Below the pieces are notes generated by a model. It did no database searches. It saw only the letters and a list, made by a program, of their open reading frames with translations, and had not been told where the DNA came from. Below, one piece after another: positions 1 through 64,000 of a stretch of 64,000 nt of DNA. Location: positions 53,436 through 117,435 of the forward strand of contig CAYVAT010000002.1 in NCBI GenBank assembly GCA_964449165.1. Direction: 5' to 3'. The translations under genes were made by a program, and so were the position numbers. Source of the stretch: an uncultured Eubacteriales bacterium. Its GTDB lineage: Bacteria > Acidobacteriota > Aminicenantia > Aminicenantales > Aminicenantaceae. Every line of letters begins with the position of its first letter. The first letter of the stretch is position 1.

Positions 1-503
1 CGTGCCAGACGAGAAAGAACCGTCCCCACCGGAAGATTCAGAATATCAGCTGTTTCCTGAGTCGAATACTGGTCGATAAGACGAAGCACTACGACCGCTC
101 GAAACTTAGGCTCAAGCTTTTGAATGCCCTGTTGAACAATTTCTTTAATCTCCTTGTTTTTTGTTGAATTGTTTGTATCAGCAACGTTTTCGATGATTCC
201 ATCAGATTTCGAAAAGAAAATTTTTCGTCGTCGTATGCGCCGCCTGAGTTCATTTATGGAAAGATTGATGGCGATTCGGGTGAGATAAGTCCCCACACTC
301 GATTCTCCTCTAAATTTATCCAGGGATTGATAGAATCGCATAAAGGTTTCCTGTCCAATATCTTCTGCCTCACCACATTTGCCTAACATGCTGATCACGG
401 TTGCCGCCACCTGATGTTCATATCTTCCGATGATCTCTTTAAAAGCGTTTTTATCCCCGTTTTTTACATTTTTTAGCAGTTCCTGATCGTTCTGTTCTGT
501 CAC
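1..503 (-). CDS. ECF (sigma-70 group IV) RNA polymerase sigma factor, 3' end runs off the window
   Basis: Hand translation from GTG at 503: VTEQNDQELLKNVKNGDKNAFKEIIGRYEHQV...AEDIGQETFMRFYQSLDKFRGESSVGTYLTRIAINLSINELRRR (region 2) and LEPKFRAVVVLRLIDQYSTQETADILNLPVGTVLSRLAR (region 4 HTH). Not in the ORF track because it lacks a stop inside the window. Confidence 0.93.
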   Translation of the reverse strand, partial: MTEQNDQELLKNVKNGDKNAFKEIIGRYEHQVAATVISMLGKCGEAEDIGQETFMRFYQSLDKFRGESSVGTYLTRIAINLSINELRRRIRRRKIFFSKSDGIIENVADTNNSTKNKEIKEIVQQGIQKLEPKFRAVVVLRLIDQYSTQETADILNLPVGTVLSRLA

Positions 504-561
504 GCTTTACCACAGCAGATTCTTGTCTTGGAAGATGATCTCTTTTTGTTTCTCTATTATT

Positions 562-590
562 TTAGACAATGAAATTATTCATTTTATTCC
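562..590 (-). promoter_or_regulatory. ECF-type promoter P1 (GGAATAAA-N15-GTCTAA) upstream of the ECF sigma gene
   Basis: Minus strand reads GGAAT-aaaatgaataatttcatt-GTCTAA. The same motif and spacing occur at 983-1011 and 4135-4163. ECF genes are commonly autoregulated. Confidence 0.7.
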
Positions 591-715
591 ATCATCTCAT
601 TTTAAATGATGTATATAGCCGACTACAAGAAAAAGTATGTTCCAGTAAGCTTCCTTATTTCCATGACAGTTACAACAGCAGTCAGGTAAGCTGGGCAATT
701 CGCCACCCGGAGGGG

Positions 716-814
716 CGCGGGCACTCGGGGTCAGGCTTCATCGGGAATGAAAGGACAAAACAAGAATAGAGCTTCTGGCATAACATGAATGACGAAGCCT
801 GACCCCAGAGGACA
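716..814. repeat. 99-bp REP/MITE-like palindromic element, copy 1
   Basis: Identical to 1034-1132 except one base. Internal 16-bp inverted repeat ggggtcaggcttcatc (727-742) / gacgaagcctgacccc (791-806), with 1 mismatch. Confidence 0.9.
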
Positions 815-831
815 TTTTTGGAATAATTTTT

Positions 832-977
832 AAAAAAAAGCCGGCTGTCGTCAGTGAAAGAGGGGTGTTAATGGGGGGATATAGGAGGGACAGCTCTCCC
901 CAACCGGCAAAAGAGAGCCATCTTTTCGGCCATTCAGTTTATGTATTATCATGGAAGTCACTCATTTTAACTTTGCT
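832..977 (-). ncRNA. Candidate ECF-dependent small RNA (CU-rich, intrinsic terminator)
   Basis: Lies directly downstream of promoter 983-1011. Stem gccggttg/cagccggc is followed by a U8 run (832-839 on plus is A8). The loop carries CCCUCCU, CCCCCC and CCCCUC tracts. Only an 8-codon ORF (MSDFHDNT) is present. The 5' end is estimated. Confidence 0.5.
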
Positions 978-982
978 CCTTG

Positions 983-1011
983 TTAGACAAGAAAACAGTG
1001 CTTTTTATTCC
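983..1011 (-). promoter_or_regulatory. ECF-type promoter P2 (GGAATAAA-N15-GTCTAA)
   Basis: Minus strand reads GGAAT-aaaaagcactgttttctt-GTCTAA, the same spacing as P1 and P3. Confidence 0.7.
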
Positions 1012-1033
1012 ATCTAAAATGAGAATATTTAAA

Positions 1034-1132
1034 CGCGGGCACTCGGGGTCAGGCTTCATCAGGAATGAAAGGACAAAACAAGAATAGAGCTTCTGGCATA
1101 ACATGAATGACGAAGCCTGACCCCAGAGGACA
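1034..1132. repeat. 99-bp REP/MITE-like palindromic element, copy 2
   Basis: Direct repeat of 716-814 with a 318-bp period. Inverted repeat arms at 1045-1060 and 1109-1124. Confidence 0.9.
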
Positions 1133-1296
1133 CAGCTCTGGTCCTTACATTGGACATTCAAGAAGATTTGATAGAAAATGAAGCTTGAGATAGAATTGAA
1201 AATCATATCTGTGTGTCGGATATCAAGCGACTTTAGGACAAAGCCGAAAACTTGAATCTGTTGATAAATTCAATAACAACAAAGTAAGGAGGAGCA

Positions 1297-3474
1297 ATGA
1301 ATCACAGAAAATTGGCTTTTTATTTTATCCCGTTGATCCTGTTGTTCTCATCTTTATTTCTCCTGCATGCTGATGAAGGCATGTATCTTCTGAACAAGAT
1401 CAACCAAGACACCTTGAAAAAGATGAGGGCCATGGGATTCGAGCTCTCTCTGGAAGATATTTATAATCCCCAGGGAACAGGGCTGGCCAGTGCTGTGATC
1501 AAAATGGGGGCCACAGCATCTTTTGTCTCTCCGAATGGATTGATTGTCACCAACCACCATGTAGCCTTTGGCGCAGTCCAGAGAATCAGCACCCCAGAGA
1601 AAAATTACATCGAGGAAGGCTTCTTAGCTCGCAGCTTGGAGGAAGAAGTTCCTGCTCCAGGTTATCAAGCTTCTATTCTTCTTTCTATAAAAGATGTCAC
1701 CAAGGAAGTTTTGTCTGCTGTTAAGGATGAGATGACAGATTACGAACGCCACCAAGCCATTGAAAAGAAGACAAAGGAGATTGTAAAGCAGGCAGAAGCC
1801 AAGGATGATGTGGAGTGCGAAGTCCATTCCATGAATTTCGGGATGCAGTATTTCCTTTTTACCTATCTTAAGATCAAAGACATTCGAGTCGTTTATGTTC
1901 CTGCTCGTTCCATCGGAGAATACGGAGGAGACATCGATAACTGGATGTGGCCGCGCCACACAGGTGATTTCTCTTTTCTCAGGGCATATGTCCGACCGGA
2001 CGGAAAGCCGGCCGGATATGCCAAGGATAATGTTCCCTATAAACCCAAGTCGTACCTCAAAATTTCAGCCCGAGGCATCAAGGAAGGCGATTTTGCCATG
2101 ATACTGGGCTTTCCGGGCCGAACATACAGGCATTTCACTTCTTATGCCATCGAGTCAGACATAATGTTCCGCTATCCCTCTCAAATCAAAACTGCCCAGG
2201 ATTTAATCCGTATTTTTGAGGAACACTCCAAAAAAGACAGAGGCGCAGCCCTTAAGCTATCTTCCCTTATCAAGGGTCTGAATAACATGCTCAAGAATAA
2301 CCAGGGGATGCTCGAGGGATTGGTAAAGACAAATCTTCTCGAGAAAAAAAGAGCAGAAGAGCAGGCCTTCCTCAAATTTCTGAACAAGAACCCCGAATGG
2401 CAGAATAAGTACGGGTCTGTATTGTCCCAGATAAAATCGCTCTATGAGGAGCAGAAAGAAATAAGGGATAAGAGCGCTTATCTGAGGTGGATGGGCCGCG
2501 GCAGTCCGATGATGAGTTTTGCTTTGACCATCAACAAATGGTCAATCGAGAAACAAAAGAAGGACATGGATCGAGAACCACGATACCAAGAGAGGGATCT
2601 TCCCCGGACAGAAATGAGACTAAAGGTGGCTCAGAGAAGCCTCGTTCCCAAGGCAGATAGAGAGGCTTTGAGCTATTTCCTGAAAAACATTCTGACCCTT
2701 CCGCCTGCTCAGAAAATCCAGGCTGTGGAAAAAATAGTGAGTAAGGATCCTAGCCTCTCAAAAGAACAAGCTGTCAGCAGATTCCTGGATAGGCTATATT
2801 CAGAAACACGGCTTGCATCAGCCGAGGAAAGAATTAAAATGCTTCATCTCCCCAGAAAAGAATTGCTGGCGCTTGATGATCCCTTTATCCAATTTGCCTC
2901 TGAGCTGGAAAATGAGAGGGGAGCTCTGGACCGAAAAAACAAGGAACTTTCCGGCGCTTTATCCCGTCTTATGCCCCTTTATCTAGAAGGAATTGAGGTT
3001 TGGAAAAAAACAACCCTTTTTCCTGATGCCAACGGAACCCTTCGCCTGAATTTTGGAGAGGTGAAAGGCTATTCTCCCCGGGATGCTGTCTGGTATGATT
3101 ATCTCACCTCTCTTTCGGGCGTAGTGGAAAAAAACACAGGGAAGGAGCCGTTTAATAATCCTGAAAGGCTCCTTGAAGTCTACCGCCAAGGAGACTTTGG
3201 CCCTTATGTAGACAAGAAAATAAATGATGTGCCTGTGAATTTTTTAACTACCAATGACAGCACAGGAGGAAATTCAGGGAGCCCTGTTCTTAATGGAAAG
3301 GGAGAGCTGATCGGCCTCCTTTTTGACGGCACCTATGAAGCCATGTACAGCGATTACTATTTCAACCCTGAATTGACCCGGACTATAAGCGTTGATATAC
3401 GCTACGTCCTGTTTATCGCTGATAAAGTGGATAAAGCCCTGAATGTTCTGGAAGAGCTGACCATCATCAGGTAG
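1297..3474 (+). CDS. S46 family dipeptidyl peptidase (DPP7-like), signal peptide
   Basis: ADEGMYL N-terminus, TNHHVA, DNWMWPRHTGDFSFLRAY and NDSTGGNSGSPV motifs. FDG (Gly rather than Arg as in DPP11) suggests DPP7-type specificity. RBS aaggaggag. Confidence 0.95.
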   Translation: MNHRKLAFYFIPLILLFSSLFLLHADEGMYLLNKINQDTLKKMRAMGFELSLEDIYNPQGTGLASAVIKMGATASFVSPNGLIVTNHHVAFGAVQRISTPEKNYIEEGFLARSLEEEVPAPGYQASILLSIKDVTKEVLSAVKDEMTDYERHQAIEKKTKEIVKQAEAKDDVECEVHSMNFGMQYFLFTYLKIKDIRVVYVPARSIGEYGGDIDNWMWPRHTGDFSFLRAYVRPDGKPAGYAKDNVPYKPKSYLKISARGIKEGDFAMILGFPGRTYRHFTSYAIESDIMFRYPSQIKTAQDLIRIFEEHSKKDRGAALKLSSLIKGLNNMLKNNQGMLEGLVKTNLLEKKRAEEQAFLKFLNKNPEWQNKYGSVLSQIKSLYEEQKEIRDKSAYLRWMGRGSPMMSFALTINKWSIEKQKKDMDREPRYQERDLPRTEMRLKVAQRSLVPKADREALSYFLKNILTLPPAQKIQAVEKIVSKDPSLSKEQAVSRFLDRLYSETRLASAEERIKMLHLPRKELLALDDPFIQFASELENERGALDRKNKELSGALSRLMPLYLEGIEVWKKTTLFPDANGTLRLNFGEVKGYSPRDAVWYDYLTSLSGVVEKNTGKEPFNNPERLLEVYRQGDFGPYVDKKINDVPVNFLTTNDSTGGNSGSPVLNGKGELIGLLFDGTYEAMYSDYYFNPELTRTISVDIRYVLFIADKVDKALNVLEELTIIR

Positions 3475-3490
3475 TGTTCTGAAAAAAGAA

Positions 3491-3521
3491 AAGCCCCTGC
3501 CTCATCACGGGGCAAGGGCTT
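3491..3521. terminator. Probable bidirectional intrinsic terminator
   Basis: Hairpin aagcccctgcctc / ggggcaagggctt between convergent genes, with an A-run on the left and T-rich sequence on the right. Confidence 0.65.
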
Positions 3522-3560
3522 GTTTGATAATCTTACGTACGGTGTGAGCCGTTTCTTCCT

Positions 3561-4082
3561 TTATTTCTTGATTCGATCTCTCATCGGCGGGCGCTGGGGG
3601 AACATCTCCCTTCCGCGGAAAAATTTTCTCTCGTGCAGTCGCTCTTTCATCGCTTCCTTCACGGCCTCTCGCTGCTCAGGAGTTAATATTTTCTGTATTT
3701 CCTCTCTGAGTTTTAATCCCTCTATAAACATATCATCCTCGTAACCGGATATCCTGGAGAGAACGGCTTTTATCTTTACATAATCAAGATTCTCTTTCTC
3801 CTGCATGAGCTTTCTCAAATTCAGCCTCTCCAGACTGATCTGATTCCTCATCTGAATCATCTTCTCCTCGAATGAAAAATCCAGGCTCTTGATCTTTTCG
3901 ATCTGACTGTCTGTGACTTTAAGCTCGTCCTTTTTTGCCTGTAAAATCCACAGAATTCTTACCGGTGGCCGCATCGCAAATTCTTCACCTCTTCTCATCC
4001 GGCGGTCTGGCTGGGCCAAGCTGCTTGAAGCAAACGCAGTCACAGTCAAGATAACCAAGAAAAGTTTCACGCCTTTTTTCAT
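3561..4082 (-). CDS. Spy/CpxP-family periplasmic protein
   Basis: Signal peptide MKKGVKLFLVILTVTAFASSSLAQ; LKVTDSQIEKI and ILTPEQRE (LTxxQ-type) motifs; helical and charged. RBS aaaggag before the ATG at 4082 (the ORF track starts earlier, at 4145). Confidence 0.85.
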   Translation of the reverse strand: MKKGVKLFLVILTVTAFASSSLAQPDRRMRRGEEFAMRPPVRILWILQAKKDELKVTDSQIEKIKSLDFSFEEKMIQMRNQISLERLNLRKLMQEKENLDYVKIKAVLSRISGYEDDMFIEGLKLREEIQKILTPEQREAVKEAMKERLHERKFFRGREMFPQRPPMRDRIKK

Positions 4083-4134
4083 CTTTTGCTCCTTTCTCTG
4101 TTTCTCGTTTCTCAAATTTTTCATCTTACAAATA

Positions 4135-4163
4135 TTAGACGACATTTCCCGATTATTTATTCC
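4135..4163 (-). promoter_or_regulatory. ECF-type promoter P3 upstream of the Spy-like gene
   Basis: GGAAT-aaataatcgggaaatgtc-GTCTAA, the same motif and spacing as P1 and P2. Confidence 0.7.
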
Positions 4164-4206
4164 AAAAAAATTAAATGGCCTCAGATTTCAGCCGAGAGGA
4201 AGGTCA

Positions 4207-5025
4207 TTAAAAGTTGAATGTTATTCCAAGTTGAGCAGTGATCAAATCAGTCCTGGATTTATGTACATCGTAGAAAAGCTCGTCATCCACCCTGAAGATG
4301 GATCCTTTTTTGAGATACTGTCCTTTGCTGCCTCTGATATAGCGTACCCGGAAGTCAATCAATACTGCCCATTTTTTTCTCTGATACGTCTGTTCTATTC
4401 TTTTCCGTGATCTCTCGTAGACTTTGATCATAAGTCCGAAACCACCCCCATAACTAAGAACCGTATCATCGAAGTTATTAGTGCTGATATCATTATCCCC
4501 GAAATTCGGATTGTTGATTCTGGTATCGGTGGTGATGTGATTAAACCCGACCAGGCCATCCAAATAGGGCCATATCCTGCCTTGTTTTACCTGGAAGCGA
4601 AACAACAGATGCCCCAATACAATACTGTTTACGGTTTTTAGATCCACATCAAAATCAGCATTCTTTGTTTGGATAACTTGGCTGAACTTTTCTGAGCCGT
4701 AAATCAAGTATCCGAAGGATACTCCGACACCAAAAGGCTTTGCAGCTGGAAAATATAAAAACTCAAGCCCAAAGCCGCCTCCTGCATTGCTGATATTATC
4801 TCTGAATTCACCCTGGGGGAAAAACCCCTGCCCGTTTATTCCTCCTTGAAAACGAGTCTGAGCATCTGCCTGAAGGACCAGCAACCCAAAAAACGCGATG
4901 ATCATAAAGAATGATGCTGTCAGCATGCTTTTAAAAATTAAAGGTTTCGTGTTCTTCTGGTATATTAATTTATCCACTTCTCCCTCCCTGTTCTGAATTT
5001 GTATCTTTATCATTAGATATATCAT
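4207..5025 (-). CDS. Outer-membrane beta-barrel protein (OmpA/porin-like 8-strand family); start uncertain
   Basis: Hydrophobic N-terminal segment, alternating beta-strand pattern (GFGLEFLY, YLDGLVGF, YGGGFGL) and C-terminal ...QLGITFNF. Confidence 0.75.
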   Translation of the reverse strand: MIYLMIKIQIQNREGEVDKLIYQKNTKPLIFKSMLTASFFMIIAFFGLLVLQADAQTRFQGGINGQGFFPQGEFRDNISNAGGGFGLEFLYFPAAKPFGVGVSFGYLIYGSEKFSQVIQTKNADFDVDLKTVNSIVLGHLLFRFQVKQGRIWPYLDGLVGFNHITTDTRINNPNFGDNDISTNNFDDTVLSYGGGFGLMIKVYERSRKRIEQTYQRKKWAVLIDFRVRYIRGSKGQYLKKGSIFRVDDELFYDVHKSRTDLITAQLGITFNF

Positions 5026-5197
5026 GCAAGCTTTATGCCATATATAACTGGTCCAGACAAGACTTCCCAGCCGCTTTTATGTCCTCTAATATGTACAGAT
5101 GTCTTAATAAAAGCAAACTCCGGTTCCTGAGGCACAACACATAACAAGCCTTCCATATCAAACGCAACAGGTTCGTCCCCTCTTGTTCTTAGCTTAT

Positions 5198-5227
5198 TTG
5201 ACATCGTATTTTTTCCCGTGCTATAAG
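5198..5227 (+). promoter_or_regulatory. Sigma70-type promoter of the fucosidase
   Basis: TTGACA (5198-5203) and extended -10 TGcTATAAG. Confidence 0.55.
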
Positions 5228-5252
5228 ATTTTTCATTGAGAAATAGAGATAA

Positions 5253-6755
5253 ATGATACAGGATGAAAACATTTTAAAGGGAAAAAGAGAGCGAGCCCTT
5301 CTGCTATTCATCATCATCTTGCTGACTCTTCTTGTATCCTGCTGTAAAACACCTCGGGACATTGTGCCGAATGAAGTCATCCCATCTGAAAGACAAATTG
5401 AATACCAGCAGATGGAGTTTATAGGATTTATTCATTTCTCAGTCAACACATTTACCGACAAAGAATGGGGATTCGGCGATGAATCACCCGACACTTTTTA
5501 TCCAGAGGCATTCGATGCCAGTCAATGGGCCAGAACAGCCAGGAGTGTGGGCATAAAAGAGCTGATTCTTACCGCCAAACACCATGATGGATTCTGCCTA
5601 TGGCCCTCGCAATTCACAGAGCATTCGATAAAAAACAGCCCATGGAAAAACGGAAAAGGAGATATCGTAAAAGAATTTGCTGATGCCTGTAGCAAGTATG
5701 GCTTGAAGGTGGGATTATATCTTTCCCCCTGGGACAGGAATCATGCTGATTATGGGAATCCCGAATACATTACTTATTACAGAAATCAACTGCGGGAGTT
5801 GTTAACGAATTATGGAGAAATTTCAGAAATCTGGTTTGACGGTGCAAACGGCGGATCGGGATACTATGGAGGAGCGAACGAAACGAGGTATATAGATCGC
5901 GCAACATATTACCAGTGGAAAGATACATGGTCGTTTGTGAAAAAACTCCAGCCCGATGTCCTGATTTTCTCGGACGCTGGCCCGGATATTAGATGGATTG
6001 GGAATGAGCAAGGGTATGCGGGCAAAACCAACTGGTCGACCATCAATACTGAGCATATTGTTGTCGGAAATGCAGATAATGAATATCTAAATGCCGGTGA
6101 TCCTGATGGGAAACAATGGACTGTTGGATTATGTGATGTCTCCATCCGACCGGGCTGGTTTTATCACGAAAAAGAGGACAGTCTGGTAAAAACCTCCCGC
6201 CAGCTTATTGATATTTATTATAAATCAGTGGGAAGAAATGCTGTTTTGCTGTTAAACATACCTCCCGACAAAAAAGGGTTGGTTCATGAGCAGGATGTCA
6301 AGGTTCTCGCCGAGTTCAGAAAAATCTTGGACGAGACATTTGCCAATAATCTTGCTAGAGGAAAAAAGGTTAAGGCAAGTAACTCTCGTCTCCGACACCG
6401 AAAATTTTCTCCTGACAATATTGTTGATGATGATAACACTACATATTGGGCAACAGATGATCACATTCATGAAGCGGTACTCGAAATTGACCTGGAAGAC
6501 AATCTATCGTTTGACCGAATAGTGCTCCAAGAGCCTATACGTTTCGGCCAAAGAATATCAGAATTTGAAATCAAGGGACATATCAATGGCAAATGGATGA
6601 CAATAGCTCAGGGGACCACAATCGGGTACAAAAGGCTGCTGCGAATTCCTCAGATTCAGGCTGATAAAATCAGGATATTAATAAAAAAATCCAACAACAT
6701 TCCTGCAATCTCTAATTTCGGGATATACAGAGCTTCGGAAAAAGAAGGATTTTGA
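5253..6755 (+). CDS. GH29 alpha-L-fucosidase, lipoprotein, C-terminal F5/8-type (CBM32-like) domain
   Basis: FIHFSVNTF, TAKHHDGFCLWPS, EIWFDGA (nucleophile), SIRPGWFYH, SVGRNAVLLLNIPP motifs; lipobox LVSC. Confidence 0.95.
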   Translation: MIQDENILKGKRERALLLFIIILLTLLVSCCKTPRDIVPNEVIPSERQIEYQQMEFIGFIHFSVNTFTDKEWGFGDESPDTFYPEAFDASQWARTARSVGIKELILTAKHHDGFCLWPSQFTEHSIKNSPWKNGKGDIVKEFADACSKYGLKVGLYLSPWDRNHADYGNPEYITYYRNQLRELLTNYGEISEIWFDGANGGSGYYGGANETRYIDRATYYQWKDTWSFVKKLQPDVLIFSDAGPDIRWIGNEQGYAGKTNWSTINTEHIVVGNADNEYLNAGDPDGKQWTVGLCDVSIRPGWFYHEKEDSLVKTSRQLIDIYYKSVGRNAVLLLNIPPDKKGLVHEQDVKVLAEFRKILDETFANNLARGKKVKASNSRLRHRKFSPDNIVDDDNTTYWATDDHIHEAVLEIDLEDNLSFDRIVLQEPIRFGQRISEFEIKGHINGKWMTIAQGTTIGYKRLLRIPQIQADKIRILIKKSNNIPAISNFGIYRASEKEGF

Positions 6756-6852
6756 ATGGATTCAAATCAGCAACACCAGTGATATGTCTATTCGGTGTGT
6801 CAGGAGTCGGAGGATGGACGAAATTGTAATCTTTTCTAAAAAGCTCAAAGTT

Positions 6853-6881
6853 TTGACCATAACCTTCCATTGTGCTATAAA
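6853..6881 (+). promoter_or_regulatory. Sigma70-type promoter of the MFP/permease pair
   Basis: TTGACC-N17-TATAAA with an extended TG. Confidence 0.55.
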
Positions 6882-7006
6882 TAATATACTAGTTCAGAAA
6901 ACGAAATATAACATAAATGGGGGATTTGTTATCATATAAGTCTTTTATTCAAGCCTGAGAATGCAACTCTTCTCCATGACAAAATGTTTTTGAATATGGA
7001 GGGGTT

Positions 7007-8266
7007 ATGAAAAAGAAAATAATCTTTGGGATACCGATAATTATTCTGCTTTTTGCCGTGGTTATTATTCTGGTTCAGAGAGGCTCAAAGTTGGCTGTGG
7101 CTTCGACTAAGGTCGATTATGGGGAATTTGTTATCAAGCTAATCGAATCTGGAGAAGTATCTGCTATTCATTCAGTAAGTGTCTCTGCACCCCGCATCAG
7201 GGGAAGACTTCAGATAAACAAGCTGATAAAAGACGGAAGTAAAGTCAAACAAGGAGACATTGTGGTCCAGTTTGACATGGTAGAAACACAGCAGGAGATG
7301 TTGAAAAGCCTTTCTGATTTGAAAATTGCCCAAAATGAAATCGAAAAAAAACTATCGGATATAGAAAGTCAAAACAGAACCAACCAGATGGAATTAGATA
7401 ACACTAAGCTCCAGTATGAGGAGGCAAAGCTGGAGTTGAAAAAAACAATACTGCTTTCCGAAGTTGAGCAAGAAAAAATTAGGCTTCGCTATGACCAGGC
7501 AGAAAAGAAGTACCAAGAAACTCTGAAGAAAATGGAATCTCAAAGCATGTCCAATAAGGCAGATCTGAATGTCCTGCGTGAAAAAAAGGCTAAAGCAGAG
7601 GCAGACTATAAAATGGCCAAAAAAAGCCTGGAGGACATGACACTTCGAGCACCAAAAGAAGGATTGGTTGTCTTAAGAGAAATATGGAAAGGAACAGGAA
7701 TGGGAAAAGTTCAGGAAGGAGATCAAGTCTGGCCTGGATATCCAATCCTTGAAATCCCGGATCTTTCAGCCATGGAGATTAAAATGCACCTGAATGAAGT
7801 GGATGTATCCAAAGTCAAGCCTGGACAGGAAGCTTTGATCAGCATAGATGCCTTCCCAGACAAGGTTTTCAGCGGCAAAGTCGAGAGAGTCGCTTCCATG
7901 GCCACTAAAAAAGACTGGGATGCCAAGATAAAAACCTTTGAAACGATTGTCTCTCTGAACGAGATGGACCCTCGAATGAGGCCTGGCATGACATGTATGG
8001 CGGACATTATAATCAAAAAAATTCCTGATGTTGTCTCTGTACCGATCGACTCAGTTTTTGAAAGAGAGGGCAAGACGATCGTCTATGTGATTGGAAGTCG
8101 GTCTTTCAAGAAGAAAGAGGTCACCTTGGGAGAGAGGAACACAACTCATATAATCGTTAAGCAGGGACTTTCTCCTGGAGATAAGATCGCTTTGAGAGAT
8201 CCTTTTGCAGGACCAGAAGCCGAGGAGGCTTCCACCCTCAAGAAAGCCACTCCAGAGAAAAGCTGA
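7007..8266 (+). CDS. Periplasmic adaptor / membrane fusion protein (MacA/HlyD family)
   Basis: N-terminal TM, lipoyl-like halves (GSKVKQGDIVV, TLRAPKEGLV), long coiled coil, EVDVSKVKPGQ, RPGMT. Confidence 0.92.
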   Translation: MKKKIIFGIPIIILLFAVVIILVQRGSKLAVASTKVDYGEFVIKLIESGEVSAIHSVSVSAPRIRGRLQINKLIKDGSKVKQGDIVVQFDMVETQQEMLKSLSDLKIAQNEIEKKLSDIESQNRTNQMELDNTKLQYEEAKLELKKTILLSEVEQEKIRLRYDQAEKKYQETLKKMESQSMSNKADLNVLREKKAKAEADYKMAKKSLEDMTLRAPKEGLVVLREIWKGTGMGKVQEGDQVWPGYPILEIPDLSAMEIKMHLNEVDVSKVKPGQEALISIDAFPDKVFSGKVERVASMATKKDWDAKIKTFETIVSLNEMDPRMRPGMTCMADIIIKKIPDVVSVPIDSVFEREGKTIVYVIGSRSFKKKEVTLGERNTTHIIVKQGLSPGDKIALRDPFAGPEAEEASTLKKATPEKS

Positions 8267-8308
8267 TCCAGATGAGGAGTCATTGCAAACAGAGGATAGA
8301 TCAAATCC

Positions 8309-9544
8309 ATGAATTTTTCTGAAATAATAAATGTCGGATTCACAGGATTAGTGACTCATAAGCTCCGTACTTTCCTCACCATGCTTGGAATTATCTTTGG
8401 AGTTGGCGCAGTGATTTCCATGCTTTCCATCGGAGAAGGGGCCAAAAAAGAAGCTCTGGAAATTATTAATCTCATGGGAGCCAAGAACATCATCATCCAG
8501 AATCTTGAATACGAAGAAGACAAGCTTAAGACCATTAGAGAGAAATCCCCCGGGCTTTCCTTAAAGGATTTCAGGGCTTTGCAAGAGGGTGTTCCTTACA
8601 TCAAACATCTTTCTCCTCAAAAATTGATCAAACCTGATTTTATACGATCTATTGACGGAAAGAGTGATGCTCGGGTTATAGGGACTGATTCCCGCTATCC
8701 CTTGACTCTCAACTTGCTATTGGATAGAGGACGCTTTTTCGATGAATATGATAACGCCCAGTATGTGAATGTTTGTGTGATCGGCCATAAAGTCAAGAGA
8801 GACCTCTTCGCTTTTCAAAATCCTATCGGGGAAAGATTAAAAATCAATAACCAATGGTTTGAAGTCATCGGAACAATCCTCAAAAAGGGAAAAGCCAAGG
8901 GTGAGATTGAAGGAATAGAGATAGAGAGCATCTCCAATGATATCTACGTTCCCATCAATACAGCCCTGAAGAAGTTCGAGCTTGAGAAAGATGAATCCCA
9001 GCTCAGCGAAATTGCTGTGACAATGGAGGATCCAGGATATATAAGAGATGCTGCCGTCTATATTGATCGGCTTCTCTATCGCCTCCATCGGAGTACAAAG
9101 GATTACAAAATCATAGTTCCTGAGGAACTCCTTCATCAAACTCAGGAGACCCAGCGCATCTTCAACATTGCCATGGGCTGTATTGCCGGCATTTCCCTGC
9201 TAGTGGGCGGAATTGGCATCATGAATATCATGCTGGCTTCCGTACTGGAAAGAACAAGGGAAATTGGCATAAGACGAGCGGTGGGTGCCAGGCAACTAGA
9301 TGTTATGAGCCAGTTTGTGGCTGAGGCTGTCTTTATCAGCCTTGTTGGAGGAATTTTAGGGATCGGGGCAGGATATGGCATCTCCAAAGTCGTGAGCCTC
9401 TATGCCCATTGGAGGACTTTGATCTCAATCGTCTCGATCGTCATTTCTTCCGGCATAGCTATCTCAGTGGGGTTAATATTCGGGATTTACCCGGCTTACG
9501 TTGCTTCTAAACTGAACCCGATAGAAGCCCTTCGCTATGAATGA
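8309..9544 (+). CDS. ABC transporter permease (MacB/FtsX family), no fused ATPase
   Basis: KLRTFLTMLGIIFGV, SLLVGGIGIMNIMLASVLERTREIGIRRAVGA, C-terminal PIEALRYE. Confidence 0.95.
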   Translation: MNFSEIINVGFTGLVTHKLRTFLTMLGIIFGVGAVISMLSIGEGAKKEALEIINLMGAKNIIIQNLEYEEDKLKTIREKSPGLSLKDFRALQEGVPYIKHLSPQKLIKPDFIRSIDGKSDARVIGTDSRYPLTLNLLLDRGRFFDEYDNAQYVNVCVIGHKVKRDLFAFQNPIGERLKINNQWFEVIGTILKKGKAKGEIEGIEIESISNDIYVPINTALKKFELEKDESQLSEIAVTMEDPGYIRDAAVYIDRLLYRLHRSTKDYKIIVPEELLHQTQETQRIFNIAMGCIAGISLLVGGIGIMNIMLASVLERTREIGIRRAVGARQLDVMSQFVAEAVFISLVGGILGIGAGYGISKVVSLYAHWRTLISIVSIVISSGIAISVGLIFGIYPAYVASKLNPIEALRYE

Positions 9545-9584
9545 TGTTCCGATTCTGTAGATAGAGGATTTACTACTTCACTCT

Positions 9585-10256
9585 TTAAAAGCCGAAGAGA
9601 AGGCCTGCAGTCACGTTGAAAGCGTTCTGATTATGGGGGTCATCAAAGATAACGCTGTAGCGAACATCAATTCTGGCTCCCAAGTTTGAAAGGAGAAAAA
9701 GCTCGATTCCTCCTCCTATGTTGGTTACAAAGTTTGAGGCTTTCTCTGGGGGTAAAAACTCAATCTCGTAACCGTATTCGGAAATGTAAGTTTCCTCCTG
9801 GGCCAGGAGCCTATCCATTCCCACACCAACCAATAAATAAGGACTCAGACGCCTGCCCAATAAGCGATAGACAACATTTAAGCTCAACGCATAATGCTTG
9901 GCCGTATCCACTTCAACCGTATCTAGATCAGAAGGATCCTCGAGGATTACTTTTGTGGAAAAAGCATATCGGGCATCCAGCTCAACACCAAGATGGCGAG
10001 TAATAAAAAGATCCACAGCTGCCCCGAAGTTAAACGAGGCATGGCCAGGCGTCACAGGAAAATCATTCTCTCCCATCACATAATCTTCTTCTTCTCCGTA
10101 TTCAAAGACTTTATACCAACCACCAAAGAGATAAGTCTGGATTTCCTGAGCAGGAGAATGTGCCACACAAACCCCCAGCAGGAAAACTAATATCAGGCTC
10201 CCCAGCTTTATTCTTGATAATCTTCGTTTCCTCATTCTAACCTCACTGTCCTCCAC
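9585..10256 (-). CDS. Outer-membrane beta-barrel (porin-family) protein; likely start ~10235
   Basis: Signal peptide; strands GVELDARY, SPYLLVGVG, NIGGGIE, GARIDVRY; C-terminal VTAGLLFGF. Confidence 0.8.
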   Translation of the reverse strand: MEDSEVRMRKRRLSRIKLGSLILVFLLGVCVAHSPAQEIQTYLFGGWYKVFEYGEEEDYVMGENDFPVTPGHASFNFGAAVDLFITRHLGVELDARYAFSTKVILEDPSDLDTVEVDTAKHYALSLNVVYRLLGRRLSPYLLVGVGMDRLLAQEETYISEYGYEIEFLPPEKASNFVTNIGGGIELFLLSNLGARIDVRYSVIFDDPHNQNAFNVTAGLLFGF

Positions 10257-10456
10257 TTTATATGTTCCAGTACCTCATCAACGGCCCGCAGAAGAGGTGA
10301 CACCGAGATCTGGATGATTGTTCCCTTTTCATAGAGCCGCTCGTACTCGGAAGGAATCCCATTTATAGCAAAGGCCGAGTCTGAAGTCAACGGCTCAGGC
10401 TTTTTCTGTTCGCTTCGTCTAGGTTTTTGGAGCTGCTTTCGTCGGCAGAAATTCAA

Positions 10457-10485
10457 TTGACAGGAATTTCCCCAGTGTATAAGCT
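10457..10485 (+). promoter_or_regulatory. Sigma70-type promoter of the cyclase gene
   Basis: TTGACA-N17-TAAGCT with an upstream TG. Confidence 0.55.
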
Positions 10486-10498
10486 ATAAAAAAGACAA

Positions 10499-12568
10499 AT
10501 GGGGAGAGAAAAGAGGCGGCTGGCAGCGGTCATGTTCACCGATATTGTCGGCTACAGCGCGCTCAGCCAGAAAAACGAGAAACTTGCTCTCGAGTTATTA
10601 GAGGACCATCGTTTGCTCCTCCGTCCCCAATTCCAGAAGTACAACGGAAAAGAGATCAAGACGATCGGCGACGCCTTCCTCGTGGAATTCCAAAGCGCTG
10701 TCGAGGCCGTTGAGTGCGCGATAGTAATCCAGAAAGAACTCCAGGCGAGCAGTGCCCTTCTTCCTCCGGAGAAGAGGATCCAGGTCCGGATCGGAATCCA
10801 TGTAGGTGACATCGTCCACCGAGAAGGCGATATTTACGGGGATGGCGTCAACATCGCCTCGCGGATCCAGCCCCTGGCCGAGCCGGGAGGGATTTGCCTT
10901 TCTGAGCAGGTCGTGGACCAGGTCCGCAACAAGATAAAAGCACCGATTGTCAGCCTGGGGATACACAGTTTGAAAAACATCGAGGATCCCCAGAAAATCT
11001 TCTACGTTGTCCTTCCCTGGCAGGAAGAGAAACCCCTCAAGCCTGCCCCATCGATCTCGTTGCCCAAGGAGAGTAGAAAAAGATGGCTGGTTCCCTCGCT
11101 GATCGGAGCGGGGGTTCTCATCGTTGCTTCTGTTTCCCTGCTTCTTTTAATCAAGAAGGGAATCCTTACCCCACCCAGGCCACAGAAAATCCGATCATTA
11201 GCGGTGCTGCCGCTCCAGAATCTTTCCGCAGACCCAACCCAGGAATATTTTTCGGATGGCATGACCGAATCACTCATCACCGAGCTCTCCAAGATCAAGG
11301 CTCTGCGCATTATCTCCCGGACCTCGGTGATGCGCTACAAGAAAACCAAGAAGTCTCTCCCCGAGATCGCCAAGGAGCTCAACGTTGAGGCTGCTATCGA
11401 AGGTTCCGCTCTCCTTGCAGGAGACCGAGTGCGGATTACCGCTCAACTGATCAAGGCTGATCCGGAACGGCATCTCTGGGCAGAAGAATACGAGCGGGAT
11501 TTCCGCGATATCCTCGCCCTACAGAGTGAAGTCGCGCGGGCAATTGCCAGAGAAATCCGTATCACGCTTACTCCGGAGGAAAAAAAGAGACTGGAAAGCA
11601 TCCACCCTATTAACCCAGATGCTCATAAGGCATATCTCAAAGGCCGCTTTCTGATCAACAAGTTCACAGAGGATGGCGTCAGGAATGGGATGAAATCCTT
11701 CAGGCAGGCACTCGTGATCGACCCTGGATTTGCCCTCGCCCATGCCGGCCTGGCAGAGGCCTTTGACATACTGACCTCAGCGGGCTGGATCTCGCCGCAG
11801 GAAGGGTGGCCGCGAGTCCAGGAAGAAGCCGAGAAAGCTCTCTCTCTGGACAAGACACTCGGGGAACCACGGGTTCTTCTGGCAGATTATAAATTCCTCG
11901 TCGCCTGGGATTTTAAAGGCGCAGAACAGGAATTTCAACGGGCTATCGAACTCAATCCCGGGAATTCTACGGCTCACCAATACTATGCCATCTTCCTTTC
12001 GGCAATGGGGCGGCATGAGGAAGCGATCGAGCTCAACCGACATGCCCTCGAGCTCGACCCTCTTTCGTTGAGCATCAATCAGAGTATGGGAGCGATTTAC
12101 CGGTTTGCCCGCCAGTATGACCTTTCTCTCCAACAACTCAAGGCGTCAGTCGACCTTGACCCCAATTTTGCCTGGACATATTGGTCCTTGGGAGAAGCCT
12201 ATGTCCACAAGGGAATGTACGAAAAGGCTGTGAATGAGCTCCAGAAGGCCATCGATCTGTCCGGAGAGAATATGGCCCTTATCCAGGCGGATTTGGCCTG
12301 TTCCTTTGCCCTCTGGGGCAAAAAGAAAGAGGCTCAGTCGATCCTCGAGGATCTTCACAGTCAGTCCCACAAGAAGTATGTCTCACCTTTCAGCATAGCA
12401 ACAATTTATGCTGCCCTGGGAGAAAGGGACAGGGCTTTTTCCTGGCTCGAGAAGGCCTTTGCGGAGCGGGCTAATAATCTCGTCTTTCTCAGGGTCGATC
12501 CCCGGCTGGATAGCCTTCGTCACGATCCCCGCTTTGACGATTTCCTCACTCGAGTAGGACTGAAATAA
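10499..12568 (+). CDS. Class III adenylate/guanylate cyclase + TM + TolB-N-like domain + TPR repeats
   Basis: MFTDIVGYS, IKTIGDAF, RIGIHVGD, IYGDGVNIASR (catalytic D, D, K, N, R kept); SLAVLPLQNLS...QEYFSDGMTESLITELS; TPRs; LRHDPRF tail. Confidence 0.93.
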   Translation: MGREKRRLAAVMFTDIVGYSALSQKNEKLALELLEDHRLLLRPQFQKYNGKEIKTIGDAFLVEFQSAVEAVECAIVIQKELQASSALLPPEKRIQVRIGIHVGDIVHREGDIYGDGVNIASRIQPLAEPGGICLSEQVVDQVRNKIKAPIVSLGIHSLKNIEDPQKIFYVVLPWQEEKPLKPAPSISLPKESRKRWLVPSLIGAGVLIVASVSLLLLIKKGILTPPRPQKIRSLAVLPLQNLSADPTQEYFSDGMTESLITELSKIKALRIISRTSVMRYKKTKKSLPEIAKELNVEAAIEGSALLAGDRVRITAQLIKADPERHLWAEEYERDFRDILALQSEVARAIAREIRITLTPEEKKRLESIHPINPDAHKAYLKGRFLINKFTEDGVRNGMKSFRQALVIDPGFALAHAGLAEAFDILTSAGWISPQEGWPRVQEEAEKALSLDKTLGEPRVLLADYKFLVAWDFKGAEQEFQRAIELNPGNSTAHQYYAIFLSAMGRHEEAIELNRHALELDPLSLSINQSMGAIYRFARQYDLSLQQLKASVDLDPNFAWTYWSLGEAYVHKGMYEKAVNELQKAIDLSGENMALIQADLACSFALWGKKKEAQSILEDLHSQSHKKYVSPFSIATIYAALGERDRAFSWLEKAFAERANNLVFLRVDPRLDSLRHDPRFDDFLTRVGLK

Positions 12569-12631
12569 GAGAAATAAAAACAGCTTTCAGATGTGCTTCA
12601 AAACATAAGCAAAGTAAGAAAGAGCAGCTAT

Positions 12632-14305
12632 TTATCCCTGCCTTACAAAGCGAAGATTTCTCACCCGCCCGGCATCCAGCATAAAGGCGTTTATCTTTTT
12701 CTCTTTATCCCGGATAAAGCGAATCCTAAAACCGCGGACAGAAAACCAATCCTTGAGAGTGGGCTGAAGAGAAGGTTTGGGAGCATTCCTGTGGATAAAA
12801 AAGAGTCTCCCTTTTTTGAGGACCATGCGGAATGTAACCTGGAGTTCCTCGCTGTGGTAGTCTCCGACATATTCTTTAAGCTGTTCTGCTGTGGGGTTAA
12901 CTCTCTGGAAAGATTCATAGGTCTCAGGTTCCTCCCCTTCAGGAAAAATATGCATGACTATGGGTTTTCCTTTCTCCTGCTTCTCAAATTTAATAGCAGC
13001 TTGGAAGGGTCCCTTTAGCACCTGAAATTCTGTCTCGCTTCGAGCGCCCAAAGGGAACTGCTGACCAAAAGCATAGAGAACCAACTGATTTTTTTTAAGT
13101 AAAATTCTTCTTAAGTTTCCGGTCTTGCAGTCGATGTAATCGCCGACTTTTGCCTTAAGTTTACTCTCTGGAAGCTTTGCGAATTCCTTCTGAAGCTTGG
13201 CTTCAGGCTTTTCTTCCTCTTTAAACTGATCGGCAAGATAGATATCAGCCACCTGACGGGAAAGCTTCATCGGGTTAACGGAGCTGAGGTTTGAAAGACA
13301 GATCACTGAGAATCTCTGCTCGGGGAAACGGAGAAAGGCAGCTTTGTAGCCTTCCAGCGCTCCTCCATGGCTGACGGTCTTTAAACCTCTATAACTCTTT
13401 ATGGTGAGGGCGAAGGCATAGTCGAGCTTTTCGCCGCTGTTTAAAGCCCCCTTTGTATGCATCATATCAATCACTTCTTCGCCCCCGACTCTTTTACGGG
13501 AAAAGTTCTGGTCCCAGAGAAAAAGGTCCTCCACAGAGGTAAACAAGCCCCCGGATCCAACACAGTCGAAGGTGGATATAAAATTTTTGAACCTCCTGCC
13601 TCCACCAGGGAAGTAACCGGAGGCTCTGTTCCTGATTAGCCTTTGATAATCATCATGGAAATGTGAATTCTTCATCCCAAGAGGCTTGAAGATGTTTTCC
13701 TCTGCAAACTCTCGAAGAGTCCTGCCGCTAGCCCGTTCCACGATCACGCCCAGAAGGAAATAACCGGAATTGCTGTAAAGGTACTCTTCTCCTGGCGCAA
13801 AATTCAGCTCCCTCTGGCGAGCGATGAGTTCGAGTACATCCTGCTCATGATAATAACCAAAAGGAAGGCCAGCGATGTCCTCTAAAGCAAGATAATCACG
13901 AAGCCCGCTGGTGTGGTGGATGAGATGCCGGATTGTGATCGGTATCCCATAATCTGGAATCTCCGGGAGATACTTCCGGATATCTTCATCCAAAGAGAGT
14001 TTGTCCTGGCTGGCTAGCAAGGCTACGGCAAAGGCTACGAATTGTTTGGAAACCGACCCGATATAAAAGACGCTTTGGGGAGTGATGGGAATGTTGTGTT
14101 CCAGGTTAGCCATGCCATAGCCCCGTTTATAGATGATTCTGCCTCCATGGATGATGGCCAGGGCACACCCTGGTGAATCCGTCTTATCCCACGCTGAGAA
14201 AAGCTTGTCGACTCTCTCCGCTCTTTGGTCTGCATAATCCAGAGAGAGAAAAATAAAAAAGAAAAGAATTGCGAAAACTGTAAGCTTTGTCGGCCTTTTC
14301 TTCAT
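12632..14305 (-). CDS. Serine hydrolase (beta-lactamase class C / peptidase S12 family) with C-terminal extension
   Basis: Signal peptide; GSVSKQF (SxxK), LIHHTSGL, YSNSGY (YxN), SHGG. Confidence 0.92.
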   Translation of the reverse strand: MKKRPTKLTVFAILFFFIFLSLDYADQRAERVDKLFSAWDKTDSPGCALAIIHGGRIIYKRGYGMANLEHNIPITPQSVFYIGSVSKQFVAFAVALLASQDKLSLDEDIRKYLPEIPDYGIPITIRHLIHHTSGLRDYLALEDIAGLPFGYYHEQDVLELIARQRELNFAPGEEYLYSNSGYFLLGVIVERASGRTLREFAEENIFKPLGMKNSHFHDDYQRLIRNRASGYFPGGGRRFKNFISTFDCVGSGGLFTSVEDLFLWDQNFSRKRVGGEEVIDMMHTKGALNSGEKLDYAFALTIKSYRGLKTVSHGGALEGYKAAFLRFPEQRFSVICLSNLSSVNPMKLSRQVADIYLADQFKEEEKPEAKLQKEFAKLPESKLKAKVGDYIDCKTGNLRRILLKKNQLVLYAFGQQFPLGARSETEFQVLKGPFQAAIKFEKQEKGKPIVMHIFPEGEEPETYESFQRVNPTAEQLKEYVGDYHSEELQVTFRMVLKKGRLFFIHRNAPKPSLQPTLKDWFSVRGFRIRFIRDKEKKINAFMLDAGRVRNLRFVRQG

Positions 14306-14364
14306 GATTTTTGGAACCTCCTTTGGATGGATTCAATATGGACCTATCTTTTTCAATAAGAATC

Positions 14365-15387
14365 TTATATCTCACTCAACAGTTTCAAGGATTTATCAAC
14401 GATGCGTTTAACATTCGGAAGCACCTCTTCCTCCAGGCTTCTGGAATAAGGCAAAGCATCATCTGTACAGACTCGAGCATATTTTACAGAAATACCTGCC
14501 TCCAGCACCGTCGCTGCTAGCTCACCGGATAAGCCGAAGCTTTTGTAATCTTCATCAATCACTACTAAACGTTCGCTTTTTGAGACTTCTTCTAATATTG
14601 CTTCTTTATCCAGAGGAGCAACGGTTCTTAAGTCTATGACAGAAGCTGAAATTCCTTTCTTCTCGAGAAGCGCCGCAGCTTCGAGGCATCTGTGGACACC
14701 TACCCCTAAGCTCACAAGAACTAGATCCTGGCCACTTCTTCTAATTGCGGCCTTGCCCAGAGGAATGGAGCTCCAACGGTCAGGAACAGGCCCCGATGCA
14801 CCTTCAGGGGGGACATCAAACCGAACAGCCTTGCGCCCTCCTCTTCCCATTAAATCCAGCCAGTCCTCCGAAAGAAGCTTATGCTCTAGGTAGATGACTG
14901 GCTCGTCGTGTTCAATAGCCGCAATCATAAGTCTGCCTGCATCTTCGGGGGTGGAAGGGACAACAACTGAAAGACCAGGTATGTGGGCCAACCATCCCCA
15001 TAAGCTCTGCTCGTGTTGACCTCCATCTCCATAGCCTCCTCCACAGGCGGTTCTCACCACAAGAGGCACATTCCATTTTCCGCCAGAGAACTGCTTGATC
15101 TTGGCAGCATGATTGAGTAAAGAATCCATAGCCGTTCCTATAAAATCAACAAGCATGACTTCAACAACTGGCCGGAGGCCTGCCATGGCTGCTGCCACAG
15201 AAGTCCCAACAAAGGCAGACTCACTGATAGGAGTAGCCCGAACCCGCTCCTCTCCAAAGCACATAAAAAGATTGAGGCGCAAGGCTTGAACATCCTCACC
15301 CACAATGATCACCCTCGAATCCTCTGCCATGACCTGGAGTAGAGTATCCTCTATGGCTTCAGAAAAGCTCATTCGTCTCATTTTCAC
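14365..15387 (-). CDS. 2-oxoacid/acetoin dehydrogenase E1 beta subunit (transketolase C-terminal family)
   Basis: GEDV, TPISESAF, GLRPVVE, QHEQ, IDLRTVAPLD motifs. Confidence 0.92.
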   Translation of the reverse strand: MKMRRMSFSEAIEDTLLQVMAEDSRVIIVGEDVQALRLNLFMCFGEERVRATPISESAFVGTSVAAAMAGLRPVVEVMLVDFIGTAMDSLLNHAAKIKQFSGGKWNVPLVVRTACGGGYGDGGQHEQSLWGWLAHIPGLSVVVPSTPEDAGRLMIAAIEHDEPVIYLEHKLLSEDWLDLMGRGGRKAVRFDVPPEGASGPVPDRWSSIPLGKAAIRRSGQDLVLVSLGVGVHRCLEAAALLEKKGISASVIDLRTVAPLDKEAILEEVSKSERLVVIDEDYKSFGLSGELAATVLEAGISVKYARVCTDDALPYSRSLEEEVLPNVKRIVDKSLKLLSEI

Positions 15388-16421
15388 TCCCTCCTTACAT
15401 TTCCCTCAAAAGAAAGAGCCTTCTTCACAGCTTCATCTATCTCCTTTTTGACTTCACTCTCTATATGCACTAAGCGGTCCTTATTTTTACTTAATTTCTG
15501 GCGCGCTCTACTCAGGGGATCACGCTCGCTTTCTCTTCTGGCAGAGCCTGCCCGTCTTATCAAGGAAATCAATTTGACCATATTGGCCAAGCGCTGACTG
15601 CGACTGATTCCCTTTTTGGAGAAGATGGTGCGTATAGAGCTTCCCAGATACTTTCCCATCTCTTTAAACGGGTTCCTGGCGATTCGAAGCAGAGGGTCTC
15701 CCAGAAAATGCCCTTCAAGATGGAAACAATGAGCTCTCAGAAATACCGGCCCAGCACCGTTTCGGATTCTCTGCATGGCCTTCTGGCTCGCCTTCCAGAC
15801 CTCCTCCACCTCAGTCCCATCAACTTCCATAACAGACATGCCAAACCCAGCCACTCTTTCGATCAAATCTCCTCCGGTAACCTCGGGAGAAAGGGTTGAA
15901 ATTGCCAGCTCATTGTCCTTGCAGACAAAAAAAAGGGGGAGTTTCCAGACGACCGCCAAGTTCAATGACTCCAGCAACATCCCCTGATTCATAGCTCCTT
16001 CACCAAAAAAAGCAAGAGCCAACTTTTTCGGTCGGAAGAATTGGGCAGCCAGTGCAAAGCCAGCCGCAAAGGGAGCGGCTGCCCCGACAATACCAGAAGA
16101 TGCGATGAGAAATTCAGGGGAAAAAAGATGCATGTGCCCTCCCATTCCACCACAGAGACCTTTGGGATGACCGAGGAATTCTCTTAATAAAAGCACCAAA
16201 TCCACTCCTCGCATGACAAGAGGAGGCGTCCCTCTGTGATCAAGAGCCATTGCATCACCCTCTTGAAGCTGAGTGACAATGCCTGCAGCAATAGCTTCTT
16301 CTCCCATCCCTAGGTGCATCTCTCCAGAAATTTTTCCGTCCATCCAAATCTTCTTGACTCTCTCTTCAAAGAGTCTAGAGCGAAACATGTGCTTATAAAG
16401 AAACCACAGGTCAGGGTCCAT
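15384..16421 (-). CDS. 2-oxoacid/acetoin dehydrogenase E1 alpha subunit (ThDP-binding)
   Basis: GEMHLGMGEEA, HRG, GGHMHL, ThDP motif FGEGAMNQG...DN, EGHFLGD (AcoA-like). Confidence 0.92.
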   Translation of the reverse strand: MDPDLWFLYKHMFRSRLFEERVKKIWMDGKISGEMHLGMGEEAIAAGIVTQLQEGDAMALDHRGTPPLVMRGVDLVLLLREFLGHPKGLCGGMGGHMHLFSPEFLIASSGIVGAAAPFAAGFALAAQFFRPKKLALAFFGEGAMNQGMLLESLNLAVVWKLPLFFVCKDNELAISTLSPEVTGGDLIERVAGFGMSVMEVDGTEVEEVWKASQKAMQRIRNGAGPVFLRAHCFHLEGHFLGDPLLRIARNPFKEMGKYLGSSIRTIFSKKGISRSQRLANMVKLISLIRRAGSARRESERDPLSRARQKLSKNKDRLVHIESEVKKEIDEAVKKALSFEGNVRRE

Positions 16422-16640
16422 GCTTTCCTCCTCTGTAACAACACATGTTCTTGGGTATATATCCCGCCTTCAAGGCTATAGCCATTCTTCTATAAAATAA
16501 TGAAATTGCTTTCTTTTTACTATACCATAGGAGTAAGAATGGGGGTTAAAATAAACATCCCATTTTGCATTTTTCGAGTAACCAGCTGCATAATCAAGAG
16601 ATTTCGAATGACAAGAATGAGACAGGCGAACACTCAAGTG

Positions 16641-17336
16641 ATGAAAATTGAAAATCCGCACGTCTGTCAAATTATCGAACGCCTCAACCGGTTTGTGGTG
16701 TTGATAGAGAGCAACGAAAAATTCTATCGAGCCCATATCAACAACACCGGCAGGCTCCACGATTACTTGGTCAAAGGGAGGAAGGCTTTCTGTTGCCGCA
16801 ATGAAAATCCTGGAAAGACAGATTTCAGGCTGTTCGCCGTAGAAGAAGGAACTCAAGGAGCCTTGATCGACACCCAGTTTCAGATGAGGGCCCTAGAGAA
16901 ATCCTTAAAGGCAAATCATATACACTGGCTTAAGGGCTGCAGCATCAGTAAGAGAAACGCAAGACTGGGGGCATCGCTCATAGATTATTTATTGGTGGAT
17001 GAAGAAGGATTAGTGTATGTCGAAGTAAAAAGTGCTGTCTTAAGAGAAGCTCAGTACGCCATGTATCCCGATTGCCCCTCCCTCCGCGGACAGAAACATA
17101 TCCGTGAAATTTCTTCTTGGATCAAGAAGGGAGGACGAGGAATAATTGTGTTCATGGCCGCATTGCCGCAGGTGGAAGCATTCAAACCTAATAAAGTGGC
17201 TGACCCGAAAATCTATGAGCTTCTGATTAAAGCAGTTCGAATCGGAGTCGAGGTGAAGGCTATCAGCCTCTATTATAATCCACAAGACTCCTTTATCTAT
17301 CTCACTAATCCTGATCTGGAAGTGGATCTCAGTTAG
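16641..17336 (+). CDS. sfsA: SfsA family DNA/RNA nuclease (sugar fermentation stimulation protein A)
   Basis: RLNRF, HINNTGRL, IDYLL, VEVKS, YPDCPSLRGQKHIRE. The likely start is 16641 (MKIENP); the ORF track extends to 16500. Confidence 0.93.
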   Translation: MKIENPHVCQIIERLNRFVVLIESNEKFYRAHINNTGRLHDYLVKGRKAFCCRNENPGKTDFRLFAVEEGTQGALIDTQFQMRALEKSLKANHIHWLKGCSISKRNARLGASLIDYLLVDEEGLVYVEVKSAVLREAQYAMYPDCPSLRGQKHIREISSWIKKGGRGIIVFMAALPQVEAFKPNKVADPKIYELLIKAVRIGVEVKAISLYYNPQDSFIYLTNPDLEVDLS

Positions 17337-17343
17337 ACTGAAT

Positions 17344-19107
17344 TCAATCTTTTGTTTTTTTCAGTCCCAGCTCTTCGAGCTGTCTTTTATCAATTTCTGA
17401 GGGCGATCCGGTAAGAAGACAGAGAGCACTTGTGGTCTTGGGAAAAGGGATGACTTCTCTAATGGATTCCTCACCAGCAAGAATCATCACGATGCGGTCA
17501 AAACCCAAAGCTATTCCTCCATGAGGTGGGACTCCGTAACGGAGGGCTTCCAAGAAAAACCCAAACTTATTCTCCACCTCTTTTTCTTTCAAGCCGAGAA
17601 CCTTGAATATTTTCCTTTGAAGCTCCAAGCCATTGATTCGAATAGAGCCACCGCCAATCTCAACTCCGTTAAGGACCAGGTCGTAGGCTCTGGCTCTGAC
17701 CCGAAGAGGCTCCTTCTCCAAAAACAACTGATCTTCCTCATGAGGGGAGGTAAAGGGATGATGCATGGACACCAGGCGACGTTCCTCCTCGCTCCACTCG
17801 AAGAGCGGAAAATCCGTCACCCAGGCGAATTTGAAGATTTTCTCATTCCCTTGCTCCTGGGAGATGAATTCTTTCCTTATTTCCCCCAGAACCTTTAAAG
17901 CAATATCTTTCTCATCAGCCACCAGGAAGACCAAATCCTCCTTCCCTGCCTTAAGTTTTTTCCAGACGCGGTTCATGCCATCGGCAGCCATTTTCAGAGA
18001 AGACTTGAATCTATCTGTCTTTTTTATCCAGATTATTCCTTTGGCCCCCAATTCTTGTGCTTTCTGATTGATCTTATCCAGCCGGTTCCGGGAGAATGTG
18101 CCTCCTCCCCTCACCATCAATCCTTTCAGCACTCCGCCTGATGAGAGGGAGTCTCGGATGGTTTGAGAATCCAGGCTTAATCCCAGTTCTGTGAGATCAC
18201 GAATTTCCATCCCGTAGCGAAGATCTGGTTTATCTGTTCCATATTTTTCCGTGCTCTCCTGGTAGGTGAGTCTGGGAAAAGGCCGCTCAATCCGGGCTCC
18301 AACGAGCTCAAAAACAGCTGCCATCAATCCCTCATTCAGTCGAAAGATATCTTCTTCCTTGATGAAGCTCATCTCGATGTCGATCTGGGTAAACTCAGGC
18401 TGGCGGTCAGCTCTAAGATCTTCATCCCGGAAGCAGCGGACGATCTGAAAATAGCGGTCAAATCCAGCGATCATCAGGATTTGCTTGAAAAGCTGGGGCG
18501 ACTGAGGAAGGGCATAGAAGCGGCCCTTGTACATCCGGCTGGGAACCAGGTAATCCCTTGCCCCTTCAGGAGTGGATTTGGTCAAAAAAGGAGTCTCTAT
18601 TTCCAAAAATCCATTTTCGCTCAAGAAGTTGCGGACACAGAGAGCTGTCTGGTGGCGAAGCTTGATGTTGTGCTGCAGGGAGGGGCGCCTCATATCCAGA
18701 TACCTGTATTTGAACCGCAGCTCTTCTGAGGCTTGGGGAGGATCAGCTATCACAAAGGGAGGGACCTCGGCTATGCTCAGCAATTCTATATCATCTGCTT
18801 CAACCTCGACTTCTCCTGTAGGGAGATCGGGATTGCGAGCCTGCTGTGCCCGTCTCTTCACCACTCCCTTTACAGCTAATACATTTTCTCCCCTTATCTT
18901 CTTGGCCTCCTTGAGAAGCTTCTTGTTGCCGGATGGGAAGACCACCTGGATCATCCCTTCCCTGTCTCTCAGGTCGATAAAAACCAAATTCCCCAAGTCC
19001 CTGTGCCTGTGGACCCAGCCCATAAGGATCACCTCTTGACCCTCATGTTGCAGGCGGAGTTCACCGCAATAGGCTGTCCTCTGCCAGTCGGATTTTTTAG
19101 CTCCCAT
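17344..19107 (-). CDS. aspS: Aspartate--tRNA ligase
   Basis: GWVHRHRDLG, TPEGARDYLVPS, LPQSPQLFKQ, CFRDEDLRADRQPEFTQ, PPHGGIALG. Confidence 0.98.
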   Translation of the reverse strand: MGAKKSDWQRTAYCGELRLQHEGQEVILMGWVHRHRDLGNLVFIDLRDREGMIQVVFPSGNKKLLKEAKKIRGENVLAVKGVVKRRAQQARNPDLPTGEVEVEADDIELLSIAEVPPFVIADPPQASEELRFKYRYLDMRRPSLQHNIKLRHQTALCVRNFLSENGFLEIETPFLTKSTPEGARDYLVPSRMYKGRFYALPQSPQLFKQILMIAGFDRYFQIVRCFRDEDLRADRQPEFTQIDIEMSFIKEEDIFRLNEGLMAAVFELVGARIERPFPRLTYQESTEKYGTDKPDLRYGMEIRDLTELGLSLDSQTIRDSLSSGGVLKGLMVRGGGTFSRNRLDKINQKAQELGAKGIIWIKKTDRFKSSLKMAADGMNRVWKKLKAGKEDLVFLVADEKDIALKVLGEIRKEFISQEQGNEKIFKFAWVTDFPLFEWSEEERRLVSMHHPFTSPHEEDQLFLEKEPLRVRARAYDLVLNGVEIGGGSIRINGLELQRKIFKVLGLKEKEVENKFGFFLEALRYGVPPHGGIALGFDRIVMILAGEESIREVIPFPKTTSALCLLTGSPSEIDKRQLEELGLKKTKD

Positions 19108-19117
19108 GTGTTCCTTT

Positions 19118-20380
19118 CTACGGCGAAGATGACGATTCTTGGCGGATAATGTCCGGAATCTCCTCTTGGCTGACTCCTCTCTGCTCCCCTGTGGCCATGT
19201 TTTTCAACTGGTATCTTCCTTTCTCAAGCTCCTCTTCGCCAACGATCAGGACCCAGCTTGCGCCCAATTTATTGGCCCGGCCCATCTGGCTCCTGATGCT
19301 CCTCTTCTTGTATTCCATCAGACATTCGATTCCTTCCCGGCGCAGAAAGCGGGTCAGGGCCATCCCTTGCCTCTGAGCCTCCTGACCCAGGAAGGCCAAG
19401 TATACAAAATTCTCATCTTCTTTGATAACAGGGACAAGAGAAAGAAGCCTTTCCATCCCCAAGGCAAACCCGATAGCGCACGTATCAGGGCCACCAAATT
19501 CTTTCATCATATCATCATACCTTCCTCCCCCAAGGATGGCATCCTGAGCGCCCAGTTTGGAGGAGATGATTTCGAAAGTGGTTCTGGTGTAATAGTCTAT
19601 CCCTCGAACCAAGCGTGGCTCGATGGCATAAACGATGTTGTAAAAATCCAGATAAGAAAGGAATCGGCGGAAGTGTTCCTTACATTCCGGACAAAGATAG
19701 TCTGTAATTTTGGGGAATTTCTGGGAGACTTCCTGGCAGGTCTCCACTTTACAGTCAAATATTCTCAACGGATTGGTGAAGATCTTTCTCTGGCAGTCCG
19801 CACACAGGGTCTCTCTTGTTTTCTCCGCCTCCACTTTTAATTCCGCAAGGTAAGAGGGGCGACACTTCCTGCAGCCGACAGAATTGACCAGGATCTGCCG
19901 ATCAGCCACATCTAGAACTTCCAGCAGATAATCTCCCATCTCTACGATCTCGGCATCGACTGCAGGATCTTCCTCTCCGAAGACTTCGATGTCCATCTGA
20001 TGAAACTGGCGGTAGCGCCCCTTCTGAGGCTTGTCGTAGCGGAACATAGGCCCGATAAAGTAAAACCGTAACGATTGGGGTTTGAGGTAGAGTCTGTGTT
20101 CGATGATGGAACGGACAACCGAAGGCGTGTACTCAGGCCGCAGCGTCAGGGATCGACCTCCTTTGTCCCTGAAGGTGTACATCTCCTTGATAACGATGTC
20201 AGACGTCTGTCCAGTCCCTTTCTCAAAAAGCTGTGTGGCTTCAAAGACAGGAGTCCTTATTTCCCTGTACCCGTAGAGCTCAAAAATGCGTTTGGCTACG
20301 GCTTCCACATACTGCCATTTTCTGGCCTCTCGAGGAAGGATATCTTTGGTGCCCTTGATGGAAGAGACCTCTTCTTTCAT
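19118..20380 (-). CDS. hisS: Histidine--tRNA ligase
   Basis: [46 protein letters not shown]. Confidence 0.98.
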
Positions 20381-21333
20381 TTTTCCTCAAAAATTCCAAT
20401 CTTTCGGTATTTCTTATATCTCTCTTTTATCCGCTGTTCCGGAGTTTTCTGTTCCAATTTCTTCAAGATCAGGCTCAGGTGTTTGTTTACATTCTTGAAT
20501 GTCTGTTCAGGATCGACATGTGCCCCTCCAGGCGGCTCGGGAATAATCTTGTCGATTATGCCCAAATCCATCAGATCCTGAGCCCGGATTTTCAGGTTCT
20601 CTGCGGCTTTAGCCGCCGCACTCTGATCCCTCCACAGGATCGCCGCACATCCTTCAGGAGAGATGACCGAATAGAAGGAATTTTCCAGCATTAAAATCGC
20701 GTCTCCGACACCTATAGCCAGGGCCCCTCCACTTCCACCCTCTCCGATGACGACATTGACAATCGGAATCTGCAGTTTGGAAATCTCCTTTAAATTGTAG
20801 GCGATCGCTTCTGCCTGGCCCCGTTCTTCTGCCTCTATGCCTGGATAAGCTCCTGGCGTGTCGATCAGGGTAACGACCGGAAATCCGTACTTCTCGGCCA
20901 GCTTCATCACCCGAAGGGCTTTCCGGTAGCCCTCGGGTGCAGGCTGAGCGAAGTTGCGATCGATTCTCTCTCTCGTTGTGCGTCCTTTCTGATGGCCGAT
21001 GAAAGCCGTTGTCAGCCCTTTGTAAAAACCAAATCCGGCGACTATAGCAGGATCATCAGCTGCTCGACGGTCGCCGTGCAGCTCCATGAAATCGTTAGTG
21101 ATATAGCCTATATAATCAAGAGTGTAAGGCCTCTGGGGATGTCGGGCAATTTGTACGATATGCAAAGGAGTCAGCCGAGGCTTGATTTGTTCCCATTCTT
21201 TCTCGATCTCTGCCTGGAGTTGGGCAATCCTTTCCTTCTGATTCTCCTCCTCACTCTCCTTAATTTTATCTATTTCTTCTTTGAGGAGTAGAATTCTTTC
21301 CTCTAATTTGTAAAAGTCTTTCCCTTTATTCAT
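20377..21333 (-). CDS. accA: Acetyl-CoA carboxylase carboxyltransferase alpha
   Basis: [57 protein letters not shown]. Confidence 0.97.
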
Positions 21334-21546
21334 CTGCTCAAGACTTTAAGAATTTTACCAGACTATTCTATAGACATGCTCAAGACGATGTCAAGTGTCT
21401 TTAAACAGGTAAATTTTTCTAATTTATTGATAATAAATAAATTGTTAGCTCTGAAGCCTCTCTTCAACCTAAAATACTGGCAACAGTTCTATCTTGGGGA
21501 GGGAAAAAACCGTTTGAAATACTTGGAGTAAAAACTTAGGAATTTT

Positions 21547-21738
21547 CTAACTCTTACCTTCTAGAAAAGCGACAAGGTCTTCTTCATTGACCCACCACCG
21601 TCTTCCAATCTTCTGAGCCTTGATTTTCCCTGATTGTACCAACTTCAAAGCTGTCACCTTGGAGATTTGGAGCTTCTCCTGGATGTCTTTCAAGGAGTAC
21701 TGATAGATAATTTTGCTTCCTAACCAGATAGATCTCAT
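21547..21738 (-). CDS. Excisionase-like (HTH_17/MerR-type) small DNA-binding protein
   Basis: YSLKDIQEKLQISKVTALKLVQSGKIKAQKIGRRWWVNEEDL pattern; upstream TTGACA-N16-TAATAT. Confidence 0.8.
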   Translation of the reverse strand: MRSIWLGSKIIYQYSLKDIQEKLQISKVTALKLVQSGKIKAQKIGRRWWVNEEDLVAFLEGKS

Positions 21739-21898
21739 TTATTTATTCTTAAATATACTTTTATTTTCTTTATTATATTAAAATATACCAACCTACTGTC
21801 AAGTTATTTCTTAAAGAAGTATGCATCCCTATTTTAAATTGCTGCCCCTTGTCCTCTGGAAAACAGGAATTTTTACAATAAATAAGATTATGTGCTTT

Positions 21899-22564
21899 TT
21901 AGAAGCCAGTTTTTAGCACTTCCAATTTTTGTGCAGGGATGAGAACGGCCTTAAGGTCTCCTTGACTATCTGTCTGTAACTCAATCTTTATGCCTCCAAG
22001 CTTCATCATAAGCGAGCAAGGTGCTCCTTCTTGGGATTCGAGTGTAAAGGGAACCTCAAGTTGAGGAATGATGTAGGCTGAAAGAGAGGCTTTTTCCTCA
22101 AGATCACAACGATATTTCTTGGTCAAAACTAGATAGGGAGAAAATATGGGATTGGGCAGAAGGAAGGCATCTCTTCTCACATCGGCAGTGCTCCGACTTT
22201 CCTGCCCCCCAACCACTATTGTATTTTCGACATGGCCCTCTCTAATCGAACTCGAAATATGTTGTTCAACACCATTTACCGATCCTTCGAATGAGAAAGA
22301 GCTGGCGATAAAATTCTTGTCCAGGCGAATCACCAGCTCCTCAATCTCCATCGAGAGAGGCTTTGTCATCCGGCCTTTGACTGTGAGCAGATAACCTATT
22401 TCATCTTCCTGCCACGTATACTCCTCATAACCGACCTTCTCTTCCATAAAGTAGAGGGAAAACACCCCTATCTCGGATTTCTCTTTGCCCTGCGCAGAAA
22501 AGAGAAAGAAAAAAAGCAATAACAAGACAAGAAGAAAGAAGAGGAAGAGAATTTTCTTGGACAT
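21899..22564 (-). CDS. Exported hypothetical protein (beta-rich, DUF3108/DUF6134-like)
   Basis: Signal peptide, 221 aa, last gene of the ECF-anti-sigma-YbjQ operon. The family guess is weak. Confidence 0.7.
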   Translation of the reverse strand: MSKKILFLFFLLVLLLLFFFLFSAQGKEKSEIGVFSLYFMEEKVGYEEYTWQEDEIGYLLTVKGRMTKPLSMEIEELVIRLDKNFIASSFSFEGSVNGVEQHISSSIREGHVENTIVVGGQESRSTADVRRDAFLLPNPIFSPYLVLTKKYRCDLEEKASLSAYIIPQLEVPFTLESQEGAPCSLMMKLGGIKIELQTDSQGDLKAVLIPAQKLEVLKTGF

Positions 22565-22585
22565 CTCGAGCTTCTTCTCTATCTC

Positions 22586-22900
22586 TTATTCGACGATAAC
22601 AGCTGTCCCGAAGGCCAAAATTTCAGAGGCACTCTGCATGATCATCGAGGTGGTGAAGCGGACATTGAGGACGGCATTGGCTCCCAAGCTCTCTGCTTCC
22701 TGGATCATCCGGTCGAGGGCCTGCTCTCTGGCTTCAGCCATCATCTTGGTGTAATCACGAATCTCTCCTCCCACTATGTTCCGCAAAAAAGCTAAAATAT
22801 CATGTCCCAGATGACGGCCCCGGATTGTATTTCCTCGGACGAGACCCAGATTTTTTTTTATCTTCTTCCCTGGAACAAAATCCGTGGTCACCAGAATCAT
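22586..22900 (-). CDS. YbjQ / UPF0145 family protein
   Basis: MILVTTD..PG, GGEIRDYTKMMAEAREQALDRM, GANAV, FGTAV. Confidence 0.95.
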   Translation of the reverse strand: MILVTTDFVPGKKIKKNLGLVRGNTIRGRHLGHDILAFLRNIVGGEIRDYTKMMAEAREQALDRMIQEAESLGANAVLNVRFTTSMIMQSASEILAFGTAVIVE

Positions 22901-23343
22901 TTTTCAACCTCCTTATACCTTTCCCTTTTGCGTACAAAAAGCCGCTCCCTAAGGAGAGAAACCAGTAAAACCGCGATTCCTGCCATAGATGCCAGAATCC
23001 CCACCTTCAGGAGGAGGGGAGTGGCCGGGTCGTGTATAATCCCTTCCACTGCTTTGTAACCGCCGAAAAAGAGTAGAATGATCGCTCCGAGGGAGAGCAG
23101 AATCCAGCCTATTCTCCTTTCAAGGCGGTTGTAGACGGAGGTCCAATAAACCTGCCAGACTTCCTTAGGTGCTTTTTTTAGCTCCATCTTGCTCATTACT
23201 TCCTCCAATTTTCCCATTTCCTCGAATTCCTTGCGGCATTCCGGACATTCATCAAGATGTCTCTTCAATGTCCTTCTTTTCTCCTCATCCAACTCACCAT
23301 CATAATAAGAGGAAATGAGTTCTTTGATCTTTTGATGTTCCAT
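22897..23343 (-). CDS. Zinc-finger (zf-HC2) anti-sigma factor with two TM helices
   Basis: LISSYYDGEL, HLDECPECR (HxxxCxxC), followed by two hydrophobic segments. Confidence 0.9.
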   Translation of the reverse strand: MEHQKIKELISSYYDGELDEEKRRTLKRHLDECPECRKEFEEMGKLEEVMSKMELKKAPKEVWQVYWTSVYNRLERRIGWILLSLGAIILLFFGGYKAVEGIIHDPATPLLLKVGILASMAGIAVLLVSLLRERLFVRKRERYKEVEK

Positions 23344-23348
23344 TCAAA

Positions 23349-23963
23349 TCACCTAAGATTTTTCTGTTCTGAGCCCAAGTATTTAGCCATGATTTCCTTG
23401 AGTTTTCTCTTGGCATAATAAAGAGAGGACATGACCGATCCAATGGGCTTACCTATCATCTCTGAAATTTCCCGATAGGAAAGTTGTTGGAAATAACGAA
23501 GGACTATGACTTCCCTCTGCTCAAAGGGAAGCTCGGTAATGGCCTTCCCGAGTGCCTCCCGAATTTCTGCATTCTGTCTTTCATCCTGGGAAGCCTCAGT
23601 TCCTTCCAGGGGAACTTCGCTGCGTTTCTTCTTCTTCCTTAAGTAATCGAGACAAAGGTTCTTCATCAGCTTGTAGAACCAGGGAAAGAAAGCTTTCTCT
23701 GTATCAAATCTTTTGATCTTACGGAAGGCTTTGATGAAAGCCTCTTGAGAAAGGTCAAGGGCATCCTGGTGGTTATGAACAAAACCGAGGGTGATATAAT
23801 AGGCCGACTTCATGTATTTTTTGACGATTTCGCCATAAGCTTCTCTGTTTCCCTTCTTGACCAGTTCAAGGATTTCTCTCTCAGAGAGGATTTTTTCTGC
23901 TTTCATTTCAACCCATACACCACATAACTGGGACTTTCTTTCCATGGCTCGCTCTCTGGCCAT
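23349..23963 (-). CDS. ECF sigma factor (likely start ~23906)
   Basis: DALDLSQEAFIKAF, FFPWFYKLMKNLCLDYLR, LPFEQREVIVLRY, IGSVMSSLYYAKRKL. Confidence 0.93.
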   Translation of the reverse strand: MARERAMERKSQLCGVWVEMKAEKILSEREILELVKKGNREAYGEIVKKYMKSAYYITLGFVHNHQDALDLSQEAFIKAFRKIKRFDTEKAFFPWFYKLMKNLCLDYLRKKKKRSEVPLEGTEASQDERQNAEIREALGKAITELPFEQREVIVLRYFQQLSYREISEMIGKPIGSVMSSLYYAKRKLKEIMAKYLGSEQKNLR

Positions 23964-24009
23964 CTTTTCTCTTCTCCGTTTACTACTACTGTCTCTCTAG
24001 CGGATTTAT

Positions 24010-24756
24010 TCATCTTTCTCTCTTTGTCATCCTCTGCCTGACAACCTCATAGAAAAAAACCGATGCAGCCGAAGCCACGTTGAGCGAAGTGATCTGCCCG
24101 AGAAGAGGGATGGAGAGAATCTTATCACATTTTTTTTTCACTAATGGTCTGAGTCCCTTCCCTTCGGAACCGAAGACCAAAGCGATGGGAAGGGTGAAGT
24201 CAAACTCATACCAAAATTCCGGTCTCCCTCCTTCTGTTCCCACGATCCATAATCCCTTCTTTTTTAAATCATCCATGGTTTGAGCCAAATTCTTCACTCT
24301 GGTTACCTTGATATGCTCCAATGCTCCCGCTGAAACAGAACGGACAACTTCTGTCAGACCCACGGACCTTCTTTCGGGAAGAACTATGCTATCCACTCCA
24401 GAGCCTTCCGCAGAACGGATAATGGCTCCCAAATTCTGGGGGTCCTCGACTCCATCAAGCAGAACAAGGAAGGAAACTTTCGAGGAAGCCAGGATGACTG
24501 AAAATGGAGTGTACTCTTTTGCCGCAACAAACGCCACCGCCCCCTGGTGGTTCCGATCAATCCGGTCAAGGCTTTTCCTGGGGACAAAGAGAATTGGGAT
24601 GTCATTGATCCTTGCTTCCCGGATGAGCTCGCCCAATCTTGCGGGCCCTTTCTCCTTCTGAATCCATATCTTGTTTATACGCAGGGGAGATCGGCGGGCT
24701 GCTTCCAATAGGGAATTGAGGCGGCTGATCCTATCCAATTCTTTATTGGTTTTCAC
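24010..24756 (-). CDS. rlmB: 23S rRNA (G2251-2'-O)-methyltransferase RlmB (SPOUT)
   Basis: NHQGAVA, LDGVEDPQNLGAIIRSA, GSEGKGL, TSLNVASAA. Confidence 0.95.
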   Translation of the reverse strand: MKTNKELDRISRLNSLLEAARRSPLRINKIWIQKEKGPARLGELIREARINDIPILFVPRKSLDRIDRNHQGAVAFVAAKEYTPFSVILASSKVSFLVLLDGVEDPQNLGAIIRSAEGSGVDSIVLPERRSVGLTEVVRSVSAGALEHIKVTRVKNLAQTMDDLKKKGLWIVGTEGGRPEFWYEFDFTLPIALVFGSEGKGLRPLVKKKCDKILSIPLLGQITSLNVASAASVFFYEVVRQRMTKRER

Positions 24757-24865
24757 AGTTTTTATTTACGATATAATCTATATCACAACCGAGGAACATT
24801 TCAAATGATCAACACTATGGAAAAGACATTCTGGAATGAAGATGCTATCGGCAATAAAGTTCCGC

Positions 24866-26125
24866 TTAAAAATATACTCTAAAAGATGAAAAATAAATGT
24901 CAGGATAGCCGCCGAACTCTGACCGGAATCTTTCTCCCAAAAAGGGCGCTTTTGGATCATAAACTTCGGGTCTCTTTCCAATACCGATAAAAGCACCGGC
25001 AGACAGATATATATTAGGGGAAATGTTATACTCCACATGCGGAGCAAGGAAGAGTGAAGGATCGATAAGATTGATCAAAGCCTGACCGCTGAATGTGATA
25101 AGAGGCGAAACCTGGTAGCTAATACCAGGAATGAGATAATGCTTGCCCATTAGATAAACCGCTCCCTCCAGCCTTCCTGGTTTTAAAATATTCAGCAGAT
25201 AATCTTGCCATCGATTCGTTCCTGCACTACTAAAGTGATACTCCAAGAATCCGTAGGTCTTTCCGCTGAAGCTGTAATCCAACCCTATGGTGGCCCGCAC
25301 ATAATTATCCGCTTCTGGCTCCTTTTCCTTCCTAAAAGCATCGACGAACACATAAGCTCCTTCAAACCAGAATCCTGCTCCGCCAAGAGAGCGGGAGATA
25401 TCCCAACCCGCCATCAAGTTTTCCGCAAATCCCAGGAACAAAAAAGAGAAATCTGTTTCTGCGGCGTAGAATTTGCCGCGTATATAAAAAGCGCTCTTTT
25501 TGAACTTGAAGTCTTTACCGAAGATATAGCCTGAATCCATCTCCCCCATGAAGCCGAGAGGGATCCGGACCCTGACGGCGTCTACTCCTACACGATCTTC
25601 CGCATCCAGCTCATCGAAAGTAAAGGGAGCCACGATATCTGTGGGATTGATAACCCGAGAACTTCCCCAGGCGATGGCCTGTCTGCCGATGAAAATGTCT
25701 GCAGCAGCAGTTCTTATTGTCAAAAAGGCCCGGTCAAGGTTTTGAAGAATAACGAAACTTCTCGGTTCATCCTGTTCAGGATACAGCCTCTGGCGAAAAT
25801 CTTTAAAACGGTAGCGAAAAAGATCAACCTGAGCCACAATCAGGCTCTCCTCAGAAAAAGCAGGATCCTGGATCCGGGGAAGAACATTGTATGAGAGCGA
25901 GAAGGATAGCCATTCATTGGGATCATAAAAAAAGTTCAGCCTCAGCCGGTTGCTAACCATTCCCATGGGATTATCAGAAGATGTGGCTATCGAAGAATGA
26001 ACCACAGCCGGAGGATCAAAGACCACAAAAAAATTTTTATAGTAGCCGGTGAGGGAAAAATGACTGCCGAATGCAGGAACCCCTCCTAAGAGCAAAAAAA
26101 GAAAGAGAAGGGCATACTTTTTCAT
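24866..26125 (-). CDS. Outer-membrane barrel-like protein associated with the FtsX-type ABC operon
   Basis: Signal peptide; LDRAFL, IGRQAIAWG, NPTDIV, RVGVDA; C-terminal FSSFRVYF. Confidence 0.75.
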   Translation of the reverse strand: MKKYALLFLFLLLGGVPAFGSHFSLTGYYKNFFVVFDPPAVVHSSIATSSDNPMGMVSNRLRLNFFYDPNEWLSFSLSYNVLPRIQDPAFSEESLIVAQVDLFRYRFKDFRQRLYPEQDEPRSFVILQNLDRAFLTIRTAAADIFIGRQAIAWGSSRVINPTDIVAPFTFDELDAEDRVGVDAVRVRIPLGFMGEMDSGYIFGKDFKFKKSAFYIRGKFYAAETDFSFLFLGFAENLMAGWDISRSLGGAGFWFEGAYVFVDAFRKEKEPEADNYVRATIGLDYSFSGKTYGFLEYHFSSAGTNRWQDYLLNILKPGRLEGAVYLMGKHYLIPGISYQVSPLITFSGQALINLIDPSLFLAPHVEYNISPNIYLSAGAFIGIGKRPEVYDPKAPFLGERFRSEFGGYPDIYFSSFRVYF

Positions 26126-26149
26126 GGAAGAGAATGAGTATTTTCTGTA

Positions 26150-26854
26150 TCAGTCCCTGAGTTCATCGCTTGTCACCTGACCGTCCCGAAGGGAAATCAA
26201 CCGCCTGGCCTTCCTCATTACAGTATGATCATGGGTAGAAAAGATAAAGGTCATCCCGGTTTTCTCATTCAGTTCCCGCATCATGTCCACCAGGGCTCCT
26301 CCGGTCTTAGAATCAAGGTTGGCTGTGGGCTCATCAGCCAGAATCAGGGCTGGCTGGGAGACCATGGCCCGGGCGATAGCCACCCGCTGTTGCTGTCCTC
26401 CAGAAAGTTGAGGCGGCCGGCGTCCCTCGAATCCTTCCAATCCCACATCCTTCAAGATTTTCATCACCCGTTCATGCCTTTCCTCCTTGGACACTCCCTG
26501 AAGGAGCATGATGTATTCGATATTCTCTTCTACTGTCAAAACAGGAATCAGGTTGTATGCTTGGAATATGAATCCGATGTTGTCCCGGCGAAAATCAGAA
26601 AGTTCCCGGGCATTCATCTCGGAGAGAAGCTGACCTCGCAGCCACACCTTCCCCTCCGTGGCTTTATCCAGGCCAGATATGATGTTGAGGAAAGTAGTTT
26701 TGCCTGACCCGGAGGGACCCACGATGGCGGCGAATTCTCCGGATCGGATGGCCAAATCCACTCCTCTTACAGCAGGGACAGGCACGCCTTCATCGGAATA
26801 AGTCTTGGTCAGGCCTTCTGTGACGATGATATTTCCGTTTTTGCCTTCATTCAT
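26150..26854 (-). CDS. ABC transporter ATP-binding protein (LolD/MacB-NBD family)
   Basis: GPSGSGKTT, LSGGQQQRVAIARA, ILADEPTANLD. Confidence 0.96.
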   Translation of the reverse strand: MNEGKNGNIIVTEGLTKTYSDEGVPVPAVRGVDLAIRSGEFAAIVGPSGSGKTTFLNIISGLDKATEGKVWLRGQLLSEMNARELSDFRRDNIGFIFQAYNLIPVLTVEENIEYIMLLQGVSKEERHERVMKILKDVGLEGFEGRRPPQLSGGQQQRVAIARAMVSQPALILADEPTANLDSKTGGALVDMMRELNEKTGMTFIFSTHDHTVMRKARRLISLRDGQVTSDELRD

Positions 26855-26864
26855 TTTTCTCTCC

Positions 26865-28094
26865 TTACATGCTTTTCCTCATGGCATCAGCCGGGATGAT
26901 TCTGGCCGCATAGACAGCGGGATAGATTCCGGCAATTTCTGTAAAAACAAAAACCCAGAAAGGATAGAAAATAAACTGTTTGAGCTTCAATACAGGATAG
27001 AGCAACTCACGGAAAGTTATCCCAGCAAACTCTATTCCCGTGTAGTTTATTCCCACCTTTGAGGTGATGTAAGTGATGAGAAAGCCCAGCATGATCCCGA
27101 TTCCTATACTCAAAACAGACAAGGCTCCGGCCTCAAAGATGATCAACCGGGCAATCCCGAAAGGTCTGGTGCCTACAGCCCGCAGAACACCGAATTCAAA
27201 CATGCGCTCATGCAGGGACATGAACAGGGTATTGATGATCCCCAGGGCCACCACCCCGAAGAGAATAAGGCCAACGATATAGGTGCTGAATGAGGATATC
27301 TCCAAAGCTCCCTTCAATTGGGGAAGAATATCTGTCCATCCTTCAGCATTATTGCCGTACTGGGAGTATTTCTTCCAGAAAGGCAGGTTTTCATCCTGGC
27401 CAAATTGGGGATCCGTGAAATTGATGGCGATTTCATGAACATTATTTCCTATGCCCAGCATCTGCTGCGCCTTCTCCAGGCGAACAAAGGCCATTCCTCG
27501 ATCCATCTCCCGGACGTTGAAATGATAAATCCCTGAAACCCGGAACATCTCTTGAGAAAGGTCTCCAGTCTCTGCCTGAGCAACTGTAATCACTATCCGA
27601 TCATCGAGTCCAACCTCCAGGATTTCAGCCAGCTTGCTGCCTATAATGATATTCCTCCTGGTTCCTTCTTTAAAATAAGACCCCTCCTTGAGAGCCTCAT
27701 CGATTTGAGAAAGATAGCGTTCAGTGGAAGGAGCCACTCCAACCAGATTTACGGCACTCATGTTGGAAGCAGAATTGATCATAGCAAAGCTCATAACACG
27801 GAGCGTGAAATGTTTGACAATGGTTTCTTGCTTTAGGTTTGACACAACCCAGTCCAGCCTGTTTATGGTTTTTTCCACCTCCTGAGTTTTCCGGAATCCT
27901 TCTCTGTGAATCTGCCCTTCCCCCAGAAATGAAGAGGTTGCGGAATGAATCATATTCCTCTCCATCCCGATGACCAAGGCATCCACAAAGATCAAAGAGG
28001 CCAGGCCGATCCCGATGGCTGTCCCCGCTATGAAGGAGCGTCTCTTGTTACGAAAAATGTTTCGCCAAGCCAGCTTGATGAACGTCCAGATCAC
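26865..28094 (-). CDS. ABC permease (FtsX/LolE-like)
   Basis: LAWRNIFRNKRRS, INTLFMSLHERMFEFGVLRAVG, PADAMR. Confidence 0.93.
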   Translation of the reverse strand: MIWTFIKLAWRNIFRNKRRSFIAGTAIGIGLASLIFVDALVIGMERNMIHSATSSFLGEGQIHREGFRKTQEVEKTINRLDWVVSNLKQETIVKHFTLRVMSFAMINSASNMSAVNLVGVAPSTERYLSQIDEALKEGSYFKEGTRRNIIIGSKLAEILEVGLDDRIVITVAQAETGDLSQEMFRVSGIYHFNVREMDRGMAFVRLEKAQQMLGIGNNVHEIAINFTDPQFGQDENLPFWKKYSQYGNNAEGWTDILPQLKGALEISSFSTYIVGLILFGVVALGIINTLFMSLHERMFEFGVLRAVGTRPFGIARLIIFEAGALSVLSIGIGIMLGFLITYITSKVGINYTGIEFAGITFRELLYPVLKLKQFIFYPFWVFVFTEIAGIYPAVYAARIIPADAMRKSM

Positions 28095-28103
28095 TTCTTT
28101 CCT

Positions 28104-29318
28104 CTAATGAATTCTCATAGCCTTCGCCGGATCGATCCGAGCCGCCCTTAAAGCAGGAAAAACACTTATTATGGACGCTGCCAGCAGAACAGTTAGGGCA
28201 GGAATAAACAGGCTGTGAGCATTCACCTGCGAATAAAATTTATTAAACTCTATCCCTCCATAGGTAAAGGAGGTATGCATAGACACGCCATGGATGGAGA
28301 GCAGGTAATTGATCAGGATGCTGAGTCCTGCTCCCACCACAATGCTGGCCACTGCTATGATATTGACCTCAACCAGCACCTGCCAAAAAATTTGCCGGGG
28401 CTTTGTCCCCAAGGCCTTCAGAACGCCGTACTCTCTGGTACGCTCCAGCACTGACATCAAAACCGTATTAAGGACTCCAACGGCTACGATGAGAATTATC
28501 ACAAAAAGCATAACCCACATTCCCTGCAGATCAGCTTTCATGGCCTGATAAAAGGATTTGGCAAATTCTTGCCAGGGATCCACGGTCAAATGGGAAGCGG
28601 TCAATTCTTGCCTTATCCTTTTGGTTAGGGCCTCCACTCGATGAAGACTCCGGACCACAATAGCGATCTCGTGAATCCTATCCCCCAGCACGAAAAGCTG
28701 TTGGGCATCACCCAGAGTAAGGTAAAAAGCCATCCGATCGCTCACCTCATCTCCACTCTCCAGGATACCGACAACCCGGTAAAGATCGTTGGCGATGGAA
28801 CCATCAGCAGCCTGAGAAACGATGACTGCTTCATCTCCCAATTGAGCATGAAGAACCTCAGCAAGCCCTTTCCCCAGAATCGCCTCTGAAGAGGAATGCA
28901 AAGAGAAAGGATTTCCTTTGATGATCTTCCTGTTAAAGCGGGTGGTTTTCTGCTCCAGGACAGGGTCGATTCCTATGACCTGGACGGCTGCGCTCTTGTC
29001 TTTGACTGATGCCAGACCGGAAGAGAACAACCGAGGAGCCCAGGCCTCGACTCCTTTCAGGTTTTGTATTTTTTTTCCAATCTGATGGTAGTCATCGATA
29101 GTCTTGTAAAGGGAAGGCTTATCCAGATAGCCCTCTCTGTGGATCTGGATGTGTCCCAAGCGGTTCCGGGTAAACATGTTGATCACATAAGCATAGGTTC
29201 CTTCTCCCCAGCCGATGGAGATGGAGGCAAGGACAAAGCCTCCGAACATGGTGAGTGCGGTTAATGTGGTTCTTCGTCTCTGACGAAGCGCATTGCGGAA
29301 AGCAATTTTCAAAGTCAT
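28104..29318 (-). CDS. ABC permease (FtsX/LolC-like)
   Basis: IAFRNALRQRRRT, LNTVLMSVLERTREYGVLKALG, PAKAMR. Confidence 0.93.
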   Translation of the reverse strand: MTLKIAFRNALRQRRRTTLTALTMFGGFVLASISIGWGEGTYAYVINMFTRNRLGHIQIHREGYLDKPSLYKTIDDYHQIGKKIQNLKGVEAWAPRLFSSGLASVKDKSAAVQVIGIDPVLEQKTTRFNRKIIKGNPFSLHSSSEAILGKGLAEVLHAQLGDEAVIVSQAADGSIANDLYRVVGILESGDEVSDRMAFYLTLGDAQQLFVLGDRIHEIAIVVRSLHRVEALTKRIRQELTASHLTVDPWQEFAKSFYQAMKADLQGMWVMLFVIILIVAVGVLNTVLMSVLERTREYGVLKALGTKPRQIFWQVLVEVNIIAVASIVVGAGLSILINYLLSIHGVSMHTSFTYGGIEFNKFYSQVNAHSLFIPALTVLLAASIISVFPALRAARIDPAKAMRIH

Positions 29319-29373
29319 CGATCTATTCTTATGGATGAGAGGAGCGGAAAGTTATTCGGGAGCTCTTCCTCCA

Positions 29374-30165
29374 TCAGGAACCCTCTTCTCTTATTCTTCT
29401 GGATCTGAGGTTTCTCAAACTGAAGATATCCGGAGGCAGCTCCACATTGAAATCTATGTCCAAATACCGGATGACTGTCCTTTGTCCTTCCTTTGTCTGG
29501 GGAACCAGCTCCATCAGCGACGGAATCTTTCTTTCTCCGAATGACTTGATGTCCTTAAAATACATCGTCCGCATCAAATTGCCTTTCTCATTGTAATATC
29601 TCTCCCAGACAGGGATGTAATCTTCGTTTCTGACTGCGACGATGACCTTCCCCCAGACTATGGGCAATCCCTCCTTGGGAATAAACTCGATGTAGAGAAG
29701 TCCCTCCTCGGCATCATCGGGAATGATAAGCTGATAGGAGTAATCATCCAGAAAGGTAAACTCTCTCACCAGATCATCGTTTGTAAAGTCAGAGCCCATC
29801 CAGGAACCCATCATCATCGAAGGGGGGATCTTCATCACTTTGTTGGTCTTAGGAAGGTAATTCCACATCTCATTCCCCACTCTCAAAGTAGCCACTCCTC
29901 TCTCCTTAGCTGGGGAAAGAATACGGATAAAGGTCTTCTCCATCTCTTCTGTCCAGGCTTTCATCTTCAGCGTCCGTTCCCAGTGAGGAGTCACAATCTG
30001 CATCTCTAGCTCAGAATAGGAGGAGCGGCTCCGATAAAGCTCATCGATCTCCTTTACAATTTTTTCAATGTCCTGCTGGGAGGAACCCTTCTCAGCCCAG
30101 AGTGAAAAAGAAAAGAGGTATACTACCCCGAGAATTAAAAGCATGGCCTTGTTTCGGATCATCAT
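29374..30165 (-). CDS. Outer membrane lipoprotein-sorting protein (LolA-like fold)
   Basis: Signal peptide; FIRILSPAKERG, MWNYLP, SWMGSDFTNDDL, DIFSLRNL. Confidence 0.85.
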   Translation of the reverse strand: MMIRNKAMLLILGVVYLFSFSLWAEKGSSQQDIEKIVKEIDELYRSRSSYSELEMQIVTPHWERTLKMKAWTEEMEKTFIRILSPAKERGVATLRVGNEMWNYLPKTNKVMKIPPSMMMGSWMGSDFTNDDLVREFTFLDDYSYQLIIPDDAEEGLLYIEFIPKEGLPIVWGKVIVAVRNEDYIPVWERYYNEKGNLMRTMYFKDIKSFGERKIPSLMELVPQTKEGQRTVIRYLDIDFNVELPPDIFSLRNLRSRRIREEGS

Positions 30166-30295
30166 TTCCTGAAGATTATTCCAGATAGAGGTCTGCTTGT
30201 CAAAATGAAATATTTATCGGCATATTGGAGAGTTTAAGCCTTCACTCTTCAAGGAAAAGAATGGCCTCTTTCTAATTAGAAAAAGAAACCACCAT

Positions 30296-32038
30296 TTATC
30301 CTCTCCTTAGCTCCTTTTCAATCTTAGCCCAGGTATCACGAAGGGAAACCGTCCGGTTGAAGACAAGCCTGTCCACAGAAGAATCCAGATCCACACAGAA
30401 ATAACCCAATCTTAGGAATTGAAATCGGTTCTCTGGTTTGGCACTTCCAAGACTAGGTTCAACCTGACATCCTGTCAGAACCTCCAGAGATTTGGGATTC
30501 AGAAGGCTCTTGAAATCCCCCTCATTTTCCCCGGCAGGATCCTCCTTCAAAAACAGCCGTTCATAGAGACGAACTTCTGCCTTGATAGAGTGAGGGGCTG
30601 AGACCCAGTGCAATGTCCCCCTCACCATGCGGCCGTCCCTGGACCATCCCCCCCTTGTCTGTGGATCATAAGTACAGTGAAGCTCAGCCACCTCTCCTGT
30701 CCGCTCATCCCTGACCACCTTCTCACATTTTATGTAGTAGGCGTGCTTAAGCCGCACCTCACGGCCTGGAGACAAACGGAACCACTTCCTGGGGGGATCC
30801 TGTCGAAAATCGTCTCGTTCAATATAGAGCTCGCGGGAAAAAGGAATTTTCCGTGTCCCCTTGCTCGTGTCTTCTGGATTATTCTCGGCATCCAGCATCT
30901 CCACCTTGCCTTGCGGGTAACTGTCGATGATTACCCGCAGCGGCTTCAAAACCGCCATTACCCGCTGGGCCCTCCTGTTCAGATCTTCACGAAGACAGTG
31001 CTCGAGCAGAGCGATATCCACCATGCTCTCTCTCTTGGCTACCCCGATGCGGTCACAAAAATTTCTGATGGATTCGGGGGTGTAACCCCGTCTCCGCAAC
31101 CCTGATACGGTGGGCATTCTAGGATCATCCCAACCCTTGACATGATTCTCCTTAACCAGCTCCAGGAGCTTCCGTTTGCTCATCACAGTGTAGCTGAGAT
31201 TAAGGCGGGCAAACTCGATCTGCTGGGGATGATGAATGCCCAGCTGATCCAGAAACCAGTCATAAAGGGGCCGGTGGTCTTCGAACTCCAAGGTACAGAT
31301 GGAGTGAGTAATTCCTTCGATAGAGTCAGATTGACCATGAGTCCAATCATAGGTTGGATAAATACACCACTTGTCTCTTGTTCGATGATGAGAGGCCCTC
31401 AGAATTCGGTACATCACAGGATCTCGCATGTTCAAATTTGGAGAAGACATGTCGATCTTGGCCCGCAGGGTACGAGATCCGTCGGGGAACTCACCAGCGC
31501 GCATACGGCGAAACAGATCCAGGCTTTCTTCAGTTGACCGATTCCGATAAGGGCTGTCCTTACCGGGCTCGGTCAATGTCCCTCTGTATTGGCGAATCTC
31601 ATCTGAGCTCAAATCACAGACATAAGCCATCCCTTTCTTGATCAACTGCTCAGCGTAATCATACAGCTTATCAAAATAGTCAGAAGCATAAAACAGCCGG
31701 TCTTCCCAGTTAAATCCAAGCCAGCGAACATCTTCCATGATTGACTGCACATACTCTTTTTCTTCCTTGATAGGGTTGGTGTCATCAAAGCGCAGGTTGC
31801 AAAGACCTTTGTATTCGGCTGCAAGACCGAAATTGAGGCAGATGGATTTGGCGTGACCGATATGAAGATAACCATTGGGTTCAGGAGGGAATCTTGTATG
31901 GACTCGACCTTCATATTTGTCTGTCCTCAGGTCCTGCTCGATGATAGTTCGGATGAAATCCAAGAAAGGAACTGATCCCTCATTGGCTCCTTTCCTAATT
32001 TCTTGTCTTTTTTTGCTGGCCCGTATGTCATCCTTCAT
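30296..32038 (-). CDS. glnS: Glutamine--tRNA ligase
   Basis: [55 protein letters not shown]. Confidence 0.97.
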
Positions 32039-32057
32039 GTCTCTCCTCCACAGACTC

Positions 32058-33560
32058 CTATGTTCCGCCCGATTTCATAAAATCCAGAACTTCTGAGACT
32101 CGCTGGGAACAATTTTTTATGGGTTGAGGAAACTCAAGCGTGGATCCCCTTTCTACCAGATGGATAAAGCTGTCCAGTTTCAGCCCTGATAGCCGGGCTG
32201 TCAGAGCAACCCGCAGAGGATGATAAAGGCTCTTGCCTTTGCAGCCTGTCTTGTGCTTTAAATCTTGAGTTAAGACAGTAAATTGATCATAATCGAAGCT
32301 GGAAAGCTTTGAGAGCTTCTCTGCTAAAAGAGGAATAATCCTGGAAGCACATTCTGTTTTAAGCTCCTCTTTACATTCATCGTCCATTCTGTTGGGAGAA
32401 AAATGGAAAAGGATTTCCATTTCTTGGGGAAGATCTGAAAATCTGTCCACCCGTTCTGCCAGGATTTCCACTGCCTCCTCCAGCCACTTCCAGTGAGCCC
32501 CCGTCATTTGATCCGGCACAAGCCCTGCCTTTTTCAAATGAGGATAAGCCAGCTTTGCTTTATCTGTCGTTTTAAGTCTTCGGATATGTTGGCGATTGAT
32601 CCAGAAGAGTTTTTCGTAGTCGAATATGGCAGAGGAGCGACTGACTTTGGAAAGATCGAAAAGCTCGATCAACTCCTCTCTTGTCAAGACTTCCTTGCCG
32701 TCAGGAGGAGCCCAGCCAAGGAGGGACAGATAGTTGAAGAGCGCCTGAGACAGTATGCCTTGCTTTTCAAACTGATCGACAGCAGTGGCTCCATGGCGTT
32801 TACTCAAACGGGTGTTGTCCCTGCCCATAACCATGGAAAGATGGGCAAAATGAGGCAAGCTGAGACCGAGAGCCTGGCAGATGAGAATCTGGCGGGGAGT
32901 GTTGGAGATGTGGTCTTCCCCTCTTATCACATGGGTAATCTGCATCAGCACATCATCGATAACCACGGCGTAGTTGTAGGCGGGGCGTCCGTTGGAGCGA
33001 ACAAGAATCGGATCCCCGATCAACTCCAGATCAAAAGAGAGGGTTCCCCTAACCAAGTCATGGTAGCGGATAGTCCCTTTATCAGGAGTCCGAAGTCGGA
33101 CCGTTGCCCTCTCCCCATTCTCGATTCTTTTTTTTGCTTCCTGGAGAGGGATGCTGCGACACCGCCCACTATAAACCGGCATTTTTCCAGCCGCTATAGC
33201 CTTTCTTCTTTGTTGTTCCAACTCCTGAGGGGAACAGAAACAGTAAAACGCTTTTTGCCCTTGGAGTAATTTCTGTGTGAAGTCCTGATAGATGCCGAGG
33301 CGGAGCGACTGTCGGTAGGGGCCGAATTTACCCCCCACATCAGGCCCTTCCTGCCAGTCTAATCCCAGCCAGCGGAGATCATGCTTCAGGCATTCCTCAT
33401 ACTCTTTGGTCGATCGCTCAACATCTGTATCTTCCACTCTGAGGATAAAGACTCCCCTCTTCTGGCGGGCAAAAAGCCAATTGAAGAGAGCTGTACGGGC
33501 ATTTCCCACGTGGAGGAATCCGGTCGGACTTGGCGCAAAGCGAACCCTAACTCTCTTCAT
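32058..33560 (-). CDS. gltX: Glutamate--tRNA ligase
   Basis: [30 protein letters not shown]. Confidence 0.97.
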
Positions 33561-33754
33561 CAGGAATCATATTAATACCCAAAAAGAACGCAGTCAAGCC
33601 GCTCTCCATCAAACATTTGTTCATCGTGAGGCCTTGTTTGTCCGTTAAACAAGAAAAAATCAAATTAGGAAAGTTAGGAAGGTCTGACCCCGACGCAACC
33701 TTTTTCTGGCTTATTACGTATATATAAATGACAGAGATGAGAAAGGAGACTAAG

Positions 33755-33940
33755 ATGAAATTCAAAACAAAAGTTGCCATTCTTCTTACTGCCGTTCTGC
33801 TGACCTTCCTGGGTTTCAATCTGATCGCATCTTCTGGCGCGGTTGAACTCGTCAAGGTCGGAAAACAAGCTGGCTATGAAATCATCTCCAACTATCTGGC
33901 CAAAGCAGATACGGCCTCTCATTATTCCTTGAAAGGATAA
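33755..33940 (+). CDS. Small exported/membrane hypothetical protein (61 aa); the same frame continues after TAA to 34075
   Basis: Strong RBS gaaaggag, signal-like N-terminus [27 protein letters not shown], downstream terminator. Confidence 0.65.
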
Positions 33941-33958
33941 GATCCAGTGAAAAAGGGA

Positions 33959-34075
33959 ATGATGAGTATCATCACCAAAATTTGGGAGTGGTTGTTCATT
34001 GATTTTGAGAGCTGCGAGCTCTCCATTTCCAGAGGCAGATTAAGCCTTTCCAGACAACCGATTCCCCTCCACTAA
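33959..34075 (+). CDS. Possible 38-aa peptide, or C-terminal part of the preceding ORF
   Basis: MMSIITKIWEWLFIDFESCELSISRGRLSLSRQPIPLH, in frame with 33755-33940; aaaggga upstream; ends 1 nt before the terminator stem. Confidence 0.4.
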   Translation: MMSIITKIWEWLFIDFESCELSISRGRLSLSRQPIPLH

Positions 34076-34076
34076 G

Positions 34077-34121
34077 AGGCTGCAGTTTTTCTCTTGGAGA
34101 AGAAACTGCAGCCTTTTTTTT
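34077..34121 (+). terminator. Intrinsic terminator
   Basis: aggctgcagtttttctc-ttg-gagaagaaactgcagcct followed by a T-run. Confidence 0.85.
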
Positions 34122-34210
34122 ATCCTTTCCTTACTTCCTTAACCCACCAATCGAATAGAAATTTCCCTTCTTAGAGATATCTCTTTGGAAACTTGCTCGC
34201 CGTTGACTGG

Positions 34211-34693
34211 CTATTCTTCCTTCTTGATCAAGACCTGTGCCCACGAAGCGATGGCTTCACTCCGCCCGATCAAGCCTATCCCTTCATTCGTCTTGGCTTT
34301 GATTCCCAAGTCTTCTTTTTGAACACCAAGAAGAGGACACAAGACACGTTTCATGCGTGAAATATGAGGACCCAGCTTTGGCTCTTCGGCGATGATTATT
34401 GAATCGATGTTTAAGATTTTGAACCCTTTCTCCCTGAGTATGTTCACCACTTCTTTAAGCAGCTTTGTACTCTGTATACCTTTGTATTTAGGGTCTGAAT
34501 CGGGAAACATCTGCCCGATGTCTTTCTCTCCCATGGCTCCCAAGAGCCCGTCGATGATAGCATGAATCAAGCAATCCCCATCGGAATGTCCAATCAGTCC
34601 CTGTGCAAATGGAATCTCTATCCCTCCCAAAATGAGCTTTCTTCTCTTTCTGAGCCGATGTATATCAAAGCCAAGCCCTGCTTTAATCAGCAA
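34211..34693 (-). CDS. ispF: 2-C-methyl-D-erythritol 2,4-cyclodiphosphate synthase
   Basis: GLGFDIH, GHSDGD, DIGQMFPD, IKAKTNEG. Confidence 0.97.
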   Translation of the reverse strand: MLIKAGLGFDIHRLRKRRKLILGGIEIPFAQGLIGHSDGDCLIHAIIDGLLGAMGEKDIGQMFPDSDPKYKGIQSTKLLKEVVNILREKGFKILNIDSIIIAEEPKLGPHISRMKRVLCPLLGVQKEDLGIKAKTNEGIGLIGRSEAIASWAQVLIKKEE

Positions 34694-35348
34694 GAAGAGC
34701 CTCCGCTATATGAATATCTCCCGGGCCCGTTATTTTGATATTTTGTGTATCTCCTTCCACAATATATACTTTCTCTCCTATCCGCTCCACCAAAGAAGCC
34801 TCATCCGTCCCGTAAAAACTGTCTTCCTTTGCTTTTCTCAAGGCTCTCTCAAGCGTTGTGTAGAAGAATCCCTGCGGTGTTTGGACCTTGAAAAGAGTCA
34901 GCCTGTCCAGCGTCCTTACCACCCTCCCTTCCTCAACCCGCTTGATCGTCTCCTCAAGAGAAAGGGCAGGGATGGCCGCACCTTTCTGCTCTGCAGCCTC
35001 GATGACCCTGGAGATCAACTCCTTCCCTACCAGAGGCCTAACTCCATCGTGAACGAGAACGATACCTGATTGATCTGGCTTAAGCTGATTAAAACCAGCC
35101 ATTACTGAGTCCTGTCTCCTTTCTCCTCCCCTGACCACTGCCACCAATTTTTTATAGCGGTTGAGGTACTTTTCCCTGAGCCAATCCTCTCTTACCACCA
35201 GGATGACCTCTGTCACCTTTATGTGTTCCTCAAAGGTCTCCAGTGTTCTGTCCAAAACAGGTTTCCCTTTCAGAAGCGCAAACTGCTTGGCGCTGCCAAA
35301 ACGTTTTCCCTCACCGGCAGCAACGATAATGGCGGAAACCTTCTTCAT
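34683..35348 (-). CDS. ispD: 2-C-methyl-D-erythritol 4-phosphate cytidylyltransferase
   Basis: AAGEGKRFG, GGERRQDSV, VHDGVRP, QTPQGF, NIKIT. Confidence 0.97.
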   Translation of the reverse strand: MKKVSAIIVAAGEGKRFGSAKQFALLKGKPVLDRTLETFEEHIKVTEVILVVREDWLREKYLNRYKKLVAVVRGGERRQDSVMAGFNQLKPDQSGIVLVHDGVRPLVGKELISRVIEAAEQKGAAIPALSLEETIKRVEEGRVVRTLDRLTLFKVQTPQGFFYTTLERALRKAKEDSFYGTDEASLVERIGEKVYIVEGDTQNIKITGPGDIHIAEALLAD

Positions 35349-36334
35349 TTTGCTTCCTCATTATAGCGTCCGAATATCATCTTGCCCACGGTGGTCTGGA
35401 GCACAGAGGTAACGGTGATGTCGATATTCTGGCCGATCATCTTCCTCGAGTTATCCACAACCACCATGGTTCCGTCATCAAGGTAGGCCACTCCTTGATC
35501 CTTTTCCTTTCCTTCTTTGAGGACAAAAACTCTCATGGTCTCTCCTGGAAGCACCACAGGCTTCAAAGCGCTGGCCAGCTCATTGATGTTGAGAACAGGA
35601 ATGCCCTGGAGTTGGGCAACCTTGTTGAGGTTGAAATCGTTGGTGATGATCTTCCCATCCAGATGCTTGGCCAGTTCAATCAGCTTGGAATCCACATCCC
35701 TGGTTTCAGGAAAATCTATTTCAGAGATAACAGTAGAGACTCGAGAGGATTTCTGAAGACGATCCAGAACCTCTAATCCCCTTCTTCCTCTCTGTCTTTT
35801 TATGCCATCGGCGGAATCCGCCACCAGCTGGAGTTCTTTAAGGATAAATTGAGGGATCACGAGAGTCCCTTCCACGAAGGCTGTATCACAGATATCTGCG
35901 ATGCGGCCATCGATAATAACGCTTGTATCGAGGATCTTGTAGCTTCGTCCCACATTTTTCTCTCTAAAAAATCGAAAGAGATAGGCCGGATCCAGCCATT
36001 CGAACTTCTGGGCTCCCACCAGAAATCCGATGTAAGGCATGATGATAAGAAAAAAGATCCTGATGAAGTAGGTAGTGGAGTTGTCTCGAGCCACAGCTTG
36101 ATAAATGGAGCCAAGCCCCCAACCCAAGAGAACTCCGGCAAAGGTGCCCACCGTTGAGCTCCAGATGATTTTAAACTGGCTTTTCCTGATCCTGGTTTCA
36201 AGGTAGGTGATGATGGCGCTGAGCAGAAAGCCGAGCACAGCTCCTTGATAGTGCGTTAGATTAAAGGGAGGAAAAAAATAACCCGTTGCCGTTATTAAGG
36301 CAACAACGATGATACGAAAAATATGCATACCCAT
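35345..36334 (-). CDS. Membrane PIN/TRAM domain protein (YacL-like)
   Basis: N-terminal TMs, LDTSVIIDGRI, RGRRGL, TNDFNLNK, QGVAYLDDGTMVVV, GKMIF. Confidence 0.95.
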   Translation of the reverse strand: MGMHIFRIIVVALITATGYFFPPFNLTHYQGAVLGFLLSAIITYLETRIRKSQFKIIWSSTVGTFAGVLLGWGLGSIYQAVARDNSTTYFIRIFFLIIMPYIGFLVGAQKFEWLDPAYLFRFFREKNVGRSYKILDTSVIIDGRIADICDTAFVEGTLVIPQFILKELQLVADSADGIKRQRGRRGLEVLDRLQKSSRVSTVISEIDFPETRDVDSKLIELAKHLDGKIITNDFNLNKVAQLQGIPVLNINELASALKPVVLPGETMRVFVLKEGKEKDQGVAYLDDGTMVVVDNSRKMIGQNIDITVTSVLQTTVGKMIFGRYNEEAK

Positions 36335-36346
36335 AATGACATTTCC

Positions 36347-37702
36347 TCAAAATATGATTCTCAAGGCCTCTCTGACATTATTGACTCCAAGCAGTTCTAG
36401 AGAGAGTCTTTCTTCCTTCTCCAATTGAGTCAGGTTCCCCTTAGGAAGGATGACTCTTTTAAAACCCAGAGAAAGGGCTTCCTTAAGCCTTGAAAGAGGC
36501 TGGCTGACCGAGCGGATTTCACCACTCAAGCCAACCTCTCCGAAGACCGAAACATCGGCTGGGATTGGTTTATTCTTGATACAGGAGACCACAGCCAAGA
36601 TGACTCCTAAATCTGTGGCAGGCTCGTCAACCTCCAAGCCTCCGGCCACATTGAGATAAATGTCCTCTCCAGCAAAGCTAAGGCCCAGCCTTCTCTCCAC
36701 AATAGCCAGCAGCATGGAAGCTCGAAAATGATCGAGGCCTATGGTCATTCTTCGCGGATTCCCGCTGAATAAGGTGGGGGAGACAAGAGCCTGTATTTCA
36801 GCCAGCAGAGGTCGCGATCCTTTGATAGTGCAGACCACCACGCTTCCCGCCTCATCGATCGGTCTCTCCTTTAAGAAGAAGGAAGAAGGATTGGGAATGA
36901 CCTCGAGACCGCGGCCACCCATCTCGAAAATAGCCAGCTCTGAAACTGGACCAAACCTGTTCTTCAGAGCCCGCAGCACGCGATAAGCATGATCCCGTTC
37001 GCCCTCAAAGTAGAGGACCACATCCACCATATGCTCTAACGATTTCGGGCCGGCTAAGGACCCTTCTTTGGTGATATGACCAATAAGGAAAGAAGAGACA
37101 TCATTCCTCTTGGCAAAGCGAAACACCTGATTGGCCACCTCCCGCACTTGACTGATGGTCCCGGGGCTTGAAGATAGTTTGGAAGAGAAAACGGTCTGGA
37201 TGGAATCCAAAACAAAGATTTGAGGCGATAATTTTTCTGCTTGAGCGATGATTCTCTCCAGGTTGTTCTCTGCCAGGAGGTAGAGCTTTCCGTTGCCAAG
37301 GCCGAGCCTTTCACCCCGAATCTTGATTTGCTCCAGGGATTCCTCCCCTGAAACATAGAAGACTTTCTCTCCCTGAGCCGAAAAATCACGGCTTAGCTGA
37401 AGCAGGAGTGTGGACTTTCCGATTCCAGGCTCCCCCCCGATTAACACCAAAGATCCCAGAACAACGCCCCCGCCAAAGACTCTATTCAACTCCTCAAGTT
37501 GTGTCTTGAATCTCTCCTTTTTTGTCTCCTTGATCTCCTCATAGAGAAGGGGCTTTGAGGGAGGAAAGGCTATTTCGGCACTCACCTCTTCCTCTACTTC
37601 TTCGATCAAAGTGTTCCACTCCCCGCAGCTGGGACATCTACCCATCCATTTGGGGGAATTAAATCCACAGTTCTGACAGATAAAAGCGGTCTTTTGCTTC
37701 AT
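36347..37702 (-). CDS. radA: DNA repair protein RadA/Sms
   Basis: CQNCG...GRCPSC zinc finger, GEPGIGKST, KNRFG. Confidence 0.97.
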   Translation of the reverse strand: MKQKTAFICQNCGFNSPKWMGRCPSCGEWNTLIEEVEEEVSAEIAFPPSKPLLYEEIKETKKERFKTQLEELNRVFGGGVVLGSLVLIGGEPGIGKSTLLLQLSRDFSAQGEKVFYVSGEESLEQIKIRGERLGLGNGKLYLLAENNLERIIAQAEKLSPQIFVLDSIQTVFSSKLSSSPGTISQVREVANQVFRFAKRNDVSSFLIGHITKEGSLAGPKSLEHMVDVVLYFEGERDHAYRVLRALKNRFGPVSELAIFEMGGRGLEVIPNPSSFFLKERPIDEAGSVVVCTIKGSRPLLAEIQALVSPTLFSGNPRRMTIGLDHFRASMLLAIVERRLGLSFAGEDIYLNVAGGLEVDEPATDLGVILAVVSCIKNKPIPADVSVFGEVGLSGEIRSVSQPLSRLKEALSLGFKRVILPKGNLTQLEKEERLSLELLGVNNVREALRIIF

Positions 37703-39015
37703 TGAAGGCCCAATCCAAATCCAAAGAAAAGCTCCCTCTTGGAAGCTAGAGTGAAGTCATCTATTCCCAAGAGGAGGTACAGATATTTGGAGACAGCATA
37801 TCTTGTCCACAATCTCAATTGGGGCCGCGGGCTGCGATTAAAATCAAATCCCTCAAAAGAAACCAGCAACCGATCCTGAAGAGCATAGACATCCACACCG
37901 GCTCCAACATTGGACTCCATAATACCAGCTCTGGGGGAGAACGCTCCCCACCGCACTCCCGCCTGTACTGAGTAGACAAATCGCTCCAGCCATGGGTCTC
38001 GAATGACCTGCCCCATGAGAAATTTATCCGAGGCCGGCCAGAGGCGAAAAGAGAGTGTGGGTTTCATCAATTGGCTCTCGCCATAATAATCGGCCCTCAA
38101 CCCCAGAGAAAAACGCAATTCAGAAAAGGGATGGATAACTCTCTGCATTTTGCCTACTGTCTCCTGTGCCTCTTGATAAAGATCTGGCTGCTGAATCAGC
38201 TTTCCCAGAGTTCCTTCTCCCTTGTTGATTCTCTCCAGTGACTCGTTCAACAGCTTCAAAGACTCCTCTGTCTTGCGAAGCAATTCTTTTATGCTTTTCA
38301 GGTTTATTTTGATTTCCTCTCTATTTTCCTGGACTGTATCCTTGAGGAGGCTGATCAGCTCATCCAGATTATGAGCAACTTCCTCCACCCTCTTATCGAA
38401 CTTCTGGATGGCCTGGGAAGGCATATTCAGGCTGCGGCTGATCTCATCCTTGTTCTCTCCCAAAATATCTTTCAGATCTGTTGTTAAGGCAGAGAGATTC
38501 TCCAGGGTCTCGCGGAAGTTCGTTTGAGACTCCTCGCTGCCGACAAGCCCTCTGATACCCTTTCCCGTCTCCTTGACTTCCTCGCCAATAGAAAGCAACA
38601 GAGTGCCGATCTGGTCAAAGCTGACCGGGGGGAGACCTTCGATGGCCTCTTGCGGCTGGTAATACTGCTGGCTTTCTCCAGGTAAGATCTCAATGTACTT
38701 CTCTCCCAAAAGCCCCAACGCTGCCAGGGTTGCTTGTGATCCCAAAGGGACCTTGATTTCCCGATCGATGATCATTTCCACTTGTGCTCGGTTTATCTCC
38801 AGCCGAATATCCTTTACATACCCTGCCTTAACACCAGCCATCCTCACCACAGCACGTTTCTCCAAACCGGCCACTGAATCAAAGTTGGCAAAGAGGGAAT
38901 ATCCTTTCTTCTGGAAAAACACGCTCATATCCCCGACGATGAAGATGAAAAGGGCTAGTATGACCAGAGCTGCGGCAATGAATATGCCGATTTTAAATTC
39001 CCTATTCATCAACAT
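37699..39015 (-). CDS. mlaD: MCE/MlaD family protein with long helical region
   Basis: EFKIGIF, FDSVAGL...VRMAGVKAG, LGLLGEKYIEILPG, GEGTLGKLI. The likely start is ~39009-39015. Confidence 0.88.
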   Translation of the reverse strand: MLMNREFKIGIFIAAALVILALFIFIVGDMSVFFQKKGYSLFANFDSVAGLEKRAVVRMAGVKAGYVKDIRLEINRAQVEMIIDREIKVPLGSQATLAALGLLGEKYIEILPGESQQYYQPQEAIEGLPPVSFDQIGTLLLSIGEEVKETGKGIRGLVGSEESQTNFRETLENLSALTTDLKDILGENKDEISRSLNMPSQAIQKFDKRVEEVAHNLDELISLLKDTVQENREEIKINLKSIKELLRKTEESLKLLNESLERINKGEGTLGKLIQQPDLYQEAQETVGKMQRVIHPFSELRFSLGLRADYYGESQLMKPTLSFRLWPASDKFLMGQVIRDPWLERFVYSVQAGVRWGAFSPRAGIMESNVGAGVDVYALQDRLLVSFEGFDFNRSPRPQLRLWTRYAVSKYLYLLLGIDDFTLASKRELFFGFGLGLQ

Positions 39016-39056
39016 TTCCTCGTCAACAAAATGCCCTTTTCTTTTACCACGTTCCT

Positions 39057-39806
39057 CTACCAATTGACAATAGGCCCTGCGGCACGGCCGTGGATGAATT
39101 GCTGGATCACTGGATTTTGAGTCTTCCTGATCTCATCAGGGGTTCCGATCTCGATGATTCTTCCCTCATGGAGCATAGCAATCCTGTCGGCAACCTTATA
39201 AGAACTCTTCATATCATGAGTGATTGTCACCGAGGTCACCCCCATTTCTTTCTTCATCATGTTGATCAAGTCGTTAATGGCATCAGCCCGGATGGGATCA
39301 ATTCCTGTAGAAGGCTCATCATAAAGTATGATTTCTGGATTATAGGCAATCGCCCGGGCCAATCCTACTCTTTTCTTCATCCCTCCGCTGAGTTCATGGG
39401 GCATAAGGCTCTCCACTCCCCGAAGGCCCACCTTGGCCAGGCTCTCCATGACCAATTCATTGATCTTCTGAGGGGGAAAATTCATGTACCTCTCCAGGCC
39501 AAACCCAACATTCTGGGCCACAGTCATGGAGTCGAAAAGGGCTGAGCCTTGAAAAAGCATACCAAACTTGCGGGTCACCTTGTGAAGCTCAGTCTCTTTG
39601 AGCCGAGTGATCTCCGCTCCATCAATATAGACTTCCCCTCGATCAGGTTTAATCAATCCGATAAGGTGTTTGATTAAAACGCTCTTTCCTGAACCGCTCT
39701 GGCCGATAATGACCATGGTCTCCCCGCGTTCGATCTCCAGGTTTACGCCACGCAGCACTTTGTTGGATCCAAAAGATTTGTGAAGGTCAACGATACGAAT
39801 CATCAT
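39057..39806 (-). CDS. mlaF: MlaF-type ABC ATPase
   Basis: GQSGSGKS, LFQGSALFDSM, LSGGMKKRVGLARA, DEPSTGIDP. Confidence 0.92.
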   Translation of the reverse strand: MMIRIVDLHKSFGSNKVLRGVNLEIERGETMVIIGQSGSGKSVLIKHLIGLIKPDRGEVYIDGAEITRLKETELHKVTRKFGMLFQGSALFDSMTVAQNVGFGLERYMNFPPQKINELVMESLAKVGLRGVESLMPHELSGGMKKRVGLARAIAYNPEIILYDEPSTGIDPIRADAINDLINMMKKEMGVTSVTITHDMKSSYKVADRIAMLHEGRIIEIGTPDEIRKTQNPVIQQFIHGRAAGPIVNW

Positions 39807-40588
39807 TTTATAGTCGCTGGGAGGAACTTGCTGAGAAAAAAATTGACGATCAAGATACTGATGCTGGAGAGAACCACAGTCCGGGTGGTTGCCCGCCCCA
39901 CCCCTTCTGCTCCGCCCTCAGCCCTCAATCCTTGCCAGCAGCCGATAATAGCGATGATAACTCCGAAAACCGCTGATTTAACGAGGCCGCTGACCACATC
40001 CCATAATTCGAGATAGAGAAGCGTATTCTTGAGATAGATAATCCTGTTGACTCCCATGATAAACACATTATAGATAAAGCCCGCAGCGATTCCGATGATA
40101 TCTCCATAGAGAGTCAGCAAAGGAAGCATGATAAAACAGGCCATAATCCTGGGTACAACCAGATACTTGTTAGGATCAGCGCCCAGGGTAAAGAGTGCAT
40201 CGACCTGCTCGGTAATCTTCATGGTCCCGATTTCTGCAGCCATGGCTGACCCGACTCTTCCTGAAACCATCAGACCCACCAGTATGGGGATGAGTTCTTT
40301 AGAGAGACCGAGGGAAATTATGGGCCCTCCAAAAGCCTCTGATCCTGGCCCCACATACCGGTGAAAACCGATGTATGTCTGGAGTCCGAACACAAGCCCG
40401 CCAAAAGCGGCGGTCAAAGAGACTACAGGCAACGAGCGGACCCCTACCTCCTCCATCTGCTGGAGGAATATTTTCTTTTCCCATGGCTTCCGAAAAATAT
40501 TTTTGAAGCTCTTAAGGGTTAAGAGTCCCAATTCCCCCAGCTGCTGGAAAAATAGATACAGAAGAAAAGGCCTCTGTCGATTGGACAT
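39803..40588 (-). CDS. mlaE: MlaE-type ABC permease
   Basis: GVRSLP, KELIP, GRVGSAMAAEIGTMKITEQVDA, GAEGVGRATT. Confidence 0.92.
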   Translation of the reverse strand: MSNRQRPFLLYLFFQQLGELGLLTLKSFKNIFRKPWEKKIFLQQMEEVGVRSLPVVSLTAAFGGLVFGLQTYIGFHRYVGPGSEAFGGPIISLGLSKELIPILVGLMVSGRVGSAMAAEIGTMKITEQVDALFTLGADPNKYLVVPRIMACFIMLPLLTLYGDIIGIAAGFIYNVFIMGVNRIIYLKNTLLYLELWDVVSGLVKSAVFGVIIAIIGCWQGLRAEGGAEGVGRATTRTVVLSSISILIVNFFLSKFLPATIK

Positions 40589-40589
40589 T

Positions 40590-41945
40590 TCAGGCTTCAA
40601 AAGAGCGGTACTCCATATCTGCAAAACGTGCGTACTCTCTGATGAAGGCCAGGCCGATCCTGCCAGTGGGGCCGTTTCTCTGTTTGGCTACGTTAATTTC
40701 AGCAATCCCTCTCAACGATTCATCTTGAGGCCGATAAAGCTCTGCCCGATAGATGAAGATGACCACATCGGCATCCTGTTCTATGGCCCCCGATTCTCTC
40801 AAATCAGAAAGTTGCGGGATGGGCTCTCGCCTCCCTTTCTCCGGAGCCCGGCTAAGCTGGGAGATCCCCACCACCGGAATCTGCAGTTCTTTGGAAAGCT
40901 CCTTTAATGAGCGGGATATATAAGAAATCTCCTGCGTCCTGTTCTCAAAACGTCCCCCGGCACGCATGAGTTGAATATAATCGACAAAGAGCAGATCGAG
41001 GCTCTGTTCCATCTTGAGCCTCCTTGCTTTAGCTTTCATCTCCATCACGGTCAAAGCGGCAGACTCATCTAAGAAGATCTTTGCTCGCGAGAGGGATTCA
41101 GCACTCAGTTTGAGCCTCTCGAATTCTCTGTCGCCGATAAAACCTGTTCTCACCTTTTTTATGTCCAGCTGGGCCTCGCCACAAAGAAGCCGGATCACAA
41201 TCTGTTCTTTGGCCATCTCCATGGAGAAAAAGCCCACAGAAAAGTCGGTCTTCGCTCCCACATAATGAGATATATTCAGGCCCAGAGCCGTCTTTCCCAT
41301 GGAAGGACGAGCAGCGATGACGATAAACTCGGAATTGTGGAAACCAGAAGTCAAACTGTCCAGGTCACGAAATCCGGTAGGAATTCCAGTGACCGCTTCT
41401 TTCCGATCATGAAGAGCCCGAATCATCTCCAAGGCGGGCTCTGTCAGCGTTCCCACCTTGACAAATCCAGGCTTTATCCTCTGTTCTGCCACTTCTATGA
41501 TCGCCGCCTGAGCTTCATCGAGAAGTTGATCAGCATCCTCTTTTTGCTCGTAACTGGAGGAAATAATCTTTGCTGAAGAAAGGATCAAGCGCCGGAGGAG
41601 GGACTTCTCTTTAATGATCTGGGCATGATATTCTATATTTAAGCTCTTGGGCACTCCATCCATAAGGGACGATAGATATGCGGCGCCTCCTACTTCCTCA
41701 AGAGTCCCGGCCCTCTGTAGCTCTTCGCTCAGAGAGAGCAAATCCACAGGTACGCCTTTATCCACAAGGGCGATGATCTTCTCAAGGATCTTCTGGTTAA
41801 TTTCTTTATAGAAATCCTGAGGCGAAATGATGGAAAGGACCACATTGAGATTTCTATCATTAACCAGAATCCCGCCCAGAACTGTTTTTTCTGCTTCAGG
41901 GCTATGAGGAGGTGTCTTCTTGAGAAACATCAGATCGAGTTCCAT
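40590..41945 (-). CDS. dnaB: Replicative DNA helicase
   Basis: PPHSPEAE, AARPSMGKT, VDYIQLM, SQLSR, LSDLRESGAIEQDAD, KQRNGPTG. Confidence 0.98.
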   Translation of the reverse strand: MELDLMFLKKTPPHSPEAEKTVLGGILVNDRNLNVVLSIISPQDFYKEINQKILEKIIALVDKGVPVDLLSLSEELQRAGTLEEVGGAAYLSSLMDGVPKSLNIEYHAQIIKEKSLLRRLILSSAKIISSSYEQKEDADQLLDEAQAAIIEVAEQRIKPGFVKVGTLTEPALEMIRALHDRKEAVTGIPTGFRDLDSLTSGFHNSEFIVIAARPSMGKTALGLNISHYVGAKTDFSVGFFSMEMAKEQIVIRLLCGEAQLDIKKVRTGFIGDREFERLKLSAESLSRAKIFLDESAALTVMEMKAKARRLKMEQSLDLLFVDYIQLMRAGGRFENRTQEISYISRSLKELSKELQIPVVGISQLSRAPEKGRREPIPQLSDLRESGAIEQDADVVIFIYRAELYRPQDESLRGIAEINVAKQRNGPTGRIGLAFIREYARFADMEYRSFEA

Positions 41946-41977
41946 TTCTCTTTCCTACCTCCAAAAATAGATTCAGC

Positions 41978-42652
41978 CTATTCTGGCTTTTCCTCGTCTA
42001 TCTCTATCTTCTCTTCCTCGGTTTTCTTTTCCTCTTTTTTCCTTCTCTTCTTTTTCTCGACTTTGGCCTCTTCGATTACCTGCGGCTTTTCTTTCTCTTT
42101 TCTCTCAGCCTTTTCCTCTGGTTCCTTTTCAGCAACTTTTTCTTCCTTCTCCTCTGCATGCTCCTTCTTCTCCTCCACAGGAGGGGCCTTTTTCTCTTTT
42201 GCAGAATCTTCCTCGCTGAGGACTTCTATCTTTACCTCTGACTTTTCATCATGAAAGACTTTGACGGGGACAGTGTAATTACCCAACCTCTTGATTGGTT
42301 CTTCTAACAGAATCTTCTTCTTGTCAACCTCCATCCCTCTCTCAGCCAAAACCTCTCTAATGTCTGCAGCGCTCACTGAGCCAAAAATAACATCTTTCTC
42401 CGCTGTTTTTCTGACGAAGGTCAATCGTGTCTCGTTAAGCTTCTCGATGATTGTCTGATGTGATATCCTCTCCAGTTCGTACCTTTTTCTCAACGCCTGC
42501 TGTTCCATCTCTATCATCTTCATGTTTGATGGCGTAACCTGGAGAGCCAGTCTTTTTGGAATGAGATAATTCCTTCCGTATCCTGCTGCAACGTCGACAA
42601 TGTCTCCTTTTTTCCCTAAATTCTCGATGTTTTCTCTCAGAATAACTCTCAT
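41978..42652 (-). CDS. rplI: 50S ribosomal protein L9 with ~75-aa charged C-terminal tail
   Basis: MRVILRE...LGKKGD...GYGRNYLIP, FGSVS, IKRLG. Confidence 0.97.
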   Translation of the reverse strand: MRVILRENIENLGKKGDIVDVAAGYGRNYLIPKRLALQVTPSNMKMIEMEQQALRKRYELERISHQTIIEKLNETRLTFVRKTAEKDVIFGSVSAADIREVLAERGMEVDKKKILLEEPIKRLGNYTVPVKVFHDEKSEVKIEVLSEEDSAKEKKAPPVEEKKEHAEEKEEKVAEKEPEEKAERKEKEKPQVIEEAKVEKKKRRKKEEKKTEEEKIEIDEEKPE

Positions 42653-42680
42653 CTTCCTTCTCCGCTCGAAGACAAAAATT

Positions 42681-42938
42681 TCAGTCCGCGATGAAAGGAA
42701 GCAAGGCCAGTAACCTCGCTTTTTTTATAGCTGTGGAGAGCTTTCTCTGATGGAAGGCACAGGTCCCGGTCATTCGTCGCGGTGCTATCTTCCCCCTGTC
42801 TGCCACATACCTCTTCAGAATATCCACATTCTTGTAGTCGATTTCCTTTACATTTCTCTCGCAAAAGCGACAGGTTTTTTTCCTAGGAGGAAAGTATCTC
42901 CTGGCTGAAGTCCTCTCGCTTCTTTGTTCTCTAGCCAT
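42681..42938 (-). CDS. rpsR: 30S ribosomal protein S18 (Zn-binding form)
   Basis: [38 protein letters not shown]. Confidence 0.98.
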
Positions 42939-42941
42939 TGT

Positions 42942-43349
42942 CTATTCCTCCTTAGCTTCTTCATCCGAAGAGGATTCTTTTTGTGCTACCGAGTCTTCTG
43001 CTTTTGCAGAAGCCTCTTCTTCCTTTATGGTAGGCTTCATCTTCTTCCTCCGGATATTCTCTCTGGTTTCCTTCCTAACAGTCAAGTAACGGATGACTGT
43101 ATCAGCCTGTTTGAACCGCCTTTCTAGCTCTGCAGGAATTTCTGATTCACCTTCATAGCGAAACAGAACATAGAAGGCTTCCTCAAACTTACTGATGGAA
43201 TAGGCGAGTTTTCTCTTCCCCCATTCTTCTTTATCGACCATCTTGCCCTTTTTCTTGGCTATGACATCTGCCATCTGAGTAATGAGGCCTTTTGTTTCTT
43301 CTTCAGTAAGGTTGGGGGAAATCAGAAAAACTGTTTCGTATTCTCTCAT
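42942..43349 (-). CDS. rpsF: 30S ribosomal protein S6
   Basis: MREYETVFL, WGKRKLAYSI, VIRYL. Confidence 0.98.
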   Translation of the reverse strand: MREYETVFLISPNLTEEETKGLITQMADVIAKKKGKMVDKEEWGKRKLAYSISKFEEAFYVLFRYEGESEIPAELERRFKQADTVIRYLTVRKETRENIRRKKMKPTIKEEEASAKAEDSVAQKESSSDEEAKEE

Positions 43350-43354
43350 CTTAA

Positions 43355-43401
43355 CCTCCTTATGGATTCAAGCTCCTTCTTCAAATAAAAGGAACAAGGG
43401 G
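43355..43401 (-). promoter_or_regulatory. Putative S6:S18 autogenous leader
   Basis: Minus strand ccccttg-ttcctttt-atttg-aagaaggagc-ttgaatCCAt-aaggagg: an inner hairpin, an outer CCTT/AAGG stem that sequesters the SD, and a CCR in the 3' loop. This matches the known rpsF leader layout. Confidence 0.55.
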
Positions 43402-43450
43402 TTCCCTCATAAAAGGGAAGAGTACCTTTCTGTTTAGAGATACTCTTTAT

Positions 43451-44053
43451 TCAATGGAGAGCAGGCTCTGAAGAAGCCTGCCTCCCTCTCCTTTTTCTAT
43501 TATACACATTCATGGCTTTCTCTGCCTCGCCAGAAAGTACAAGGTCGAGAGCCTCTCGGGCAAGCTTTAAGCTCTGTTCAAGATAAGGTCCCTCTTCTTT
43601 GTGAAAAGTGGAAAGGACAAAATCAACCCTATCCCCAGCAGAATCTGTGGCTCCTATTCCAATCCTTATTCTCGGGAATTGTGTGGTTTGAATCTCTTCT
43701 ATGATAGAGGACATTCCTTTATGGGTTCCTGCTCCACCCTCTTTTCTGACCCTTATTTCTCCCAAAGGAATATCCAGGTCATCATAAACAACCACCAGAT
43801 TCTCTGGTCTCACTCCCCCTTCTTTGACTATACTCTTGACTGCAATGCCACTCCGATTCATATGAGTCTGGGGCATAGCCAGAAGCATCCTTTCTTTTCC
43901 TCTCTCTACAACACAAGTCTTGGAGAAAAAACTTCTCTTCTTCAAACGAACCTTCCAATCCTTAGCCAAGTTTCGCACAAAAAGGAATCCTACATTGTGT
44001 CGAGTTCTGGAATAGCGCTTTCCTGGATTTCCCAGCCCAACAACAGCCCACAC
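43451..44053 (-). CDS. pth: Peptidyl-tRNA hydrolase
   Basis: GLGNPG..Y..TRHNVGF, PQTHMNRSG, YDDLDIP, THKG, RIRIGIG. Confidence 0.97.
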   Translation of the reverse strand: MWAVVGLGNPGKRYSRTRHNVGFLFVRNLAKDWKVRLKKRSFFSKTCVVERGKERMLLAMPQTHMNRSGIAVKSIVKEGGVRPENLVVVYDDLDIPLGEIRVRKEGGAGTHKGMSSIIEEIQTTQFPRIRIGIGATDSAGDRVDFVLSTFHKEEGPYLEQSLKLAREALDLVLSGEAEKAMNVYNRKRRGRQASSEPALH

Positions 44054-44056
44054 ATG

Positions 44057-44743
44057 TCACTCCTTCTTCTTTTCTTCCTGTTCCTCCACCTTCTCTTCCC
44101 CCTCTTCAACCTTCTCCTTCTTGATGACTTCGGGTTCTTCTTCCTCGCCGATGATTTCTTCTTCCTCCTCTTCCACAACCTCTTCTTCTGCTTGTGGGGG
44201 TTCAATATGGACGATTACAGTATTAGGATCTGCTAAGATCTCCACCCCCTCAGGCGGGCTGAGATCTTCGATTTTCAAAGATTGGTTAAGATGGAGATCG
44301 CTTATGTCGATTGCGATGTGTTCAGGGATATCCTTGGGGAGACATTCAACCTCCACCTCTCGGGTAACTACGTCTACAAATCCTCCTTCTGTTTTAACTC
44401 CGATCGCCTCCCCCTCAAAAAGGAGAGGCACAGAAACTTCAATCGTCTTATCCATGGCAATTTGGATGAAATCTGTGTGCAGTATTTCATCCGAGACAGG
44501 ATCCCTCTGGATCTCTTTGATCATAGCGTCTGTTGTCTTGGAATCGAAAGAAACCTTGAATATTGTATTTTCTCCAGATTCAGATTTTAAAATCTTGAAC
44601 AGATCTTTCTTCTCTATGATTAGGGGGATAGTATCAGTATCCGCTCCGTAGAGAATGACGGGGATTCTTCCTTCTTTTCTCAAGCGTCGGGCTGCATTCT
44701 TTCCAAAAACATCCCTCTTTTCAGCCTTGATGTTTATATTCAT
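44057..44743 (-). CDS. rplY: 50S ribosomal protein L25 (long CTC form)
   Basis: GKNAARRLRKEGRIPVILYG, QRDPV, LHTDF, EEEPEVIKKEK tail. Confidence 0.96.
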   Translation of the reverse strand: MNINIKAEKRDVFGKNAARRLRKEGRIPVILYGADTDTIPLIIEKKDLFKILKSESGENTIFKVSFDSKTTDAMIKEIQRDPVSDEILHTDFIQIAMDKTIEVSVPLLFEGEAIGVKTEGGFVDVVTREVEVECLPKDIPEHIAIDISDLHLNQSLKIEDLSPPEGVEILADPNTVIVHIEPPQAEEEVVEEEEEEIIGEEEEPEVIKKEKVEEGEEKVEEQEEKKKE

Positions 44744-44756
44744 AATCTCATCCTCC

Positions 44757-45704
44757 TCACACGAATAAAGAGCTTACTGACTGTCCTTCGTGAATCCTCC
44801 TTATGGCCTCTCCAAATAGAGATGCCACTGAGAGGAGGACAATCTTTTGACAATGGCTGACATTCTCTCTCAAAGGAATGGTGTTGGTCAGGATCAACTT
44901 CTCTATCTCTGAGTCTTCAATCTTATCCACCGCAGTGCCGGATAAAACGGCATGAGTACAGGCCGCAAGTACCTTTCCAGCGCCGGCTTTTTTCAAGGCC
45001 TCGACGGTGCTCACCAGTGTTCCTCCTGTATCCACCATATCATCCAGAATGACTGTGTCACAACCCTTTACTTTGCCAATGACATGGATCACTCGGGCAA
45101 CATTTGGAGCTGGTCTGCGCTTGTCGATGATAGCAAGTCTTGCTTCAATCCTTTTGGCAAACATCCTTGCTCTTCCTACTCCCCCCGCATCAGGAGAAAT
45201 AACCGTCAATTCTTTCAGGGCGAGACTCTGGATATGATTGGCCAGCACTGGGGCTGCTACCAAATTATCGACCGGGATGGAAAAAAACCCTTGTATTTGG
45301 GGCGAATGCAGATCCATGGTTAAAACTCTGTCTGCTCCTGATGCTTCCAAGAGATCAGCAACCAGCCGAGCAGAGATTGGAACTCGAGGTCTATCCTTCC
45401 AATCTTGACGCGCATAGCAATAGTAGGGGATGACGGCAGTGATCCTTCCGGCAGAAGCCCGCTTGAAAGCATCGATCATAAGAAAAAGTTCCATCATATG
45501 AAAATTTGAGTCGAACGAGCCGGATTGGATCACAAAAACATCTTCACCCCTGACATTCTCATCGATATAAAAATGAATCTCTCCATCGCTGAACTTCTCC
45601 AAAACACATTTTCCTAGATCGATCTCTAAGTAGCTAGCAATTTCTCCAGCTAAAGCCTTGTTCGATGATCCTGAAAAAATTTTCATTCTTCCATCCTCAT
45701 TCAC
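44757..45704 (-). CDS. prs: Ribose-phosphate pyrophosphokinase
   Basis: FSDGEI, PYYCYARQD, MDLHSPQIQGFF, SPDAGGV, DDMVDTGGT. Confidence 0.98.
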   Translation of the reverse strand: MNEDGRMKIFSGSSNKALAGEIASYLEIDLGKCVLEKFSDGEIHFYIDENVRGEDVFVIQSGSFDSNFHMMELFLMIDAFKRASAGRITAVIPYYCYARQDWKDRPRVPISARLVADLLEASGADRVLTMDLHSPQIQGFFSIPVDNLVAAPVLANHIQSLALKELTVISPDAGGVGRARMFAKRIEARLAIIDKRRPAPNVARVIHVIGKVKGCDTVILDDMVDTGGTLVSTVEALKKAGAGKVLAACTHAVLSGTAVDKIEDSEIEKLILTNTIPLRENVSHCQKIVLLSVASLFGEAIRRIHEGQSVSSLFV

Positions 45705-45747
45705 CCCTTACCTCAAGGGAAAAAGAATCTCTTTTTTTTTCTTGTAA

Positions 45748-45819
45748 CTGGGGTGGGAGGATTCGAACCTCCGAATGGCGGATCCAAAGTCCGCTGCCTT
45801 ACCGCTTGGCTACACCCCA
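45748..45819 (-). tRNA. tRNA-Gln(UUG), CCA not encoded
   Basis: TGGGGTGTAGCCAAGCGGTAAGGCAGCGGACTTTGGATCCGCCATTCGGAGGTTCGAATCCTCCCACCCCAG; U1-A72 pair, anticodon TTG, TTCGAA T-loop. Confidence 0.97.
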
Positions 45820-46679
45820 GCATTTAGCTCTTTCCAATAGCGATTTCGCGGTAGGGTCTCCACTAAGAACGCGGGGTTATCCCTTATAAGTTCCTTGGCT
45901 ACCTTTTTGGCTCTCTCCACCCCAGAGAAAAGGCCAAAAACAGCAGAGCCTGTTCCGCTGATCAATGACAGCTCTGATCCTTGACTCTGGAAAAGGTTCT
46001 TGATGACTTTTAATTGAGGATGTAAAGTAAAAACTGTTTCTTCTAAACTGTTTTCCAGTAAGTCAAACTCTCGCTGTTCTAAAAACCTGATAATTTTACT
46101 TTCTTTAATTGTGGAAGTCAAGGAAGGCTGATAGCGCTGATATATGGAGGCTGTGGGTACGGAAATAGGAGGCGAGATCAGGACACAAAAAAGGGGTTCC
46201 AGATCCGGAAGGACCGTTATTTCATCTCCCCTTCCTAATCCCAAACAAAGACCTCCTTCAAAAAAATAAGGGACATCTGCTCCAATCTCTTTGCCTAGAG
46301 CCATCAAGTCTTTCTTATCCAAACCAAGTTCCCATATTCTGTTCAAGGCGTAGAGTGTCATGGCGGCGTTTGAACTTCCGCTGCCCAATCCTCTTCCAGC
46401 AGGCACTCGTTTTGTCACCTGGATCTTTACTCCTCGAGACCGAATGTATTTCTCCCTTAAAATGCTGGCCGCTTTGAAAATAAGGTTGTCTCTGCTCCAA
46501 GGAATGGAAGGGTCATCGCCATCTAAAAGAATATCATCAGAGCGGATTTCGATGAACTCAAGGTCATCATACAGATTGATGCTCTGGAAAAGAGTCCTAA
46601 TTTCATGGTAGCCGTTTTTTCTTTTTCTCAGGACCTCTAATCCGAGGTTTACCTTGGCGAAGGATCGAATTCTCATCAT
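45810..46679 (-). CDS. ispE: 4-diphosphocytidyl-2-C-methyl-D-erythritol kinase
   Basis: AKVNLGL, YHEIRTLFQ, VPAGRGLGSGSSNAA, GADVP, SGTGSAVFG. The likely start is 46679. Confidence 0.96.
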   Translation of the reverse strand: MMRIRSFAKVNLGLEVLRKRKNGYHEIRTLFQSINLYDDLEFIEIRSDDILLDGDDPSIPWSRDNLIFKAASILREKYIRSRGVKIQVTKRVPAGRGLGSGSSNAAMTLYALNRIWELGLDKKDLMALGKEIGADVPYFFEGGLCLGLGRGDEITVLPDLEPLFCVLISPPISVPTASIYQRYQPSLTSTIKESKIIRFLEQREFDLLENSLEETVFTLHPQLKVIKNLFQSQGSELSLISGTGSAVFGLFSGVERAKKVAKELIRDNPAFLVETLPRNRYWKELNAGV

Positions 46680-47365
46680 CTCCTCTCGTTCATCATTTCC
46701 TCGATTTCCTCCCAAGTCCTGAGCCGGTAATTCTTCAAGAAGTGCAAAGAAAAAACCTCTTTTTTCACAGGATTATTGAACTTAAGTTTGAGGATGGTGA
46801 TCCGTCCTTGACTCGCAAGATGATGAAAGGCAAGACGACGGGCCACGCCTGTATTTTTGAAGAATTCTATAACCTCAAACTCAAGATCTCCCCGGTGCCC
46901 TCTCTTTATCCTTCCTGATTGATCCCTCTCAAGAAACCATTCTTCTCGTCCATAATCACCGTTCTTCTCTTCCTCCCTTTTCCATTGTCCGCTTAGGATG
47001 CTCACTAGCTCGTCGAGCCTCAACTCAAATCCAAGGAATTTATCGATAATCTCCCCCTCTTCTCCTCTCCAATAGACCTTCTTGGATGGAACAATAAAGA
47101 AAGACTCTCCTTCCTGGATGATGATCTGATAAAGAGTTTTGCCTAAGATACTTGAGACATCGATGCGGCCCTGATTGGGGAGTTGAAAAAGGAAAGAAAA
47201 TTTTGACTTCGCTGTACCATGTTCGTTGCTTGTCCTTAAAGAGGCATAGCCCTCCATTCTTCTTATCTCGGAAGGCGGTGGGGATATCCTGACTTGGGGG
47301 ATAGTGCAGCTTAGGCCCAAGAACAAGGCCACCAGAGTCAACAGCCAAGGCTTCTGCAACCCCAT
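46676..47365 (-). CDS. Lipoprotein, probable LolB-like/DUF4292 fold
   Basis: Lipobox LGLSC; beta-rich; occupies the lolB position immediately upstream of ispE. Confidence 0.65.
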   Translation of the reverse strand: MGLQKPWLLTLVALFLGLSCTIPQVRISPPPSEIRRMEGYASLRTSNEHGTAKSKFSFLFQLPNQGRIDVSSILGKTLYQIIIQEGESFFIVPSKKVYWRGEEGEIIDKFLGFELRLDELVSILSGQWKREEEKNGDYGREEWFLERDQSGRIKRGHRGDLEFEVIEFFKNTGVARRLAFHHLASQGRITILKLKFNNPVKKEVFSLHFLKNYRLRTWEEIEEMMNERR

Positions 47366-47391
47366 TCTCCTCCTCAGGCCCGCATCAGTGT

Positions 47392-47718
47392 TTAATGCTC
47401 TCGGCGCTTGTCCTTTTGTCCTTCGGAAGGGGACTGTTTTTTATCGTCTGTGAGTATAAACCCATAATCTTCTGTCTTTATGGGCTTTTTCTCCTCCTTT
47501 TGCTCCTTTCTCTCCCTTGCGGATTCTCCAGATTTCACCTGATCAACAAGGTGAAAGCCGTAGTCTTGGGATTCGATCCTCCTTTTCTTTCTCTTGCGAA
47601 AGTAAGGATAAAAGGGAGACTTTATTGTCCTTCCAAAGCAGGAAAGATTAGGATTAAAAATCAGAAGAAGGACAAAAAGGCCAAAGATAATTAGAATTGC
47701 ATAAAGCCCAAAGCTCAT
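47392..47718 (-). CDS. Hypothetical single-pass membrane protein with two DYGFxL motifs
   Basis: N-terminal TM, charged tail, near-consensus promoter upstream. Confidence 0.75.
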   Translation of the reverse strand: MSFGLYAILIIFGLFVLLLIFNPNLSCFGRTIKSPFYPYFRKRKKRRIESQDYGFHLVDQVKSGESARERKEQKEEKKPIKTEDYGFILTDDKKQSPSEGQKDKRREH

Positions 47719-47791
47719 TTTATTCTCTGTATATGGTCATTTCTTCCTGTAACTTTAAAGCAGGAATTTTTCTCTTCCTTATTTAAAATTC

Positions 47792-47820
47792 ATTATATGT
47801 CCACGGTTGGGATTAGTCAA
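47792..47820 (-). promoter_or_regulatory. Strong sigma70-type promoter for the hypothetical-lolB-like-ispE-tRNA-prs operon
   Basis: TTGACT-N17-TATAAT. Confidence 0.75.
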
Positions 47821-47908
47821 ATACAGGAGACCCTTAGATTGCAAAATTGGTGAGAGAATGAGAAGATAAAAATGAATAATGACTTTTGGCTACTCGGGAA
47901 ACCCGCTT

Positions 47909-48043
47909 TTAGGGTTTTTCCTCCGATTCCTCTTGGAAATTGGGTATTCCTGATTTTATCTTTTCTTCCCCTAAATAAAAGCCAATAAGGAACGCCGAGG
48001 AAGCCACCAGAATAGCCAGAAACGATTGCAATATGTTCTTCAT
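47909..48043 (-). CDS. Small membrane protein, 44 aa (below the ORF-track cutoff)
   Basis: MKNILQSFLAILVASSAFLIGFYLGEEKIKSGIPNFQEESEEKP; one TM; TTGACA-N17-GAAAAT about 10 nt upstream. Confidence 0.55.
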   Translation of the reverse strand: MKNILQSFLAILVASSAFLIGFYLGEEKIKSGIPNFQEESEEKP

Positions 48044-48288
48044 CTGTGTTTAGATTTTCAATCAATTTAAAAAAAATGTCAACATGCAGACAGCATTTTC
48101 ATTTCCGTGATCGAGGGAGAGCATTGGGATCAAGCTCCAATGTCATCAAGGAGACGGAGAAGTTACCCGATAAATAATGCTGACTATTCTTAATGGAGAA
48201 AAAGGCTTTTAGGAAATGACGGGGTTGAATTTGATTTTTGCCCCTTTTCCGTGTATATTTTTTTTCAACACAATTAAGGAAAAAACCA

Positions 48289-49722
48289 ATGAAAAAATCC
48301 CTTCTCTTCCTTTGGATGGCCTTCTTACTCGTCCCTTCCTCTCTTTTCACTCAGGGAGTGAGAGAGCCCGTGGCTGCAGGCACATTCTACGATGCCAATC
48401 CTGAATCCCTTTCTCAGAGAATCGAAGATTATCTTCAAAGTGCCAAAGAAAGTCCTGCGCTCTCTGGTGAAATTTTGGGTCTCATTGCCCCCCATGCTGG
48501 CTACATCTATTCAGGAAGACTCGCTGCCTCTGCTTATCGCCTGATCCAAGGAAAAGACTATGAAACTGTAATCATCATCGGACCCTCTCATCGTTACGCA
48601 TTCCGAGGCTGCTCTATCTATCCTCGAGGCGGATACAAAACACCTTTGGGTGTGGCCCAGGTCGATGCGGCCCTGGCTTCAGAACTCTCCAAGGTCTCTG
48701 GTTACGGATTCATCCCCAAGGCTCACCAGCAGGAACACTCCGTCGAAGTCCAAGTGCCTTTTATCCAAAAAGTCCTTCCTCAAGCAAAAATAGTCCCTGT
48801 TGTCATGGGCCTTCCCACAAAAAAAACCATCACCCGCCTTGCCTCGGCCCTCTCCACTATCATACAAGGTCAGAAAACGCTCATCATCGCATCCACAGAT
48901 ATGTCCCACTATTATCCAAAAAAAGAAGCTAACCATATCGACTCCCAGACCATATCCCTCATCCAATCCTTCAAGACACAGACGATTATCCACAAGCTGG
49001 AGAGAGGAGAGAATTTTATGTGCGGAGGGGGGCCGGTTGTCTCTCTCCTTCTCTATGGGAAAGAAAAGGGAAATGCCAAGGTCAAAATTCTCGGTTATGC
49101 TGATTCTTCTGAAGTGGGGAGCGGGGAGGATCGCGTAGTCGGTTATCTGGCTGGAGTCGTTTTCAAAGAGAATCCATTTCCTGAGTTTACCTTGACACCT
49201 GAAGAAAAGAGAGAGCTTCTCCAGCTTGCCCGCTCGTCTATCGAAACTTATCTCCTCGAGAAGAAACTTCCCTATTACCAGGCACAAGACTCAAAATTTC
49301 TAGAAAAGAAAGGAGCTTTTGTCACCCTTAAAAAGGAGGGGCACCTGAGAGGATGCATAGGATTTATCAACCCTATCCTGCCTCTGTACCAGACGGTGAC
49401 CCAAGCTGCCGTCTACGCAGCCTGCAAAGACCAACGGTTCCTCCCTCTTTCTCCCGGCGAACTAAAAGATGTGGAGATAGAGATATCAATCCTATCCCCA
49501 CTAAAAAAAATAGACGACCCTCAAATTGTGGAAATTGGGAAGCATGGCCTTCTTATTACAAAGGGAGACAAGAGTGGACTTCTTCTCCCTCAAGTCGCCG
49601 TTGAAAACCATTGGTCAAAAAAGACTTTCCTCGAGCAGGCCTGTATGAAGGCGGGCCTCCCTCCCAATGCATGGAAAAGAGGGGCGGACATATTCATTTT
49701 CGAAGCAACCATATTTCATTAG
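48289..49722 (+). CDS. AmmeMemoRadiSam protein B (MEMO1) - protein A (AMMECR1) fusion with N-terminal signal peptide
   Basis: PVAAGTFY, PHAGYIYSG, EHSVEVQVPF, ASTDMSHY, MCG, VGY; then GAFVTL..LRGCIG, EISILSP, GLLLPQVAVE, CMKAGL. Start at 48289 after aagga. Confidence 0.92.
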   Translation: MKKSLLFLWMAFLLVPSSLFTQGVREPVAAGTFYDANPESLSQRIEDYLQSAKESPALSGEILGLIAPHAGYIYSGRLAASAYRLIQGKDYETVIIIGPSHRYAFRGCSIYPRGGYKTPLGVAQVDAALASELSKVSGYGFIPKAHQQEHSVEVQVPFIQKVLPQAKIVPVVMGLPTKKTITRLASALSTIIQGQKTLIIASTDMSHYYPKKEANHIDSQTISLIQSFKTQTIIHKLERGENFMCGGGPVVSLLLYGKEKGNAKVKILGYADSSEVGSGEDRVVGYLAGVVFKENPFPEFTLTPEEKRELLQLARSSIETYLLEKKLPYYQAQDSKFLEKKGAFVTLKKEGHLRGCIGFINPILPLYQTVTQAAVYAACKDQRFLPLSPGELKDVEIEISILSPLKKIDDPQIVEIGKHGLLITKGDKSGLLLPQVAVENHWSKKTFLEQACMKAGLPPNAWKRGADIFIFEATIFH

Positions 49723-49766
49723 TTCTCTTTCTTTGGTATAATATACGCTTTCCGGTCTTGAGAAAA

Positions 49767-50039
49767 ATGCCTTTATACGAGTACAGGTGTAAAAGTTGCG
49801 GTGCCTCCTTTGAAATCATACAGAAAGTCAACGAGACGCCGCTACAAAAATGCATCAAGTGCGGAGGGACGTTGGAAAAGGTCATCTCACCTCCAGCACT
49901 ACAATTTAAAGGGAATGGCTGGTATGTGACTGACTATGCTCAAAAAAACAACTCAGGGAAGGAGGAAAAACCAGCCTCCAAAAAGAGCGAAAAAACAGAA
50001 TCGCACACGGATAAGAAAGGGAAGTCTTCCTCTTCTTGA
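49767..50039 (+). CDS. FmdB family zinc-ribbon protein
   Basis: MPLYEYRCKSCG, CIKCGG, FKGNGWYVTDY. Confidence 0.93.
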   Translation: MPLYEYRCKSCGASFEIIQKVNETPLQKCIKCGGTLEKVISPPALQFKGNGWYVTDYAQKNNSGKEEKPASKKSEKTESHTDKKGKSSSS

Positions 50040-50099
50040 GCATAAATCTTCAAAACTCTCAGATTTCGTTATTTAAGAAACAATCAAGCATTTGTTTTT

Positions 50100-50128
50100 T
50101 TGACAAGCCTCTGGTAAGGGAATAAAAT
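50100..50128 (+). promoter_or_regulatory. Sigma70-type promoter of waaF-gmhB-relA (leaderless-like)
   Basis: TTGACA-N17-TAAAAT; the ATG at 50136 follows 7 nt later with no SD. Confidence 0.65.
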
Positions 50129-50129
50129 T

Positions 50130-51137
50130 GTGCCTATGAAGATAGTAATCCGTGCCCCAAACTGGATTGGAGACGCAGTTCTCGCCTATCCTCTTCTTGA
50201 AAGCCTGAACAAAAATCTCCCTCATGCCCAGATATGGATAGCAGCCAAGCCCTGGGTCAAAGACCTTTTCACTTACTTCCGCTTCATCGACGGGATTATA
50301 TCTCTCTCGGCCCAGAACGACATCATGAGCCTGAGAGATTCAGCGAGAGAAATAAGGTCTCATAACTTTGATGCAGGACTCGTACTCCCTAACTCCTTTT
50401 CAGCAGCCTTTCTCTTCTACTTAGCAAGAATTCCCCAAAGATGGGGATATCAGAGGGATGGACGGGGTCTTCTTTTAACCAAAGGAGTGGCATCTCTGAG
50501 CAGGAAAAACGCAATCCATCAAGTCCATTATTATCTGGAGCTCCTAAAAAGACTGGGCTATCAGCCTTATCCTCCAGAACTCAAGCTCCCTCTTTCCTCC
50601 CAAGAAAAAAAGGAGGCCCGGAACTTTCTTCGCTCCTTGAACGCGGATCAAGGAAAGCCCTTAATCATCTTACATCCTGGTGCTTCGTACGGTCCATCCA
50701 AGAGATGGCCCGCCCAAAAGTATGCCCAGCTTGCTGCTTTTTTTCAAGAGAGGGATGGGGCAACAATTCTTATCATTGGGGCCCGTGATGATAGTCAAGT
50801 GGCAGAATCCGTTTCCTCTCTGTTGAATAAGAAGCCCTTGAACTTGGCGGGAAAAACATCGTTGCGTTTCCTAGCCAGCCTCATCAGCCAGGCTGCCTTG
50901 TTCGTCTCCAACGATTCTGGCCCTATGCATATGGCTAACGCTCTCAGGATTCCAGTAGTGGCTCTCTTCGGTCCCACAGATCCCCGGCAGACCGGCCCCT
51001 TCCACAAACCGGCATCCGTCATCAAAAAAGGAGCTCCATGTTGGCCTTGCAGCTACAGAGAATGCCCCTATGATCACCGATGCATGATGAGAATCGAGGC
51101 AGAAGAAGTCTACCAAATTAGCAAACAGTTCCTATGA
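50130..51137 (+). CDS. waaF: Lipopolysaccharide heptosyltransferase II (GT9)
   Basis: RAPNWIGDAV, LPNSFSAA, HPGASYGPSKRWP, NDSGPMH, LFGPT. Confidence 0.93.
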   Translation: MPMKIVIRAPNWIGDAVLAYPLLESLNKNLPHAQIWIAAKPWVKDLFTYFRFIDGIISLSAQNDIMSLRDSAREIRSHNFDAGLVLPNSFSAAFLFYLARIPQRWGYQRDGRGLLLTKGVASLSRKNAIHQVHYYLELLKRLGYQPYPPELKLPLSSQEKKEARNFLRSLNADQGKPLIILHPGASYGPSKRWPAQKYAQLAAFFQERDGATILIIGARDDSQVAESVSSLLNKKPLNLAGKTSLRFLASLISQAALFVSNDSGPMHMANALRIPVVALFGPTDPRQTGPFHKPASVIKKGAPCWPCSYRECPYDHRCMMRIEAEEVYQISKQFL

Positions 51138-51727
51138 TGAAAAAAAGAGCCGTCTTTTTAGACAGGGATGGAACCATCAATAAGGATGTTGGTTTTCCTG
51201 GTTCATTTGAACTCATAGATATCTATCCCTACAGCTTCGAAGCAGTCAAAAAAATAAACACGGCTGGCCTTCTGGCAGTAATAGTCACCAATCAATCAGG
51301 AGTAGGACGGGGATTTATTGATATCGAAAATCTCCATGACATCCATCAGAAACTCAAGGAAGTTTTTGCTCGATATGATGCCTATTTCGACGGGATCTAT
51401 TTTTGTCCTCACTATATTTCCTCATCCTTATCGGAATATAATAAAAATTGCCAATGCCGGAAGCCTTTCCCTGGCATGGCTTATCAAGCTGCCTCTGACC
51501 TGGATATAGACCTGGAACATTCCTACATGGTGGGAGACAAATTGGAGGATGTTCTTTTTGGCCTGAACATCAAGGCTCAACCTATTCTTGTCTTGACGGG
51601 TTTCGGAAAAAAGACCCTGCTCCAGCTGAAGAAAAAAGGAGTAAAACCCGCACATGTGGCTTCAACCTTGATTGATGCTGTCAACTGGATTTTGATCAAG
51701 GAAAAGACAGGCTCCAAGGGAGGATAA
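51134..51727 (+). CDS. gmhB: D-glycero-D-manno-heptose 1,7-bisphosphate phosphatase (HAD)
   Basis: FLDRDGTIN, TNQSGVGRG, CPH...CQCRKP, MVGD. Confidence 0.92.
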   Translation: MMKKRAVFLDRDGTINKDVGFPGSFELIDIYPYSFEAVKKINTAGLLAVIVTNQSGVGRGFIDIENLHDIHQKLKEVFARYDAYFDGIYFCPHYISSSLSEYNKNCQCRKPFPGMAYQAASDLDIDLEHSYMVGDKLEDVLFGLNIKAQPILVLTGFGKKTLLQLKKKGVKPAHVASTLIDAVNWILIKEKTGSKGG

Positions 51728-51748
51728 TCCCTTCTTCAAAGAACCAAA

Positions 51749-53902
51749 ATGATCCGATTTGATGATATCTTAGAAAAAATTTCTTCCTCTTATACGGAGA
51801 AGGAGATCACTCTGCTCCAGAAGGCCTACGTTTTTTCTGCTCAGGTCCATAAAGGGCAAATCCGTCATTCTGGAGAACCCTATCTCAGCCATCCCCTCGA
51901 AGTTACGAATATGCTCGCTGACATGAAATTGGATGCCGTCACTCTGACTGCTGGCCTTCTTCATGACGTCCTGGAAGATACAGAAGTAACCGCTCTAGAG
52001 CTTCAACAGGCTTTTGGAAAAGAGATTACTCACCTTGTTGAAGGAGTGACCAAGATCAGCAGAGTCCAAGAATCCTCTCCGGAAACGAGACAGGCCGAAA
52101 GTATCCGCAAGATCATCTTGGCCATGACCGACGACCTGAGGGTAATTTTTATCAAGCTGGCAGATAGAATTCATAACTTGAAAACCCTCCGATTTTTGCC
52201 TGAATTCAAGCAAAAACAGATCGCACAGGAAACCCTGGAGATATACGCTCCCATCGCCAACAGGTTGGGTATGGGAAGAAGGAGAGCTGAACTGGAGGAT
52301 CTTTCTTTCCGGTACGTTGACCCTGAAAATTATTTTAAAATTCTGGCTCTTATCGAGCCTCAAAGAAAAAAAGCAGAAAGAGAGCTTAAGAAATTGAAGA
52401 ATTCGCTTGGAAGTTACATGGAGGAACATCATATTCCAGCAGAAATATATTATCGCATCAAACGCCCTTACAGCATCTACAACAAGATGTATCTGCGCAA
52501 CATCGACTTCGAGCAAGTGTATGATTTTATGGCCTTGAGGCTCATCACCCAAACTACAAAAAACTGCTACTCTGCTCTGGGTATTATCCACCAAAAATGG
52601 CCCCATCTTCCTCATCGCTTCCGAGATTTTATTGCCATACCCAAGCCTAACCTCTATCAGGCTCTCCACACCACCATTATCACAGAGAAAAAACATACCA
52701 TTGAAATCCAGATTCGAACCCAGCAAATGCATGATTTGGCTGAAAACGGAATCGCCGCCCACTGGAAATACAAGGAAGCCGACTCTCAGTCCCTGATGAG
52801 AGAAGATACCAGGCTTCTCTGGTTGAGAGAGATGATCGATCTCTATAAGGAGCAGAAAAGCCCCCGTGAATTCCTCAAAAGCCTTAAAACCGACCTTATT
52901 CCTGAAGAAGGGTATGTCTTCACCCCGCAGGGAAAAAGCATTTCCATTCCTCTGGGTTCGTCTGCCCTGGATTTTGCCTTCAAAATACACACGGAAATCG
53001 GGCTTCATGCAACTGAGGCTAAAATCAACGGAAAGTTGGCTTCCCTGAAGACAATCTTGAAGACTGGGGATATCGTGGAGATTCTTACCTCCCCTGATAA
53101 AAAACCAAGCCGTGACTGGTTAAATATTGCATTTACCTCAACTGCCAAGTATCACATCAAACGCTGGCTCAACCTCCAAAACAAAATCAAAAACATTGCT
53201 TTGGGAAAGAAACTATGGGAAAAAGAAGTCAAAAAATACACCGTTCCATCCGAAGAGCTTGACGAAGAGAATCTTCTTTCCCGATTGTCCAAAGCCGCTC
53301 CCTTTCGGGTCAAAAAGATCGAAGACTTCTATGCCCTCATAGGATTTGGGAAAATTATTATCACTAAAAAATTGATCGAAAAAATCTTTACAGCAAAGGA
53401 AATTACACCAAAAAAAGAAACCTTGCTCAAAAAAATGATGACAAAAGTCGCTAAAAAGTCAAATCAAGAGCTTCATGTCCAGGAAACCGATGGAACAGTC
53501 CTCTCTTTAGCCAAATGCTGTTCTCCCATCAAAGGAGAGCCTATAATAGGATACATCACCTCAGGAAAAGGGATAACAGTCCATTCACTCCGCTGTCCCT
53601 TGGTCTCCAAAGAAGTTCTGGATAACCAGCGAATGGTTGAGGTCTCATGGGATAAATCCATGGGAGGGGTTTTCAAGGGAAACCTTCTGATTAAATCTAT
53701 CGACACTCCTGGCGTCCTGGCCAAGCTCACCTCGGTCATAGCCCAAACCGGAGGAAATATCACCAAGGCAGAGGTGGTTACTTTCCCTGACCAAAAGGCT
53801 CAGATCAAGCTCGTCCTCATCATCCGAGATATAGACCATCTTGAAAACATCATGAAAAAGATTAAGGGAATAAAAGAAATATCCTCGGTGAGAAGGAGCT
53901 AA
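51749..53902 (+). CDS. relA: Long RelA/SpoT homologue, (p)ppGpp synthetase/hydrolase
   Basis: SGEPY..HP, LHDVLED (HD intact), IKLADRIHN, QALHT, EIQIRT, AAHWKYK, TGS, CCSP, ACT. Confidence 0.96.
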   Translation: MIRFDDILEKISSSYTEKEITLLQKAYVFSAQVHKGQIRHSGEPYLSHPLEVTNMLADMKLDAVTLTAGLLHDVLEDTEVTALELQQAFGKEITHLVEGVTKISRVQESSPETRQAESIRKIILAMTDDLRVIFIKLADRIHNLKTLRFLPEFKQKQIAQETLEIYAPIANRLGMGRRRAELEDLSFRYVDPENYFKILALIEPQRKKAERELKKLKNSLGSYMEEHHIPAEIYYRIKRPYSIYNKMYLRNIDFEQVYDFMALRLITQTTKNCYSALGIIHQKWPHLPHRFRDFIAIPKPNLYQALHTTIITEKKHTIEIQIRTQQMHDLAENGIAAHWKYKEADSQSLMREDTRLLWLREMIDLYKEQKSPREFLKSLKTDLIPEEGYVFTPQGKSISIPLGSSALDFAFKIHTEIGLHATEAKINGKLASLKTILKTGDIVEILTSPDKKPSRDWLNIAFTSTAKYHIKRWLNLQNKIKNIALGKKLWEKEVKKYTVPSEELDEENLLSRLSKAAPFRVKKIEDFYALIGFGKIIITKKLIEKIFTAKEITPKKETLLKKMMTKVAKKSNQELHVQETDGTVLSLAKCCSPIKGEPIIGYITSGKGITVHSLRCPLVSKEVLDNQRMVEVSWDKSMGGVFKGNLLIKSIDTPGVLAKLTSVIAQTGGNITKAEVVTFPDQKAQIKLVLIIRDIDHLENIMKKIKGIKEISSVRRS

Positions 53903-53907
53903 CTCCC

Positions 53908-54099
53908 TTATAGCGCTTTGCTCACCCTCCCGGTTCGAAGGCACCTTGTGCAAACCCAGATATATTTTACTCCTGAGGAGGTTCGAGCTTTCACCCGCTG
54001 TAGATTCGGCTTCCATTTCTTCTTGGAAGCTTTATGGGAATGACTCAAGGTCTGACCGAAAAGAGGTCCTTTCCCGCATATTTCACAGACTTTTGCCAT
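53908..54099 (-). CDS. rpmB: 50S ribosomal protein L28 (CxxC..CxxC Zn form)
   Basis: MAKVCEICGKGP, SHSH, WKPNLQ, VCTRCLR. Confidence 0.96.
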   Translation of the reverse strand: MAKVCEICGKGPLFGQTLSHSHKASKKKWKPNLQRVKARTSSGVKYIWVCTRCLRTGRVSKAL

Positions 54100-54360
54100 T
54101 GTTCTTCCTCGATAAGACGACCATTTATAGCACATTTTCCCAAAAAATCCAAATTTGCATCAAATATGAACATGGTCTCCTTTTCCCTGATTATGTCTTA
54201 TTTCTTTACAGCATATCAAGAGAACATTCATCTCCATCATATACTCCAAGAAAGTTAATCTCCTCCTTCCGAATTATTATGTTAAACATATGTCACATTT
54301 TAGGGTCGCCCTGAAATCTCAATGGTGTTTTTTATCTTTATAAATAAAAGCGTCTCCTTT

Positions 54361-54376
54361 TGGCACAATATTTGCT
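54361..54376 (+). promoter_or_regulatory. Sigma54 (-24/-12) promoter
   Basis: TGGCAC-AATAT-TTGCT matches the consensus with GG-N10-GC spacing; AT-rich tract and TGT-N12-ACA (54280-54297) upstream. Confidence 0.75.
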
Positions 54377-54438
54377 TACTTCATATGTTGTCTTGACGAG
54401 ATTCAGAAAAACAAGTAGTCTAAATAAGTTGCCCTCAG

Positions 54439-54789
54439 ATGAATAAGCATCTTATTTTTCTCTTCGTAACCATATTCTTTTCACTGCTGGCTTTCCATAG
54501 CTGCAGCCGTCCCTTGACAGATGACCAACTGCACTTCGGTATCGAGGCCGCTCAAAAGGATTTATGGGATGAAGCTATTTTTCGCTGGAAAAAAGTGATT
54601 GAAATTACTCCCGGGTCAGCCGCTGCTCATAACAACCTCGCCGTAGCCTACGAAAAGAAAGGACTCTGGGAAGAGGCGAAAAAAGAGTATGAAATAGCTT
54701 TGAAATTGAGTCCTGAAAATACCCACATCAAGTCAAATTATCAAAATTTTAAAAACCATTATGAGCACAAAGAAAATGAAGAAATTTAA
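54439..54789 (+). CDS. TPR lipoprotein
   Basis: Lipobox AFHSC; TPR LWDEAIFRWKK...AAHNNLAVAYEKKG..EEAKKEYEIAL. Confidence 0.88.
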   Translation: MNKHLIFLFVTIFFSLLAFHSCSRPLTDDQLHFGIEAAQKDLWDEAIFRWKKVIEITPGSAAAHNNLAVAYEKKGLWEEAKKEYEIALKLSPENTHIKSNYQNFKNHYEHKENEEI

Positions 54790-55432
54790 ATACATCCTTT
54801 TTGCCTGTTTTGTCTTTTATCTCTCTTGTTCCCACAGTTCATTCTTGAAGCTCAAAATCGAAATTCCTGGAGACCCGCAGATCGATTTGGAAAAGTTTAA
54901 TCAAATTGTGATCACGAATTTTCTTATCCAAAAAGAAACCAAAGATATCAACATCAACAAAGAAATTGTGGAATATCTCAAACTTGAAATCGAACAGAAC
55001 TTTGATGGAGAGGTCGTCCCAAGGAATTTCTCTGTAGAAAATGAAGAAGCCTATAAGAACCAAGACTTCTGGAAAGGCCTCATCAAAGCGTCAGAACGGA
55101 CACTCTTTCTTACTGGCGTGGTCAATTATTCAGAAGAAATTCGTAAAGCCATCTTGGAAAAAAGGAAAGATAGATCTGAGGATCCTTTCCCTGCCGACAA
55201 ACAGTTAGCCGAGCGCAAATTTTATACCCTCAAAGTCGACCTCTATCTGATAGACGCCCAAACAGGAAATCCTTTGTATCAAAGGAGCTTTAAAGAAACC
55301 AAAGGCTACAAAAATCCCAATCAAACGGCATATTTTGCCTTTTTTGACCTTATCCAGCAGGTTAAGGACAAACTCCTTCGTAACATCCTCGGCGCTAAAA
55401 AAATCGAGGAACGTTATCTCATTTCCAGATAA
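54776..55432 (+). CDS. Lipoprotein, possibly CsgG/LpoB/TolB-N-like fold
   Basis: MKKFKYILFACFVFYLSC lipobox; LFLTGVV and LKVDLYLIDAQTGNPLY strands are typical of that fold (weak family call). Confidence 0.7.
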   Translation: MKKFKYILFACFVFYLSCSHSSFLKLKIEIPGDPQIDLEKFNQIVITNFLIQKETKDININKEIVEYLKLEIEQNFDGEVVPRNFSVENEEAYKNQDFWKGLIKASERTLFLTGVVNYSEEIRKAILEKRKDRSEDPFPADKQLAERKFYTLKVDLYLIDAQTGNPLYQRSFKETKGYKNPNQTAYFAFFDLIQQVKDKLLRNILGAKKIEERYLISR

Positions 55433-55443
55433 AAGGAGCCAAA

Positions 55444-58407
55444 ATGAAAAACTACATCAAATTCTTGTTTATCCTTCTCCTTTGCCTTTTCTGGGCTGAA
55501 TCCAGTTTCGCCCAATCTATATACTTCCCTTATTACGGAAAGAATAAAGTCCTCTACGAGAAGTTCGACTGGAGCCATTACCTAACAGACCATTACGATA
55601 TCTATTACTATGTGGAAAACTTGCAGCTTCTGAAGAATGTTGCCGAGATGGCTGAAAGTGCCTACCAGAGAATTAGCGAAGGAATCAAACATGAGCTTTC
55701 AGCAACGGTTCCTCTTATTTACTACAAGACCTTTACGGATTTGGAGCAGACCAACCTTTTTCAGGTTCCTGAAGGAGTGTTGGGAGTGGCCGAGCCCGTT
55801 CTTTACCGAGTGATCATCCATGGAGATATGGCCCTGGATGAAATTCAGGACCTTCTCGAGCACGAACTCACCCACATTTTCGAATACGATCTCTTATGGG
55901 GGAATCCAGGCGGCGCGCTCTATTCTATCCATCAGCCTCCAGGTTGGATCATGGAGGGATTTGCCGAATATAATACAGAGGCCTGGTCTTCCTGGTCTTC
56001 CCTAATAGTTAGGGACGCCGTTCTCAACGACCGCATCCCAGAGCTCACCGATTCTGGCTCTCTCTTCTCTCGCTACCCTCTACCGCGGACTCCCGATTAC
56101 GACTTTGGCCATGCCATCTATGACTTCATCGAACATAAATATGGAAAAAATGGAATAAGAGAGTTCTGGCAATCCTTGAAAAACTTTCCTCTCTTAGGAA
56201 AAAAGGACCCCATCCAAAGGGCTTTCGACCAGAAACCAAAAGAATTCAATTACGAATTCAAGAAATATCTCCGACAAAAATATAACGATTTTGTTACCAG
56301 AGAGAATCCTGAGGATTACAGTATCCCTATCGGCCCAGAATTCCCCCTCAATCCTTTTTATTTTGCCCTCTCTCACACCCTCTCTCCTTCCGGAGACATC
56401 GTTGCTGCTTTATCTGCCAACATAAAAGAAAGCGATATCGATATCATCCTTATCTCTGCCAAGGACGGTTCTGTCATCAAGAATATAACCAAAGGCTACA
56501 CCTTAAAATATGAACACATCAAGTATGAAGTCGATCCCTCCAAGGGGAGCGATATCACCTGGTCCTCCGATGGCGACAAAATTGCTTTTTTTGCTCGAGT
56601 CGGACAGAAGCACTCCCTCTTTATCATCAGCGCTTTAACTGGAAAAACCTTGAAAAGCATCCAAATTCCTTATGACCAACCTTCTTCTCCTTATTTTTAC
56701 CCCTCTGGAGACGAACTAATCTTTACGGCATTCGATAAAGGAATCCATGATATTTTTAAAATCAACCTAAATACCGATAAAATTCTCAACCTAACCGATG
56801 ATGACCTCTTTGAAAAAGCCCCATCCATATCACCCGACGGCAATTCTGTGGCTTACACCATCCGCTTGGACTCCTACGACAAAATCTTTTTATCCCCTTT
56901 AAACGATCTCCAAAAAAAGACACAGATCACATTTGGTAAAGACAACACCATCACTCCCCACTTTACCTCAGACTCTAAAGAAATATTTTTCTCTGCTGAC
57001 ACAAGAGAAGCATTTAACATCTATTCCATAAACCTCGAGACAGGAGAATTCAAGCGTTATTCGGATGTCAGGACTGGAAACTTCCTCCCCATGCCTTTTC
57101 CCAACAACCCCAAAAAAGTTGTGTTCTCTTCGTTTAACAAGGGAGCCTTCCAGCTTTTTATCAGTGATTTCGAACCTATAGTTGAAAAAAGGGTCAGCTT
57201 TGAAGAAAAGATTCCAGACGAGGGCTTCAAGAAGTTTGAACCCATCATCTCCATGGAAATTAAGAAGGATAAAATCAAGCCTTATAAAGGTATCGGAAAG
57301 CTCTATCTGGCCTATCGACCTCCTGTTGATACCCTCGTTTCTTCAGATGGCTCCATATATGGAGGGTCAGCTCTCGTCTTTACCGATCTCCTAGCAGATC
57401 ACACGTTTTATCTAATGGCCTATCAAGTAAGGAGTTTCCGATCTTATTATCTTGCTTATCTTAACCAAAAAAGACGGTTTCAATATATGGCCAGCGCCTT
57501 TATGTACACGCAGTTCTATTATCCTCCTTATGCCTATTATGACCCCTACTATTATGGACGGCTCACCTACAGCGACGCGCTTGCTTCAAGGAAGATCTAT
57601 GGAGTGAGCTTCAGCTCATATTATCCGTTCAACAAATATTTACGCCTAGAGGGCAGCCTGGGTTTTTATCGCTACGAGGAAGACTTCTTTGATCCCTACA
57701 TCAGAGAATTGCTTCTTTACTCTGGTAGCACTTACAATATGTTTTGGAATGGAAATATTCTCTCTGCATCTTTTTCGCTAGTAGGAGAGACTACCCGATT
57801 CAGGTTTTATGGACCATGCTCAGGCAGCACTTTTCGTCTATCTCTTACGCAATCCATCCCTGTCTCAAGGAGCTTTTTCCAGAATACAACTGTCGAGGTC
57901 GATCTCAGAAAATACCTTTACTTAGGCTCTGACTTCCTCTTTGCCTTTCGCCTTGAAGGCTTCACCAGCCGGGGTAAAAACCCATATGTTACTTATTTTG
58001 GCGGAAACAACCAAGTTCGTTCTGTCAACTATTATAGTCTTATCGCCAATGAAGGATGGTTTGCTAATATCGAATTCCGTTTTCCTCTTGTCAGTTCTGC
58101 CACTACTCTTATCGGCCAATTAGGGCCTGTCCGCGGAGTTCTTTTCTTCGACATGACACGATCAAAAATCAAGGGCTATCCAGCGAAGTTCTATTCTTAT
58201 AAAGGAACAGACATCCAAGGAAATTCTATCATACAAGAATTGGATGCCATCGGTTCTTATGGATACGGTTTTGAGTTTTTCCTTCTCGGACTCCCCCTTC
58301 ATCTTGAGTTTGTCAAAAGGCTTGAGCTAAAAAATATTGCAAGACCTTTTGACATCCAAAGCGTAGGAAGCTTTGATACAAAATTCTGGATCGGGTTCGA
58401 TTTTTAG
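55444..58407 (+). CDS. Omp85/BamA-TamA-family barrel fused to an N-terminal gluzincin-like domain and PD40 beta-propeller
   Basis: Signal peptide; YGKNKV; HELTH plus MEGFAEY; repeated PSISPDG/WSSDG/FTSDS; barrel with GGNNQVRS, EFRFPL, GVLFFD; C-terminal FWIGFDF. Confidence 0.88.
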   Translation: MKNYIKFLFILLLCLFWAESSFAQSIYFPYYGKNKVLYEKFDWSHYLTDHYDIYYYVENLQLLKNVAEMAESAYQRISEGIKHELSATVPLIYYKTFTDLEQTNLFQVPEGVLGVAEPVLYRVIIHGDMALDEIQDLLEHELTHIFEYDLLWGNPGGALYSIHQPPGWIMEGFAEYNTEAWSSWSSLIVRDAVLNDRIPELTDSGSLFSRYPLPRTPDYDFGHAIYDFIEHKYGKNGIREFWQSLKNFPLLGKKDPIQRAFDQKPKEFNYEFKKYLRQKYNDFVTRENPEDYSIPIGPEFPLNPFYFALSHTLSPSGDIVAALSANIKESDIDIILISAKDGSVIKNITKGYTLKYEHIKYEVDPSKGSDITWSSDGDKIAFFARVGQKHSLFIISALTGKTLKSIQIPYDQPSSPYFYPSGDELIFTAFDKGIHDIFKINLNTDKILNLTDDDLFEKAPSISPDGNSVAYTIRLDSYDKIFLSPLNDLQKKTQITFGKDNTITPHFTSDSKEIFFSADTREAFNIYSINLETGEFKRYSDVRTGNFLPMPFPNNPKKVVFSSFNKGAFQLFISDFEPIVEKRVSFEEKIPDEGFKKFEPIISMEIKKDKIKPYKGIGKLYLAYRPPVDTLVSSDGSIYGGSALVFTDLLADHTFYLMAYQVRSFRSYYLAYLNQKRRFQYMASAFMYTQFYYPPYAYYDPYYYGRLTYSDALASRKIYGVSFSSYYPFNKYLRLEGSLGFYRYEEDFFDPYIRELLLYSGSTYNMFWNGNILSASFSLVGETTRFRFYGPCSGSTFRLSLTQSIPVSRSFFQNTTVEVDLRKYLYLGSDFLFAFRLEGFTSRGKNPYVTYFGGNNQVRSVNYYSLIANEGWFANIEFRFPLVSSATTLIGQLGPVRGVLFFDMTRSKIKGYPAKFYSYKGTDIQGNSIIQELDAIGSYGYGFEFFLLGLPLHLEFVKRLELKNIARPFDIQSVGSFDTKFWIGFDF

Positions 58408-58410
58408 GCT

Positions 58411-58621
58411 TTATCCAGAAGTGAGTGATAGAGAAAAGAAGGGACATCGAGTCTTGATTACTGGTGAATAATCCAGGTTAATTACAGGGTAAAGCTGGCT
58501 TTTAAAAGAATTTCACAAATTTCTTGAAATCCCTCAACAAGAATGATAATATAGCCCCGCCTTCTCTGCCAGGCTTAATCAAAGGAAGGTTTTCCACATC
58601 TGTGAATAATTCTGTGGAAAT
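58411..58621. promoter_or_regulatory. DnaA-box cluster upstream of dnaA (oriC / dnaA autoregulation)
   Basis: TTTTCCACA 58590-58598 and TGTGAATAA 58601-58609 fit TTWTNCACA. One-mismatch boxes lie at 58613-58621, 58463-58471 and 58411-58419. Confidence 0.8.
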
Positions 58622-58634
58622 CTAAAGCACTCTC

Positions 58635-59966
58635 ATGGAACCACAAGATAAACGTAATCCTTGGAATCAGATCCTTCAAACCATACGGAAAAAAGTAGAT
58701 AAAAACAGCTTCGAAACATGGTTTGATCCCACCGTATATATTGGACAGGAAGAAAGTTCTCTCTACATTAAAGTTCCCAATTCTTACTTTAAAGACTGGC
58801 TTTCTTTCCATTATGGAAGCCTTATCAGTCAGTGTTGCAAAGATCTCTTTGGAAGATTCTTCGAGATAAAATACATCCATGAGGAAAAGCTTTCTTCCTT
58901 CATGCGCCGTTCTCCTGAGGAAAGGCGGATGAGAAGAGAACCGCTTCTCAATCCTAATCTCAACCCTAATTATACATTTGAAACATTTGTGGTGGGTTCT
59001 TGTAATCAATTTGCCCATGCCGCCTCCACTGCTGTAGCTAAAAATCCAGCTCAATCCTACAATCCTCTTTATATATACGGAGGCGCTGGTTTAGGAAAAA
59101 CTCACCTGATGAATGCTATTGGCCATTTTGCACTTAAACATAACCGTAATCTTAAAATCTTTTATGTTACCACGGAAAAATTTATGAATGACCTGATAAA
59201 CCATCTTCAGTACGGAAAGGTGCTGGATTTTCGGCAAAAATACCGTAGTGTGGATGTTCTGCTCATGGATGATATACATTATCTTTCTGGAAGAGAACGG
59301 ACTAAGGAGGAGTTTTTTCATACATTCAATCACCTCTATGACAGCCAAAAACAGATTGTCATTTCAAGTGATTGTCCTCCCAAAGAAATACCTAATCTAG
59401 AGGAAAGGTTTAGTTCCCGTTTTGAGTGGGGTTTAATTGCAGATTTAAAGCCTCCAGATATAGAAACCAGAATTGCTATCCTAAAAAAGAAGTCCGAGTT
59501 AGAAGGCATTATCCTTCCTGAACCTATTGCTCTTTACATCGCTGATAAAATTCAATCTAACATACGCGAATTAGAAGGATATTTGCGGCGGGTTATTGCA
59601 TATTCTTCATTAAAAGGGAAACCTATCGATCTTGACCTTGCCAAGGAATCCCTAAAAGACCTTCTGGATTCAACAGAAAAGCTTATCTCTGTGGATAAAA
59701 TACAAAAGATTGTCTGTCATCACTTTAAGATTAAGATTTCCCAGATAAAATCCAAAAACAACTCTCCTAAAATATCCTTTCCTCGTCAGGTAGCCATGTA
59801 TATCGCAAAAAAATTAACAAATACTTCCCTTCCAGAAATCGGTCGAAAATTCGGTGGAAAACATCATACGACCGTCTTACATAGCATCAGAAAAATTGAA
59901 AAAGTACGTAACGAAAACCCAGAATTCAACAAAGAGTTAAACAGTCTGTTTAACTCTATCCATTGA
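58635..59966 (+). CDS. dnaA: Chromosomal replication initiator DnaA
   Basis: YTFETFVVGSCN, YNPLYIYGGAGLGKTHL, MDDI, EFFHTFN, RFEWGL, NIRELEG, PRQVAMY, HHTTVLH. Confidence 0.99.
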   Translation: MEPQDKRNPWNQILQTIRKKVDKNSFETWFDPTVYIGQEESSLYIKVPNSYFKDWLSFHYGSLISQCCKDLFGRFFEIKYIHEEKLSSFMRRSPEERRMRREPLLNPNLNPNYTFETFVVGSCNQFAHAASTAVAKNPAQSYNPLYIYGGAGLGKTHLMNAIGHFALKHNRNLKIFYVTTEKFMNDLINHLQYGKVLDFRQKYRSVDVLLMDDIHYLSGRERTKEEFFHTFNHLYDSQKQIVISSDCPPKEIPNLEERFSSRFEWGLIADLKPPDIETRIAILKKKSELEGIILPEPIALYIADKIQSNIRELEGYLRRVIAYSSLKGKPIDLDLAKESLKDLLDSTEKLISVDKIQKIVCHHFKIKISQIKSKNNSPKISFPRQVAMYIAKKLTNTSLPEIGRKFGGKHHTTVLHSIRKIEKVRNENPEFNKELNSLFNSIH

Positions 59967-60081
59967 TAAATAAGGAAGTTAGAAGATTTTTCAACTTTAT
60001 CTTCCTTTTTTATTATTTTTATTATCTTTTTATATATATATTGTATTAGAATAATATTAATTCCTAGAAGGAAGGTGAAAA
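59967..60081. other. AT-rich dnaA-dnaN spacer, candidate DNA unwinding element of oriC
   Basis: About 60 nt of almost pure A/T (ttttttattattttttattatctttttatatatatattgtattagaataatattaatt). Confidence 0.55.
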
Positions 60082-61182
60082 ATGAATTTTTCTGTTAACA
60101 GAAAAGATGTCATTGGCGATCTTCAAATACTCCACGGCATCGTGGAAAAGAGAAACACGATGCCTATACTTGCCAATATTCTAGTCGAAACCGATGATGA
60201 ACAGGTCAATCTTACCGGAACAGATTTGGAGGTTGGCTTCAAAACATACTTTCCTGCTAGTATTAAAGAATCAGGTTCAATTACGGTGTCAGGCAAGAAG
60301 CTTTTCGAAATCGTAAAATCCTTACCAGAAGACCAAAGCATCGAATTTAAAGAATCTGGAGATCTGCTTATGGAAATTATCTCAGGAGAAAGCCAGTTCA
60401 AGGTGCTTTGCTTGCCTAAAGAAGATTTTCCACAAGTGCCAGAAGCCAAGTTCGAGAAGAAAATTTTACTTCCTCTCGATACTATCCATGAGATGATTGA
60501 TAGAGTTTACTATGCTATCGCCCATGAGCAAAGATATTATCTCAATGGAGCTCTTTTAATACTCAAGAAGAATACAATGGAATTAGTGAGTACTGATGGG
60601 CACAGGTTAGCTTATACATTAAAAGAAATAAAAAAAATGAATATTGAGGAAGAAATAAGAGGGATAATCTCCAAAAAAACTCTAAGCGAACTGAGAAAAT
60701 TTGAAGATAAAGAGCTTGAATTTGATCTAGATGAGAATAACCTCTTTTTTAAAGTGAAAAACAAGACATTGATTTCTCGGATAATAGAAGGGAAATTCCC
60801 AAATTTTGAAGCTGTTATCCCGAAAGATAATCCCTATATAGTATCTTTTTCAAGAGAGGAAATAACAGATGCTATAAGACGAGTGGCCTTACTTTCAGCC
60901 GAAAGGTCAAAAGGAATAAAATTTTTCATCCAAAAAAACAATATAAGGCTTTTCTCCTCAAATCCTGAAATTGGAGAAGCAAGAGATAAGGTAGATGTCA
61001 ATTATGATGGAGAGGATATTGAGATAGGATTCAATTCGCAGTACATACTGGATTTTTTAACAACTGTTAAGAGCGATAAAGTTCGCTTTGAATTGAGGGA
61101 TGAAAACAGTGCGATACTCATGAGACCAGAAGAGGAGGATGAATTCAAATATCTATATGTTTTGATGCCGATGAAGATTTAG
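60082..61182 (+). CDS. dnaN: DNA polymerase III beta clamp
   Basis: TMPILANIL, GTDLEV, LNGALL, STDGHRL, SRIIEGKFPN, IGFNSQY, LMPMK. Confidence 0.98.
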   Translation: MNFSVNRKDVIGDLQILHGIVEKRNTMPILANILVETDDEQVNLTGTDLEVGFKTYFPASIKESGSITVSGKKLFEIVKSLPEDQSIEFKESGDLLMEIISGESQFKVLCLPKEDFPQVPEAKFEKKILLPLDTIHEMIDRVYYAIAHEQRYYLNGALLILKKNTMELVSTDGHRLAYTLKEIKKMNIEEEIRGIISKKTLSELRKFEDKELEFDLDENNLFFKVKNKTLISRIIEGKFPNFEAVIPKDNPYIVSFSREEITDAIRRVALLSAERSKGIKFFIQKNNIRLFSSNPEIGEARDKVDVNYDGEDIEIGFNSQYILDFLTTVKSDKVRFELRDENSAILMRPEEEDEFKYLYVLMPMKI

Positions 61183-61301
61183 TTCATTCATCCGAAGAGA
61201 TTTTTAATCCATGTATTAAGTATCAACCTTAATGCATGTATTCTCAGATTATCTCCACAAAATTCAGGAGGGGAGTAAAAAAAGCTTGAAAGAAATGACG
61301 T

Positions 61302-61745
61302 CTATCCATGATTGCCTCCTTTATGGAGGATGCTGGTTATGACAGGATAGAGAAAGTGTCTATTTTTACGGCGAAAATAAAATGCGAGTCCGACAACAGA
61401 AGCAAAAAGGGCAATGACGAATCCGATGATGATCAACTGCTGAGAGTCAAGAGGAAGGAAAGCCGATGCCAAATAGCCGATTAAGATTCCTAAAAGAGAG
61501 CCCAAGAGGAGGGTGGAAAAGATAATGATAAGAGCGCGGTTATAAAGATTCTCTGGAATGTCTATCTCTACTTCATCCCCGACAGATGCATGGAGGGGAT
61601 TTTTAGCCATCAATCGTCCTTTGGAAGGGCGGCCGCTGCTGCATAGTCTTTTGGCAGAGCAATGATTACAGGCATCAACAAGACAGTGGACTTCCACCTC
61701 GGCAAGATCCGCTTGGGCTGAAACCACGAAACCACTATCCTTCAT
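61302..61745 (-). CDS. RseC/MucC family protein (SoxR-reducing system)
   Basis: ACNHCSAKRLC, NPLHASVGDEVEI, two TMs; follows rnfB. Confidence 0.88.
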   Translation of the reverse strand: MKDSGFVVSAQADLAEVEVHCLVDACNHCSAKRLCSSGRPSKGRLMAKNPLHASVGDEVEIDIPENLYNRALIIIFSTLLLGSLLGILIGYLASAFLPLDSQQLIIIGFVIALFASVVGLAFYFRRKNRHFLYPVITSILHKGGNHG

Positions 61746-62541
61746 GTTCCTTCTTGATCCGGCCTATCGCATCTGTTGGGCACTTCTCTATCTCTGGTAT
61801 AGTTTCAGGATTGATTTTCTTGTAATCAATAATTTTTGCCAGATAATTTTCCATTACAATAGCATCGGGACAAGCCCTGACACATATACCACAGGCAATA
61901 CAGGCATTCTGACAGACCTTTCTGGCGAAAGGCCCTCTATCTTGAGAACGGCAGAAGACCATGATGTTCTGACTGAGAGGATGAAGCTCAAGAAGATTTC
62001 TGGGGCATGCATCTACGCATCTTCCACAGGCAGTGCATTTTTCTTCGATAACAACAGGAAGTCCTTCCTTGCTCATATACATGGCATCGAAGGGGCATGA
62101 TCTTACACAGTCTCCTAGGCCCAGACAGCCATAGGAGCACTGTTTATTCCCTCCGACAAGATGAGAGGCATAACAGGTGGAGATGCCTATATAGATCCCT
62201 CTATCTTTAGCGGCTTCGCGAGTTCCTCGGCAGTGAAGACGGGCAATTTTTTTGATAAACTCGCCTGGCTTAACACCTAAAATATCAGCAATCTGGCTTG
62301 CTACTTGCTCACCGCCGATAGGACAGCTGTTAGGCGAGATGCCTCCTTTAGCCACCGCTTCAGCGAAGGCACGGCATCCCGAGTATCCGCATGCTCCGCA
62401 GTTTGCCTGAGGGAGAATTTCAGAGATTCTTTCTACTCTTGGGTCTTCTTCCACGCGAAGCTTCTTGTAAGCAAAGACAAGCCCTACTGAGAAGAGAAGC
62501 CCGAGACCAGCCATGGTGATTATAGGGACCAGGACATCCAT
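61735..62541 (-). CDS. rnfB: Rnf complex subunit B
   Basis: LPQANCGACGYSGC, CPIGG, CSYGCLGLGDCVRSCPFDA, CTACGRCVDACP, CIACGICVRACP. Confidence 0.96.
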   Translation of the reverse strand: MDVLVPIITMAGLGLLFSVGLVFAYKKLRVEEDPRVERISEILPQANCGACGYSGCRAFAEAVAKGGISPNSCPIGGEQVASQIADILGVKPGEFIKKIARLHCRGTREAAKDRGIYIGISTCYASHLVGGNKQCSYGCLGLGDCVRSCPFDAMYMSKEGLPVVIEEKCTACGRCVDACPRNLLELHPLSQNIMVFCRSQDRGPFARKVCQNACIACGICVRACPDAIVMENYLAKIIDYKKINPETIPEIEKCPTDAIGRIKKEHEG

Positions 62542-63116
62542 TACTTTATCATCCCAGAGAAGCCGAAGAAGGCGAGAGCCATGATCCCGGCTACAATAAG
62601 AGTAATTCCCGCTCCTTTTAAAGGTTCTGGCACGTCGGCTAGGTCGAGCTGTTCACGGATTCCTGCCATGATAATGATGGCTAAGGTAAAGCCAACCCCC
62701 GATCCAAAGCCGAATACAACGGATTCAATGAAATTATAATTTTTTAAGGCAGCCAACAAGGCTAATCCCATGATAGCACAATTGGTGGTTATCAGAGGCA
62801 GATAGATTCCCAGGGCTTGATAGAGAGGAGGGCTGATCTTCCGGATGAACATCTCCACCAGTTGGACAAGGGAGGCGATAACCAGGATGAAGGATACTAT
62901 CTGGAGATAATCGAGCGAATAAGGAATGAGAATAAGATGGTTGATCAGCCAGGAAACAACGGCGGTAATGGTCATGACAAAAGTGACCGCCAGTCCCATG
63001 GAAAGAGCCGAATCAAGTTTTTTACTGACTCCCAGAAAGGGACATATTCCCAAGAAATAATGGAGGACGAAATTTTTGATGAGGACGGCAGATATGAGAA
63101 GAGCAACGAGCTCCAC
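62541..63116 (-). CDS. rnfA: Rnf complex subunit A
   Basis: NFVLHYFLGICPFLGVSKK, LGIYLPLITTNCA, GITLIVAGIMALAF. Confidence 0.96.
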   Translation of the reverse strand: MELVALLISAVLIKNFVLHYFLGICPFLGVSKKLDSALSMGLAVTFVMTITAVVSWLINHLILIPYSLDYLQIVSFILVIASLVQLVEMFIRKISPPLYQALGIYLPLITTNCAIMGLALLAALKNYNFIESVVFGFGSGVGFTLAIIIMAGIREQLDLADVPEPLKGAGITLIVAGIMALAFFGFSGMIK

Positions 63117-63118
63117 TT

Positions 63119-63736
63119 TTATCTTCCTCCTTTAGTCTTGTGTTCGATGAAAAGGGCCAGTCCGATAAGAAATCCCAGGGCTATGAAGGCTCCTGGGGGA
63201 AGGATCATGATGATCCAGGGCTTGAACCATGCCCCGATAACTTGATACCCAAAAAAAGTGCCTGATCCCAATATTTCCCGGATGGCACTGATAATAAGTA
63301 AAGCAATGATAAAGCCAATGCTCATCCCAAAGGCATCGAATAGAGATCGGCCGATGGTGTTTTTAGAAGCGAATGCTTCTTGACGGCCCAAGATGATGCA
63401 GTTAACCACAATCAAGGGAACATAAGGCCCCAGACTCTTGGAAAGAGGAGGGAAAAAGGCAGCGAGGAAGCGGTCGGCTATAGTGACAAAAGAGGCAATG
63501 ATGACGATGTAACATGCGATACGTACTTGCCTGGGAATAAGTCTTTTTATAGAGGAGACGACGAGAGAACTGAATATGAGGACAAAAGACGTGGCCAGCC
63601 CCATAGCCAGACCGTTGATCATGGCGTTGGTGACAGCAAGGGTGGGACACATGCCCAGCAATTGACGGAAGATGGGATTTTCCTGCCAGAGGCCTTTCGT
63701 AAATTCTTGGCTGATGGTTCTAGTTGGCATTGCCAT
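63119..63736 (-). CDS. rnfE: Rnf complex subunit E
   Basis: ENPIFRQLLGMCPTLAVT, YVPLIVVNCIILGR, REILGSG, ILPPGAF. Confidence 0.96.
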   Translation of the reverse strand: MAMPTRTISQEFTKGLWQENPIFRQLLGMCPTLAVTNAMINGLAMGLATSFVLIFSSLVVSSIKRLIPRQVRIACYIVIIASFVTIADRFLAAFFPPLSKSLGPYVPLIVVNCIILGRQEAFASKNTIGRSLFDAFGMSIGFIIALLIISAIREILGSGTFFGYQVIGAWFKPWIIMILPPGAFIALGFLIGLALFIEHKTKGGR

Positions 63737-64000
63737 GCTCTTTATTTAATTGCCCTTCTGATTTTAGCTTTTTAAGTTTTTCTAAGGACACATTGACTAT
63801 GTTGAGGACAGCTTCTGAGGATATGGTAGCACCTGTGATGGTGTTTACTTCTGAGGATCCCAGATCATTAAGCGAGGTTGCTGGAGGCTTGCGCAGAGAA
63901 AGGGATTTGGAACAATCTTTGTTTTTCCAGTACTTAAGAAAAGATTCCTGGTCAGTAATTTTTGCTCCCAGTCCGGGCGTTTCTTTCTGGTCGAGGATGG
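63720..64000 (-). CDS. rnfG: Rnf complex subunit G, C-terminal part (5' end outside the window)
   Basis: Hand translation ILDQKETPGLGAKIT...VNTITGATISSEAV...GNAN*; TGAT is the FMN-attachment motif. Confidence 0.93.
   Translation of the reverse strand, partial: ILDQKETPGLGAKITDQESFLKYWKNKDCSKSLSLRKPPATSLNDLGSSEVNTITGATISSEAVLNIVNVSLEKLKKLKSEGQLNKEHGNAN

Follow-up and report, generated by a model that had tools for sequence, protein, structure and literature searches.

The window examined here, meaning the whole 64-kb stretch of DNA, contains a divergent intergenic region of 793 nucleotides that hosts a candidate transcription unit on the minus strand. One flank of this region is an S46 dipeptidyl-peptidase gene (1297-3474, plus strand). 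On the other flank, an ECF sigma factor gene (503-1, minus strand), recognized from its translation, is truncated at the window edge. A full-length copy of the ECF gene in a related contig (L093) matches the Pfam families Sigma70_r2, r4_2, and Sigma70_ECF. Along the minus strand from 5' to 3', the order of features is a 99-nucleotide repeat (1132-1034), promoter P2 (1011-983), the unit of approximately 145 nucleotides, a second copy of the repeat (814-716), promoter P1 (590-562), and the ECF gene. The nearest named relatives of the host organism are Candidatus Aminicenantes MAGs.

Beyond the left edge of the window, the ECF operon continues with a 143-amino-acid protein and then a 226-amino-acid LTXXQ (Spy/CpxP-like) protein, as seen in three related contigs (L093 504-2182; L098 297-3542; L101 1501-3561). 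The 143-amino-acid protein has no Pfam match and is a putative anti-sigma factor. An RND/MFP efflux adaptor gene comes after the 226-amino-acid LTXXQ gene. On the other side of the intergenic region, the S46 peptidase gene is preceded by a sigma-70-like promoter, TTGATA-17-TAGAAT, at 1168-1196 (plus strand), with 10 of 12 matches. The block holding this promoter is nearly invariant across the six lineages compared below.

Promoter Motif and Putative Regulon

P2 (GGAATAAAAAGCACTGTTTTCTTGTCTAA, 1011..983, minus strand) and P1 (GGAATAAAATGAATAATTTCATTGTCTAA, 590..562, minus strand) are exact copies of one motif, composed of GGAATAAA as the -35 element, a 13-nucleotide spacer (N13), and TTGTCTAA as the -10 element. 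The two are the only exact matches in the 64 kb, where shuffled sequences give an expectation of 0.00. ECF promoters usually have the layout GGAAC-N17-CGTC, and the spacing of the P1/P2 motif is equal to it. P2 lies 421 nucleotides upstream of P1 and has the same orientation as the ECF operon. The minus strand between the two promoters contains no ORF longer than 36 codons, which bears out the first-pass annotation in its claim that P2 drives no real gene.

The motif was also located in metagenome loci that carry ECF orthologues with 53-76% protein identity. It lies approximately 100 nucleotides before the start codon wherever the upstream sequence suffices (loci L084-L090), and it is kept although the upstream neighbors differ. 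Retention upstream of distant orthologues is the signature expected of an autoregulated ECF promoter. Judged by this conservation, the motif is a genuine autoregulatory ECF promoter, and P1 is the copy that serves the sigma factor operon.

A third match, GGAATAAATAATCGGGAAATGTCGTCTAA, is present at 4163..4135 (minus strand). It has the form GGAATAAA-N13-TCGTCTAA with one mismatch and lies directly ahead of a gene (3561-4124, minus strand) for a 187-amino-acid LTXXQ/Metal_resist-like periplasmic protein with a signal peptide. Since the first listed ATG of this gene (4145) overlaps the third promoter, translation probably starts at the ATG at 4124 instead. The gene is likely a further member of the ECF regulon. 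Because one LTXXQ gene is in the ECF operon and the third promoter precedes another LTXXQ-like gene, the regulon can reasonably be read as an envelope-stress regulon. In two distant loci, a second motif-like site is found approximately 1.3 kb downstream from the start of the ECF gene (GGAATGAATAGCATCAATCGGTGGTCTAA in L092 at 3851-3879 and GGAATAAAGTCTATTTCAATTATTTCTAA in L091 at 3834-3862, both plus strand). These sites may be other regulon promoters.

Candidate Transcript and Its Conservation

The candidate transcript is approximately 145 nucleotides in length (832..976, minus strand) and 149-174 nucleotides in relatives. Its putative 5' end, near position 976, is placed by the usual gap of 6-7 nucleotides after an ECF -10 element. 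All parts described here are on the minus strand. An AAGGAG sequence (978..973) is followed by a micro-ORF, ATG-MSDFHDNT-TAA (965..939), which lies within the variable 5' part of the unit. Downstream is a conserved core of 51 nucleotides, CCGAAAAGATGGCTCTCTTTTGCCGGTTGGGGAGAGCTGTCCCTCCTATAT (929..879). The core holds an A/U hairpin, the 5' arm of a long-range stem (GCCGGUUG, that is GCCGGTTG, at 908..901), and a GGGAG/CUCCU hairpin with the first C-rich tract. A C-rich linker (CCCCCC ... CACCCCUCUUUC, 878..848) is predicted to be single-stranded. The 3' arm of the stem, CAGCCGGC (847..840), pairs with the 5' arm and adjoins a run of eight U residues (839..832); together they form a putative intrinsic terminator (847..832).

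The sequence elements of the ~145-nucleotide unit described in the first-pass annotation, the 8-base-pair stem and U8 included, were found in their places on the minus strand. So were GGGAGAGCTGTCCC and the tracts CCCTCCT, CCCCCC, and CCCCTC. A or T homopolymer runs of at least eight nucleotides number only 15 in the 64-kb window. The C content of the 3' half of the unit falls in the top ~0.6% among windows of 46 nucleotides.

Syntenic contigs for comparison came from several studies and were reached through the ECF factor's protein cluster at 90% identity. The lineage of the window is independently confirmed by three contigs (L081, L093, and L098). In five further lineages, P2 and the unit likewise lie in the S46-ECF intergenic region (L099/L100, L101-L103, L104-L111, L113-L115, and L117). 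In all unit-bearing relatives the ECF protein is at least ~89% identical and the synteny is the same. Among loci anchored on the S46 gene and collected from 185k genomes, the closest (L001 at 90%) and the next (L002 and L003 at 71%) were set aside; their upstream genes differ, which makes an intergenic comparison useless.

The 4-fold degenerate sites of the flanking genes were used as the neutral baseline, with 56 of 138 sites (41%) variable among the six lineages. The -35 and -10 positions of P2 are variable at 1 of 16 positions in the same lineages (P=0.003 against the 4-fold rate), and the P2 spacer is variable at 8 of 13. The 51-nucleotide core has 6 variable columns out of 52 (12%; binomial p=6.5e-6 against the 4-fold rate, six lineages). 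The remaining parts vary at the neutral rate: the 5' part, including the micro-ORF, at 35%; the C-rich linker, pyrimidine-rich in all lineages, at 40% (12 of 30 columns); and the 3' arm with the U tract at 31%. Indels are tolerated at three places, with 23 nucleotides right after the -10 element, 1 nucleotide in the second C tract of the linker, and 1 nucleotide in the micro-ORF. The low variability relative to the 4-fold rate indicates that P2 and the core are maintained while the rest drifts. By this comparison, the -35 and -10 positions of P2 are under purifying selection in the six lineages. Taken with the conservation of the motif, this selection makes it very likely that P2 is a real ECF-dependent promoter.

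Constraint on the core could in principle act on DNA, for example if the core were the operator through which a regulator controls the divergent promoters of the S46 peptidase and ECF genes. The core does contain inverted repeats (AAAAGA/TCTTTT and GCTCTC/GAGAGC), and nucleotide-level constraint without covariation would suit such a site. An operator leaves the selection on the -35 and -10 positions of P2 unexplained, however, together with the adjoining U tract and the pairing-preserving changes 55 nucleotides apart that are described below. We regard this reading as quite improbable.

Coding potential was assessed for each frame of the unit. The sequence of the micro-ORF is MSDFHDNT in the window; in four lineages (L099/L104/L113/L117) its TAA stop is changed to AAA and it becomes MS(H/N)F(H/Y)D(N/S/D)TKTE. 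In L101/L103 a 1-nucleotide deletion causes a frameshift. Most changes in the micro-ORF are non-synonymous, and the AAGGAG ahead of it is confined to the window, being replaced by ACAGAG or AAAGAG in all relatives. Neither frame nor length is thus kept among the six lineages, and the suggestion of a dual-function RNA that also encodes this peptide does not survive the comparison. A frame of 36 codons has a different end in every lineage. A frame of 49 amino acids, annotated by gene callers in L099/L100, is reduced to 21 codons in the window, is interrupted in L113 by a TAA at its third codon, and would have to read through the stem and the U tract.

Several of these observations, the absent Shine-Dalgarno conservation, the frameshift, and the variable stops among them, speak against a small protein from the 8- to 11-codon micro-ORF or from a frame of 21 to 51 codons. 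The micro-ORF ATG is invariant and an ORF of 8 or 11 codons is present in five of the six lineages. The frame MTEKMALFCRLGR... has 9 synonymous and 10 non-synonymous changes against 5 and 15 for the others, a difference that is not significant; the counts single out no frame significantly. Against a protein, synonymous positions inside the core are conserved as well, with only about 1 of 10 such positions varying in an alignment read by eye. Searches among 5.8 billion proteins with the 49-amino-acid ORF of L099 and with a 50-amino-acid plus-strand ORF gave no relatives, each matching itself only, and a protein search with the 36-amino-acid ORF gave only repeat or low-complexity matches. Since frames are not kept, synonymous positions are also conserved, and homologues were not found, the constraint acts at the nucleotide level. 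The alignment supports a non-coding P2-driven unit, and a small protein is the least probable of the readings considered.

The RNAalifold consensus of five sequences contains the A/U hairpin, the 8-base-pair stem GCCGGYUG/CRRCCGGC, the enclosed GGGAG/CUCCU hairpin with approximately 35 nucleotides of C-rich single strand, and the U tract. All 8 pairs of the long-range stem are kept in the 7 sequences examined, and in the model that includes the GGGAG/CUCCU hairpin all 133 cells are paired. Stem pair 6 is U-G in four sequences, U-A in two, and C-G in one; pair 7 is U-A in six and U-G in one. None of the three substitutions in the stem arms disrupts a pair. The stem also appears in the centroid folds of three lineages. 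Covariation could not be separated from shuffles at this low divergence, with no pair changed on both sides relative to the consensus. An alternative model, with a 13-base-pair hairpin and a pseudoknotted stem, fits nearly as well, with one pair broken in 6 of the 7 sequences; both the nested and the pseudoknot model fit, and neither is statistically supported. The folding energy of the unit is close to that of shuffles (z +0.74), as are those of relatives and sub-segments, including the 3' half in four lineages (z -0.64 to +0.39). Of the structured RNA proposed earlier, the pairing in the stem stands, but covariation is not significant and the folding energy is unremarkable.

The putative terminator is atypical in that the 8-base-pair stem encloses 53 nucleotides. 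A consensus terminator scan did not call the stem and U8 because of this large loop. Over 20 kb the same scan gave as many matches as in shuffles and is uninformative on terminator usage. The U tract directly follows the stem in five of the six lineages, as U8 or, in four, as U7A; L101/L103 have UUUCUUAU instead.

An atypical and possibly leaky terminator, with a U tract eroded in L101/L103, leads to a different reading of the unit as a cis-acting leader. The ECF operon would then have P2 as an additional, more distant promoter; most transcripts would stop at the stem and U tract, and regulated read-through would add to the output of P1. The co-orientation of P2 with the operon, 421 nucleotides upstream of P1, agrees with this arrangement, as do the alternative pairings between the 13-base-pair hairpin and the long-range stem. 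The sequence between the unit and the ECF gene speaks against it: it contains a complete conserved P1, and in two lineages insertions of ~145-190 nucleotides have entered the spacer that separates the unit from P1. In addition, the leader ORF is not conserved, and the weak ribosome-binding site of the ECF gene shows no evident complementarity to the C-rich region. A cis-acting leader is unlikely on balance, though it is the strongest of the alternatives.

A leader-peptide attenuator in particular was rejected. Like such attenuators, the unit lies ahead of an operon on the same strand and combines a short ORF with alternative hairpins and a U tract. It differs in that the ORF is kept in neither frame nor length, as the frameshift and stop variation indicate, and in that a full promoter, P1, intervenes before the operon.

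The C-rich tracts had been proposed as anti-Shine-Dalgarno sequences. The tracts are present, and 35 of the 59 initiation regions crudely delimited in the window have GGAG or GAGG. Of the three tracts only CCCUCCU is conserved, with a predicted internal pairing to GGGAG, whereas the other two drift neutrally. Duplex energies with the 59 initiation regions, all from these 64 kb of the genome, are weaker for the real unit than for 100 of 100 composition-matched shuffles. The tracts and the common GGAG/GAGG nearby are as proposed, and pairing above the level of shuffles was not found in the window; the proposal gains no support from these data but is not refuted by them.

The unit was also compared with described RNA families. 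A cmscan of the window at gathering thresholds returned only a tRNA gene and no sRNA family. The tRNA gene lies at 45748-45819 (minus strand) and is the sole match of that level in the window. A permissive Rfam scan of 450-1350 gave chance-level matches only. The best was to the serC leader, on the other strand, with 21.8 bits where the gathering threshold is 35; SraB scored 13.3 against 130. The covariance models of MicA, RybB, and MicL gave no match. For an RsaE/RoxS-type family there was likewise no Rfam match, and two of the three C-rich tracts are not conserved. The earlier view of the unit as apparently undescribed agrees with these scans, at both gathering and permissive levels.

Distribution and Origin of the Unit

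The unit has a narrow distribution. Locus L095, with an ECF protein 79% identical and the same S46/ECF synteny, has neither P2 nor the unit. The ECF-anchored metagenome loci with 53-76% identity confirm P1, and a blastn comparison found no unit in them. A covariance model built from the core and the 3' half found no further copies in the window and 811 kb of collected loci. The absence from L095 and the other loci indicates an element that arose recently and is restricted to one clade. From its distribution, the unit is a young, clade-restricted element and no ancient family. The conservation in relatives asked about at the outset is present in six lineages with an ECF identity of at least ~89%, and the unit was not found in L095 at 79% or in the more distant loci compared. 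A literature search for sRNAs in Aminicenantes surfaced nothing.

Similarity to the P1 leader offers a clue to the origin of the unit. When anchored at the -10 element, the first ~60 nucleotides of the unit show a weak colinear similarity to the P1 leader, with p values of 0.04-0.15 in several lineages. Within the 23-nucleotide indel, GATGGAGTAA is similar to the -35 region and may be a degenerate copy of it. No significant local similarity was found between the unit and the coding 5' regions of the ECF or S46 genes. That the unit arose when the P1 promoter and its leader were partly duplicated is plausible on these alignments.

If such a duplication had merely persisted in one clade, the unit could be a neutral by-product that yields at most transcriptional noise. 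The clade restriction, the weak P1-leader similarity with its indel and degenerate -35 copy, the neutral rate over much of the unit, and the missing fold signal are all in keeping with that idea. Neutrality does not account for the P2 core positions and the 51-nucleotide core, both significantly more conserved than 4-fold sites, or for stem substitutions that without exception keep pairing. We consider a by-product improbable.

A decayed gene fragment or a transposon end was considered as another source and rejected. The unit shows no significant similarity to the 5' regions of the neighboring genes and is single-copy in the window, and the flanking repeats are absent from four of the six lineages that keep the unit. 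This last observation also indicates that the repeats are not part of the unit.

The repeats themselves are two direct copies of a 99-nucleotide element (716-814 and 1034-1132) that flank the P2 unit and are 98/99 identical. The element forms a hairpin with a 16-base-pair stem (RNA fold of -39.8 kcal/mol, z -5.5), and its single mismatch is a G-U pair on the minus strand. L101/L103 have one copy, 94% identical, in the upstream position. In the four other lineages the upstream position holds a shorter sequence, judged by eye to be ~60% similar, and the downstream position is empty. Four short-read contigs (L081, L082, L093, and L098) end at or near the repeats. The element has no Rfam match and no other copy in the window, and may be a mobile hairpin element or a local duplication.

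The spacer between the U tract and P1 is an insertion hotspot. In the window it holds the 99-nucleotide repeat and ~75 nucleotides of other sequence (640-715), while L101/L103 have an unrelated insertion of ~190 nucleotides (approximately 1160-1390 of L101). The other four lineages carry neither insertion.

Interpretation and Comparison with Known Systems

The reading that we favor, at somewhat better than even confidence, is a clade-specific ECF-dependent small non-coding RNA in which the 51-nucleotide core is the functional part. The neighboring ECF sigma factor would use P2 as a target promoter to make a short non-coding RNA. The long-range stem would close the 3' half of this RNA and, with the U tract, end the transcript. 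The functional core would comprise the 5' arm of the long stem together with the GGGAG/CUCCU hairpin and a 16S-like CCUCCU motif. Envelope stress would release the sigma factor, which would then induce the RNA along with its own operon (the sigma factor, the putative anti-sigma factor, and the Spy/CpxP-like LTXXQ protein) and the second LTXXQ-like gene. The most likely role of the RNA would be that of a trans-acting regulatory arm whose pyrimidine-rich region pairs with purine-rich ribosome-binding regions. The comparisons show the promoter motif with its conservation, the missing coding constraint, the constraint on the nucleotides of the core, and stem substitutions compatible with the structure. 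Transcription of the RNA, its start, its stop, and everything concerning its targets we infer.

A more specific version of the small RNA is speculative, and we hold it to be improbable. By this account, the sRNA would have arisen recently through duplication of the autoregulated ECF promoter and leader, and would so have belonged to the envelope-stress regulon from the start. The selected core would be a mimic of the 16S anti-Shine-Dalgarno sequence (CCUCCU), held by the Shine-Dalgarno-like GGGAG. The RNA would then act as a general damper of translation initiation under stress and not as a seed-specific repressor.

The closest functional parallel to the favored small RNA is found in the sigma-E-dependent sRNAs of enterobacteria, MicA, RybB, and MicL (PMC4102768). 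Like these, the unit is a short non-coding sequence behind an ECF-type promoter (GGAAT-N17-TGTCTAA here) and ends in a stem and U tract. In both cases the sigma factor also induces envelope-protective proteins, which in the putative regulon here are LTXXQ/Spy-like. The unit has no sequence or structure homology to the enterobacterial sRNAs, and the phylum differs, being probably Aminicenantes here. Its conserved part is internal and not a 5' seed, with the 5' end the most variable section and subject to the 23-nucleotide indel, and its putative terminator is a long-range stem instead of a compact hairpin. A MicA/RybB-like repressor role for the unit is an unproven analogy.

RsaE and RoxS of Firmicutes are C-rich sRNAs that pair with Shine-Dalgarno regions (PMC6158497, PMC8216469). 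The unit is similar in having several C-rich tracts that could pair with G-rich Shine-Dalgarno regions. It is not homologous to them, and here only the CCCUCCU tract is conserved and is predicted to be paired with GGGAG. The proposed regulation is by an ECF sigma factor and not by regulators of the ResD/Rex type. Set beside both groups, the unit would be an unrelated new example of the well-known class of alternative-sigma-dependent sRNAs, with no described family, a placement to which we give slightly more credence than doubt.

Candidate phyla known from metagenomes alone are, to our knowledge, essentially uncharted with regard to regulatory RNAs. At this locus, comparative genomics by itself supports a selected promoter, a core conserved at the nucleotide level, and no coding frame. 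Taken together, the three features suggest an sRNA under ECF control. Practical consequences are limited, as the organism is uncultured, the clade is narrow, and ECF-dependent sRNAs are already a well-known kind. If the reading is true, the envelope-stress design of a sigma factor plus a repressor sRNA would extend outside Proteobacteria, and the unit would be a dated example of an sRNA arising beside its own regulator.
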